Shown: positions 1 to 64,000, counted from the stretch's first letter. The stretch is 64,000 nt of DNA from Scyliorhinus canicula (GCF_902713615.1 NC_052155.1:64413654-64477653), one strand, 5' to 3'. Translations and numbers: made by a program. Notes: generated by a model from the letters alone, not told the origin.

Positions 1-400
1 TGAGTTTGGCTGTCCTAGACATTGACAGGAAAGTCTGCCAGTGCCAGGACAGTGCTCAGAGCTGAGGCTGATCCAGACCAGCATACACCCTTGTGCACAT
101 TCACTTTGGGAGACCTGGTGCACGTCCAGAACTTTTGTGAGGGTGCCACATGTATCCAGGGTGTTGTATTAGCCCAGACGGGACTAGTCTTGTATCGAAT
201 ATGGCTCAGGGACACGAATCTAATCAACGTGTGCATTATCTCCGTGGGCACATCCCTGACATGCCAGAATCAATTCCAATGGCTCCGGATCGGATCCAAC
301 TACAACTTGCATTGCCACCTCCACGGCAGATACAGCTGTTGACCCCGGTTGCACCAGCTGAGAAGAAACTGGATTCAGATGTTGAGGATACCGGATGAGG
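1..400 (+). mobile_element. Decayed Ty3/Gypsy integrase C-terminal fragment
   Basis: ORF 22-342 contains FTLGDLVHVQNFCEGATCIQGVVLAQTGLVLYRI, resembling the 'GDxVxVxN...W.PG.V....GP.SY' tail of Gypsy integrases; frameshifted and cut by the window edge. Confidence 0.6.
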
Positions 401-829
401 TCCTGCTAAGCTCCAATTCCAAGACGGACATGGAAATATTGCCACCGCTGGAGTGGTGCCCAATTGTCCATCCTTCCAGCGGGAGAACACACTGGTAAGA
501 ACATGTCTGGACCAATGTGCCATGCAAAAGTCAGGACTTAACTTGAGGGCTTGCTCACATCACAGACATCCAGGGATACGACGAGAGGCTTAAAGCTACT
601 GGACATTAGGAACACGTTGCCTGGAATGGTGGGTGCATTTTTATGTCCATGGTGCTTCTCGGAAGGTGGAAGGTCTCAACACAGCAGATTTGTTCATGTC
701 AAACTTGCTTCAGAACTTTAGGGTTTTTGCTAAGACTTTGTAGCATCTTCCAAGGTCTTCACTGACCTCTCCAACTTCCTTCGAAACTTCAGGGTCCTTA
801 CATTGGTACGGATGCAGAGAAGGGTTGGG

Positions 830-3800
830 GGTGGGGTGGGGAGACGGTCTTAGGGAGGGGGATGAAGCTGGAAGTGGGGGGAAGGTGAAAGTGTCGGGGG
901 TACGGAGCTGGGAATGGGGTGTTGAAGCTGGGAGTGGGGTTAAGCTGGAAGTGTGGGGATGACGCTGGGAGTGAGGGGACGAAGCTGGGAGTGGGGGATA
1001 AAGCTAGGAGTGGAGGGATGAAGCTGGGAGTGGGCGGCATGAAGCTGGAATGGGGAGATGAAGCTGGGACTGGACGGGTGAAGCAGGGAGTGGAGGGAAG
1101 TAGCTGGGAGTGGGGGGAGTTGAAGCTGGGAGTGTGGGGTTGAAGCTGGGAGTGGGGGGTTGAAGCTGGGGAGTGGTGGATGAAGTTCAGAGTGGGGGGG
1201 TAAAGCTGGGAGTGGGGGGGTAAAGCTGGGATGGGGAAATGAAACTGGGAGTGGAGGGGTGAAGCAGGGAGTGGAGGGAAGTAGCTGGGAGTGGGGGGTG
1301 TTGAAGCTCCTGTGGGGAGTTGAAGCTGGGAGTGGTGGATGAAGTTCAGTGGGGGTGAAGCTGGGAGTGGGGGGGTGAAGCTGGGAGTGGGGGGTTAAAG
1401 CTGGGTGTGGGGGGGGTTGAAGATGGGAGTGGTGGATGAAGCTGAGAGATGGTGGGGGTTGAAGCTGGGAGTGGGGGGTGAAGCAGGGAGTGGAGGGAAG
1501 TAGCTGGGAGTGGGGGGGGGGGGTTGAAGCTCGGAGTGGGGAGTTGAAGCTGGGAGTGGTGGATGAAGTTCAGAGTGGGGGTGAAGCTGGGAGTGGGGGG
1601 GGGGGGGTGAAGCTGGGAGTGGGGGGTTGAAGCTGGGTGTGGGGGGGTTGAAGCTGGGAGTGGGGGGTTGAAGATGGGAGTGGTGGATGAAGCTGAGAGA
1701 TGGTGGGGGTTGAAGCTGGGAGTGGGGGGGTGTGAAGCTGGGATGGGGAAATGAAACTGGGAGTTGAGGGCTGAAGCAGGAAGTGGAGGGAAGTAGCTGG
1801 GAGTGGGGGGTTGAAGCTCGGAGTGGGGGGTTGAAGCTGGGAGTGATGGATGAAGTTCAGAGCGGGGGTGAAGCTGGGAGTGGGGGGGGGGGTGAAGCTG
1901 GGAGTGGGGGGTTGAAGCTGGGTGTGGGGGTGAAGCTGGGAGTGGGGGGGTGAAGCTGGGAGTGGGGGGTTGAAGCTGGGTGTGGGGGGTGAAGCTGGGA
2001 GTGGTGGATGAAGCTGAGAGAGGGGGGGTTGAAGCTGGGAGTGGGGGGGGTGAAGCTGGGATGGGGAAGTGAACCTGGGAGTGGAGGGGTGAAGCAGGGA
2101 GTGGAGGGAAGTAGTTGGGAGTGGGGGTGATGAAGCTGGGAGTGGCGGGGTGAAGCTGGGAGTGGGGGATGAAGCTGGGAGTAGGGGGATGAAGCTGGGA
2201 GTGTGGGGTTGAAGCTGGGAGTGGTGGATGAAGTTCAGAGTGGGGGGGTGAAGCTGGGAGTGGGGGGGTGAAGCTGGGAGTGGGGGATGAAGCTGGGAGT
2301 AGGGGGATGAAGCTGGGAGTGGGAGGTTGAAACTGGGAGTGGTGGGATGAAGCTGGGAGTGGGGGAATGAAACTGGGAGTGGTGGGATGAAGCTGGGAGT
2401 GGCGGAATGAAACTGGGAGTGGTGGGATGAAACTGGGAGTGGTGGGATTAAGCTGGGACTGGGGGTACAAAAGTGGGAAGGGGGGATGAAACTGGGAGTG
2501 GTGGGATGAAACTGGGAGTGTGGGATGAAACTGGGATGGGGGGATGAAACTGGGAGTGGTGGGATGAAACAGGGTCCGGGGGGACAAAAGTGGGAGTGGG
2601 GGGATGAAACTGGGAGTGGTGGGATGAAACTGGGACTGGAGGGGATGAAACTGGGAGTGGGGGGTTGAAGCTGGGTGTGGGGGTGAAGCTGGGAGTGGGG
2701 GGGTGAAGCTGGGAGTGGGGGGTTGAAGCTGGGTGTGGGGGGTGAAGCTGGGAGTGGTGGATGAAGCTGAGAGAGGGGGGGTTGAAGCTGGGAGTGGGGG
2801 GGGTGAAGCTGGGATGGGGAAGTGAACCTGGGAGTGGAGGGGTGAAGCAGGGAGTGGAGGGAAGTAGTTGGGAGTGGGGGTGATGAAGCTGGGAGTGGCG
2901 GGGTGAAGCTGGGAGTGGGGGATGAAGCTGGGAGTAGGGGGATGAAGCTGGGAGTGTGGGGTTGAAGCTGGGAATGGTGGATGAAGTTCAGAGTGGGGGT
3001 GAAGCTGGGAGTGGGGGGGGGGGTGAAGCTGGGAGTGGGGGGGGTGAAGCTGGGAGTGGGGGATGAAGCTGGGAGTAGGGGGATGAAGCTGGGAGTGGGA
3101 GGTTGAAACTGGGAGTGGTGGGATGAAGCTGGGAGTGGGGGAATGAAACTGGGAGTGGTGGGATGAAGCTGGGAGTGGCGGAATGAAACTGGGAGTGGTG
3201 GGATGAAACTGGGAGTGGTGGGATTAAGCTGGGACTGGGGGTACAAAAGTGGGAAGGGGGGATGAAACTGGGAGTGGTGGGATGAAACTGGGAGTGTGGG
3301 ATGAAACTGGGATGGGGGGATGAAACTGGGAGTGGTGGGATGAAACAGGGTCCGGGGGGACAAAAGTGGGAGTGGGGGGATGAAACTGGGAGTGGTGGGA
3401 TGAAACTGGGACTGGAGGGGATGAAACTGGGAGTGGGGGGATGAAACTGGGTGTGGGGGGGATGAAACTGGGAGTGGGAGATGAAACTGGGAGTGGGAGA
3501 TGAAACTGGGAGTGGGGGGATGAAACTGGGAGTGGGGGAGATGAAACTGGGAGTGGGGGGATGAAACTGGGAGTGGGAGATGAAACTGGGAGTGGGGGGA
3601 TGAAGCTGGGAGTGGAGGGTTGAAGCTGGGAGTGGGGGGGATGAAACTGGGAGTGGGAGATGAAACTGGGAGTGGGAGATGAAACTGGGAGTGGGAGATG
3701 AAACTGGGAGTGGGGGGATGAAACTGGGAGTGGAGGGTGGAAGCTGGGAGTGGGGGGGATGAAGCTGGGAGTGGGGGGGGTGAAGCTGGGAGTGGTGGGA

Positions 3801-3990
3801 TGAAGCTGGGAGTGGGAGATGAAACTGGGAGTGGGAGATGAAACTGGGAGTGGGGGGGTGAAGCTGGGAGTGGGGGAATGAAACTGGGAGTGGGTGGATG
3901 AAGCTGGGAGTGGGGGGGGGGGGTGAAGCTGGGAGTGGGGGGTGAAGCTCAGAGTGGGGGGATGAAGGTGTCAGGAGGGATGAAGCTGAA
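830..3990 (+). repeat. G-rich minisatellite, ~19-23 bp unit TGAA(G/A)CTGGGAGTGGGGGG(N), with higher-order duplication
   Basis: Unit visible throughout; the rare variant ACAGGGTCCGGGGGGACAAAAGTGGG recurs at ~2569 and ~3345 (776 bp apart), and AAGCTGAGAGAGG at 2011 and 2764. Confidence 0.97.
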
Positions 3991-4204
3991 GGGGAGAGCT
4001 CAGATGGCTGAAGGTGTTTGGGGAGAGGAAGGATGCAACTGTGGAGGTTGCTGTTCCGGGGGAGGAAGAGTAAGAGAGAGGATCAGACTGGTAAAGGATA
4101 TCGGGGGAAGCAATGAGTAAAGGAAAGAGTACGGACTGATGAAGGAGTTGGAGAGGAAGTAGCAATGGGGTGGAAGGAGTATGGGGGGTGGACAAATGTG
4201 AAGG

Positions 4205-4836
4205 GGACAAAAACAGAAAATGCTGGACAATCTCTGCATGTTTGACAGCCTATGTGGAGAGAGATGGAGATTGTTGTGTTATGTACTCTGGGCTAACACA
4301 GGCTGCAAATGGATGCAGCTTTAACCAAAAGATACTCCAGACCTTGAAGTTAGTTCAATCTGATTTATTGAACCAGTAGCACAGTTAGCTCAGTTCTCTA
4401 TGAGTTTAACTCTCTGCTAACCTAAGTGTGGTTACTCTGTCTGACTGAACCAGACTAGCTCTTAGCCACATGCTGGAGGTGTGATACTGTACATACACCC
4501 TGACTTACTCTGTAGATGTTCATCAGTGGAAAGAGGCAGAGCGTGAGTGCCTCATGCCTTTTATAGTGAGATACCACCCCTGAGTGTCCTGCCTGCTCAT
4601 TGGTCATGTCCTGTTCTCTGTGTTCATTAGCTGCATGTCTGCCTGTCTGTATATCATTATCTTCATGTCTGCATATCATTATCTGCATGTCTGCATATCA
4701 TGACAGAGATAACCTTCTGAGTCTGGATATCTCTTTGTCAAAACAGATTCTCTCTCCACAGATGCTGTCAGATGTGATGAGAGTGTCCAGCATTTTCTGC
4801 TTTTGTTTCAGATTCCAGCATCCACAGTAATTTGCT
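4205..4836. mobile_element. Penelope-like terminal inverted-repeat (hairpin) remnant, split by a solo LTR
   Basis: AAAAACAGAAAATGCTGGACAATCTC...TGTGGAGAGAGA (~4209-4264) is the imperfect reverse complement of TCTCTCTCCACAGATGCTG...TCCAGCATTTTCTGCTTTTG (~4749-4805); resembles shark PLE terminal repeats. Confidence 0.65.
4272..4705 (-). mobile_element. Solo LTR (434 bp)
   Basis: TGT...ACA termini; 5-bp TSD GAGAT at 4267-4271 and 4706-4710; TATAAAA (~4560) and AATAAA (~4364) on the minus strand. Confidence 0.85.
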
Positions 4837-4839
4837 GTT

Positions 4840-5325
4840 ATCAAAAGTGCAAGGGAGGTATTTATAGAGTCATTGTTTGCTTCCTGGGAAGTGAACTGAT
4901 GGTGGGCATGGTTGGATAGAATGGTGAGTGTGAGAGGGAGAAGAGTTAGCCAGTAGGGTGGGAGGGTGAGAATGCAGCATTAGCAGTAGAAGGGTGACGA
5001 GAGTGGTTGGTGGGGACTTGGAGGCAAACACAGACCCTGGGGATAGGAAGTAGAAGGTCATGAAAGTCAATGTGGATGTGGGCGCAGTGTTCAGAGAGGT
5101 AGGGAATGTACACGCTGACCGGGACATTGTTGAAGAGGAAGGTTTGGGGTTGAGGGGTAACAGAGAGGAGGTCAGGTGATGCCAACAGGCTTATGGTGAT
5201 TGGGGATAGGGGATAGGTGACAGGACATGGGTGATGGGGGAGGAGAAATGAGAGGAGAGCTAATGAAAAACCTCACAATACTCATCTTACCAAAAGCGAT
5301 GGTACAGGAGGCCCTCACAAAGCCT
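4840..5325 (-). mobile_element. Highly degenerate retroelement coding remnant, possibly Penelope RT
   Basis: Purine-rich plus strand next to the PLE hairpin; only weak peptide resemblance. Confidence 0.3.
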
Positions 5326-5329
5326 AGAT

Positions 5330-5634
5330 TTAAATATATAATCTTTATTGTCACAAGTAGGCTTACATTAACATTGCAATGAAGTTACTGTGAAAAGCCC
5401 CTAGTCGCCACATTCCGGCACCTGTTCGGTACACAGAGGGAAAATTCAGAATGTCCAAATTACCTAAAAGCACATTTTTCAGGACTTGTGGGAGGAAACC
5501 AGAGCCACCGGAGAAAACTCACAAAGACACAGGGAGAACGTGCAGACTCCGCACAGACAGTGACCCAAGCCAGGAATCGAACCTGGGATCCTGGAGCTGT
5601 GAAGCAACAGTGCTAACCAATGTGCTACCATGCC
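5330..5634 (-). mobile_element. tRNA-derived V-SINE (HE1-like), tail type GCCTACTTGTGACAATAAAG
   Basis: Minus strand: A-box GGTAGCACATTGGTTAGC, B-box GGTTCGATTCC, V-domain GTGGAGTCTGCACGTTCTCCC...GGTTTCCTCCCACA-like. Confidence 0.9.
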
Positions 5635-6084
5635 TATATAATGATGCTTAAAGATAATACTGGCCATTATTTAGTGACAGTGTGAATATATTTACATATA
5701 ATACTGCAATTATGTTCACCGTGCAACCACTTGTGATCAATATTTCTTTATGTTCCTTGGCCTACTACCTTCTTCAAAGTGCTGTTCTGACATCCGCATG
5801 AGGGGTGGAGGCAGTGTGTGGAATTGTCAGCCCTGTTTCCTTTGATGACTTCTGTGGCTGTGCTGTGGAGCATGGAGGCCTGGAGGGCTCCGGCTGACTT
5901 TGGCTTCCCACCAATGGGCCAGCTGCTTCTGCAGTGGCGACAGAGGGCGAGGCTAAAGAGGTCACAGGATGAGTTAAAATTGGAAGGAGCGGACAATCTT
6001 TGAGAGTCCTGAGTGGATGTCCCAAACATGTCCGGCTGCTACTCCTCCTCCTGGCCCAAGGGATGTTCAGATGCATAGATGCAT

Positions 6085-6140
6085 AGATACATAGAAGATA
6101 GGAGCAGGAGGAGGCCTTTTGGCCCTTCAAGCCTGCTCTG
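6085..6140 (-). mobile_element. CR1 LINE extreme 3' end fragment
   Basis: CATAGAAGATAGGAGCAGGAGGAGGCC matches the CR1 3' end at ~41015-41045. Confidence 0.6.
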
Positions 6141-8457
6141 GGGGGGGGGGGTGGGGTTAATTGGGGTGTTGTCAGGTCATGAAGGGGGTCGGTGGTTAGT
6201 CTGGCTAGTCGGGGGTAGTCGAGATGTGGGGTGTAGTCGTAAGAGCTGGTGGGATAGTCAGGGGGTGGGGAGGTAGTCAGGGGGTCCGGTCGGGGTCAGG
6301 GGTAGTGGGTCCGTATTTAAGTTACCAACACGTCGGACGTGATTTTAATCCTTCTAATTTTGGGGGGAAAACCATATGAAGTCTCCGATTTAAATTATAG
6401 TATCGGATGGTTCCCAGTGCAGGGAAATTACCCATTGGAAGTTTAAACTTCCCAAGCAAATCTTGTGCAGTCCTTGCATAGATACCTGTGGGGTGGAGGA
6501 CAGGGACGACCCAAGTGCATCAATTGGGCTTCCTCCTGGGTACAATGCCCCTGAGATCGAAAGTATAAAATATGGTCACCACACTTTTGTTTCCAAAGAA
6601 TATTACAGCAAGCACCCTTACCTCAACAGCCTCAGCGATTGTTGTTCTTGATAAACTTTTGAGGCTGTGCACACAGTTTGATTTGATCTGGTTTCGTAAA
6701 TAGCAATTTGAGCTTTCTGATTCTGTATTTCAATCTGGAGGACCTGAATTAGAACCAACTCTACAAACTAAGGTTGGGGTTTCACCTTGGTGACAATCAT
6801 CAAGCCTGATTTTGAAAACTGGACCGAGGGTAACGATGCATGAAATAACGATTCAGTAAAGTCCTCAAAACGTACATCACACTTCACTCTGGTTGATTAA
6901 TGATGAGCCAAAAGTCATACTGACTGAAAATGTATTGATTTGTTTTTATTCATCTCACCACTCTGGTGGTCACAGCTGATCAGCAATATGATTTGTAAAT
7001 TGTATGTTTTATCTTTTGCTCCTCACTATTGAAACAAGAAAAGACAGCCCAGGAAAATCTCCAAATAAAAATGTTGTCAACAATAAGAGCTAAATAATAA
7101 TCCCACATGTTCTTAGCTCATCACCAAATTAATGTATCATAATAAGATTTTTCAATGGCAATAAAAACTTTTTCAAATTCATAATTACATCAATTTAAAT
7201 TTATTTGAGTTATATCGTTGATTTCCTGATACTTGTTTGGTAATTTCTGTTAGGCATTGTTTATCATGAGCATGATATTGGCAGCTATTTCTCTTATATT
7301 TTTAGCCAACAATTAAAGCTGCTTCTATATTTATTTGCTAGTTTTACTCGCAACTTAATGCTGCACAAATAATACTGTGATCGAACCATCACCAAATCAT
7401 ACCAGTCTTCAAAGAAACTTTTCTATTGACTTAATTTGAGTATAAATTCTGAGACAGTTGAAATCAGTTTTCCACTCCATTCATTCCTTTTATTCTGTAA
7501 CGATATGCTCTACATCTGAACTCATCGACTGCAAATTAATCCTTTTATTTAAATGACAAATTCCCATGTGTTTCATATATCTAAAAACTACACTCACTGG
7601 AATAAGCCTCTACAAGATCAGAGTCACGGAGATAATAACAGAGGTGATTTATGCCCTGTCTAAAATCACAATAGATCGGGCATCAGATGATGACTAGGAT
7701 TTTTCAATGGCAATGTCTATGACTCACAAGGAAAAGCAAGTTTGGTTTTGAGTCTGCACAATCAATGGTGATTGGCAATAAAGTTAATAAGATTGGCTAA
7801 CAGTTTTCAGCCCACTTGATACAGTGTGAGGATGAAGGGCTCAAATTTGCTTTTAATTAGTGGGCTATCCGTGAAGCAACAGAACTGCTGAAAATGGATT
7901 TGCTGTCACTGGGATAGATGGAAGGTTTGTGCAGCAGGATTTAAAACAACCAATTAAAGGGACACATGTCCTTCTGGAGAGCAATAGACAGGAGCGGACA
8001 GCAATCAAGACAGAACAGCAATCTCAATGGTGTCAGCAGCTAGATGAACTCTGAAGTTCACAGGTGTATCCAAAGAGTTCTGATGCATCTGAACAGAAGT
8101 CAGGGCCAGAAGAACAAGACTATTGGGCACTGAGGGTCAGAAAGCCCTTCAAAGTTTAGTTGAATCACTGTAGAGAAAAGTGGAAAAGTTAGTGAGTACT
8201 ATTTTCAGCACCTCAATAACTTAAACATTACAGAAAGAGGTACAATTACATCAAAGGGGGCTCCAAGGCATGTCAAATTATTGTTGCCAATCCAGGTTTT
8301 GTCCCAATGATCGAGATTTTAATCTACTCTTTGTCTATCATAATCTAGTCTTGCTAAATAGGTATTAAATAAACGCAGCTATGCAAAACACAACCCCTAC
8401 AAACACCATCATTATTCAAAATCACTAAGATAACTCACAAGGGAATTCTGCTAGTTG

Positions 8458-8669
8458 GATAGAATCATAGAATGCCTACAGTGCAGAAGGAGGCCATTTG
8501 GCCAATCGAATCTCTACCGACCTTTGGGAAGAACACCTTACTTAGGCCCAGCACCCGTAGGAAATCCGTGCAGACACGAGGAGAAAGTGCAAACTCCACA
8601 CAGTCATCCAAACCGGAATTGAACCCGGATCCCTGGTGCTGTGAGACAGCAGTGCTAACCACTGTGCCA
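8458..8669 (-). mobile_element. V-SINE (HE1-like), internally deleted, CR1-type tail
   Basis: Head GGCACAGTGGTTAGCACTGCTGTCTCACAG and tail CTTCTGCACTGTAGGCATTCTATG on the minus strand. Confidence 0.85.
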
Positions 8670-9292
8670 TGAACACTTTTTAATAAGACAAAGCAGCATT
8701 CGTACATTTGGGGAAGTCTTCATGCTACTCTTGTTTGCTCCCTCCGAAAGAGATGCTCACCTGCATCTATTGTTGGAGTAATGCCATTGGAGAAGGAGCT
8801 CCATCGAGTCTACATGATGAGGAGACATTTGACATGACAGGCTGAAATGTAGAGATTCTGTAAGAGTATTGAGCTTTGTGCCTTTTCTCAAAGTATTGCA
8901 ATGGAACCAAATTCAGTCCCCATTTAGTCAATGGAGAATGTTAACTGGGGTTTTCTGTTTTTCATCTTGCCATGGGTGAGGGAGAGAGAATGAAGTTGTT
9001 GGGGCCATGCAAGAAGTGGGGAGCCATAATGAAGACCAGTGAGGAGCTTTTAGATATGAAAATATTGGCATGTCCAGCGACATAATCCACTAAATCCATC
9101 AACTCACTGACTGCAGGATCAACCCATCACCACCACCCAGTCTTTGTAATTCGAGATTTTCACTGGGTGAAGCAGAGAGACCTCGAGGATCTGGAAGCGG
9201 AAGGGAGAGAATGTGCTGCTCCTCCATTGAGGGGGCAGAAGCAGCCATCTTTGGATGAGGAATCAACCTAGCTTCAAAAAATACTTTGAAAT

Positions 9293-9703
9293 TGTAGTGA
9301 TATTCAGATATCAATATACATGATCAATGTATGTAAATGTAGTATATCATTTCAACACTAGATGGCTCACAGTCTGATACTATAAGAACTAGTTTCCCAC
9401 CTTTTCTAAGTCAGATGATGCAGACGATGATGTGTTCAGAACCGTGAACAAGCAAGACATAGAATAGATGGAGTGAGAGAAGTTAGAACTAGTGTGTTAT
9501 AATAGTTTATAGTTATATAGTTATCTGTATTGTACTTTAATTCTTTATTGTTAGTTTAGTATTGAGTAAAACGACTCACAGTTTATTATTTTATTACTCA
9601 TTAAATAGTTAATCTTTCAACAAGAAGGCTATTGGTCATTTTATCATCCTGGTGGATTCAATAGTATATATATTTTAGATAAGTAATTATTTAAAATATA
9701 ACA
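9293..9703 (+). repeat. 5' LTR of Gypsy element
   Basis: Direct repeat of 15102-15516, followed by the TGG PBS. Confidence 0.95.
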
Positions 9704-12700
9704 TGGTACCAGCATGTAATACATCTTTTAAGAAAGACTAACAAAGATTTAGCATAGAAAAGGAGGAAGAAAAAAAGCACAAACGGAGTCAACTATTCGA
9801 CTATAGCAATCATCGCAACTTTGAAAACTTCGACACAAACGACCTATCAATGGAACAAGTTCAAGCACCAAGACATCTAAAGACCACTGGTAATTCAAAT
9901 TTAAATTGGAAGTCGTTCAGGCAGCAATTTCAACTTTACCTGGAAGCTAGTGATTTAAGTGCTGCACCAGAAGCTAGAAGGATTGTGTTATTTCTATCCC
10001 TTGCAGGACAGCAAGCAATCAAAATATTCAATTCATTTCATTTTAGTGCTGGTGAAGATAACACTAAATTTGATCAAGTGATAGCGAAGTTTGATGAACA
10101 TTGTAAAATGCAGACAAATGAGACTTTAGAGCGACTGAAATTTCATCGGAGAATTCAAAAAACTGGTGAACCTATGAACAATTTTATCACAGATCTAAAG
10201 CTCTTAGCTAAAACGTGTAACTATGAAAATCTGCATGATTCACTTGTCAGAGACCAAATAGTGTATGGTGATGATAATGTCAGAGAAGCGTTAATTCATC
10301 AGAATGATTTAACTCTACAAATCGCGATTGACAAATGTACAGCAGCAGAACAGACCAGAAGCCAGTATCTAGCATTTTATCCAAAGGAAAAATGTGTGAA
10401 TCTCTACCACAAGGCAGAGAAAATTAAAATGGTGTCGCAAGCAAAGCAGAATTCTGTAAGGAACGGAAGTTATCCTCTGCAAGCATTTTCGAACTCTGCA
10501 CATGCGCACTATGCACCAAAATGAGAGCCATTCAAGTAGAAGTCTGCTCATGCATGTACATCACAATTACTTCATAACAACAATGTAATGACGTGTCACA
10601 AATGTGGTAACATCCACTTAAAGGGAAAATGTCCATCTTTTGGCAAACAATGTTTAAAATGTCAGAAACTCAACCATTATGCTTCACAGTGGCAATCGAC
10701 TGCTAAATACATTCCTCTTACACACAAAAAGAATCACAAAGTACGAGCTGTGGACAAAACAGAAGAAATCAACACTCAAGAAGATTTCACGGAAGATGAC
10801 AATATTTTCTCATTAGAAAATACTTTCTTCGTTGGTGTAGTTGATTCGACCATCAAGCATGATCTACAAGCAAGCGAGGATCATCTTAAGACAATGAAGT
10901 TACCTCATCAAGAGTATGAGAAAAATCTTCAAGCAACGGAAGAACAAAAAGTCAACATAGTAAGCAACGAATGGATGACTACTGTGTATGTTAACACAAT
11001 TCCAATCACATTTAAATTGGATACCAGCGCCTCGGCAAATCGTTTGAATTCCAAGGATCTGTCAAAGATCAAGAGTCATTATGAAATGATTCCTCCAGAA
11101 TGCTCATTGCGTGATTACAATGGCAACCCCATTTTTTCACATGAATCCTGCACCCTAAGTGTCACAAACAGAGACATTCAACAACAAGTAAGGTTTGAGA
11201 TTGCCAATGATACTCGTTCATCATTACTTGGAGCACAAGCATGCAAAGATTTGCAACTCATACAGAGAATCGTCATAAATACCTGTCAGTCAAGTGCACT
11301 CAATGATGATATTCAGCAACTCTTACAGCAATACCCAAATGTTCTTCAAGGTATGGGCACGTTACCTTTTCAGTACAAAATCCAACTGAAAAAGGATACC
11401 AAATCGGTGATCCATCTGCCTAGACATGTTCCTGCTCCATTTAAAGATCGACTGAAAGCTGAATTGTCAAGACTTCAAACTCAAGGAATAATCTCTAAGG
11501 TTACTCCACCTACTGACTGGGTAAGCTCCCTAGTCTGTGTCAAGAAACCTACAGGTGAAATAAGAATCTGTATGGACCCAAAAGATCTCAATAAAAGTAT
11601 CAAGAGAGAGCATTATCCAAAACCAAAGGAAGAAGATATCACTGCTGAGATGGCAAATGGTAAAATATTTACCAAGCTTGATGCGTCTCAAGGATTTTGG
11701 CAGATGCAGTTAGAAGACTCCAGCAAACTTCTTTATACTTTTAATGCACCTTTTGGAAGATACTGTTTCAATTGGATGCCTTTTGGTATCGTATCTGCTT
11801 CTGAAATTTTTCACAGAACAATAGAACAGATGACCGAGAACATAGAAGGAATTTGGGTTTATGTTGACGACATAATCGTCTGGTCAACAACATCTGAAGA
11901 GCATATCAAGCGTCTTCAGGAGGTTTTCCAAAGAATTGACAACTATGGTTTAGAGCTAAACAAGGCCAAGTGCATGTTTGCGGCCTCATCTTTAAAATTA
12001 CTAGGAGACAACATAATGGCTGAAGGCATTAAACCAGATCAAGACAAAGTGCAAGCAATCAAGGCAATGCAAATTCCCAAATTTAAGAAGGCTGTCTAAT
12101 GCTTTCTCAACTTTGTCAACTTTCTAGGAGAGTTCATTTCAAATCTATCCACAAGAACAACTGCTCTACGTCAATTGATCAGAAAGAACAGAGAATTAAT
12201 CTGGACTGACAAACAGACTGCAGAATGGACTGATTTGAAAGAACAATTGATGCAAGCTCCATGCTTATCATTCTTTGATCCTACAAAACCAACTAGAGTT
12301 TCAACCGATGCAAGTAAAAATGTCATTGGTGCTGTTTTACTGCAACAAGACCGTTTTGATAATTGGTTTCCTATTACCTATGCGCCAAGATCAATGACTG
12401 ACACTGAGTGTAGATAGGCCCAAATCGAAAAAGAGTGTCTCGGGTTAGTCACGGGGATTTCCAAATTCCATGACTACATATATGGTCTACCCAAATTCAC
12501 AGTGGAAACTGACCATTGTCCTCTAGTACACATCATAGAACAAAACTTAAATGACATGACTCCCAGACTGCAAAGTTTAATGATGAAATTGAGAAGATAC
12601 GATTTCACACTGAAGTATACAGCAGGTTAAGCATTAGTTATTGCTGATGCTTTATCCAGGTCAATCAACACTGACATTCTCCAAGAAGAATCCATCAATG

Positions 12701-12933
12701 GTGTTGATTCACATTTGCAACAATTCAAAGAATCACTACCTGTATCAGATGTCAAATTTCAGCAAATTTGCATTGAAACACAGAAAGATACCACGTTGAT
12801 GAAAGTTATGAAACATCTTCAAAAAGGATGGCCCAAAGGCAATTGTCCGCAATATCAATCCATTCAGTCAGAGCTGACTATTGTAGATGGTATACTGCTG
12901 AGACAAGATCGCATTGTAATTCCACAAAGCATG

Positions 12934-13284
12934 GTGCAGCACGGTAGCATGGTGGTTAGCATAAATGCTTCACAGCTCCAGGGTCCCAGGTTCGATTCCC
13001 GGCTGGGTCACTGTCTGTGTGGAGTCTGCACGTCCTCCCCGTGTGTGCGTGGGTTTCCTCCGGGTGCTCCGGTTTCCTCCCACAGTCCAAAGATGTGCGG
13101 GTTAGGTGGATTGGCCATGCTAAATTGCCCGTAGTGTCCTAAAAAGTAAGGTTAAGGGGGGGGTTGTTGGGTTACGGGTATAGGGTGGATACGTGGGTTT
13201 GAGTAGGATGATCATTGCTCGGCACAACATCGAGGGCTGAAGGGCCTGTTCTGTACTGTACTGTTCTATGTTCTATGTTCTATG
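12934..13284 (+). mobile_element. Full-length V-SINE (HE1-like) inserted into Gypsy pol
   Basis: GCAGCACGGTAGCATGGTGGTTAGC...GGTTCGATTCCC...(TTCTATG)3; removing it restores ...IVIPQSM|CSELLSRLHEGH. Confidence 0.93.
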
Positions 13285-13794
13285 TGTTCTGAATTGCTGT
13301 CGAGATTGCATGAGGGTCATCTCGGCATTGAGAAATGTAGAAGACGTGGCAGACAGTCTATCTCTTGGCCCGGTATCAACAATGATATTGCGAACATGAT
13401 ATTGTCCTGTTCAACATGTCAATCCCATCAAAGTCAGCAATGCAAAGAACCACTGCAACCACATGATCTAGTAACATTACCATGGATCAAGATTGGTGCT
13501 GATCTTTTTTACTTTTTTGGAAAAGACTATCTTGTAGTCATTGACTATTTTTCCAGTTTTCTTGAGTTAGTGAAACTGAACATCATACAGGCATGCAAGG
13601 AGATATTTGCCAGGCATGGTATTCTCAGTATCGTAATGTCTGACAATGGCCCTTGTTTTTCAAGTCATGAATGGCATGATTTCTCATCTAAATACAATTT
13701 GCAACATGTTATTTCAAGCCCACACTTTCCGCAATCAAATGGAAAAGCAGAGAATGGTGTTCACATCATGAAACAGCTACTTAGCAAATCTAAA

Positions 13795-14463
13795 GGGCGC
13801 GATTCTCCGCAAATGCGGAGAGTCATGAAGGCTGCCGTGAAACCGGCCGTGTTTCACGGCAGCCTCCGCGCCCCATTCCGGGACCCGATTCTGCTCCCCG
13901 GTCGGGGCTGGCAGCGGGGCCCCGTGAACCTCGGCATCGCAGGCTTAGCGAAATTTGCTAAGCCCGCGCGCCAAAGTTAACGGGGCTGACGCGCACGATG
14001 ACGTCAGCCGCGCATGCGCGGATTGGACGGCTCCAACCCGTGCATGCGCGGATGACGTCATTGCGCATATGCGTGAAACCCGCACATGCGCGGGCCGGTA
14101 TGCCCCTCAGCCGCCCCGCGGACTGATCCAGCGGGGCGGCAGAGGAACAAAGAGTGCGCGGGGTTCGGACCCGCTGGTGCGGCCGTGCCAATCGGTGCCA
14201 TGGTTCCCCAGAACGGCACTTTGCGGCCGTTTTCACGAACGGTGAGAGCAGGTGTGTTGCCGTTCGTGAAAACGGCCGTAAAGGCCTGGGAAATCGGCCC
14301 ATCTGCTAGGGGAGAATCGCTGCTCGCCGTAAAAAACGGCGTGCAGCGATTCGTGTCGGGGGGGTGGGCGTGGTGAGGGGAGAATAGCGAGAGGTCGGGA
14401 AAAATGTCGGGAAGGCCCTCCCGCTATTCTCTGACCTGTCGTGGGGGGCGGAGAATCGCGCCC
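13795..14463. mobile_element. PIF/Harbinger-type MITE (669 bp) inserted into Gypsy integrase
   Basis: Perfect 16-bp TIRs GGGCGCGATTCTCCGC / GCGGAGAATCGCGCCC; 3-bp TSD AAA; removal restores LLSKSKESDSAFYLAL; CpG-rich. Confidence 0.93.
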
Positions 14464-15101
14464 AAAGAATCTGATTCGGCTTTTTACTTAGCTTTAATCA
14501 ATTACAGAACATCTCCTCTATCAACAGACTTATCTCCATCTCAAATGTTGGACAACAGAGTGTTGAGAACAACATTACCTCAATTACACTTTCCTGATCA
14601 GGAACAACAAATCTTTTTAAAAGAATGCAACAACAGAAAATGAGTCAGAAAAGATATTTTGATCAACATTCAAACGAACTGTCAATTCTATCTGATGATG
14701 ATATAGTTAGATTTAGACTTCCTGAAGGAGGTTGGTCTGACAAAGCTCACATAATTAGGCAATTCTTACCAAGATCTTATCGGATCAGAACTTCTGATGG
14801 AACCATTCTAAAATGAAATAGAAGAAATCTACTTCAATTCAAAGATACTGTCAACATTTTTCCAGATCTTGATTTGAACTAGACAGTTTCCAGACAACTT
14901 GAAAGGAGAATGCAATGTACTGGTTCACAACGAACTGGAGAATTCTTCATCACCTTTGAAATTGAGAAGATTGACAAGGAGAAGAAGAAGACCCAATCGT
15001 CTGAATTTGTGAACTTTTTCAACAATCTAGTGATTACTGTATAATGTTTACACAATTTTCTTTTCAAATATTTCAAAGAAAATGTTAAAAAGGAAGGGGG
15101 A

Positions 15102-15516
15102 TGTTGTGATATTCAAATATCAATATACATAATCAATGTATGTAAATGTAGTACAGTCATTTCAACACTAGATGGCTCACAGTCAGATACTATAAGAACT
15201 GGTTTTCCACCTTTTCTAAGTCAGATGATGCAGATGATGATGTGATTCAGAACAGTGAACAAGCAAGACTAGAATAGCTAGAGTGAGAGAAGTTGGAACT
15301 AGTTTGATATAATAGTGTATAGTTATATAGTTATCTGTATTGTACTTTAATTCTTTATTGTTAGTTTAGTATCGAGTAAAAGGCCTCACAGTTTATTATG
15401 TTATTACTCATTAAATAGTTCATCTTTCAACAAGAAGACTATTGGTCATTTTATCATCCTGGTGGATTCAAGAGTAACATATATATTTCAGATAAGTCAT
15501 TATTTAAAATATAACA
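15102..15516 (+). repeat. 3' LTR of Gypsy element
   Basis: Direct repeat of 9293-9703, preceded by the PPT. Confidence 0.95.
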
Positions 15517-17082
15517 GACATAAGATTCGATCTCATGTGGGAGACAATGAAAGTAATTAGCATGCATGTTGTTGAGAGGACATGAGTCCAGTATGAGTCC
15601 AGTATCTGTATCTGCTGCAAAGTGCAGAAAGATACTGGGGCGAGTGATAATCCAAGAGATTGTAGCAATGATAAAATAATAATAATAATAATGCAATAAT
15701 TATGCCAGGGGGGCTGCTTGTAAAGATCTTAATGGCATCCAGGGAGCCAATTAACAGTGCTGCAATAAAGGCTTTGAATAACACATATTCACAGGGTTAC
15801 CAATCTCCAATTGCAACAATTCAATCTTGTATGAATAGCAGTGGGCTGCAAGGAATGGTTAAAGATTTCTTCAGAGTGACAATGAGCCTGCATCCTCACA
15901 CCCTGACCAATAAAGATAGCTTCAGCATGAGCTTGGTGGCTGTGCCACACTGCAAGAGAAAAAGCTGCAGAAACTGCTCTTTTCAGAACAGCAACTTAAT
16001 TGAAATGAGTGTTACCTTCAACCTCTGATGCTCCAGCAGAAACTTCTCAGATGCCAAACTGCTCAAAGTCATTTCGCTCACAGGCCATCCAATAACAGCT
16101 CCAGCAAGTAGAAAATATGGTGGTAATAAATAGAGATAGATAGTGAATGATTGTTTTGTCCCCAGTTGACTCATGTTGTTGTGCAAAATAAATATCACTC
16201 AACTGGACTGTGCAATCCTGCTTATGTTTTGGATATGGGAAATATCTACCTTCTGAAGAAAACTGGCCAAAGTCTTTGACAGTTGAAGAAACATAAAAAT
16301 GTGCGAAAAATGAACTAAAAGATGCCATATTAGCCTAGAAACTTCAACCTGCAGTTGGAGCAAAACAAAGTAGCTTCCTTAATGGAGTATCTACTTCAAA
16401 ATATGTTAGTGTTGTTCGTATTGCTACTTATATAGTGAGATAAATTATTTTCTGTGGACGTTGAGTCAAAGATGTTGATAATGGATCAGAGGCCTCAGCC
16501 ACACCACATGTCCCATTTAAATGTAGGCATTGAAGGAAATGTTGGCCTGAAGGAAACCAATGTCAGGATAGTCCTGCTGCAATTTTAAGTCAATGGTTTT
16601 GAGACAATAAATGTAACTGCATTTCATTAACTGACCGAAAATTGTTAAAAGGTCATCACTAACTTCAAGGAAAGTCCAGTCCTGATGCCATTATGTTGTT
16701 TGTATAAGGAGGTCTCACAGTATCCATAATGTTTTCCATGCCTTAATTCAGAGGCATGGCAACTGTACCTTTGACTTCCAAATATTAGAAATTTCCATCA
16801 CTGGGTTTTCTGGAGTGAATGGGAGGCTCTTTGATCTGTGTTTTGTTGGTAAACACGTATGACACTATGAAGACCAGAAGATGGCGACAGGAAATAAGGA
16901 GCTTGCCACCTTCTTGGCCTTTAGCTGACAGCCTCCATTCCTCAAGAAATGGCTGTCCAAATTCCATTACCTGGGGCTTACTCTAAATTAAGATTTTCTT
17001 TGTGGTCTATGCCTGGAATCAGAACTGAATTCCAAGTTGGCCTATTCTAAACCTATGTACCATGTAGCTGTTCTCAAAATTT

Positions 17083-17935
17083 TTAAAATTTATTTATGGG
17101 ATGTGGCCATCGCTGGTTAGGCCAGCATTTATAGCCCATTCCTAGTTGCCCTTCAGAAGGTGGTGGTGAGTTGCCTTCTTGAACTGCTGCAGTCTTGAGG
17201 TGTAGGTACACCCACTTTGCTGTTAGAGAGGTAGTTCCAGGATTTTGTTTCAGCGACAGTGAAGGAACGGTGATATATTCCAAGTCAGGGTGGTGAGTGA
17301 CTTGGAGGGGAATCTCCAGGTGATGGGGTTGCCAGGTATCTGCTGCTCTTGTCCTACTAGATGGTAGTGGTCATGGGTTTTGACAGTGCTGTCTGAGGAG
17401 CCTTGGTGAGTTAATGCAGTGCATCTTGTAGATGTTACACATGGCTGCCACTGTTCATCGGTGGTGAAGGGTTTGAATGTTTGTAGAAGGAAGAGCAATC
17501 AAGCAGACTGCTTTGTCCTTGATGGTGTCGAGCTTCTTGAATGTTGTTGGAGCTGCACTCACAGTATTAATATGGCTAGTCCAGTTCAGTTTCTGATCAA
17601 TGGTAGTTGATTATGGGGGATTCAGCGATGGTAATGCCATTGAATGTCAAGGGATGATGGTTAGATGCTTTCATGTAGGAGATGGCCATTACCTGGCACT
17701 TGTGTGGCACGAATGTAACTTGCCACTTGTCAGCCCAAGCTTGGATATTATCCAGGTCTTGCTTCATTTGGACATGGGCTGCTTCATTATCTGGGGAGTT
17801 GCGAATGGTGCAGAATATTGTGCAGTCATGCGCAAACATTCCACTTCTGGCTTTATGATGGGAGGGAGGCCATTGATGAAGCAGCTGAATATGGCTGGGC
17901 CTAGGAAACTACCCTGAGAAAGTCTGGCAGAGGTA
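17083..17935 (-). mobile_element. 5'-truncated, internally deleted LINE (CR1-group, clade unassigned)
   Basis: RT remnant MFAHDCT...DLDNIQAWADKWQVTFVPHKC; 3' end AAGGGCAACTAGGAATGGGCTATAAATGCTGGCC...CACATCCC plus an A-rich tail. Confidence 0.85.
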
Positions 17936-18159
17936 ACGTCCGTTGAGTGCCTTCCATTGGTATGCCTCCAGCCACCAGCCTTCTCACCATCACAATTAAC
18001 ATCGGGCGCGATTCTCCCAAAAATGACGGTGTATCATTTTAGGGAGGAATCGCGGGGTGATTTGCACCAGGTGTATGGGGGTGATCCAGACATTATTCAC
18101 TCACACTTAGTGCAAACAAGAGCTCACAGGTGAAACACGCCAAGCCTGAGTCCCCAGGC

Positions 18160-18434
18160 AGTTTCGATTCCCGGATTGGGTCACTGTGTGTGTAGAGTCT
18201 GCATGTTCTCCCTGTGTCTGCGTGGGTTTCTTCCGGGTGCTCCGGTTTCCTCCCACAGTCCAAAGATGTGCAGGTTAGGTGGATTGGCGATGCAAAATTG
18301 CCCTTAGTGTCCAAAAAGGTTAGGTGGGGTGATGGTTACTGGGTGGAGGCGTGGGCTTAAGTGGGTTGCTCTTTCCAAGGGCCGGCACAGACTCGATTGG
18401 CCGAATGGCCTACTTCTGCACTGTAAATTCTATG
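18160..18434 (+). mobile_element. 5'-truncated V-SINE, CR1-type tail
   Basis: TTCGATTCCC...V-domain...CTTCTGCACTGTAAATTCTATG. Confidence 0.85.
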
Positions 18435-18475
18435 TGGTTCACGCGTGTCAGGGCTCAGCTTTTCAGTGCTAATGT

Positions 18476-18598
18476 GGTGGCACGATGGCAGAGTGGTTAG
18501 CATTGCTGCCTCACAGCGTCGCGGACCCGAGTTCGATCCCAACCTCGTGTCACTGTCCGTGTGGAGTTTGTGCATTCTCCCCATGTCTGCATGGGATC
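18476..18598 (+). mobile_element. V-SINE 5' fragment
   Basis: GGCAGAGTGGTTAGCATTGCTGCCTCACAG...GAGTTCGATCCC...GTGGAGTTTG. Confidence 0.8.
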
Positions 18599-19779
18599 TA
18601 CCCAGGATTCTCGGCGCCATGAGGACCTGTCAAATGTGAGTTGTTATTGCCTTACTGACTGACCCATCCCTCCCACTGACCACATGTCCATTCTCCTGCA
18701 GGTCCTCCAGCCGACGGCACCAACCCATCCCAGGTGGCCCCCTCTCCAGAATCCCAGGATAATGCTTTGGAGGGGAGCTACGAGGAAGACACGATCGAGG
18801 TATCACAGCTGTCATCACCACCCTCCACCAGCGCAAATACATACACCTCGGTGGGAAATGTTAGCGGTCAGGCTTCTGTGCACAATCTGGTGAGCACCAC
18901 ACAGTTGCTGATGTACATGAGGTGAAGGCAGGAACCCCCAGGTGAGACAGAAGTTGGAGGTCTGCTGGATCCCAGGACCCAACTGGGTCCCAGCCTGATG
19001 CTGAGCTTATGGAAGAGGTCACCCCAGAGCTGATGGAGATGATAGGCAGTGGTCAGGAGATTCAGAGGGAGATCTCAGCGGCACTCAAGCAGATCTATTG
19101 CCAATTGGCAGAGTCGCAGAGGCTACTGGCACAGGAAATGTCACTGGCAAAGCTTGTCACAAGGGCAACACTGCTAGGGTGGCGACCGCAATACATGACT
19201 TTGGCACCATGAGTGAAAGTGTCCAAGGCATCATGCAGTCGGTGATGGTCATAGCTGTGGGCCTTGCCGGGGAATGTCACCCAGTACCAGGCTGACCTTG
19301 ATGAGGTTCTGCAGGACAGATGGGAATGGCCGAGGAGCTGCAGAGCTTGTCCTAGTCGCAGGTGGGCATTGCCGAGGCACTGCTCCATGGAGTGGCAATG
19401 GTGGTCACCAGCTCCCTGAAGGTCCACCCCTCTGATGAAGTTGATTCTCGCAGCCAGCACCCGGAACATGGTGCACGGCTGTGCATGTACTGCTATGAAT
19501 TGAGCAAGGACCCTCCGGCTCCAGAGCTCCCAGAAGATGCCCACCAGGGGCATTGAAGGCCAGCTACAAGCTGGCTTCCTCCATCTCTGATGTGCATCCT
19601 GGGGACACACCTGGACGTAGTAGTAGAGCTAGGGAGGCAAAACACATCGAGGATCACTGAGGGTACTGGGGGAGCGATGGGGTGGTAGGTAGGAGGGGGT
19701 GGCACCATCGGGACAGCGGGGAATTGTTACAAACAATAAACGCCCTTGTGCACAATCAGTATGATGCCTCTGTCACTTT

Positions 19780-20770
19780 CTTCTGTAATGCGGGCCGACC
19801 TCTGAACTCTTGGCCCATCTCACCAGGCATTATCTTGCCCCCACCCCCCAGGATGACCACACGGGTTTCATTGTATCGGGTGTCTGCTTCGGTCTTCGGT
19901 CTCTGGTCTCTGTAGTGGCATCATTAGCTAGTTCCTCAGCGGGTACCCTTTATCCCCCAAGAGCCAACAGCCCATCCTGGGATGGTTCTCGAAGAGGCCG
20001 GGGATGACCAACTGCTTCAGGATGTAGCTGTCGTGGACAGTCCGCAGAAAGCATGCAAACACATGTATGATCTTCATGTGGTGGTCGCACACAAGCTGGA
20101 TATTCAGGGAGTGGAACCCCTTTCTGTTAATGTAGGGCACTCCCAGATGGCCCGGTGAGCACAGGGCCACATGGATGCTATCTATTACCCCCTGGACCTG
20201 GGACATCCCAGCGATGGCAGAGAAACCTACTGCCTGGGCATCTGCTGGGCTTGGTCCATGTCAAAGTTTATGTAGTTTTCCGTCCAGGCAAACAGGGCAT
20301 CCGTGACCTGCTGGATGCACCTGTGGGCTCTGGCCCCTCGCGCTGGAGCCCTAGAATGATCCAGAGGTGTAAAAGCTCAGAGCTGCAATGACCGTGACAA
20401 GCACCAAGACTGGGAGTCCTCCTCCTCCATGTGGTGCCAAGTCCGCAAGGACATTCCACAGGTGCCACCCCATCTCCTTGTTGAGGCGGAGCCTCCTGAG
20501 GCACGCGGTGTCCATCATCTGTAAATGACCGACGACGCCTCTACACCCTGGCCCATCGCAGGCCTCCCTCTCTGGTCCGTCCCTGGCCTGATGGGCAGCC
20601 GGGTCCTCAGGATGTTTGGCGGGCCCGACATAGGGTCTGCTACCTCAAGCATCTGCAGATGCTGCTGGTGCCGCCATCTCCGGCATCTGCCCCCCCCCCC
20701 CCCCCCTCCCCCCGGCCTAGCAATAGCACCATTGGAGCAAGTTCTGGGTCCAAAATACCAGCCATAGCAT
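19780..20770 (-). pseudogene. Harbinger (HARBI1-family DDE) transposase remnant, copy A
   Basis: VQGVIDSIHV...YINRKGFHSLNIQLVCD...HDSYIL...LLGDKGYP (19928-20206) are the Harbinger DDE motifs. Confidence 0.9.
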
Positions 20771-21069
20771 TCAATATCTGTAAAGCTCCCCACAGATGCC
20801 TTTCTGCTAGGTTCACGTTTTACAAAAGGAGTGCTATTCGGCGCCACGTGTCCACTTGCTGGGGAGGCCGATGAATGACGGGAGGCCGTTGGATATGGTT
20901 GGTTCTCGTTAATTGTGTGGAAACAGGGCTTAAGTGGTAATAATTGCTTTCTCGCCAAGCTACGGTGAGATCCGATTTCGTCTTGTGGAGCGGGCCGGTT
21001 GCATTACAAACCATTTGGCATCTCACGCTGTTCTCGTTTTCGGCCTCTCCCGCTACTCACCGGCTTCAA

Positions 21070-24000
21070 GTGAGCTGTTGATGTCCCAGACAATTTTCCT
21101 TCCCTTTCACTGAACCCATGTCCATTTTCTTACAGGATCACCATCTGATGAAGCCAGGCCATCCAGAGTCGCTGCCTCCCTGTCACCCAAGAGAACCCCG
21201 GAGGAGAGCTCTGAGGAGAACACTAACAATGCCTCACAGCTTTAACCCACAGCTTCCACCATCACAGAGACACACATCTTGGTTTCAGAGATTAGAAGAC
21301 AGGTTTCTGAGTCACTAACAGATGAACACCACATGATGCACATCATGCGGAGGCAGGAACTTTGGGACACGATTCTCCCTGAGCTGCGAGATGATAAGCC
21401 AGAGCCATGAGATTCAGGAGGGGTTGTCAGCGACATTCCTGCAATTGCAAGCTGATTAGAAGATTCCCAAAGGCTTTCAGGTGCAGGAGATGGTGCTGGC
21501 ATTGTGTGGCACCCAGGCCAACTCTACAAGGGTAGTGACCACAGTGGAAAGCCTGGATCATGACACCTGAGCCATGAGTGGTGAAGTCCAAGGCAAGGCT
21601 CAGTCTCTGACGACTCCATGGCTGATGACCTCGACACCAGTCACTGAGTGACATGTCCCAGACACAGATGGACATCACCAAGACACTCCAGAGCTTGGTC
21701 CAGACACAGGGGGCCATTGCTGAGGTCTTCAACACCATGGTGCAGACAATGGGAGGCTTCCAGGACTAGCAGTGCCAGCTCACTCAGAGATTTCTGGTGC
21801 TCACACCAGCTGCCCCTCCATTCCATGGAGTCACCCAGGGTTCTACGGGCACCCTGGCTGAGGTGGAACTGCAAGCACCCATCCTGGGGCCTTCCACCAA
21901 GGAGAATCAGGCAGTCTCCAGTCATTCTGACTTCCACCCCCGACACCAGTGCATCTCATGGGCAACGGGCAGAACAAAGTGGCAGGGCGACCCTTGTGAC
22001 AATGATAAGTCGGCCGGGGCTCTTTGGCTCCAGGCCCTCGAGAGAATGACTGCCAAGGGCATCAAAGGCCAGAGGGCGTGGAAGGCAGCAGGCCACCTCT
22101 ACCTCTGATGTGCATCCTGGGGACACACCTAGACGTGGCACAAGACCACGGAAGCTTAAGAGGTTTTAGGAGCACTGAGTGGGCACTGGTAAGGTCAGTA
22201 TTCATAGTTAGGAGGAATGAATAATAGTCACATTAAATGTTCACCATTAAAATATGTCACACCTGAAACATAACACCTCTGTCATTTTAATCTTTACAAT
22301 AGGGCGGGTGTCTCTCCACATCGGGAGTCACTGCCTGCTACAAGCCCCCAGGAGACACCACCAGTGAGAGCATAGGAAACCCACAGTGACAGACATCCTG
22401 GAATGCATGCTGCATCAATGAGTGGACATATAGGTCCCACCACCATCATCACCGCATTGCCCCCCACTCCGCCTCCACCACGCCCCTCCACACACTGGCA
22501 CAAAATAACTGAGTCCTGATGCGGACTCTGTCATGAGGATGGGCGTCAGCATGTTGTCAGCAGAAAGACAGGAGTCAGACTTAATCAGAATCTGAGGAGA
22601 ATCACAGCTTTCCTCGCAACAAGTGGTCATCACTTTCCTGCCTTGAATAGTAACCTCCTGACAGTGTCAATACAGGCCCATCACCCTGGTGACCTTTGGA
22701 ATGGGGGACAGGGGGAACAGGTAGATCAGGGAAGGGATGGTGTGATGAGGGCACTGTTGAGCTGATGGACACACAGTTATGAGGACCTCTCTGGTACTCC
22801 TGGCATGTGCGGCCGTTGCCGCCGCCTGTCCCCCATACTCTGGGTCCTCCTCGGGGTTGTCCTCATAGACCCTCCAGGCCTCCTCCTCAGACGAGGCTAT
22901 ATGTTCCTCCTCCTCCCGCGGGTTGCCCCACTGCTGTGCCAGGTTGTGGAGGGCACAGCAGAGCACCAAAAAGCGGAGACTCTCCGGGGGCTGTATTGTA
23001 ACGCACCGCCAGAGTGGTCCAGGCAGCAGAACTTCATTTTCAGCAGCCCGGTGCACCACTCAATGACAGTCCACATGGCAGTTTGGTCAACATTGCAACG
23101 GGATCTGCCTCAGTCTCAGGCCTCCGCACTGGCGTCATCAGCCATGACCTCAGCAGGTATTCCATGTTTCCCACGAGCCAACCCGTCATCCTGGGGTGAT
23201 TCTCGTGACACCTGAGATCCCTGCTCGAGCCCTGTAATGACCTAGTGGCTTAAAGATGGAGGGCTGTCATGACCTTCACAGCCACCAGAAACATGTGTCC
23301 TCCCCCTCCAAGGGGTGCCATGTCTGCGGGGACGTGGCTCAGGTGCCACACTATCTCACTGCTGAGACTCTGTCTTCTTTGGCACATGGTGGGCGAAATT
23401 CTCCCAAAGGGAGACTGAGTGCTGACGCCGGAGTGAAACCCGGAGTGTTTCACTCCGGCGTCAGAGGCCGCTCCTCGCCCCCTATTCTCTCCCCCCCCCC
23501 CCCCGGGGTCCAGGAGCGGTGTTGCGGGAAACTCGGCCGCCGGGCCTTGACGCTTGCGTCAAAGCGGCGCGCCGAGAATGACGCGGCCGGCGGCACCTAA
23601 GTGATGTCAGCCGCGCATGCGCAGGTTGGCCGGCTCCAACGCGGGGCGGCGGAGGGGAAAGAGTGCGTCTCTTAGAGATGCCGGCCCGACGACCGGTGGG
23701 CACCGATCGCGGGCCAGTCCCCTCATGAGCACGCCCGTGGTGCTCGATCCTCTCTCCGCCCCCCACAGGCCCCACACTTACCTGTCACGTGCTGTTCACG
23801 CCGGCAGCGACCAGGTGTGGTTGCCGCCGGCGTGATCCCGTCGGGGTCGTCAGGCCGCTCGGCCCATCCGGGCCGGAGAATCGCCGGTCGCCGGGAATAA
23901 CGGAGAGCGGCAATTCTCCGAGCGGCGTGTCGCAAAATGTAAATGCCATTTTGGGGTGGGGGGTTTGAGAGGCGGGGGGTGCCAGGGCGGCGTGGTGTGA

Positions 24001-24170
24001 TTCTGCCACCCGGTGTGGGGAGCAGAGAATCGCGCCCGGTGTCCTTCAGCTCATTATATGACCATCGACGCCTGTATACGTAACTCATCTTCGGTGTACC
24101 CTTCTGGCCCCCTCCTCAGCCTGATCGGCGGCCGTGTCTTTAGACTATGCAGCAGCGCCCTGCCGATGTG
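21070..24170. mobile_element. Decayed PIF/Harbinger transposon copy B (Myb-like gene +, transposase -)
   Basis: Acceptor TTTTCTTACAG (~21134); 3' block CTCTGATGTGCATCCTGGGGACACACCT shared with copy A; transposase pieces CCALHNL (22667-23059) and YVYRRRWSYNELKDT|MCQRRQSLS...VAVKVMTAL, split by a MITE. Confidence 0.8.
23391..24037. mobile_element. PIF/Harbinger-type MITE (647 bp) inserted into the copy B transposase
   Basis: TIRs GGGCGAAATTCTC / GAGAATCGCGCCC; 3-bp TSD GGT at 23388-23390 and 24038-24040; CpG-rich. Confidence 0.9.
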
Positions 24171-24171
24171 A

Positions 24172-24446
24172 TGCAAGCTCCAGGGTCCCAGGTTTGATTC
24201 CTGGCTTGGGTCACTGTCTATGTGGAGTCTGCACATTCTCCCTGTGTCTGCGTAGGTTTCCTTCGGGTGCTTCGGTTTCCTCCCACAAGTCCCGAAAGCC
24301 GTCCCGTTAGGTGTATTGGACATTCTGAATTCTCCCTCTGTGTACACGAACAGGTGGCAGAATGTGGCGACTAGGGGATTTTCACAGTAAATTCATTGCA
24401 GTGTTAATGTAAGCCTACTTGTGACAATAATAAAGATTATTATTAT
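24172..24446 (+). mobile_element. V-SINE, tail type GCCTACTTGTGACAATAATAAAG(ATT)n
   Basis: Same family as 5330-5634; 5' end truncated. Confidence 0.88.
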
Positions 24447-24772
24447 CAGTGGAAGGACTAAGCATGGTGTCTAGTTGCTACATCTCTGTGGAAACTGCTT
24501 GGGAACAAGTAATAGTTTTAATAGTTTCTGAAATGGCCCTCAACTGCTTTCTGTGGTGTCTGACTGCTGTTGCCTGCATTCTGGGCATTGGTACTCAGTT
24601 CTGTGTTTGTGTGGCTAGATGTATCATTGTGTTACGAGTTAGCAGCTTCACCCATACCTGTTCACGTCATGTTGCTGCTCCTGGTCACTTCCTCAGTATG
24701 TCCCCTCAACTATAATAAAACATAGCTAGACAGAAAAAGGTAAATGAATACATGCTTGAAGACGCTCTCAAG

Positions 24773-24897
24773 TTTTTTTTATTCTTTCACAGCGTGTGGG
24801 TGTCACTGGCTCGGCCAGCATTTATTGCCCATCCCTCATTGCCTTTGAGAAGGTGACAGTGAGCCGCCTTCTTGAACTGTCGCGGACTATGTGGTAT
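24773..24897 (-). mobile_element. LINE 3' end fragment (same family as 17083-17935)
   Basis: GGCCAGCATTTATTGCCCATCCC...GAAGGTG...CTTCTTGAACTG matches ~17110-17187. Confidence 0.75.
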
Positions 24898-24964
24898 CCA
24901 CCAGCATATTAAAACCAAGCCAAAGTGCTCAAGCAAGTCTGCACATTGACAAATGTACTCCATA

Positions 24965-25410
24965 CTTCATGTCACTGATCTGAAGTGTTACATGTTTTCC
25001 TCTCCACAAATGCCTAACCTACTGAACATTTCCAATCTTTTATTTCAAGCAGATCCGTTGAGGTCTGAACCCCAAGGCATTTCAGCTGAGACAGAAAGCA
25101 AGCCAGTCCCCACAGTCCAACTGTCCTCATTGTTAACAGGGAAATTAGTATTAATTGGGTAGACTCTGCTACGCAACAGTTGTATTCTGGCTTTTAGTCC
25201 CTTTGAGCTGTGAATCTGACAAGATATCCTTTTGGAAGTTGCAGCTTAATTGCACAGTCCCCTGTGGCATTGGGCATTTAGGGGTCAGGAACAGAGGATG
25301 CTGGAACAACTCCGCAGGTCTGGCAACATCTGTAAGGAGGGGAAAGCAGAGTCAATGTTTTGAGTTCTTTTGGCTCTTATTCAGAACTGAAGAGAGGGAG
25401 AATGTTTTAG
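24965..25410. mobile_element. Two degenerate Penelope-like terminal fragments (24965-25050 and 25285-25410, opposite orientations)
   Basis: CTCTCCACAAATGC...ACATTTCC and GATGCTGGAACAACTCCGCAGGTCTGGCAACATCTGT resemble the two arms of 4205-4836. Confidence 0.5.
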
Positions 25411-25569
25411 GTATTAAAGTGTAGCTGTGAGAGATTGCAACAAAAAGTAGCAAACTTTAAGAACAAAAGAAAATGGCCTGGTGTATATGTGCATGGCTGG
25501 CGGGGGGGGGAGGTGGCAGGGGTTGCATTGAAACAATGCATGAGTGGGATATTTTTTAAAAGGGGTCAG

Positions 25570-26136
25570 GCGCAGCTCAGCCTTTGAATCAGAAGCTTGT
25601 GTGTTCAAGCATCACCCCATGAATTCAGCACAAAACCTAGGCTGAGACTTCAGTACTGAGGAATGGTGCACTGTCAGAGGTTCCCTTTCAAATGAGATAA
25701 AGCTCCCTTCTACCCTCTAATTGGATGTAAAGGATCGAAGGGCACTATGTTGAAGAAAATCAGGGGAGTTTAACCCTCCACCAACAACACTAAAGTAGGT
25801 TATGTGCTCTTTTTAAGACCTTACTCTGATCATAAAATCCCTACAGTGCAGAAGGAGGCTATTCAGCCCATCACATCTGCACCGACCCTCTGAAAGAGTA
25901 CCCCACCCAGGCCTACTCACCTGTTACCCTACCTAACCTTTTGGGCACTAAGGGACAGTTTAGAATGTCCAATCAACCTAAGCTGCACATCTTTGGACTG
26001 TGGAAGGAAACCGCAGCACCCGGAGGAAACCCACGCTGCCACATTTTCTACCTTCTAGCAGTTACTACGCTCCCAAAAGCATTTTGGGATATCCTGAGTT
26101 GTTGAAAGGCTCGGCGGAAATGCAACTCTTTCTTCT
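25570..26136 (+). mobile_element. Old Deu-domain SINE (SacSINE1/AmnSINE1-like), interrupted by a V-SINE
   Basis: GAATCAGAAG...GTTCAAG head; GGATGTAAAGGATC...GGCACTATGTTGAAGAAAATCAGGGGAGTT core; tail GGGATATCCTGAG...GAAAGGC...AAATGCAA. Family assignment is from memory of the consensus. Confidence 0.65.
25828..26035 (-). mobile_element. 5'-truncated V-SINE, CR1-type tail
   Basis: CCCTACAGTGCAGAAGGAGGC...TTTGGACTGTGGAAGGAAACC...GGAAACCCACGC. Confidence 0.85.
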
Positions 26137-26789
26137 ATTCATGCCAAACATGTACATTTAAGCCAACTACCTGGAACATGATGCCATTCTTAAGATCTTC
26201 AATCTTTTTCTCTGGGTCTACAGAGAACATTAATCCTAGCTGACACTTCCAGATATGTTGTACTGCGCTCATCTCGGGAGAGTGCCTGTGAGTGCTGCAC
26301 AGAGCAGCCCTCCTTCCACTCAGGCTAGCATGGTAGCATGACTGGGAGGAATCGATGACTGCGCCATTGATTTATCCATTATTTCCAAAGCACTTGCACA
26401 GGCCTTTGCAATGATTCTTGTGCTTTATCATCTGTAAAGTCTGAGGTTCACCTGCAGCACATTCTATCACTTTCCCACATACTTAATTTACTGGCTAAGT
26501 TTAATTTTATTCCAATGGTCCCTTTCCTTTAAATGGCTACAACCACATAGGAAGCACTCCCTGTGTAAGCCCCCAGAGGTAACGTACAGAATAAATAATG
26601 AGCACCAGATCCAGAAGTTTAAATTGGAAAACATTCCTCACTGCTCAATGTTCGTAGCTGATTATCCCCATATTTGAATATATAGAATCCTGGAATGCTT
26701 TAGTACAGGACATGATTTAGGCTATCAGAGTCATGCCAACTCTTTGGCTTGGCCCCATGACCTGTAAATACTTCCTCTTTCTATTCCCT

Positions 26790-27135
26790 TTTCTGCAGGC
26801 AGAAAAGGTCACAACAACTCATTGTTCCAATTATTTTGCCTATCCATTTGATTTTCTATCTGCTGAATTCTGACCCTCTCAGCCAGCGGAAATTGCATCT
26901 TCTTATTTATTCTATCTAAACTCCTCATGACATTGGATACCTCTATCAAATCCCCTTTTAACCTTCTCTGCTCTAAGGAGAACAACCCCAGCTTCTCCAG
27001 TCTCTCCATGTTCCTTTAGTTCCTCATCTCTCGTACTATTCTAATAATTTTGTTCTGCATCTAAGGTTTGACGTCCTTCCTAAAAGTCATGTCCAGGATT
27101 GTGCAGCACTGTAGCTGAAGCCTAGCCAATGTTTT
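26790..27135 (-). mobile_element. CR1 LINE ORF2 3' fragment
   Basis: ERLEKLGLFSLEQRRLKGDLIEV. Confidence 0.85.
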
Positions 27136-28854
27136 ATTTTCATGCCCATCCACCTCTGTGCTCAGTCCTAACGGGGGGATGAAAATCCTCTTAGCTGGAA
27201 GGAAGGAAACAGATCAAAATCAGAAGCTTTGTGGTAATGAATGCAAGACTATTTATTCTCTTTTCATACCCTAGCACTCAGCTCTTTTTTTTTTTGGAGG
27301 AATTAACGAAGGAAAGCTCAAAGACATGGGAAATGAACAAATCAGACATGTGGCATATTAACACAGTAATGTGTATGCTGAGGGTTTTAATAGTAATTTC
27401 AACTGAACAATCACAGCTGAAAAAATATTTGAGAAATAGCACGATTAAGGTCTAAGCGATAAGGAGAAAAAGGATTGGTAGCCAAGGTAACTGCACCTGT
27501 ATTAAACTGTAGTGAAGGCAAAAATATGAAATGGAGTAAGCACAGATTTAAATCCAATATCATACCCACATTAATGTCACTGGGTGAGCTCAATATATAC
27601 TGCCGAGATTTAATTTCACAGTCAGTACAATTGTCTCTAAATGTGTTTTTAATTCAAATTCTTAAACAAAAGTGAAAGATGCCAAAGAGTCAATTAGGGG
27701 TAATAAAATATAAAATTATGAACAAGCATTGAATTCCGCTTAATTGTTTGAATATTTCATTGTGATAATTAGTGAGAAATTAATGTTACTGCATTTAAAT
27801 ACTTTTTATTAAGACAGTTGCAGTATTCGAATGATAGATTGCAACATCATGGAAGCCTATTTCTGTTCACAATGTGTGACAGAATTACAAACCTACTTAT
27901 AAACAAACACATAGCAATAGAGGAAATCTAACTCCAGTGTTTCAATTTTAATGTGTATTGATATATAAGCATGAAAACAATGTTTTCAGAAATCATGTAA
28001 CTGTGTCTTTTTTGTTTAAATTCATAGCACAGCACGTAGATCTAATTTTAAAACCATTCTGTTATGCTGCGTCAATATGTCAGATAAGTATGAATTGCCA
28101 CTACAACTGTTAGCTAAGTTATGAATGAGGCTACTGGTCTGGGATTTCATAAGATTCAATCATCTGAAACAAAGTAATAAATAGCCATTGACAAACTGAG
28201 AACTTGGGGTTCAGCCTTTCTAGCAGTATGTTAAACTTAATTGATATAAATATGAGAGTGTAAAATAATTTTCAAATAAGTTTCAACACAATATGAAAAT
28301 AATCAAAGTTCACTGATATGTTTGTGATCCCTTCCGATAATTGCAGGTGATTGATAGATCTATTTAATGAACTGCGATTGAAAAAGGGGGTTGGAACTTG
28401 CCAAAGTAATAAGGCTAATGGAACTTGCCATTATTTATGGGTAAAAGTTACAGCAACTTCAGGCAAGACACAGAGGCACAGTTAACTATGAACATAAAAA
28501 TGTTGCTATCAAGTTGTGCTGCTTTGGCGTTGACTCTGCGAAAATGGCATCCTGTCTTTATATTTTTTGTGAACTTGCTGTGTTTGTCCATTAATTCCCA
28601 GTCAATGTGTCACAGAAAGTTAAACCTTTCCATGAAAAGTGGGAGTACCTTTTAATAGTACGGTATGTGTTAATGACTGCCAGTCAGCCCTTCGGACACC
28701 AAAAATTAACTATTGCCTATATTGAATCTCATAACTTCAGGTTTTTCTAGGAGCTTCCAAAAAACAGGTGGAATTTTCCGATATTTTTTCAAAGTGTCGG
28801 TCCCGGCCAGGAAACCGGGGTCAATCTCGATGGTAGCAATACTTAGCATATATT

Positions 28855-30420
28855 CAGCCTCTATTCAGTGCCAAAAGAAGCTGAATGACCTTCTTCGTGC
28901 AGTCATAGGGTAAGTCTGCCTCATGTCGCCCACTGCACCCCTTAACATATCCATCACACCTCCACAGTGATCTCTCTCCCAGCCACGTCACAGGGTCTCA
29001 ACACTAGTCACAACCCCCTCCCCAATTCCCCATGGTACTCCCAGTAGATAATCTGCTCCCCACATCCTGCCTGCTTCCACTCAGCTCCAAGCATGCCCAG
29101 ACTTCCTCACCATCTGACCTGCCTACACTCTCCCCATCTGTCTCACTGCAGGACAAACCTGAGCACAACTGGCATAAACGAGCACAGATTGCCTGAGTCA
29201 TGCCCTAATGCCCTTTGAGAGAGCGCCCTGGAGCTAGCTGGCAAGGAGCAAAACCACACCTATGCAGAGGGCAAGGTTAGAGCAAGAGACAATTGAGAAT
29301 CCTCAACACATTGAGCCATGGTGGAAACCTCCCGTGAATTAATTTTCTCCCATCAGACTGCTTCTGTGATGCCATATCACTTCCCTTACAGGTCAATCAG
29401 TCAAACAGCCCGGACCGTCCTTGCATGCTTTGGGGATCAGAGACCGGAGCATCTCCGAGGAAGACATTTCAAAAACAAGCTTCGAGGAGGTGTCACAGCT
29501 GTCACCCGCACCCTCCGACAGCACAGATATTCACAACCTTAGTGAGAACAACTACAGGGCAGGGTCCTGGATCGCTTACTTGAGAGCACCTCACAGCTGA
29601 CGATCCAAAGCAGGCGGCGGAAGGAGCGTCCTAGGGATCCAGCACTCAGAGGGATTCCAGAGCCCAGGACTTTGCTGAGCCCAGGCTGATGACGAGCCCT
29701 TGGGGACGGTCTTCCCATAGTTGCCAGAGATGCAAAGGCAGAGACACAAGCATCAGAAAGGGCTGACAGCATCTTTCCTTGGACTGCAAGGCCAACTGGA
29801 GGAATTCCATCGCCCTGTGTCCTGGTGCCATCAGTCCTACGCAATGAGGCCAGCACTGTGATGGTGGCATCAGCAGTGGAGACCTTGGCACATGATGTGT
29901 ACTCCATGGTGGTGATTGTTCAGCTCATGATCTCCATGGCTAAGGACATGAGCTCCATCGTGCAGGGCTTCAACTGCATGGTGCAGGCACTAATGGGAAT
30001 CCACGAGTGGCAATGCCATATGATGGTAGGTCTTCTGGATCTCATTCCAACTGTTCTTCCATCCCATGGAGGAGCTTGGGGCACCAGATACCTAAATGGA
30101 AGAGGATCGCCAGGAGCGCAGTCCAGGGCCTACCACCCAGGATATCCTGAGGGTGTCCTGCCCATCTGACATCCCGCTCCCTGTGAGCGACACATCCCCC
30201 AGCCCTGTACACCAAGGAGAGAATCACTGTCACACCCGTAGAACCCAAAAGTAGTTCCAGACTCTCAAAGTGCAGACCCCCTAGGGGATTTCTGCCAAGA
30301 TGACCTCGGGCAACAGGGCATGAAAGTCAGAAGGCCACCTAAACCTCAGCTGTGGATCATGGGGGTACATCAAGATGTAACGGGAGGGTAAGAAACGGTA
30401 GGTACCAAGTAGGAAAGGGT
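28855..30420 (+). pseudogene. Harbinger Myb/SANT-like DNA-binding protein remnant (spliced)
   Basis: QCQKKLNDL matches the end of the Myb/SANT (MSANTD/NAIF1-type) domain; the next exon begins DKPEHNW; a later coiled-coil-like segment is homologous to copies A and B. Confidence 0.65.
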
Positions 30421-31164
30421 GAACCTCGGCAACAATTGAGGTACATCACCATTTAATTGTGCACTTGTAATAAAATTCATCTTTTTCACCCACACTGATT
30501 TCATGGTGCCATGCTCCACAAACCCCACACAAACTCGCCACTTCATCCCTGCGCAGTGTGAGAATGGCAGCGCTATTTCTCTCCCACCTCCCACACCAAC
30601 GATTCAGTAAAGCCATGCCATTCCTAGCATGGACCCCCAGCCCCACCCCTCAACCTTCCCCTAACACCCCTATCCATGGAAGGTTTCTCCCAGCAACCCC
30701 CATCTCCCCACACATGCACACATCAATGCTCCAGCCTCTCATATCTGCCAACATTCTCTAGTTATGAGGATGCCAAGGGCTGAGAACAGCCCTGTACACC
30801 TCATCAGGAGATAGAGAAGAATATCAGGAGCCCTGACCTCAGAGGGGGCAGTAACAGCTTAGATGAGTCTTCAGCCTCTCTGGGCCCCGAGGTCACCCCG
30901 TTCAGTGGCAGGTTGCATTCTGCTCTCTCAGGCAGGCGTCAGGCATTCCGCAGAAGATAACAGGAGCATCGCTCTGTCTTCAGAGCAAATCACCATCATT
31001 CTCCTGCAGCACCCTGACAGTCACTTTATCATCCTGCCCATGAATGTAGCCACCGCAGGCACCACAGTGGTGTCAGAATGTCAGATCCAATGTCAGATCC
31101 AATTGGGAGAGCTCTTCACACCCTAGTCCTGGTCATTCAAGAACGAGAGTTTAAGAGGGCGTCC

Positions 31165-32130
31165 CCAGCCCTGTGCCCCATGAGCCATTGCTCAACGTCC
31201 TTCCTCCGCTTCCTCCGAACTCCTCAACATCCTCCACACCCAAGGAGATGAGGCACTCCTCCATCTCTTCCTTGTCCAGCAGTTCTCCCAGCTGCAGTGC
31301 CAGGTTGTGCAGAGTGCATCACTATGGGGGTCTGTATTGGAGGGCTCTCTCCAACTGGTCAAGGCACCGGAACTGTACCATGAGCAGGCCAATCGCCAGC
31401 TCGAACAGTGCACAAGTTGATGCATGAACCTCATGTCGTGAGTCTCAGCCGTGTGTGTGGCCTCTGCACTGGCGTTATCGGCCATCTCCTAAATGGGTAC
31501 CCTCTGTCTCCGAGGAGCCGACACTCCAGGCACTGCTCTTCCTCTGAAATGGATGGGACCTGCGAGCATCCCAAGGCGTAACAATAATGGACACTCCCTG
31601 AGAAAGGTGAACACACACATTCATAATGCACATTGTGTGGTCACAGGTGATTTGGACCTTGTGGGAGTGATATCCCTCATGGTTCGCAAATGGTTCCCCA
31701 TGCCACCATAGAGAGTGCAGAGCCACATGGGTACAGTTGATAACACCCTGCAACTGGGAACATGGATCTATGTGGATGAAGTGCATGTTCCTGATGTCTT
31801 GGCTCTCCTGGTCTGGGTCCAAGTGATTGTACATGTGGGCTCTCACAAATAGTGCATCTGTGACCTCTCTTATGTACTTGCATGTGGTTGACTGGGAGAT
31901 GCCGGACAGATCACCCATGCAGCCCTGAAATAAGCTGCTGGCAGAGAGGTTCAGCAGCACAGGCAATGGTGACCTCCCAGTCCATGTGGTTCCAACTCTT
32001 GCATCACCTGGCACAGGTGGGCCACATTCCCCAGGACAGATGCAGTTTTATCTGCCACTGGACCTCTGACATCTGGAGGTAGGAAGTTCTACAGCCGTAT
32101 ACCTGCAGCCGGTAGTGTCTCCTCCGAGGC
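31165..32130 (-). pseudogene. Harbinger transposase remnant, copy C
   Basis: FQGCMGDLSGISQSTTCKYIREVTDAL...LQGVINCTHV...NHEGYHSHKVQITCD and LLGDRGYP. Confidence 0.88.
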
Positions 32131-33519
32131 TCTGCCATATATGACACTGCTCCCAGAAGATCACCTGGCTCTGCCTCCCCTTCCTCTGCAGGCTGGTAGT
32201 CCCATCTGTTTGCAGCGGCACATTGATGTCACTGCTGCTGCTCGATCACATTTGACTCTTCAAGGAAGGGTCAGGCAGCTAATTAGGCAATAGGCGTCCT
32301 TTTGTGACAGGCGAGGCAGACCAGACGCATGTAAACATTGCAATTTGCAGTGAAGTTCATCCTTGGAGAGCACCATTATTACCATAGCTGTCGTGAACTG
32401 TGGATTAAACTAGCCTTCCAATTTAACCAGCCAGCCAGCCACAATCCCTGACAGCCTGTTCTCCATGACCAGCCTTGAACTTCCAGACAGCTCATGCCCT
32501 CAGGCTTCAAAGTTCAGCCTGAATGTGGAGATTAATTCTGACTGCACTCATTCTCCCCCTTGCGCAAGAGGGGGAGGGGGGGGGCCTTTCGGAGATGAGG
32601 TTGGCAATTTTTATTTTTATACAGTTGTTGTAAATTGTGCTGGCATTACGCTGATGCCTAATGAATATTCAGTGAGAGGGTGAAGTCCTGGAGGGAGGGC
32701 TCGCTAATAAGGGGATAATGCATTTCAATGAAGTTTCTGACCTTCCTGTAACTTTACCGCCAAGAGGCCTGGAAAATTGGGAAAAGTAATCTAGCCAGTG
32801 AGAATTGCACTTGCATCACAATTCTCGCTGACAGCTAACGTGGGCTGAAAACTGCCCCCGAGAACTCTTTCCTTACATTTCCATTCTACCTCTTTTCTTC
32901 TCGCTCTCACAATACAGTTTTCTTTCCCTCTCTCTTTATTTCTCTTTCTGTACCTGACTTGAAATTGAATTCATCCACTGTAACCCACCTCCGCCGTGTG
33001 TTTGTTTCCAATCCTCAAACCTGTTTGGTTAAAGGTACATACTGATGAACCATCAATTGGACGCGAGACACGATGAAGATCCAAACTGTGGCTTTAATCA
33101 GCTTGTTGTTAGCCCGGTGGTCGACTACAGAGAAAGGCCGACCGCCGTGAAACCTGGGTACGTATGCCCCGCCTCGGAGGCGGGGTCTACTTGCCTCTCG
33201 ACCAATTGGTGAGCAGTCACATAACTAGTCCCAGCCAATCAGACAAGAGGCACATGACCAGCCAGAGCCAATGGGAAACCAATGCTCTGCACCAATGGCA
33301 GTGGTCCCACTCATATCACCACATTCACCCCTTGTGGAGAAAGAAGGCGAGGGGAGGCTGTCAGGGGAAGAGAGAGGGGGGGGGTCTGAGGACTGGTGGT
33401 ATGAGTAGAGATAATCGAGAAGATATGGGCTGCCCACTGGCTCATGGCAAAATAAACAATACTACATACTATATTAGGATGCAAAATAAATTACAATAGA
33501 GTCCAATAAAGTCCCATGG

Positions 33520-36500
33520 TTACATCAGATGGACACGATCAGCCTGTCGGGTGCCCGTGATATTCTGGTGGACCGTCGCAGTGGAGCCGGTGACGTTGGG
33601 CCGATGGTCGTCCTTGCCTCCGGGAGCGTCGGTTGTAGATGTGTCTCCATACCCCGGGCCGGTGGTGGAGACGCTGTAATCAGGGAAGGGGGGGTATATG
33701 CGCTGGGTCATGGGGGCGAGGGGGGCGCTGGGGGGAATTGGGGTTGGGGGGAGGGTGTTGATGGAAGAGGAGAGGGCCGCACGCCGGTGGGTGCCAGGTC
33801 CCGGAGCGAGACCGTATCCTGCCAACCGTCGGGATACTCCACGTACGTATACTGTGGGTTGGCGTGGAGTAACTCGACTCGCTCAACCAACGGGTCGGAC
33901 TTGTGCACCCGCACATGCTTCCGGAGCAAGATGGGCACGGGAGTGGCCAGCCAGGTCGGGAGAGGGGATTCTGAGGACGACTTCCCAGGGAAAGCAAGAA
34001 GACGTTCATGAGGTGTTTGATTAGTGGTAGTACAGAGGAGAGACCGGATTGAGTGAAGGGCGTCGGGGATGACCTCTTGCCAACGGGGGATAGGGAGATC
34101 TCTGGACCGTAGGGCCAGCAGGATGGTTTTCCAAATGGTGCCATACTCCCGCTCGACCTGACCGTTACCCCGGGGGTTATAACTGGTCATCCTGCTAGAG
34201 GCGATGCCCCTGCTGAGCAGGAACTGACGCAGTTCGTCACTCAGAAAGGAGGACCCCCGGTCGCTGTGGATGTACGCGGGGTAACCGAACGGGAGAAGAT
34301 GGATAGGAGGACCTTTATGACGGTTGTTGTGGTCATGTCGGGACAGGGAATGGCGAAAGGGAAGCGGGAGTATTCGTCAATAACACTCAAGAAATATGTG
34401 TTCCGGTTGTTGGAGGGGAGGGAACCCTTGAAGTCTGTACTGAGACGTTCAAAGGGGCGGGATGCCTTGATCAGATGCGCTCGTTCAGGGCGGTAGAAGT
34501 GCAGTTTGCACTCGGCGCAGACCTGGCAGTCCCTGGTGACGGTCCTGACTTCCTCAACGGAGTAGGGCAGTTTGCGGGTCATAATAAAGTGGTAAAAACG
34601 GGTGACCCCTGGATGGCAGAGGTCCGTGTGGAGGGAGCGGAGGCGGTCAATCTGCGCGCTGGCGCAGGTACCGCGGGACAGGGCATCAGGAGGCTCGTTG
34701 AGCTTACCAGCATGATAAAAGATATCGTAGTTATACGTGGACAACTCGATCCACCACCGCAAGATCTTGTCATTCTTGATCTTGGCCCTCTGTGCATTAT
34801 CGAACATGAAAGCCACTAACCGTTGGTCTGTGAGGAGGGTAAACCTCCTGCCGGCCAGATAGTGCCTCTAATATCGCACAGCTTCGACTATGGCCTGTGC
34901 CTCCTTTTCCACCGAGGAGTGGCGGATTTCGGAAGCGTGGAGGATTCGTGAGAAGAAGGCCACGGGTCTGCCCACTTGGTTCAGGGTGGCCGCCAGAGCT
35001 ACGTCAGATGCGTCGCTCTAGACCTGGAATTGGAGGGACTCGTCGATAGCATGCATCGTGGCCTTTGCGATATCTGCTTTTATGCGGCTAAAGACCTGGC
35101 GGGCCTCCATCGATAGAGGAAAGGAAGTGGACTGGATGAGGGGGCGGGCTTTGTCGGCGTAGTTGGGGACCCACTGGGCGTAATAGGAGAAGAAGCCCAG
35201 GCAGCGTTTGGGAGAGGGAGTTCCATCAGGGGATGCATGCGTTCAGGGCCTATCACTCCGTTACGCACTACGTAGCCGAGGATGGCTAGACGGTCGGTGC
35301 TAAACATGCACTTATCCTTATTGTAGGTTAAATTAAGGAGTTTCGCGGTTCGGAGGAATTTTTGAAGGTTGATGTCATGGTCCTGCTGGTCATGGCCGCA
35401 GATGGTGATGTTATCGAGGTACGGGAAGGTAGCCCCTAACCCATGCTTGTCGACCATTTGGTCCATCTCCCGTTGGAAGACCGAAACCCCATTTGTGACA
35501 CCAAATGGAACCCTGAGGAAGTGGTAGAGGCGCCCATCTGCCTCAAACGCGGTGTACTTGCGGTCACTCGCGCGGATGGGGAGCTGGTGGTAGGCGGACT
35601 TAAGGTCCACCGTGGAAAAGACTCGGTATTTCGCGATCCTGTTAACCAGGTCGGAAATACGGGGGAGAGGGTACGCGTCCAGCTGCATAAACCTGTTGAT
35701 GGTCTGACTGTAATCAATGACCATCCGGTTTTTCTCCCCAGTCCGAACTATCAGCACTTGGGCTCGCCAGGGACTGTTGCTGGCCTCGATAACTCCTTCC
35801 TTATGGAGCCTCTGGACCTTGGACCCGATGAAGGTCCAGTCCTGGGTACTGTATCGTCTGCTCCGAGTGCCGACAGGTTTACAATCTGGGGTGAGATTAG
35901 CAAACAAGGAAGGTGGGTCCAGTTTGAGGGACGCGAGGCTGCAGACAGTAAGGGGGGGAATAGGACTGCCGAATTGGAAGGTTAAGCTCTGCAGGTTGCA
36001 CTGGAAATCCAGGCCCAAGAGTGGCGGAGCACATAGACTGGGGAGAATGAGGAGTTTGAAGTTTTTGAAAACCCTCCCCTGGACCGTGAGGTCCGCTATG
36101 CAGCACTCGGTGATTTGGATGTAGTGCGAACCCGAGGCCAATTCGATTTTATGCTTAACTGGGTGGATGGGGAGTGCGCAGCGTCTTACTGTGTCGGGGT
36201 GGACAAAACATTCCGTGCTCCCGGAGTCCAGTAGGCATTTCGTCTTGTGTCCGCTGAGCTTGATCGTTGTCGTAGTCTTGGCGAACGAGCGTGGTCGCGA
36301 CTGGTCGAGTGTGATGGAAGCCAGTCGTGGCGAGAGTTCCAGGTCATCCTTGGTGGCAGAGTAATCGCTGGCAGGGCCTTCCATGTTGGCCCAAGATGGC
36401 AGCGCCCAGGACCCGCACGTGGAATCGGGGTCCCAAGATGGCGGCGCCCAGGACCCGCACGTGGAGCCGAGGCCCCAATATGGCGGCGCCCATGACCTGC

Positions 36501-37492
36501 ACGTGGCGTCCGGGACCCAAGATGGCGGCGCCCGTGGGAACCTCGTGGCAGCTTGGGGCAGTGTCAGTGGCGTCTGCGGGCTTGTCGGGGCAGCCGAAAG
36601 TGGGGGTCGGGAGGACCGTGGGCCTGTTGCGGGGGCCGGGAGGCGGGCCGGAGAGGTCGGTGTGCGGCGCGGGGCCCAAGGGGGGCCCGGGGGGGGGTCC
36701 GCGGTCGCTGCACGGAACAGCAGCGACCGACTTGGTCTGGCAGACAACCGCGTAGTGACCCTTCTTCCCGCAGCTCTTACACAAAGCGGAGCGGGCCGGG
36801 GAGTACGGGCGGGGGTGTTTAGAGAGGCCACAAAAATAGCAGCGGGGCCCCGATAGCTTGTTGGAGCGTTCCGCAGCGCAGGCCTGGGGGGGGGTCGGGG
36901 TCAGCGGAGGATGGGGGTGGCGCGTGCCACGAGGTCCAGGGAGTTGCTGCGCGGCCGGGGGCGTATGCGCGGGCGTTCAGGTCGGCGACCTCCAGGGAGG
37001 TTGCAAGGGTCCGTGCCTCAGCTAGGCTAAGGGCGTTCTTCTCCAGCAATCGTTGGTGGATAGAGGAGGATTGCATGCCGGCAACATAAGCGTCTCTAAT
37101 TAAAAGTTCCATGTGCTCAGTCACCGAAACTTGGGACAGGCGCACATTCTCCCTAGAGGTGTGAGGGCCTGGTAGAATTCGTCGAGTGACTCACTAGGGA
37201 ACTGCTGTCTAGTCGTCAGGAGATGCCGTGCGTATATTTCGCTGACCGGCCGGAGAAAGTGTCCTTTCAGGATATCCATGGCCGCATCATAATCACCTTT
37301 GTCCTCAATCATTGAATATGCCGCCGTGCCCACGCACGAGTGGAGGATGTGGAGATTCTGCTCCTTGGTGGGCTTACTGGCTACAGTTATCAGGTAACTG
37401 TTGAAACACGCCTGTCAATGTTTAAAGATTGCAGGCGCATTTGAGGCATGCGGACTGGTGCGGAGGCAGTCAGGCTTGATGCGTAGCTCCAT
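33520..37492 (-). pseudogene. Gypsy gag-pol pseudogene of G1
   Basis: MELRIKPDCL start; Zn knuckle CKSCGKKGHYAVVC; protease LLDSGS; RT DLKSAYHQ and YLDN; RNase H; integrase HTDLCH...CQVC, DFKG, DEYSRF, NGQVER; frameshifted. Confidence 0.93.
36385..36540 (-). repeat. 42-bp in-frame tandem repeat x4 in the Gag-protease linker of G1
   Basis: CAA(G/T)ATGGC at 36392, 36434, 36476 and 36518; encodes (W)APP(S/Y)W units. Confidence 0.9.
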
Positions 37493-38884
37493 TCCAAAAT
37501 TCTAGCTGATTAAATTGATGAACCATCAATTGGACGCGAGACTCGATGAAGATCCAAACTGTGGCTTTAATCAGCTAGTTGTTAGCCCGGTGGTCGACTA
37601 CAGAGAAAGGCTGACCGCCAGGAAATCTGGGTACTTATACCCCGCCTCGGAGGCGGGGTCTACTTGCCTCTCGACCAATTGGTGAGCAGTCACATGACTA
37701 GCCCCAGCCAATCAGACGAGAGGCACATGACCAGCCAGAGCCAATGGGAAACCAATGCTTTGCACCAATGGCAGTGCTCCCACTCATATCACCACACATA
37801 CTTTTAGTTTCCCTGTTCACTAGGGCCAAATGTGCTCTGCTTCCTTTGCTTCACCCTGATCAGTTCACATTGTCAGCAATTTGTGGACAACATTTTATTT
37901 AAACTGCAGGGTGTAAGAACCAGCCAAAGAGCTGAAATTGTTGAATATCCTTCTCCAGCAAAATCTGGTCGACTATTTGTGTCTACATTATTCCCTGGAA
38001 TTTTCTTTTCATCTGTCTGGCTTTATACTTTTACTGCTGAGAGTGTGTACTTCAAAAGGAATTAATTGTGTGAAGTGTTTTGAAACATGTGAATTTGATA
38101 AGTTGTTATTGAAATTGAAATATTATTACAGTGTCTCTGTTGGGAAGGCAGATGGGTCGTAAGTTATTTCCCAAACTGGAAAGACATTTTAATTTTACCT
38201 TCTAAGTGCTTAAATTTCCTTCTGTTCAGTGGTGCACATGAACACATGTGGCCTCAGCTTGAGATTTCTCTGTTGCTACACTTCAGAGTGGGAAGTAAGA
38301 GGAAGGTGAGAATTAAATGTTGCCCTCCCACTATGTGATAATGTGTATCAGTACTTGAGAACAATCCTCCTGTTTCCCAAGAAGTGGAATTAACAATATT
38401 ACCTCAATGAAGAAAATCATCTTGTAAGAAGTGCATTGTCGGAAAAGTCACACTTAATATTACTGGGAGGCAATGGCAGCTGTCATTAACAGAGGGGTCA
38501 AAGAAGTAATGGATAAATCACATCAAGAAGAGGTGGAATGCACTGGCTTAGCAAATAATGATGAATGAAATAAGTTTGGAAGGGAGGACCTTTTGGCTTG
38601 CATTGAATAATTATTCTCAGAGAAATATAGTTTTCCACAAATTTTGTTATTTAATTTATAAATGAACTTTTGATAATTGGTTAGGTATCTGAAAAGCCAG
38701 ATGGCCTTGTTGACCTGAATGTCAATCCACCCCAGTTCAATTATGCCTTTGATGTGCTTTGTTATAGAAGCAAATAAAAACTGTAGTTTTCTAGCAGTTA
38801 ATGGGGTCCTTACTAAAATTGATACTTGAAAATGTTCTTTTATTTTTAGACCATCAGCAAATGGTGAGAGAACTAACAAAAAGT

Positions 38885-39620
38885 ACTTGACTTGATGGTC
38901 ATCAATCTACCTGGTGCAGATGAATCAGTCCGTGACAGTGTTGGTAGGGGTGACCACTGTACAGTGCTTGTGGAAATAAACTCCCATACTCTCACTGAAC
39001 ATACTCTCTATTGTGTTGTGCGGCACTACCACCTTGATAAATGGGATAATTCAGAAAAGATCAGGCAACTCAAAAGTGCTCATCCACGTGGTGCTATGGA
39101 CCCTAAAGAACAGTAAAACTATATTCCACCACAATCTGTAGCCACATGGTCTTACATATTCATATTGTTCGCTCTACCATTACCATCAAACTATGGGAAA
39201 ACCCCTGATACAATGAGGAGTGTAGGAGAGTATCTGAAGAACACATCAGGCATACCTAAAAATGAGGTGCCAAGCGATAATGCTCCATGCATGCTAAAGC
39301 AGAAGCAGCATGTTATAGGCAGAACTACAAAATCCCAGACAAATGGATCAGATCAAAGCTCTTCAGTTCTGCCACATCCATTCGTGAATAGTAATGGTCA
39401 ATTAATGAACTATTAGGAGGAAGAGGCCCCATTCTCATCAACCACCTTCAGCCATAAGTGCCAAATGGATGATGCATTTCAGCCTTCTTCGAGATCTTCA
39501 GCAACACAGATGCTGAAATCATTCCACATTATATCAAGAAATGACTGAAGGGTTGGACACAACTAATGCCATAGGCCCCAACAACACCCCATCAGTAGTG
39601 CTTCAGGCATGCGTCTTAAA
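38885..39620 (+). mobile_element. Old degenerate LINE ORF2 fragment (endonuclease-to-RT region)
   Basis: LDL..INLP.ADESVRDSVGRGDHCTVLV resembles the APE C-terminal 'SDH' region; a KAxGPDN-like motif lies at ~39565. Confidence 0.6.
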
Positions 39621-41009
39621 ACTAAACAATTATTATGATTTTACATTCAGGCAATTACGCTCGTTAATTACATCAGAAGTAACAAAGTATATTGCTGTAA
39701 TTCCTCCTTTGTATGTGTGAATCAGGCATTGACTCATATCACTTCATCTGTCCTTGGTGATCACAGCTATTCAGTGAACAGTGATCCACTTGTGCGTTAA
39801 GTGTTCATGTCTGCCATAGTTTGTCTGGGTATGATTTAGGATTGTTCATGAGCTTTGTGGAGGTTTGAAGCCAGGGATCTTCTACATTGGTTCTTTCACA
39901 AGGTGTTTGCTTGTGACATCTTGTGTCCCCCATTTGACATTCCAAGTTTTATCAAGGCTGAAGCCACCTTGTTGATGTGGAAGATGGCAGCCTTCGCACA
40001 GCCTATTCCGTTGAGTCATAAATTGAGACTGATGTCATCAACCTGGTGACTAAACCCCAATTGTAAAGATGAAAGTCTATAAAATGATCTATATCATAAT
40101 TCTATACACTTTCATAGTTACATAATTTTGAGGCCACTTTCTTTTTAGGCTGAACAGCCAAAACACAATAAATACTATGATGATAAAAGGCTCTATGAGT
40201 CATTCTACCAGTATGAATAATTGCAACAGGATAATTATATTGTGAATTTTAGCCTGAGCTTAGAAAGTAAGAGAAATATTACCTGTGTGGGAGATGGAAG
40301 TGTAGTTCCAAAGTGGGAGAATCTGATTCAGGGTGGGAGTATTGGCAGATGTGTATATTCGACAATAACATTGAAAGGACATGTTCAAGAGTTGAGAATT
40401 ATAATTTTAATCTAGGATGCATAAATGATCAGAATTTGAAATGTTGTTGTTTACTAATAAAGATTAAAAATCGACTTTAAGTGCAAAGCTTTGCAACCGT
40501 ACAATCAAGAATTAGTCTAACGGCAGGTGACTCAGTTCACACTTTTAGAAAGTCTAATCTGTTATTTGCACATCTCTGTTTAATGCCTCATTATTCACCT
40601 TAGATTCTAGTTACTAAAAATCCTTTAAACTTCTTTAACCTGTTACACTAAGTATGAATTATATTTTGATTAGATATTTTGCTTTGGTTAATAAAATACA
40701 TTTCACCCAAACATTGTAGACAGCTCTGTAGAATTCTGTATTCCTGATGTTTTTAAAGTTTCATCAGTTGTCATGAGTAAAATTTGATTAATGTATTGTG
40801 AGAATTAAAATTAATTCTGCAGAATTAAAGGATAGTAAAAGGCTATCAAATATTTTAACTGCACCTAACTTCTATTTCTTCCCCTGTTTGACTTCTTTAT
40901 CATCCCTTAGTTCTATTTTGACGAGCTTAATTTTAATTTTACATTATTTATTTTACGTTTAAGTACTTTGGCTCCGAATTTGCTTACATTTTGAAACAAG
41001 TTTCGGTAT

Positions 41010-41819
41010 TAGAACATAAGAACTAGGAGCAGGAGTAGGCCATCTGGCCCCTCGAGCCTGCTCCGCCATTCAATGAGATCATGGCTGATCTTTTGTGGAC
41101 TCAGCTTCACTTTCCGGCCCGAACACCATAACCCTTAATCCCTTTATTCTTCATAAAACTATCTATCTTTACCTTAAAAACATTTAATGAAGGAGCCTCA
41201 ACTGCTTCACTGGGCAAGGAATTCCATAGATTCACAACCCTTTGGGTGAAGAAGTTCCTCCTAAACTCAGTCCTAAATCTACTTCCCCTTATTTTGAGGC
41301 TATGTCCCCTAGTTCTGCTTTCACCCGCCAGTGGAAACAACCTGCCCGCATCTATCCTATCTATTCCCTTCATAATTTTAAATGTTTCTATAAGATCCCC
41401 CCTCATCCTTCTAAATTCCAACGAGTACAGTCCTAGTTTACTCAACCTCTCCTCATAATCCAACCCCTTCAGCTCTGGGATTAACCGAGTGAATCTCCTC
41501 TGCACACCCTCCAGCGCCAGTATGTCCTTTCTCAAGTAAGAAGACCAAAACTGAGCACAATACTCCAGGTGTGGCCTCACTAACACCTTATACAATTGCA
41601 ACATAACCTCCCTAGTCTTAAACCCCATCCCTCTAGCAATGAAGGACAAAATTCCATTTACCTTCTTAATCACCTGTTGCACCTGTAAACCAACTTTCTG
41701 TGACTCATGCACTAGCACACCCAGGTCTCTCTGCACAGCGGCATGCTTTAATATTTTATTGTTTAAATAATAATCCCGTTTGCTGTTATTCCTACCAAAA
41801 TGGATAACCTCACATTTGT
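41010..41819 (-). mobile_element. 5'-truncated CR1 (HER1-like) LINE with an intact ORF2 C-terminus
   Basis: KCEVIHFG...RDLGVLV...LYKVLVRPHLEYCAQFW...LEGVQRRFTR...RTRGH...FFTQRVVNLWNSLP; 3' UTR ends CCTAGTTCTTATGTTCTA. Confidence 0.95.
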
Positions 41820-42761
41820 TACAGTGTAACTGGGATGAGATTATTCCCAACCTTTCAGTCAAGGGGTTTTGTCTTGTCTGCAACAAAGTACCGAGTAGAG
41901 ATTCGTTACTGCTCAATTTGCAGGCCCACAACCAATGTTTCTCCAGTAGCACATACCCAATTTGGAGAGTTTAATGACCAGGAAACCAGCAGTAGAATGA
42001 ACATAGGATTGATTTAAAGTAACAAAAGTCTGCCCAGGGCAGTAACTATCTACAATCACAGTCCGCATTCCGACAACCAACAGGCTGGTCTCTGCTCGTG
42101 CCGACTTTTATGCTCGATCCTACGAGCGCCAGTTGGGTTGGCCTCTGCCCTCTACCAGGGAAGCTCGAATTCCACAAGTCCCGTGTGCTTCATGGGGTTA
42201 TTTCACCCGTCCTTCGCCCAAGAGTGAAAGTTTCCCCTTTGCAACCATTTGAGGAGGCCTTCTGCGTCACTTCACATATCGCTGTGCCTCTGCTTGCGCT
42301 GGGTCTGTTCAGGAGATGTGTAACAGTTTGTAGTTGACCAGAGGGTTATTGCTGGGATTTCGGCCCCAGACTCAGCATCATCCACCTGTCCGGAGGTCTC
42401 GGTGTCCATCTATCAGCCTGAGTCGGCGTCGTCCTGATGGTCCAGGCATGAGGCCATGGTGGGTTTCATGCCTTGGCGAAAGAGTGGTTCTCAGTTTATT
42501 TTTTAAAATAATTTTTATTGAGATGTTCCAAAACATATCAAAAACAGAAAATAACAACAAGAAACCAGTATTAACAACAACGAAAAGAAAAACACACTAA
42601 CCCCCAAATCCAAACCCCACCCCCAGTAACTACAAAAAGAAGAAATAGATAAACACCCGGCATATTCAATAAACACATATACACATTTATCCCCTCCCCG
42701 AAACAAACCCCCTCCCCTCCCTCTCTCCCCTCCCCTCCCTCCCCCCTCCCTCCCCTCCCTA

Positions 42762-45700
42762 ACGTGGTTCGCTGGGTTCCCCGAGCACCTAGCACACCTG
42801 TCTTCGCCCCCGAAAAACCTACTCATCCTCGTCCCAGTGATGTGGGCCCTATGCAGCACCTTGAACTGTATGAGGCTAAGCCTCGCACAGGAAGAGGAGG
42901 CATTCACTCTCTCCAGGGCATCCACCCACGTCACATCCTCAATCTCCTCACCCAGCTCCTCCCATTTACCCTTCAGCTCTTCCACCGAGGCCTCATCCAC
43001 CTCCTGCATGATGTGGTACACGTCCAAAATCCTCCCTCCTCCAACCCACACCCCCGAGAGCACCCTGTCCCGTACCCCACGTGGGGGCAGCAGAGGGAAC
43101 CCCTCCACCTGCCGCCTGGCAAACGCCCTAACCTGCATGTACCTAAACATGTTCCCCAGGGGAGCCCAAACTTCCCCTCTAACTCACCCAGGCTCGCAAA
43201 CCTCCCATCCACAAACAGGTCCCTCTAACATCCTAATACCTACCCTGTGCCAGCCAAGAAACCCGCCATCGATGCTTCCTGGTACGAACCGGTGGTTCCC
43301 CCGTATCGGGGACTCCATCGAGCCCCCCACCTCCCCCCATGCCGTGTCCATTGCCCCCAAATTTTGAGGGTAGCCGCCACCACCGGGCTCGTGGTATACC
43401 TCGTTGGAGGGAGCGGCAATGGCGCCGTTACCAGCGCCTCCAGGCTCGTGTCCACGCAGGACGCCATCTCCATCCTCCTCCATGCTGCCCCTGCCCCGTC
43501 CATTACCCACTTACGCACCATCGCTGCGTTGGCAGCCCAGTAGTACCCACAGAGGTTGGGCAGCGCCAGCCCCCCCCCCCCCCCCCCCATCCCTGCCCCG
43601 CTCCAAAAACACCCTTCTCACCCTCGAAGTCCCATATGCCCATACAAATCCCGTAATACTCCTGTTGACCCTCCTAAAAAAAGTATTCGGGATAAGGATG
43701 GGGAGGCACTGGAACAGAAACAAAAACCTTGGGAGCACCGTCACCTTGACAGACTGCACCCTGCCCGCCAGCGACAGCGGCAACATGTCCCATCTTTTAA
43801 ACTCCTCCTCCATTTGCTCCACCAGCCTAGTGAGGTTAAGCTTGTGAAGGGCCCCCTCCTCTCCCCTCCATCCCCTCCTCTCCTCTCCCCTCCCCTCCCC
43901 TCCCCCGGGATGCTGCTGCTGCCGGCCTATTTTCCTGCCGTTCTGCCAGGAAGTCCAGGAAAGGCTGCCACCGCCGAAAGAACCCCTGTACTGATCCCCT
44001 CAGGGCAAATTTCACCCTCTCCAATTTGATGAACCCTGCCATATCATTGATCCAGGCCTCCACGCTTGGGGGCCTCGCATCCTTCCATTGAAGCAAAATC
44101 CTCCGCCGGGCTACTAGGGATGCAAAGCGGGGCAGGGATAGGGGGGGGGGGGCTGGCGCTGCCCAACCTCTGTGGGTAGTACTGGGCTGCCAACGCAGCG
44201 ATGGTGCGTAAGTGGGTAATGGACAGGGCCACCTGGACTCCCAGGTACCGAAAGCTCCTCCCTGCCCTTTTCAGCGGGAGCCTATCAATCCCCGCCTTTT
44301 GATCCCCCGGGTGCACGACGAACAGCTCACTCTTACCCAGGTTGAGCTTGTACCCAGAAAAGCCTCAAAATTCCCTAAGGATCTGCATCACCTCCGGCAT
44401 TCCCCCCACTGGGTCCGCCACATAAACAACAAGTCATCTGCATATAATGACACTCGGTGCTCCTCCCCACCCCGCACCAGACCCCTTCAGTTCCTCGACT
44501 CCCTCAATGCCATGGCAAGGGGCTCAATTGCCAACGCAAAGAGCAAAGGGGACAGGGGACACCCCTGCCTCGTCCCCCGATACAACCGAAAGTACTCCGA
44601 TCTCCTCCTATTCGTGGCTACGCTCGCCATCGGGGCTTCATATAGCAGCCTCACCCAACTGACAAACCCCTCCCTGAACCCAAACCTTTCCAGCACCTCC
44701 CACAAGTACCCCCACTCAACTATCAAAGGCTTTCTCCGCGTCTAATGCTACCACTATCTCCGCCTCCCCTTCTACCGCTGGCATCATTATAACATTCAGA
44801 AGCCTACGTATATTGGTGTTCAGCTGCCTTCCCTTCACAAACCCCGCCTGGTCCTCATGAATGACCCCCAGCACACAGTCCTCTATCCTTGTGGCCAAGA
44901 TCTTCGCCAACAGCCTGGCATTCACATTTAATAACGAGATTGGCCTATATGATCCACACTGCAGGGGGTCCTTGTCCCGTTTAAGGATCAAGGAAATCAG
45001 AGCCCATGACATAATCAGGGGCAAAGCCCCCCCCCCCCCCCCTCCCTTGCCTCGTTAAAGGTCCTAACCAACAGGGGGCCCAACAGGTCTGCATACATTT
45101 TGTAAAATGCGACCGGAAACCCATCCGGCCCCGGCGCCTTCCCAGACTGCATGCTGCCTATCCCTTTGACCAGCTCCTCCAGCTCAATCGGCGCCCCCAG
45201 TCCCTCCACCTGTCCCTCCTCCACCTTCGGAAATCTCAGTCTATCCAAAAAACACCCCATCCCCCCCCCCTCCTCCACCTCCTCCACCGGGGGCTCGGAC
45301 CGATACAATTCCCCATAAAAGTCCCTGAAGACCCCATTAATGTTCACCCCCCTTCGCACCACATTGCCTCTCCTATCCATCACTCCACCAATCTCCCTGG
45401 CCACGGCTCGCTTACATAGCTGATGCGTCAGCATCCTACTCGCCTTCTCCCCATATTCGTACACCGCTCCCTGTGCCTTCCTCCACTGAGCTTCCGCCTT
45501 TCCGGTGGTCAGCAAGTCGCACTTGGCCTGAAGGTTACGTCGCTCCCTCAACAGTGCCTCCTCCGGAGCCTCCGCGTATCACCTGTCCACCCTCACCAAC
45601 TCCCCCACCAATCTCTCCCTCTCTCTCTGCTCGCCCCTCTCCCTATGGGCTCATATGGAAATCAACTCCCCTCTAATCACTGCCTTCAATGACTCCCAAA

Positions 45701-46583
45701 CCGTCTCCACCCGGACCTCCCCATTATCATTGGCCTCTAAGTACCTCTTGATACACCCCCGAACCCGCCCGCCCACCTTCTCATCCGCCAGCAGTCCCAC
45801 CTCCAGGCGCCAAAGCGGGCGCTGTTCCCTCTCCTCCCCCAGCTCAAGGTCTACCCAGTACGGGGCATGGTCCGAAATGACTATGGCCGAATACCCAGCA
45901 TCCTCCACCCTCGAAATCAGCCCATTGCTCAGGACATAAAAGCCGATCTGGGAATAGGCCTCATGCACGTGGGAAAAAAATGAATACTCCCTGGCCCTCG
46001 GCCTCGCGAACCTCCAAGGATCCACCCCTCCCATCTTGTCCATAAACCCCCTCAACACCTTAGCCGCCGCGGGCCTCCTGCCCGTCCTGGACATGGATCG
46101 ATCTAATGGGGGATCCAGCACTGTATTAAAGTCCCCCCCCAGTATCAGGCCCCCCATCTCTAGATCCGGAATGCGGCCCAACATGCGCCGCATAAAACCC
46201 GCATTGTCCCAATTTGGGGCATAGACATTCACCAGCACCACCCGCTCCCCTTGCAACTTGCCGCTCACCATCACATACCTCCCTCCACTGTCAGCCACCA
46301 CCTTTGACGCCTCAAACGATACCCTTTTTCCCACCAGAATCGCCACCCCCGATTTTTTGCATCCAGCCCCGAATTAAACACCTGGCCTACCCAGCCCTTC
46401 CTCAGTCTGACCCGGTCCGCCACCTTCAGGTGCGTCTCCTGGAGCATAGCCACGTCCTCCTTCAGCCCCTTCAGGTGCGTAAACACCCGGGCCAATTTGA
46501 CTGGCCCATTCAGCCCCCCTCACATTCCAAGTTATCAGTTGGATCAGAGGGCTCCCTGCCCCCCTCCCCTGCCGACTAGCCAT
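42762..46583 (-). pseudogene. L1 ORF2 (APE endonuclease + RT), frameshifted and scrambled
   Basis: ITWNVRG, LQETH, NVYAPN, GGDFN, ISDH; KAPGPDGF, YRPISLLN, LDAEKAFD, GTRQGCPLSP, LYADD (~44435), FRYLGV; CARC...NH. Confidence 0.92.
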
Positions 46584-47002
46584 AACCCGTCCCCTGCCCG
46601 CCACAGGCCAGCGCCCCTCGATCGGCCCGTTCCCCACGGCGGCAAACCCCCACCCCGGCCGCCCCTGCATACTCCAGTTCCTTCCTGGCCACTTCAGCGG
46701 CAACCCGGTACTCCCCCATCTCCCCCACCCCCAGGCTAGGACCCCTCCCAGCCGCGTTACTCCCACCATAGCTCTCCCATGAGCCAGCTAACTTCTGCTG
46801 ACCCCGCCCCCATCCACCCTCAGCGCAGGAAGCAGAAGAAAAGCCCACGCCTTCCCTCTGCCCGACCCCGCCCACGCAAAAAAAGACAGCACCCCACCCG
46901 CCCAAGAACCAACACACAACCAGCTTAAAGCAGCATAGAACAGCATAACCCAGAGACCCGTCCCACCAAAAGTTAACACAGTTATTTACAAACCCCCGAC
47001 CC

Positions 47003-47848
47003 TCAGTCAGAGTCCAACTTCTCGGCCTGCACAAAGGCCCACGCCTCCTCCGGGGACTCAAAATAAAAGTGCCGGTCCTTAAATGTAACCCACAGACGCG
47101 CCAGCTGTAACATGCCAAACTTCATGCTCTTTCTGTGGAGCACCGCCTTCGTCCGGTTGTACCCGGCCCTCCGCTTAGCCACCTCCGCACTCCAGTCCTG
47201 GTAGATCCGCACTACCGTGTTCTCCCACTTGCTGCTCCGCTCCTTCTTGGCCCACCTAAGCACGCACTCTCAGTCAGCGAACCGGTGGAACCGCACCAGC
47301 ACTTCCCGTGGCGGCTCATTCGGCTTGGGCCTCCTGGCCAGTATTCTGTGGGCCCCCTCCAGCTCCAGGGGCCCCTGGAAGGACCCAGCTCCCATCAGCG
47401 AGTTCAACAAAATGACCACATAGGCCCCCAGGTCTGACCCCTCCAGCCACTCCGTGAGGCCCAGGATCCGCAAATTTTTCCGCCTCGACCGGTTCTCCAT
47501 CTCCTCAAACCGCTCCTGCCACTTCTTATGGAGCGTCTCGTGCATCTCCACCTTTACCGCGAGGACCGAGGCCTCATCCTCTCTTTCGGAGGCTTGTTGT
47601 TGGAGCTCCCGGATCTCCATCCCCTGGGCTGCCTGCGTCGCCAGCAGCTTGTCCGCATTCGCCTTCAGCGTGTCCAGCAGCTCCATCTTTAGCTCCTGAA
47701 AACAGCCCTGGAGAGTCTCCTGCTGCTCCTGCACCCACTGCCTCCATTCCTCGAGGCCTCCGCTGGCCGCTATCTTGATTCTTTTCCCTCGCTTTTTCTT
47801 GGGCGCTGCCACCGCTATTTTGCTGGCCCCATTCCTGGTCAAGACCAT
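47003..47848 (-). pseudogene. L1 ORF1 (coiled coil + RRM + CTD)
   Basis: EEMENRSRRKNLRILGL, LEGAHR, RIYQDWS; one in-frame stop at ~47270. Confidence 0.88.
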
Positions 47849-48375
47849 AGACCACTGGGGATCCACTGCAGACACCTTCCCACGTCGGGAACCGTCGAGC
47901 AAGTACCGCTGGAGGCCCTTAAAAGAGGCCAAAAGTCCGTTCCTGGCGGGAGCTCCGCATAGCCGCAACCGGAAGTCAGTGGTTCTCAGTTAAGGAGCAA
48001 CATCCTAGGTCAGCCATCCTCTAGTGCGCGCACTCACTTCTTTAGGTGGTTCATATATTCATGCAGGGTCTTCCCTTAGATCTTGACCCAGTTTAACAGG
48101 CCCTGTATTCTCCAATATGACCCCTAGGAGCCAGAGTGCACCATCTCTGAAATTGTGGGTGTAAACTGTGGCCCCTGGCTGAAAACTCTGTCCTGGCTTG
48201 CGATAGTCATGATACTTTTGCTGCGAGTAAGAGTGCCCAGCGCTGAATTCGGGCTGAAGCTATGGGAAGAATCCACTGGTCCTCCTGAATGAGGCCCAGG
48301 AGGCTTTCGGTTGGTGATGATGAAGAAGTACCACTCGTATACATAGTGATGAAATATCTTTACTGCAAACCACAC

Positions 48376-48760
48376 TGTCACAATATACACCAGTATATCA
48401 TGGTGCAGACACACACTGATGGACACACACAGGGACCAATCAACATGTACAAACACCGCAGCCAATCACCAGTTAGAATACACACACTATAAAGGCAGAG
48501 GGCACCACGGTTCCCGCTTATTCTGGGTGCTGCCTCTCAGTGGAACAAGAACTCATCCAGCCCATTACAGACTCACACCACGTGCTGAGAGAATCAACTG
48601 GTTCAGACAAGGCTTTGGTCTCTAGTTTAAATTAGCATCATTTAGACCCACAGTCATCGTGTGTTAGTTAGTTAGAAGTTAGTTAATAAAATTGAGTTGA
48701 ACCTTCAAAAGTGTTGGAAATGTCTGTTCATCTCTCAAGTCTACACTAGCCAACACTTCA
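48376..48760 (+). mobile_element. Solo LTR (385 bp) inserted in the RNase H of the old Gypsy
   Basis: TGTCA...TTCA termini; 5-bp TSD CACAC at 48371-48375 and 48761-48765; CCAAT boxes, TATAAA (~48488), AATAAA (~48685). Confidence 0.88.
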
Positions 48761-49019
48761 CACACTGCCAAACCTTCTTTTTCTATCTGAGAATGGCGGC
48801 ATTCTGCCAGAGTTCTGGAAGTGAATGCAATGGGGCGTTCTGTACCATCACCCCCCATGGGACAGAACCGCCCCGATACGACGCTCAGCGGTTCACCAGT
48901 ATAAGTCACCAATCTCGCCTTGGTGTCACGCAGAGTTCATGGCAAGATTCCTCTGCGGAGTCAGCAGAAGGTCCATTGGCCAACGTTGAAAATGATGGCC
49001 CTGGGGTCCATTTCCTTCA

Positions 49020-49213
49020 TTTAAAAAAATTACAATTTCCTTAAGGTGGCAAACTCACCAATCCTGCACATCTTGTGTTGTGGGGGTGAGATCCACGCAG
49101 ACACAGGGAGAATGTGCAAACTCCACACGGACAGTGACCCGAGGCCGGGATTGAACCCGGGTCCTTGGCGCCGTGAGGCAGCAGTGCTAACTACTGTACC
49201 ACCATGCCGCCCC
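49020..49213 (-). mobile_element. Short V-SINE, A-rich tail type
   Basis: GGGCGGCATGGTGGTACAGTAGTTAGC...GGTTCAATCCC...V-domain; ends AAATTGTAATTTTTTTAAA. Confidence 0.85.
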
Positions 49214-52200
49214 CAGTGTCTATTTTGAACATCAGGGAATGTCCATTCGCCTGCAGCATGACCCGAATCGGCACCACATTTGGGATTGGGATGCATCATG
49301 TTGTCTTCTTCGGGTGGGGCCACATGCAAGGCCCTGGCTCAGAGCGCCCTCATAGCCTGCCCAAGGCAGCACTCTCTCCGCTGATTCTGGTGGCCTTGAT
49401 AACTGCGTGCTCTGTGCCCACATGTCTGGCAATGCTACCGGAATTCTCTCTCATCCTCTGGAGAGGTGTGGCGCTGGTCTGTGGTGACACCCAAATTTTG
49501 AGCCTGACTGTGGTAATGTACCTTTTTTTTTCGCTTTGGAGGCGGCTTGGCCATTCGGGCACTTCCCGAGGATGTCACTGAAGTCCGGTATAGTGGCCTA
49601 ACAACACTATTGACCCCATTGCGCGTGGAACCTTGATGTTCCTGCACTCTTTTCTCCCTGTTTTCGGGGGTCAGTGCTAGCTCAATGACCCATTTTAAAT
49701 CCAACGTGGACTCCACCAACAGCTTCCTTTGCTTGGCCATGTTGTTGATTCCACACACAAGCCGATCCCTCAACATTTCAGATAGGGATGTCCTGAACTC
49801 GCAGTGCTCTGCCAGTGGGCAGAGGAGAGTCAAGGAATCAGTCACTGACTCACCCAGAGTTCACACAATCATGTTGAACCGGTGCCGTTGCATGATAACT
49901 GATAGCTTTGGGTCATAATGGTTAAGACAATAGTGCAACCAACTCATCAAATAACTTGGAATCTGGAGCAGCTGGGTACATAAAGCACTTTATAATACTA
50001 AAGGCTGAGGATAAATGTCAATCAATTAATCAACCATATGGCCGTTAGGAGGGTTACCTTTTGTCCGTCTTCTCTCATGATGCCATTGGCCTGGGAGAAG
50101 TATCTTATACGCTCTGTGCACTGAGCCTAACTTCCAGGTCTGCGTCAAAGGTCTTCAGTCTCCCAAAAAGTGGCACTTCTGATACCTAATTCCACACACT
50201 GCTGCATGGCAATCTTCTGGAGCAGCTGAAGCATCCTGAAGTCATATTTAGATTTACCTTTTTCATTGTAACGTAAGTCTGCTACAGCAGCAGATGTTTT
50301 CACGTCATAGGGAGAAGCAACATGATGGTCCTGCTTGGGCCATCATGTTGATGTTTATGCTTGATCTTACCCTTCCCAGCTGTGTGAGCCTTCGCCCACT
50401 ACTGGGGAAGCTCATACCCCACATCCCCGTGGGGAGGTCAATGACAGTTTCCCCGTGGGCCTCATGGGGGTTATCACAAAGAGCTGAGGCCTGCTGGTAG
50501 GAAACCTACCCTCTGCCTTTATTAAAATGTTTTGCATGAGCTGCTGGCGCCTACCATGCCTCCACAGACAGCTCATCCACTGGGAGTGGGCAAATGTTCA
50601 GCCACTTTGCTGGTGGCTGACTGGTGCCTGGTAGGAATGAGTAACTGGGCGGGATGATCACAAGGACAGTGGAGTCAGCAGGGCACAGGAATGATTTTTC
50701 AATTTCTTTTTAATCTTTCTTTTATTTGTAATCATTGAAGAACCCTGAAGCTGTAGCAGGCTCAGTATATGCTCCTCGCAATGGGAAAATGAATCCCCAG
50801 GGGATGCGTATGTGTGCTGTGCCCTAATCCACATTTGCAAGGTACCACCTAATGTTCTTCATGCGCAATCATTGTAAACAACCAACAAAACTTTAGCACT
50901 GACCCAAACTCGCAAGCAGATTAGCTGGGTCCTGACCAGTGTTGAAGCTGCTCCCCTTGTCTTCGACAAAAAGGATTTTCATTACACTGACAAACAATAT
51001 AAAGTACTTGGTGATCTAATTGTTTAGGTATGAGGAAATGGTTAAACATTGAAAGCAATTAAAGATCAATGTGATGCCAAGTATGGCTATTATAACTGAT
51101 TAGTTAAAAATTCCAATATTTGATCGTTGCCTTAATTCATAGAAATACCAGATATTCATCATACATAATACTTTATTAATAATTAGGTACATAGTTATTT
51201 TATTCTGAAATTAAATGTTTTATTACAGTATAAATCTTTATGTGAAACATTGCCTGTGGTCACTTCAATGGGCTTCACATTGAATAGTGGTGGACCATTA
51301 AGGAGGCAAAATCCAATACATTTAACAATTTTAAAGTATGAGGTGATATTAACCCTCCTGCCTAGCATAAACTGGTCGAGTAGTTAAAATTGGCCAGAAG
51401 ATTTAACCATCATTGCCTCCTCCATTCCTTGGGTCTGGAATTTGAATCTGCTGCACTGGGAAGGCCGCAAGGTCACCCACATACAAAAAAATCACACATG
51501 AAAATTGAAGCAGCAGGAGCCCATTCAGCCCTTCAAGTCTGCTCTGCCATTCATTATGATCATGGCTGATCATCAAGTTCAATGCCCTGATCCCGCCTTC
51601 CCCTCATATCCCTTGATTCCATTAGCTCCAAGAGCTACACCTAACTCCTCCTTGAAATGACACAACATTTTGGCCTCAATACTTTTTGTGGTAGTGAATT
51701 CCACAGATTCATCACTCTCCTCACCTCACTCCCAAAAAGTTTACAACTGCTCCACAGGGCAGCAAGATAGCACAGTGGAGGGCAGCACGGTAGCACAGTG
51801 GTTAGCAATGTGTCTTCACAGCACCAGGGTCCCAGGTTCGATTCCCCGCTGGGTCACCGTCTGTGCAGAGTTTGCACGTACTCCCCGTTTCTGTGTAGGT
51901 TTCCTCCAGGTGCTCCGGTTTCCTCCCAGAATCCTAAGGCGTGCAGGTTAGGTGGATTGGACATGCTAAATTGCCCTAAGTGTCCAAAACGTTTAGGAGG
52001 AGTTATTGGGTTTCAAGAATAGGGTGGAAGTACGGCTTAAATTGGGTTGGTGGGCTGAATGGCCTCCTTCTGCACTGTATTGTGGCAAACCACGTTATTG
52101 CATTATATGTATTGTATTGTATTGTGCATGCGTGGGCTTGTCCAGGCGGGTTCCGCCTGTGGCTCCTCCCCTCGGGCTTCTGTATAAAAATGGCAAGTCT

Positions 52201-52329
52201 CTGCCTCCGGACTCAGTTAGGGTCCAGAGGCAGGAGGCTTGCTGTTTAGTGTATTAAAGCCTCAGTTACGTTTATCACTCGTCGTCTATTCTTGATGGTG
52301 TATCAATTTAATACACTAAATTTCTAAAG

Positions 52330-55300
52330 ATGGATTCTGCACTCAAGATGAACTCCTCACTCAAGCCTGATTGCTTGCAACTGGACCCGCAGTCAGCTGA
52401 CACTACAGAGACTTTTGAACACTGGCTAAGCTGCTACAAGGCCTACCTCGCAATCTTCAACGAAGACTTCACAGACCTCCAGAAGAAGAAGGTCCTCCAT
52501 GCACGGGTGAGCCCAAGAGTCTTTCACCTCATCAGGGACGCCCCCTCGTACGCGGAGGCAATAACGCTGCTAAAAGGACATTACGTGAAATCCGTTAACC
52601 AGGTATATGCTCGGCACCTCCTCGCCACGAGACACCAACGTCCTGGGGAATCACTTGCGGAATTCCTGTGTGCCTTGCGCATACTCTGCTAGAACTGTAA
52701 CTGCCGGGTGATATCGGCTTCCCAGCACGTGGATCTGCTGACCAGGGACGCCTATGTCACGGGCATGCCGCAAAATATATCCGCCAGCGGTTATTAGAAG
52801 AGGGGCCACTCGGCCTCCCAGAGACAGTACAACTCTCCAACTCACTGGAGGTGCCCTCCCAAAACATGGGGGCCTACACCTCCGACCACGCGGCACCCTC
52901 ATGGGCCTCGTAGGCGCAGCCATCAACCGACCCGGGTGCGACGCAAGCCTGCACCTCGCAGAGGCCCAAAGTGCTACTTCTGCGGCCAGAGTAATCACCC
53001 CCGACAATGCTGCCCGGCATGGAACGCGACCTGTAGCAGCTGTGGGGAGAAGGGCCACTTTGCAAAAGCCTTCCAGGCCCAATCCCCCCCCCCCACTCCT
53101 AGATCTTCTGGGCCCAGCAGTGCTTCCTGCTGCCTGTCAGGGCACCCCCAGCTGCCGCGCAGCCACCCGCCATGTGCGACCCACGGGGGCCGCCATCTTG
53201 GACGCCATCTTACACCTCACCCGCCACGTGCGACCCAGGGTGGCTGCCATCTTTGATGCCTTCTTACACCCCACCCGCCATGTGCGACCCACAGGGGCCG
53301 CCATCTTGACGCCACCTTGGGACCACTCCGCAGCGTCCCGGGAGCCCTGCTCACCCGACTGTAGGCTGGCAGCCGCCACCTCTGACCGACCTACCGACCG
53401 CCTTCTGACACTGGCCTCTGTCACACTAGACCAGTCCCAGCCGCACCACGTTGCGAAGTCCACGATCACCGTCTGGATCAATGGGCACGAGACAGCCTGC
53501 CTCTTTGACTCTGGGAGCACAGACAGCTTCATACACCCAAATATGGTAAGGCGCTGCTCCCTCCCCATCCTACCCATGACCCAGAAAATCTCCCTAGCTT
53601 CCGGATCCCACACAGTGGAAATCCGGGGGTACTGTGTCATGACCCTCACTGTGCAAGGTGTAGAGTACACCAACTTTAGGCTCTACATCCTCCCCCATCT
53701 CTGCGCTGCCCTATTACTGGGCTCGATTTCCAGTGCCACGTCCAGAGCCTTACCCTAAAGTTCAATGGACCCCTGCCCCCCTCACCATCTGTAGTCTCGT
53801 GACCCTTAAGGTTGCCCCACCCTCCCTCTTCGCAAACCTCACCTCGGACTGTAAGCCCATCGCTACGAAGCAGACGTTACAGTGCTCAGGACAGGACCTT
53901 CATCAGGTCAGAGGTCTAGCGACTCCTGCGAGAGGGGATAATTGAGGCTATTAACAGCCCCTGGAGAGCCCAAGTGGTGGTCTTCCAGACTGGGGAGAAG
54001 CACCGGATGGTCATCGATTATAGCCAGACTATCAACTGGTAAATGCAGCTCAATGCGTACCCCCTCCCCCGCATATCTGACATGGTCAATCAGATTGCAC
54101 AGTATCGTGTCATCTCTACAGTCCACTTGAAGTCTGCTTACCACCAGCTCCCTATCTGTCCAGAGGACCGCCAGTACACTGCCTTTGAGGCAGACGGCCA
54201 CCTCCGTCGCTTCCTCGGGGTTCCCTTCGGCGTCACCAACGGGGTCTCGGTCTTCCAAAGGGAAATGGACTGAATGGTTGACAAATACGGGCTGTGGGCC
54301 ATGTTCCCTTACCTAGGCAACAACACCATCTGTGGCCGTGACCTGCAGGACCATGACGAGAACCTCCGGCGCTCCCTCCACACATCGAAACTTCTGAACC
54401 TAACTTATAACAGAGAGAAATGCGTCTTTCGCACAACCCGCCTGGCCATCCTCGGTTACGTCGTGGAACACGGAGTCTTAGGGCCCGACCCCGACCGCAT
54501 GTGCCCCCCCTGGAACTCCCCCTCCCCCACTGCCCCAAGGCCCTGGAGGGATGCCTGGGATTCTTCTCTTACTATGCCCAGTGGGTCCCCAACTACGTGG
54601 ACAAGTCCCGCCCACTGATCAAGTCCACCACATTTCCCCTGATGACTGAGGCCTGACTGGCCTTCGATTGCATCAGAGCAGATATTGCCAAAGCCGCGAT
54701 GCATGCTGCGGACGAGTCCATCCCTTTCCAAGTGGAGAGCGATGCATCGGACTTTGCTCTGGCCGCTACACTCAACCAGTCGGGCAGGCCCCTGACTTTC
54801 TTCTCCCGTACCTTTCATGCATCCGAAATTCGATACTCCTCCGTCGAAAAGGAGGGCCAAGCCATAGTAGAAGCTGTGAGACATTGGAGGCATTACCTGG
54901 CCGGCAGGCGATTCACTCGCCTCACTGACCAATGTTCGGTTGCCTTCATGTTTAACAATTCACAGCGGAACAAAATCAAGAACGACAAGATTCCGAGGTG
55001 GAGGATCGAGCTCTTCCCCTACAGCTATGATATCTTGTATCGACCTGGGTAGCTCAATGAGCCCCCAGATGCCCTATTCCGCGGTACGTGTGCCAGCGCA
55101 CAAGTAGACCAACTCAGGGCCCTCCACAACGACCTCTGTCACCCGGGGTCACCCGCTTTTACCACTTTATAAAGGCTCGCAAGCTGCGCTACTCCATCGA
55201 GGAGGTCAAGTCCGTGACCAGGGACTGCCAGGTCTGCGCGGAGTGCACTTCTATCAGCCAGACAGAGCACATCTGGTAAAGGCTCCCGCCCTTTTGAATG

Positions 55301-56222
55301 CCTCAGCATGGACTTCAAAGGGCCCCTCCCCTCCACTGACCGTAATGTGTACTTCCTCAACATCGTTGATGAGTACTCCAGATTCCCCTTCGCCATCTCC
55401 TACTCGGACGTGACCTCTGCCTCCGTTATCAAGGCCCTGCACAGCCTTTTCACCCTGTTCGGGTTCCCCGCCTACATCCACAGTGATTGGGGCTCGTCCT
55501 TTATGAGCGACGAGTTGCGTCAGTTCCTGCTCAGCAAAGGCATCGCCTCCAGCAGGACAACCAGCTATAACCCCCGGCAAAACGGACAGGTGGAGAGGGA
55601 GAACGCGACGCTCTGGAAGGTCGTCCTCCTGGCTCTACGGTCAAAAAGTCTCCCAGACTCCCGCTGGCAGGAGGTCCTCCCCTATATACTCCACTCCATC
55701 CGGTCGTTTCTCTCTACGGCCACTAACGAGACTCCTCATGAGCGTATGTTTGCCTTCCCTAGGGAGTCTACCTCCAGGGTCTCGCTTTCATCCTGGCTGA
55801 CAGTCCCGGGGCCCGTCCTTCTCTGCAAGCATGCAAAGAGCCATAAAACCGACCCCCTCGTCGAGAAGGTCCTGCTGCTCCATGCAAACCCCAATACGCC
55901 TACGTGACACACCAGGACGGGCGGGGATTTGGCTCCTGAAGGCTCCCCGGAGACCATCACCACCACACCCCATCCTACATCATTGTCCCCAACCTCCGCC
56001 CACCTCCCTCACGAACTGGCTCCTGCAGGCCCACCGAGGACAAGCACCTCCAACTCCGCACATACACCGCCCCACCCCGCTTCACCGACTCAACATCTGG
56101 GTGAAAAAGAAGAAGTCAACATGCTCCCGGACCCGCAGGTCTCGACACCAGCACCCACACAACAGCCTGGATTGAGGCGGTCTCAGCGGAAGGTCAAGGC
56201 CCCTGACAGACTTGACCTTTAA
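52330..56222 (+). pseudogene. Gypsy gag-pol pseudogene of G2
   Basis: LKPDCLQLDP; knuckles CYFCGQSNH and CSSCGEKGH; protease LFDSGS; RT LKSAYHQ and YLGN; RNase H ESDASD; integrase DFKG...DEYSRF...NGQVER; many stops and frameshifts. Confidence 0.93.
53166..53322 (+). repeat. 54-bp tandem repeat x3 in the Gag-protease linker of G2
   Basis: CCCGCCA(T/C)GTGCGACCC at 53166, 53220 and 53274; each unit carries GC(C/T)GCCATCTT. Confidence 0.88.
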
Positions 56223-57152
56223 GACCACTTCACCGCCGCCGGACTTTTTTTTAAACAGGGGGTGAATGTGGTAAACCACCTTATTGTATTATATTCACTG
56301 TGCTGTATTGTACATGCCTGGGCTTGTCCAGGCTGGCTCTGCCTGTGGCTCCTCCCCTCGGGCTTCTGTATAAAAATGGCAAATCTCCGCCTCCGGACCC
56401 AGTTCGGGTCCAGAGGCAGGAGGCTTGCTGTTTAGCGTATTAAAGCCTCAGTTACGTTTATCACTCATCATCTGTTATTGATGGCGTATCATGTATGTTC
56501 TATGTTCTATGACCACTAGTTCTGAACTCCCCCACCATCGGGAAAGTTCTTTCTGGATTTACCCTGTCTAATCCTGTTAGAATTTTATAAATTTCTACGA
56601 GATCCCCTCTCACTCTTCTAAACTCCAATGGGTATTATCCTAACCTAGTCTCTCCTCATATGACAGTCTTGCCATCCCAGGAAACAGCCTCATAAACCTT
56701 CTCTGCACTTCCTCCATAGCAAGAACATCCTTCCTTCTTCAAGGACACCACAACTGCAGACAGTACTCCAGGTTGGCCTGACCAATGCCCGATACAATAG
56801 CACTAAAACATCTCCATTCCTATACTCAAATCCTCGTGCTTTGAAGACCAACATACCATTTGCCTTCTTTCCTGCCTGCTGTAGCTGCACGCTTACTTTC
56901 AACGACTGATGCACGAGGACAGCAAGGTCTCGCTGAGTATCCACCTCTCTCAATTTACATCCATTCAAATAATAATCTGCCTTCCTATTTTGCTACCAAA
57001 ATGGATAACCTCACATTTATCCACATTATACTGAATCTGACATGCAAATGCCCATGATTCAGCCTGTCTGAATCCCGCTGAAGCATCTTTGCATCCTCCT
57101 TAAAGCTTATTCTCCCATCAATCTTGGTATCATCTGCAAGTTTGGAGATTAG

Positions 57153-57366
57153 GGGCGGGATTCTCCTTTCTGGGGACTAAGTCCCCACGTCAGCGGGAAA
57201 ACCGGCACAAACCACTCCGGCGTTAACAGCCCCCGAAAGTGCGGAATTCTCCGCACTTCCGGGGGCTAGGTGGACAGCGGAGGGGTTGGCGCCGATCCAA
57301 CCGGCGCTGAAGGGTCTGCGCGAGTTCGCACATGCGCCAAAGGGCCAGCGTGATCTCGCACATGCA
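57153..57366. mobile_element. Truncated Harbinger-type MITE (left end only)
   Basis: GGGCGGGATTCTCC TIR-like start; CpG-rich, with CACTCCGGCG and GCACATGCGC motifs shared with the other MITEs. Confidence 0.65.
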
Positions 57367-58902
57367 AGGGCTTAACTTCCATTTTAACTGGTGGTGTTAG
57401 CAGTGAAATTGGGAGTGAAAAAAAGCAGCTTGGGCTAGAAAAGATGCAAAAACGTAAATTTCAAAATCAGTGATGTCAGAAGGAAGGAAGAGGAGTGCTT
57501 CTCCACCTGTTACAAGGAAACCTCCAGTCTCCACCGTCTTGGACAGGCCCCTCTTCCAACCTCCCTGAAACCCCTTTCCTGTGACTCACATGGGTGCAAG
57601 GGACCATTCCTTTGGTGGCCTTCAGCTGTTAGCATTCTGCCATCACCAGATGGCCAGTTCTCACTTCCTACAAATTTTTGCCATTCTGCTGAACGATGGG
57701 ATGCTTATGGAGCTCGGGAATTAAAATTTCCCTGGCCTCACATTTCCCTGCCATATTCCCACTCCAGATTAACATCAAACCTCATAATCCAGTGACCGTA
57801 TTAGATAAATACGTTTGGAAAAAAACATCTGCTGCATGAGGTGTGGTCACTAAAACATTTAACAGTGCTTAAGTTGAGGTTGTCAGTTTTTTTATCTGTG
57901 TTGGATTGATTCCAGAGTAGAATTTGGAATGATAAACATTCATTGTCAATGATGTACTTCATTTTGACAAGATTTTGCTTACTGATAAAATGAATGTCAA
58001 TAGCTGCGTCCAGCTATATTATTTATCTTTTTGATCACAAGAATAATTATTTGAAGGTCTGGGAAGTAATATCAGACATTCCTCAGTTCTCCACTAGACT
58101 AACTCAAGGTTGGATGGAATCCCTGTGAAATTGCAGACATTTGGGGTGGCATATTATTTAATGCAAGAAATGAGGTTCTCCCCTCTGCCCCCCCCCCCCC
58201 CCCCTCCTGCAGGGGACCATGTAGGCTACAGGTGAGTGAGAAATAGATGGTGTCTCAGAGCAGGAGGCTCTACAAGAAGGCCAGGGGGTAGCTCTAACCA
58301 GGCTTCCCATTCCCAATGCTGTGTCCTTCAGGTACTGAGTGCTTTTAAACGAGGCACCCTACCAGGAGCCCATACGCATACCTTACAACCTCCCTGCATG
58401 GCACCAGGGGTGAGGCATCTTGCTGACACCCATAAAGTATTGATCTGTTGCTCATGATTCTCAAACATTCTGCATCTCTCCATTAATTCCGACTTAGAAG
58501 ATTCAATCTCTTTTATCTGATGCAGACATAAAAGTCGATATTACATAATTACTTAAATAATTTGCTTATGTATGAAATGCATCCCATCACTCATTCAATT
58601 ATCTACTGTATTTTAATTACAAACTCTCTTCCATATATAATTTTGAGCAGCTGCCAATGAATAGCCCACAGCAATTTCAAGCACTTACATTGACGTTAGA
58701 CATTTTGTAAATTATTTGAATATACAAATTACCTGTACTTGTTAATCCAGTACATTAAAATTGCTTTTACTGGGATAGTTGCTTGGAGTGTGGCGAAGTG
58801 CTCAGCAGGTGTATGAACCATGATTCAGCTCGACTGAGAACAGCAGTGTTGGGAAGTCAACTTCAATGGGAACTGAAAACAAATTAAAGGTCATTATTGA
58901 AT

Positions 58903-59112
58903 GTTTTACAACACGAGGTTAAAGTCCAAAAGTTTCAAAGGTTAAAGTTTCAAATCACCAGCTTTCAGAGTAAGAGCCTTCCTCAGATTCACCTGAGGAA
59001 GGAGCTGCGCTCCAAAAGTTAGTGATTCCAAACAAACCTGTTGGACTTTAATCTGGTGTTGTAAGACTTCTTACTGTGCCCACCTAGTCCAACGCCGGCA
59101 TCTCCACATCAT
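58903..59112. mobile_element. Small Penelope-derived inverted-repeat element with two hammerhead-like cores
   Basis: TTACAACACGAGGTTAAAGTCCAA (~58906) pairs with TTGGACTTTAATCTGGTGTTGTAA (~59041); central CTGAGGA cores on both strands; right arm nearly identical to the PLE end at 61155-61280. Confidence 0.85.
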
Positions 59113-60198
59113 TATAGAATATAAATAAGCTGGTATGTAACATTACCCATTATCAGATACAACTTTACTACAATCTTTGTTATCAATTGCAAAAAAATTA
59201 GAATTATTGGTGGTGTTCAGTGCATATTATAATACAATAATATTGCATGTGAATCCACATCCCACACCCAACCCCTGTCCCAACTCTGACAGAAATTAAG
59301 TATGATATCACAATGCAGCCTTGTTCAAGTACATCTTATTTGTGGCTAAAGACTGGCATGATCAAATACCGCACAAAACATTGGTTCCATTCTTTTGGGA
59401 ATAGGACCAAAATGTCATCTCATTGGCAAGTCAATGGTTTATTATGTGCGCTCTGAGAAAGAAGCAGACTTAATGGATTGAAATACTTTTTCTTACTCCA
59501 GTCTTTCTGATGTACTAATTTGTTCCTGTTGGCTATATAGCATCCTACCTTTCAGCCATAACGTATTGCTGTAAATGTCCAATGATGAATCAAAGCTATT
59601 CCCGCTGATGAGGAAATGGTAGTATCTAAGTGCTTGGTCTGGTTGTAAGCAAGCAGAATCACCAGAGGCACCAGATAATGCAAGATAATTAGTGTGAAAC
59701 TTTGTGTCATTACTCAAGCTACCATTAGAGGCTTTCAACAGAAGCCTTTGACAACTTGTTAGATATATACGGTTTAATATCAGGCTGATATTCTCTGGAG
59801 TCAAGCAAAACACCTGGCATTGACATTAAATGGTTTACACCTGATTAGATATCCTCCATTTTCTACAGATGTTGCCTCAATACCCTATTGAAAGTTCAGA
59901 TCAATTACCGTCTCTGGTGATGGAGCAAATATCACTGCACACAAATCCTTGCCTTTTGCCTCCATGATGATTTCAAGTTCAGTTTCTCTTTGTGACATTA
60001 AGAGGAATTTTAGTGATGTAAGAAGCATAGGGGCAACAGACCATCAAACTTGCTGGATTTCTATTTTGACAACATTTAGTCCTTTGTTTATGAGTGGTAA
60101 AGTTGATCCCATATAGCATGTGTGATCTCTTATCATATCCTTATGTATGTGGTTATCCCAACACTCAGTTGATATTTGGTAATATAAACTAAGTGTCA

Positions 60199-61506
60199 GG
60201 TATGGCTCAGCAGTAGCGCTCTCACCTTGAAATCAGAAGGTTGTGTGTTCAAACCTCATGCTGGTAATTTGAGCATGCAATCTAGCTTGGAAGTACAGTA
60301 TTGAAGAAAGCCCAACCTACCTTTTCAGATCAAAGTAAAATATCTCATGGCACTATTCAAAGATCGCACCAACAAAAATCGCACCGAGCTCCTCAGAAGA
60401 CAAACACGGGACACAACCGACAGAGTACATTTTCATCCCTGGAGCAGAGAAACTACGACATCTTCTTTGCAGCCTTCAACACGTCATCAATGAAGATGAA
60501 CATCTTGCCAAAGTCAACCCCACATCCCCACTACTTGCCTTCAAACAACCGCACAACCTCAAACAGACCATTGTTTGCAGCGAACTACCCGCATTCAGAA
60601 CAGCGACCACGACACCACACAGCCCTCCCATGGCAATCTCTGCAAGACATGCCAGATCATTGACATGAGCCCACCAGGTACGTGGTACATACTCGTGCGA
60701 GTTGGCCAACATTGTCTACCTCAAATGCTGCAGGAAAGGATGTCCCGAAGCGTGGTACATTGGCTAGACCATGCAAACGCTGCGACAATGGATGAACGGA
60801 CAAAACGCAACAATCGCCAGGCAGGAATGGTCCCTTCCAGTCAGGGAACACTTCAGCAGTCATGGGCATTCAACCTCTGATCTTTGGGTAAGAGTTCTCC
60901 AAGGCGGCCTCAACCGGGACCTGGGATTCACGTCGCATTACATCCACCCCACACCATCTGGCCTGGGCCTGCAAAATCCTACTAACTATCCTGGCTTGAG
61001 ACAATTCACACCTCTTTAACCTGTGATTATCCCTCTCTCCAGTCGCTCCATCTGGACCTGTAAAGATTTTATTATCTGCAAAGGCTCGCATTCAAAGTAT
61101 CACCTTGCATCATTGACTTTGTCTACATATATGTTTCTGGAACCTACCTCTTCATTCACCTGAGAAAGGAGCTCTGCTCCAAAAGCTAGTGATTCAAAAC
61201 AAATCTGTTGGACTTTACCCTGGTGTTGTGAGACTTCTTATTGTGCTCATCCCAGTCCAACGCCGGCATCTCCACATCATGACTATTCAAAATGGAACAG
61301 GAGTGTTGCCCTGACCAAACTTTATTCCTTACCTAACACTGATCATTTATCTCCTTTCTATTTATGGAACGTTGTAGTGCAAATTGGCTGTGGTATTTCC
61401 TTACATTGCAATAGTAACTGAACTTCAAAATACTTCATAGCTGATAAAGTGCTTTGTGATGTCCTGAAATCATGAAGGGTTTTGCATAAATGCAAATTAT
61501 TTCTAT
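60199..61506 (+). mobile_element. Old Deu-domain SINE (60199-60361 plus 61282-61506), split by a Penelope insertion
   Basis: Head TGGCTCAGCAGTAGCGCTCTCACC...GTTCAAA; CATGGCACTATT core; tail AAAGTGCTTTGTGATGTCCTGA...TAAATGCAA, like 25570-26136. Confidence 0.7.
60362..61281 (+). mobile_element. 5'-truncated Penelope-like element (GIY-YIG endonuclease, Neptune-like linker)
   Basis: HGNLCKTCQII linker; YSCELANIVYLKCCRKGCPEAWYIG*TMQTLRQ...PVREHF; 10-bp TSD ACTATTCAAA at 60352-60361 and 61282-61291; degenerate hammerhead at ~61155-61195. Confidence 0.92.
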
Positions 61507-61545
61507 TTTATAATCACACTTTAAATAATTTCACCTGGTTGTACA

Positions 61546-61772
61546 ATTTTTAAATTATAAATTTAGAGTACCCAATTCTTTTTTTTCCAATTAAGGGCCA
61601 ATTTATTATGGCCAATCCACCTACCCTGCACATGTTTGGATTGTGGGAGCGAGACCCACGCAGACATAGGAAGAATGAACAAACTCCATACGAAAAGTGA
61701 CCCGGGCTGGAATCGAACCCGGGTCCTCGGCGTCATGAGGCAGCAGTGCTAACCACTGCACCACCGTGCCCC
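61546..61772 (-). mobile_element. V-SINE, short A-rich tail type (AATTGGGTACTCTAAATTTATAATTTAAAAA)
   Basis: GGGCACGGTGGTGCAGTGGTTAGC...GGTTCGATTCC...V-domain. Confidence 0.88.
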
Positions 61773-61829
61773 CCCCCCCGCTGGTGTACAATGCTGCAAT
61801 CTTCAAAAAGTGCTAGCTAGCTGTGTCAG

Positions 61830-62545
61830 TTTCAATACTAATCAAACCAACATCCATTCTGATACCAAGATTCTCGTGTGCAAGGCAGTCGTCCTCCCAA
61901 CTCTTCAGTACGACTCAGAAAGTTCCACTATGTACAGACGCCATCTCAAGGCCTTAGCGAATTATCATCAATGCTGCCTGAGACAGATTTTCTGCATTAG
62001 CTGGGAGGACAGGCGTATTAACACCGGTGTCTTTGAAGGAGCCAAGAACACCAGCATCAAGGTCATGATTATCCGAAACCAACTCCGTTGGGCCGGCCAT
62101 GTGCTCAGGATGTCAGTATTCGAACTGCCAAAACAATCTTCTTCACCCAGCTCAAGAAAGGCTCCTGAACAAGAGGAGGTCAAAGGAAGTGCTTCAAAAC
62201 ACCCTGAAGGCTTACCTCAAGAAATGAAACATAGACATAAACATAGCCTGGGAGACCCTTGCTCAGAACAGACCGACTTGGAGGAACCTCCTGATTGAAG
62301 GGACACAATTCTTTGCTGACAATCGATAACGAGACGAGGCCCAGAAAAGGAGCCTGAGAAAGGAATACCAATGATCTCAAATCCAAGGACCGATTCCAAC
62401 TCCTGGGAACACCTGCTATGTGTGCAGTTGCTGATGCGGCTCTAGGATCGGGCTCATCAGCCACGCAAGGACCCACAGAACCAATGACCCAGAGTTTATC
62501 ATACAGACTTGTTAGTGAGTAATCACCAGAGAAGAAAGAAGAACC
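61830..62545 (+). mobile_element. 5'-truncated RTE-clade LINE
   Basis: TKILVCKAVVLPTLQYDSES...CLRQIFCISWEDRRIN...QLRWAGHVLRM...LPKQ; short GAA-repeat tail. Confidence 0.85.
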
Positions 62546-63047
62546 AGAGACTGCAACCATTAGACAGGAATTCGAAAAATTACATTCATGATATTACTAT
62601 AGTATCACCTCAAACCATTTGAAGTCAAAACTTGGTTCTCGCATGATACAAACAAATCAATTAAATTAAACCTGTGTTATCAATACATAAATCATAAGAA
62701 CATGGATTCATGTTGACAATTTTTCACATGGTGAGAGCCTAATTAGAATTTGATCATCTGAGGAAGATGCCAAATGGAAACAGGCAGCATGTCAATCCAG
62801 GCATTATATAAGTTTCAGTATCGGTTATCAAGTCACATTGACAGAATCCCAGAAACTGATCACTCGTCTGCTGTGTCAAATGTGGAACTGTGTGCAGCAA
62901 GGAGCAACTAGAAATCTAAAACTGTTCGACAAAGTAATTTTCAAAACTTTCTTATATCCACCATTATGTTTATCCCTATCCTCTTTTCCCGTACATCCAT
63001 CACAGCCATTGATGACAAAAAGAAGAGCTGGGGAAAAGATTGAAGAG

Positions 63048-63348
63048 GAGGTGCGGCAAAGAAGGAGGCCATTCGGCCCGTCAAGTCTGCACCATTTACC
63101 ATGCGCTCGCCGCGTAACCCCATAACCTAACCTTCCACATTCCTGGGCACTAAGGGGCAATTTAGCATGGCCAGTCCACCTAACCTGAACATCTTTGGAC
63201 AGTGGGAGGAAACCAGAGCACCCGGAGGAAACCCACGCAGACATGGGGAGAATATACAAACTCCACACAGTCACGCGAGGTCAGAATTAAACCCAGGTCC
63301 CTGGCGCTGTGAGACAGCAGTGCAAACTACTGTGCCACCATGCCACCC
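63048..63348 (-). mobile_element. V-SINE (HE1-like)
   Basis: GGGTGGCATGGTGGCACAGTAG head, V-domain, GGCCGAATGGCCTCCTTC tail. Confidence 0.88.
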
Positions 63349-64000
63349 AACAGGGGAATGTCAGGAGTGAAATTTAAACCCATGCCCCTAGAAAGGGACC
63401 AGAAATCATCAGGTCGTCAACGGCAATGAAGGACTCTCTTTATGTCTGGTGCATTAGACCACTTGGCCATCCTGACAAGTTACTAAGATGTTGATGCTGA
63501 TGATAAGCAGGATTACTATATACACTGATGATGGGAATGATAAGCAGTAACCTTAGAGTCCCTGGAGCTATTTCACCCTCTTGTTCCTCTATCTAAACAC
63601 CTCAAAACTCCTTCTACCCACTTGTGGTGCTTTCTTTCTCATCCCTATAGAAATTGATATTGTGAGTACATACAACTGGGTGATTCAAAAGGCATGGAGG
63701 AGACAGAGTGGCAAATGGATGAGAATATACCAGTTTGAGGGAAGGCTGTTGAGATCTCCAATCTCTTAAATCCATGATACTTCTGGCTGCAGTTTAAAAG
63801 GCTGCTTACATAGTCAAAGAAAACTCTGGCAGTCTTTCTGAGTTTTGTCATCTGTTCAACAATCCACTGTGATATACTAGGAATGCTCTGCGCAGCACTA
63901 AACTTGGATGAATCACCCAGTGGAGCTCTTTCCTGATATTCTGCCGCTCTTTACTCATGCTTACTTTCCCAGCAAGATTAATAAATATTGGAACATAAGG

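Follow-up and report, generated by a model that had tools for sequence, protein, structure and literature searches.

LTR retroelements that do not use a tRNA as primer have, to our knowledge, one well-documented alternative, self-priming. In priming of the Tf1 type, the primer-binding site (PBS) reportedly inherits the sequence of the primer, as Levin is said to have described in 1995, and Butler et al. are said to have predicted in 2001 that vertebrate elements of the Tf1/sushi group, LTR retrotransposons of fish and amphibians, also prime themselves. For Tf1 and Tf2 of Schizosaccharomyces pombe, self-priming by complementarity between LTR and PBS is established (PMC7175516, PMC4600332, PMC5341516; these papers refer for it to Levin, 1995, 1996, and Lin and Levin, 1997, 1998). 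The primer of Tf1 consists of the first 11 nt of its mRNA (PMC7175516), and a stem-loop in U5 beside the duplex is required (Lin and Levin, 1998, via PMC7175516). Tj1, Tcn1, sushi-group elements of vertebrates and TAR elements of plants are likewise predicted to prime themselves (PMC4600332, PMC6317226).

In this study, we analyzed two LTR retrotransposons, G1 and G2, that lie in one window of 64,000 nt from the catshark Scyliorhinus canicula (GCF_902713615.1, NC_052155.1:64413654-64477653), together with related elements from other assemblies. We propose that the lineage of G1 and G2, a non-chromoviral branch of Ty3/gypsy, probably starts reverse transcription by self-priming similar to that of Tf1.

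Two elements with complementary LTR and PBS arms

The G2 element is on the plus strand, with LTRs at 52081-52305 and 56267-56491, and the same 5 nt, TGTAT, stand beside both LTRs as a target-site duplication (52076-52080 on the left and 56492-56496 on the right). Its 5' LTR (52081-52305, 225 nt, TGTGG...TATCA) differs from the 3' LTR at 23 positions of their alignment (90% identity). Arm 1, the candidate self-primer, reads TTTAGTGTATTAAA (52245-52258), and its final six bases are the poly(A) signal ATTAAA (52253-52258). A single A separates the LTR end (52305) from arm 2, TTTAATACACTAAA (52307-52320), which begins 1 nt past the LTR at the PBS position and is the exact 14-nt reverse complement of arm 1. 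The stem encloses a loop of 48 nt (52259-52306), and an extra G-U pair is possible between 52244 and 52321. A junction hairpin resembling a U5-IR, TTGATG-GTG-TATCAA (52292-52306), crosses the LTR end, with TTGATG at 52292-52297 and TATCAA at 52301-52306 on either side of the GTG loop, and the gag ATG at 52330 is 24 nt past the LTR. The arm complementarity, the loop, the hairpin and the ATG distance had been described in a sequence-only reading of the window, and we recovered all of them with the same coordinates and sequences. No TGG site of the tRNA type is present in the bases after the LTR (A-TTTAATACACTAAA). The internal region (52330-56266) starts with gag and continues with protease, RT, RNase H and integrase in broken frames (Pfam order gag-asp_proteas, RVT_1, RT_RNaseH, rve). 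It ends in the polypurine tract AAACAGGGGGTGAA (56253-56266), which is followed by the 3' LTR (56267-56491) with the arm copy TTTAGCGTATTAAA at 56431-56444.

The G1 element has its 5' LTR at 37796-37516 and its 3' LTR at 33323-33043, and it lies on the minus strand, as do all G1 features given below; the sequence-only reading had left this orientation unstated. Its LTRs are 281 nt long with 13 differences (95% identity). Arm 1, CTAGCTGATTAAA (37578-37566, with ATTAAA at 37571-37566), pairs with arm 2, TTTAATCAGCTAG (37514-37502), at the PBS position, forming a perfect 13-nt complement that is the equivalent of the 14 nt of G2. The junction hairpin TTGATG-GTT-CATCAA is at 37529-37515 and the gag ATG at 37492-37490, and the bases after the LTR (A-TTTAATCAGCTAG) are again free of a TGG tRNA-type site. 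The 3' LTR (33323-33043) contains the arm copy CAAGCTGATTAAA and is directly preceded by the polypurine tract AAGGGGTGAA (33333-33324), and the target-site duplication GTATG is found at 37801-37797 and 33042-33038. G1 and G2 are genuine integrations, as seen from their 5-bp target duplications and from the polypurine motif GGGGTGAA that they have in common and in which the tract of G2 ends. Both are old, dead copies of one lineage, and the proteins nearest to their pol come from catsharks (Scyliorhinus canicula, 89% identity; S. torazame, 72% identity).

The LTRs of the two elements had been called dissimilar apart from the arm region, which agrees with our comparison: at 281 and 225 nt they cannot be aligned upstream of the arm, where the identity of 51% equals the level of shuffled sequences, and the segment from the arm to the LTR end is 75% identical. 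The arms did change together, as had been claimed, since each of the four differences between the G1 and G2 arms is compensated on the PBS arm. To measure the chance level, each LTR was shuffled 20,000 times and searched for the longest segment complementary to the 22 nt past the LTR. For G2 no shuffle exceeded 12 nt, and for G1 a single one reached 13 nt, so that the lengths of the observed stems (G2, 14 nt; G1, 13 nt) were attained by at most 1 of 20,000 shuffles. Folding of the leader RNA, which had been suggested as a check, returned a minimum-energy structure closed by the stem in both elements. The hairpin motif TTGATG-GTN-YATCAA is common to G2 and G1 only, with 0.02 matches expected by chance. 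A third LTR element of the window (LTRs at about 9297-9703 and 15106-15516) served as a control; it has an ordinary TGG site, TGGTACCAGCA, and its longest self-complement is only 6 nt.

The sequence-only reading had also pointed out that each element has one arm position at which the two LTRs disagree and that the PBS arm carries the state of the 5' LTR there. We found both to be correct, with T in the 5' LTR and C in the 3' LTR at 52250 of G2, and T and A, respectively, at 37577 of G1. The use of this match as evidence that the PBS was templated from an LTR-derived primer has to be given up, however. Both LTRs are copies of one cDNA, so the difference between them arose after integration, and such a mutation is uninformative on templating. 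With three arm copies, the chance that the copy in the 3' LTR is the mutated one is 1/3 per element and 1/9 for both. Reads of the G1 family contradict the 5' LTR at 5 of the 13 discordant sites (37543, 37612, 37620, 37702 and 37760). At 37577, by contrast, neither RNA reads nor contigs of this family depart from the 5' LTR with good support; the variant of the G1 3' LTR is thus private, and the PBS and 5' LTR have the ancestral base. For G2, a T-to-C change of the 3' LTR at 52250 is favored, the few reads having no C at this position, and parallel CpG decay, from CG to TG in the 5' arm and from CG to CA in the PBS, is possible. An intact stem has a probability of about 0.24 in G2 and 0.55 in G1 under neutral decay. 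Because intact stems are thus expected in such copies, G1 and G2 alone do not demonstrate selection.

Stem design and placement of related families

A piece of G1 spanning protease and RT (606 residues) served as the query against 1.84 billion representative proteins, and DNA was retrieved for homologues at 34-51% identity. The comparison comprised G1 and G2 as the shark copies and six further families, and all retrieved loci with sufficient upstream sequence had the same stem design. Arm 1 reads TACGTTATCTAG in L001, with a stem of 12 nt and a loop of 57 nt; AGTATGTCAACTAA in one element found at L002-L005 (14 and 43 nt), which comes from four marine metagenome assemblies and has an intact gag-pol of 1246 residues; ACTGTCGATTTG in L006 (12 and 53 nt); ATGTTCGAATAA in L008 (12 and 30 nt); ATTTGTCAAATAAA in L009 (14 and 37 nt); and TTTATGTTGATTAAA in the degenerate copy L010 (15 and 52 nt). 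Arm 2 starts 1-2 nt past the LTR end, that is, at the PBS position, in 8/8 families, with the LTR end placed from the terminal CA alone in L001, L006 and L009. The distance from arm 2 to the gag ATG is 4-23 nt in the compared families other than the degenerate L010.

The arms are AT-rich (13-42% G+C), and their sequences are unrelated among families, yet each pairs with its own LTR: over the eight families, the complement with the own LTR is 12-15 nt and that with the LTRs of other families 0-8 nt. RNA folding gave a closing stem in every family, with z between -4.0 and -4.85, and 0 of 200 shuffles reached the same stability. A TGG past the LTR is absent from all eight. A hairpin adjoining the PBS arm is present in G1, G2, L003 (TTGTTG...CAACAA) and L010 (GTATTA...TAATAC), and it is not evident in L001, L008 and L009. 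Arm 1 closes with the poly(A) hexamer AWTAAA in G1, G2, L009 and L010, and in L008 the hexamer overlaps the arm end. In L001 the signal is outside the arm, 5 nt downstream, and in L003 and L006 a canonical signal is absent from both arm and loop; the stem is kept in these two.

The sequence-only reading had named the absence of pairing from other subfamilies as the result that would speak against it, and pairing was found in six further families. Its claim that the stem is selected and not due to chance is thereby supported, on stronger grounds than that reading could offer, as the stem recurs at the same place in 8/8 families with unrelated arms and strict cognate specificity. The case for function therefore comes from the comparison between families and not from the G1 and G2 copies alone.

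With regard to placement, the lineage has the features of Ty3/gypsy (Metaviridae), namely the order protease-RT-RNase H-integrase, LTRs of the form TG...CA, a target duplication and a polypurine tract, and its best match among solved structures is the Ty3 RT (E 5.6e-28). No chromo domain was detected at E values up to 0.1 in five intact relatives, nor in the scanned integrase pieces of G1 and G2, which in G2 stop about 120 codons before the end. When the model of a catshark relative was compared with Swiss-Prot by Foldseek, identity was 28% to opus, 27% to gypsy, 25% to 297 and 24% to 17.6, and 19-22% to Tf2 and 11-12% to the sushi-derived RTL1. The source annotations of the homologues name 17.6, opus or gypsy and never Tf2. 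Taken from the missing chromodomain, the source names and the Foldseek identities rather than from a tree, these observations weakly suggest that the lineage is unlike Tf1/sushi.

Predicted RNA start, proposed priming and rival explanations

The LTR of G2 contains TATAAAA at 52184-52190 and an initiator-like TCAGTT at 52212-52217, with the initiator A (52214) exactly 30 nt downstream of the TATA box, and the 3' LTR keeps both motifs as TATAAAA and CCAGTT. From these motifs, transcription is predicted to begin 31 nt upstream of arm 1, and because they place the start upstream, the self-primer is possibly not made of the first bases of the RNA. The TATA box of G1, TATAAGTA (37639-37632, minus strand), has the same distance to the arm as that of G2. 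A candidate initiator of G1, TCAGCC (37614-37609), was rejected, as reads of the family have G and not A at 37612; the A is a private CpG-decay change of the G1 copy. In relatives with LTRs of 107-112 nt, the arm is preceded by AT-rich boxes at a distance of roughly 24-35 nt. The arm of L003 begins at the A of TCAGT, and in this element it may form the first bases of the RNA.

The G1 family is transcribed: stranded RNA reads and contigs span the LTR and the PBS and run into gag. Most expressed copies of the family differ from G1 at 37521, in the loop of the junction hairpin, and the hairpin stem is unchanged. Raw oligo-dT RNA reads cover the G2 LTR sparsely, with 0-10 reads. For G1, a sense-strand cluster of starts was not found among the oligo-dT reads, which are mostly LTR copies within other transcripts and fall on both strands.

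Considering these results, we propose the following as the most likely course of priming, in which the cut, the priming itself and the transfer of the primer sequence to the PBS are inferred by analogy with Tf1. A segment of 12-15 nt in the LTR-derived leader would fold onto the complementary 12-15 nt located 1-2 nt past the 5' LTR, and in the shark elements the folding segment would stop exactly at the AUUAAA poly(A) signal. The RNase H of the element would cut at the 3' end of arm 1, as in Tf1, and synthesis from the 3'-OH exposed by this cut would give a minus-strand strong-stop DNA that is very short and corresponds to the loop of 30-57 nt (the rest of R and U5). This DNA would then transfer to the 3' R. 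In G2 the strong-stop DNA would measure 48 nt, with about 18 nt of R usable for the first transfer. We know of no strong-stop DNA of comparable shortness; retroviral R regions of similar length exist. Plus-strand synthesis would copy the primer, and changes in the arm would therefore reach the PBS within two replication cycles. Under the proposal, arms would match within each family and differ completely between families because the primer is copied into the PBS. The stem likely has a second benefit in that it sequesters the 5' copy of the poly(A) signal. If the primer is internal, the 5' extension on it should hinder plus-strand transfer.

This last point bears on which copy of the arm pairs with the PBS. 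Both R copies of the RNA carry the arm, and the sequence leaves it ambiguous which of them is used; the PBS might pair with the arm copy in the 3' R, circularizing the RNA, or with a second, co-packaged RNA. If the RNA begins 31 nt before the arm, a fold-back in cis is left with an awkward 5' flap, which speaks for such an arrangement. Against it, the loop is short and constant (30-57 nt) and several families have the adjoining hairpin, both of which suggest a local fold, and the fold-back of Tf1 uses the RNA's own 5' end (PMC7175516). We therefore regard priming in trans or from the 3' R, which would itself be a variant of self-priming, as quite unlikely. The stem might instead be a regulatory structure of the leader, hiding the 5' poly(A) signal or controlling gag translation, with reverse transcription started from another primer. 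The position of AWTAAA at the arm end in four families, its overlap with that end in L008 and the short distance of 4-23 nt between arm 2 and the gag ATG outside L010 would fit this explanation. It leaves the element without an alternative primer site, however, since no TGG or tRNA-like PBS follows the LTR, and the stem persists in L001, whose signal is outside the arm, and in L003 and L006, which have no canonical signal there. Moreover, occlusion of a signal does not need arm 2 to be at the PBS position, as it is in 8/8 families. A purely regulatory role is thus unlikely in our opinion.

It is very improbable that the complementarity is a product of chance or neutral change, or that a cellular tRNA or small RNA resembling the LTR is the primer. 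The AT-richness of the arms does raise the background of short matches, but the shuffles reached the stem length at most once in 20,000 for either element, and eight independent families with differing arms each match their own LTR only. A cellular primer is excluded by this last finding, because a host primer could not co-vary with the LTR of each family.

Self-priming by the folded leader remains our preferred explanation, and a wider form of it is possible, though doubtful. In this form, a non-chromoviral Gypsy lineage spread through the metazoans would have evolved or kept self-priming independently of Tf1/sushi, with a primer set by the poly(A) signal and not by the first base of the RNA. 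In the shark elements, about 31 nt would separate the arm from the cap, and RNase H would free a capped primer of about 45 nt. Primer supply and silencing of the 5' poly(A) site would thus fall to one and the same stem, and the strong-stop DNA would again measure 30-57 nt. The taxa included in the wider form are cnidarians, nematodes, arthropods, tunicates and elasmobranchs.

Significance and comparison with known systems

The class of mechanism is known, and what we describe is a variant of it, set apart by its lineage, by the tie between arm and poly(A) signal and by a primer that is possibly internal. In the searchable literature, which is partial, self-priming is described only for the Tf1/sushi chromoviruses with their Tcn1 relatives and for the plant TAR elements (Ty1/copia), and no description was found for Mag-like or other non-chromoviral animal Gypsy elements. 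If a separate and widespread lineage of animal Gypsy elements primes itself, the mechanism is older or more easily evolved than thought. Host tRNA-derived small RNAs target the PBS as a defense, which elements without need of a tRNA would evade (PMC7472051). How an LTR of about 110 nt can pack a promoter, a primer, a poly(A) signal and the ends for integration is suggested by this coupling of the primer to the poly(A) signal. For annotation, it follows that PBS finders based on tRNAs will call such elements PBS-less. The contribution of G2 itself is modest, as it adds a second independent family in one window, with compensatory change, and not a new phenomenon.

The known systems resemble the present lineage in different respects. 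In HIV-1, the poly(A) hairpin is local and hides the 5' poly(A) signal in R, and the PBS binds tRNA-Lys3. The poly(A) hexamer of R sits in a stem of the 5' leader in both cases, whereas the partner of the poly(A) segment in our elements is the PBS position itself. The Mag lineage (Mag, SURL, Jule) is similar in its length of 4.4-4.9 kb, its single gag-pol frame, its LTRs of 107-281 nt and its wide metazoan range. However, the primer sites of the Mag-lineage elements in the literature consulted correspond to tRNA-Leu or tRNA-Ser (PMC3286476), and a tRNA-type PBS is absent here. The likeness to Mag is one of general architecture only. Sushi elements differ in being chromoviruses related to Tf1, whereas the modelled catshark relative is nearer to opus, gypsy, 297 and 17.6 by identity. 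With Tf1, our elements have in common the lack of a tRNA PBS, a PBS position complementary to their own R segment, a short duplex (11 bp in Tf1 and 12-15 bp here), a 5-bp target duplication and, in G1, G2, L003 and L010 but not evidently in L001, L008 and L009, a hairpin beside the duplex that resembles the U5 hairpin. They differ from Tf1, which is a chromovirus, in having no chromodomain, and in an arm whose end falls on the poly(A) signal or close to it; and whereas the primer of Tf1 is the first 11 nt of its mRNA, the arm of the shark elements is predicted to lie about 31 nt into the RNA.

Reverse transcriptase motifs and relatives of the G1/G2 lineage

Alignment of 25 members of the lineage (A4) showed Y-x-D-N in place of Y-x-D-D as the reverse transcriptase (RT) catalytic motif in 17, with the DD form (YLDD or FMDD) present in the remaining eight; in G1, a Gypsy-type element on the minus strand, the motif was located at window positions 35408-35424. 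The Y-x-D-N carriers include P0037, a homologue with an intact gag-pol of 1246 residues that was present in four marine metagenome assemblies. The stem, in which an LTR arm pairs with bases just after the 5' LTR, was found alongside both motifs, YIDN in the relative L003 and DD in L006, L008 and L009.

Among the marine-metagenome relatives, the LTRs of L002-L005, L008 and L009 were only 107-112 nt long, and an AT-rich promoter box, the primer arm and the TG...CA ends were all accommodated within this length; L008 and L009 fit a poly(A) signal into it as well. Another homologue, P0158 (914 residues, 58% identical to G1), is entered at NCBI as a DDE-type integrase from a Rhizobiales metagenome-assembled genome, and is probably retrotransposon DNA of eukaryotic origin that ended up in a bacterial genome bin.

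Transcription of the G1 family and repeats of the window

RNA reads indicated that the G1 family (window 37516-37796) is transcribed. Because nearly all internal reads came from one strand, while LTR reads came from both strands and stopped exactly at the LTR ends, these data suggest that many solo or embedded LTRs lie within host transcripts. The LTR of G2, the related element, had 0-10 reads, whereas the directly upstream SINE copy (51950-52079) had hundreds to thousands on both strands. Further copies of tRNA-derived SINEs were located at 12986-13084, 18159-18257 and 24189-24287. The region at about 900-3800 is a G-rich satellite with a period of 20 nt, 57-60% G+C and a GC skew of 0.5-0.8; its higher-order spacing is about 100-280 nt.

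Third LTR retrotransposon as a control

A third LTR retrotransposon on the plus strand (about 9297-15516), whose LTRs (about 9297-9703 and 15106-15516) are about 94% identical to each other, served only as a control. Its polypurine tract is AAAAAGGAAGGGGGA, and its LTR end, ...ATATAACA, is followed by the classical primer site TGGTACCAGCA.
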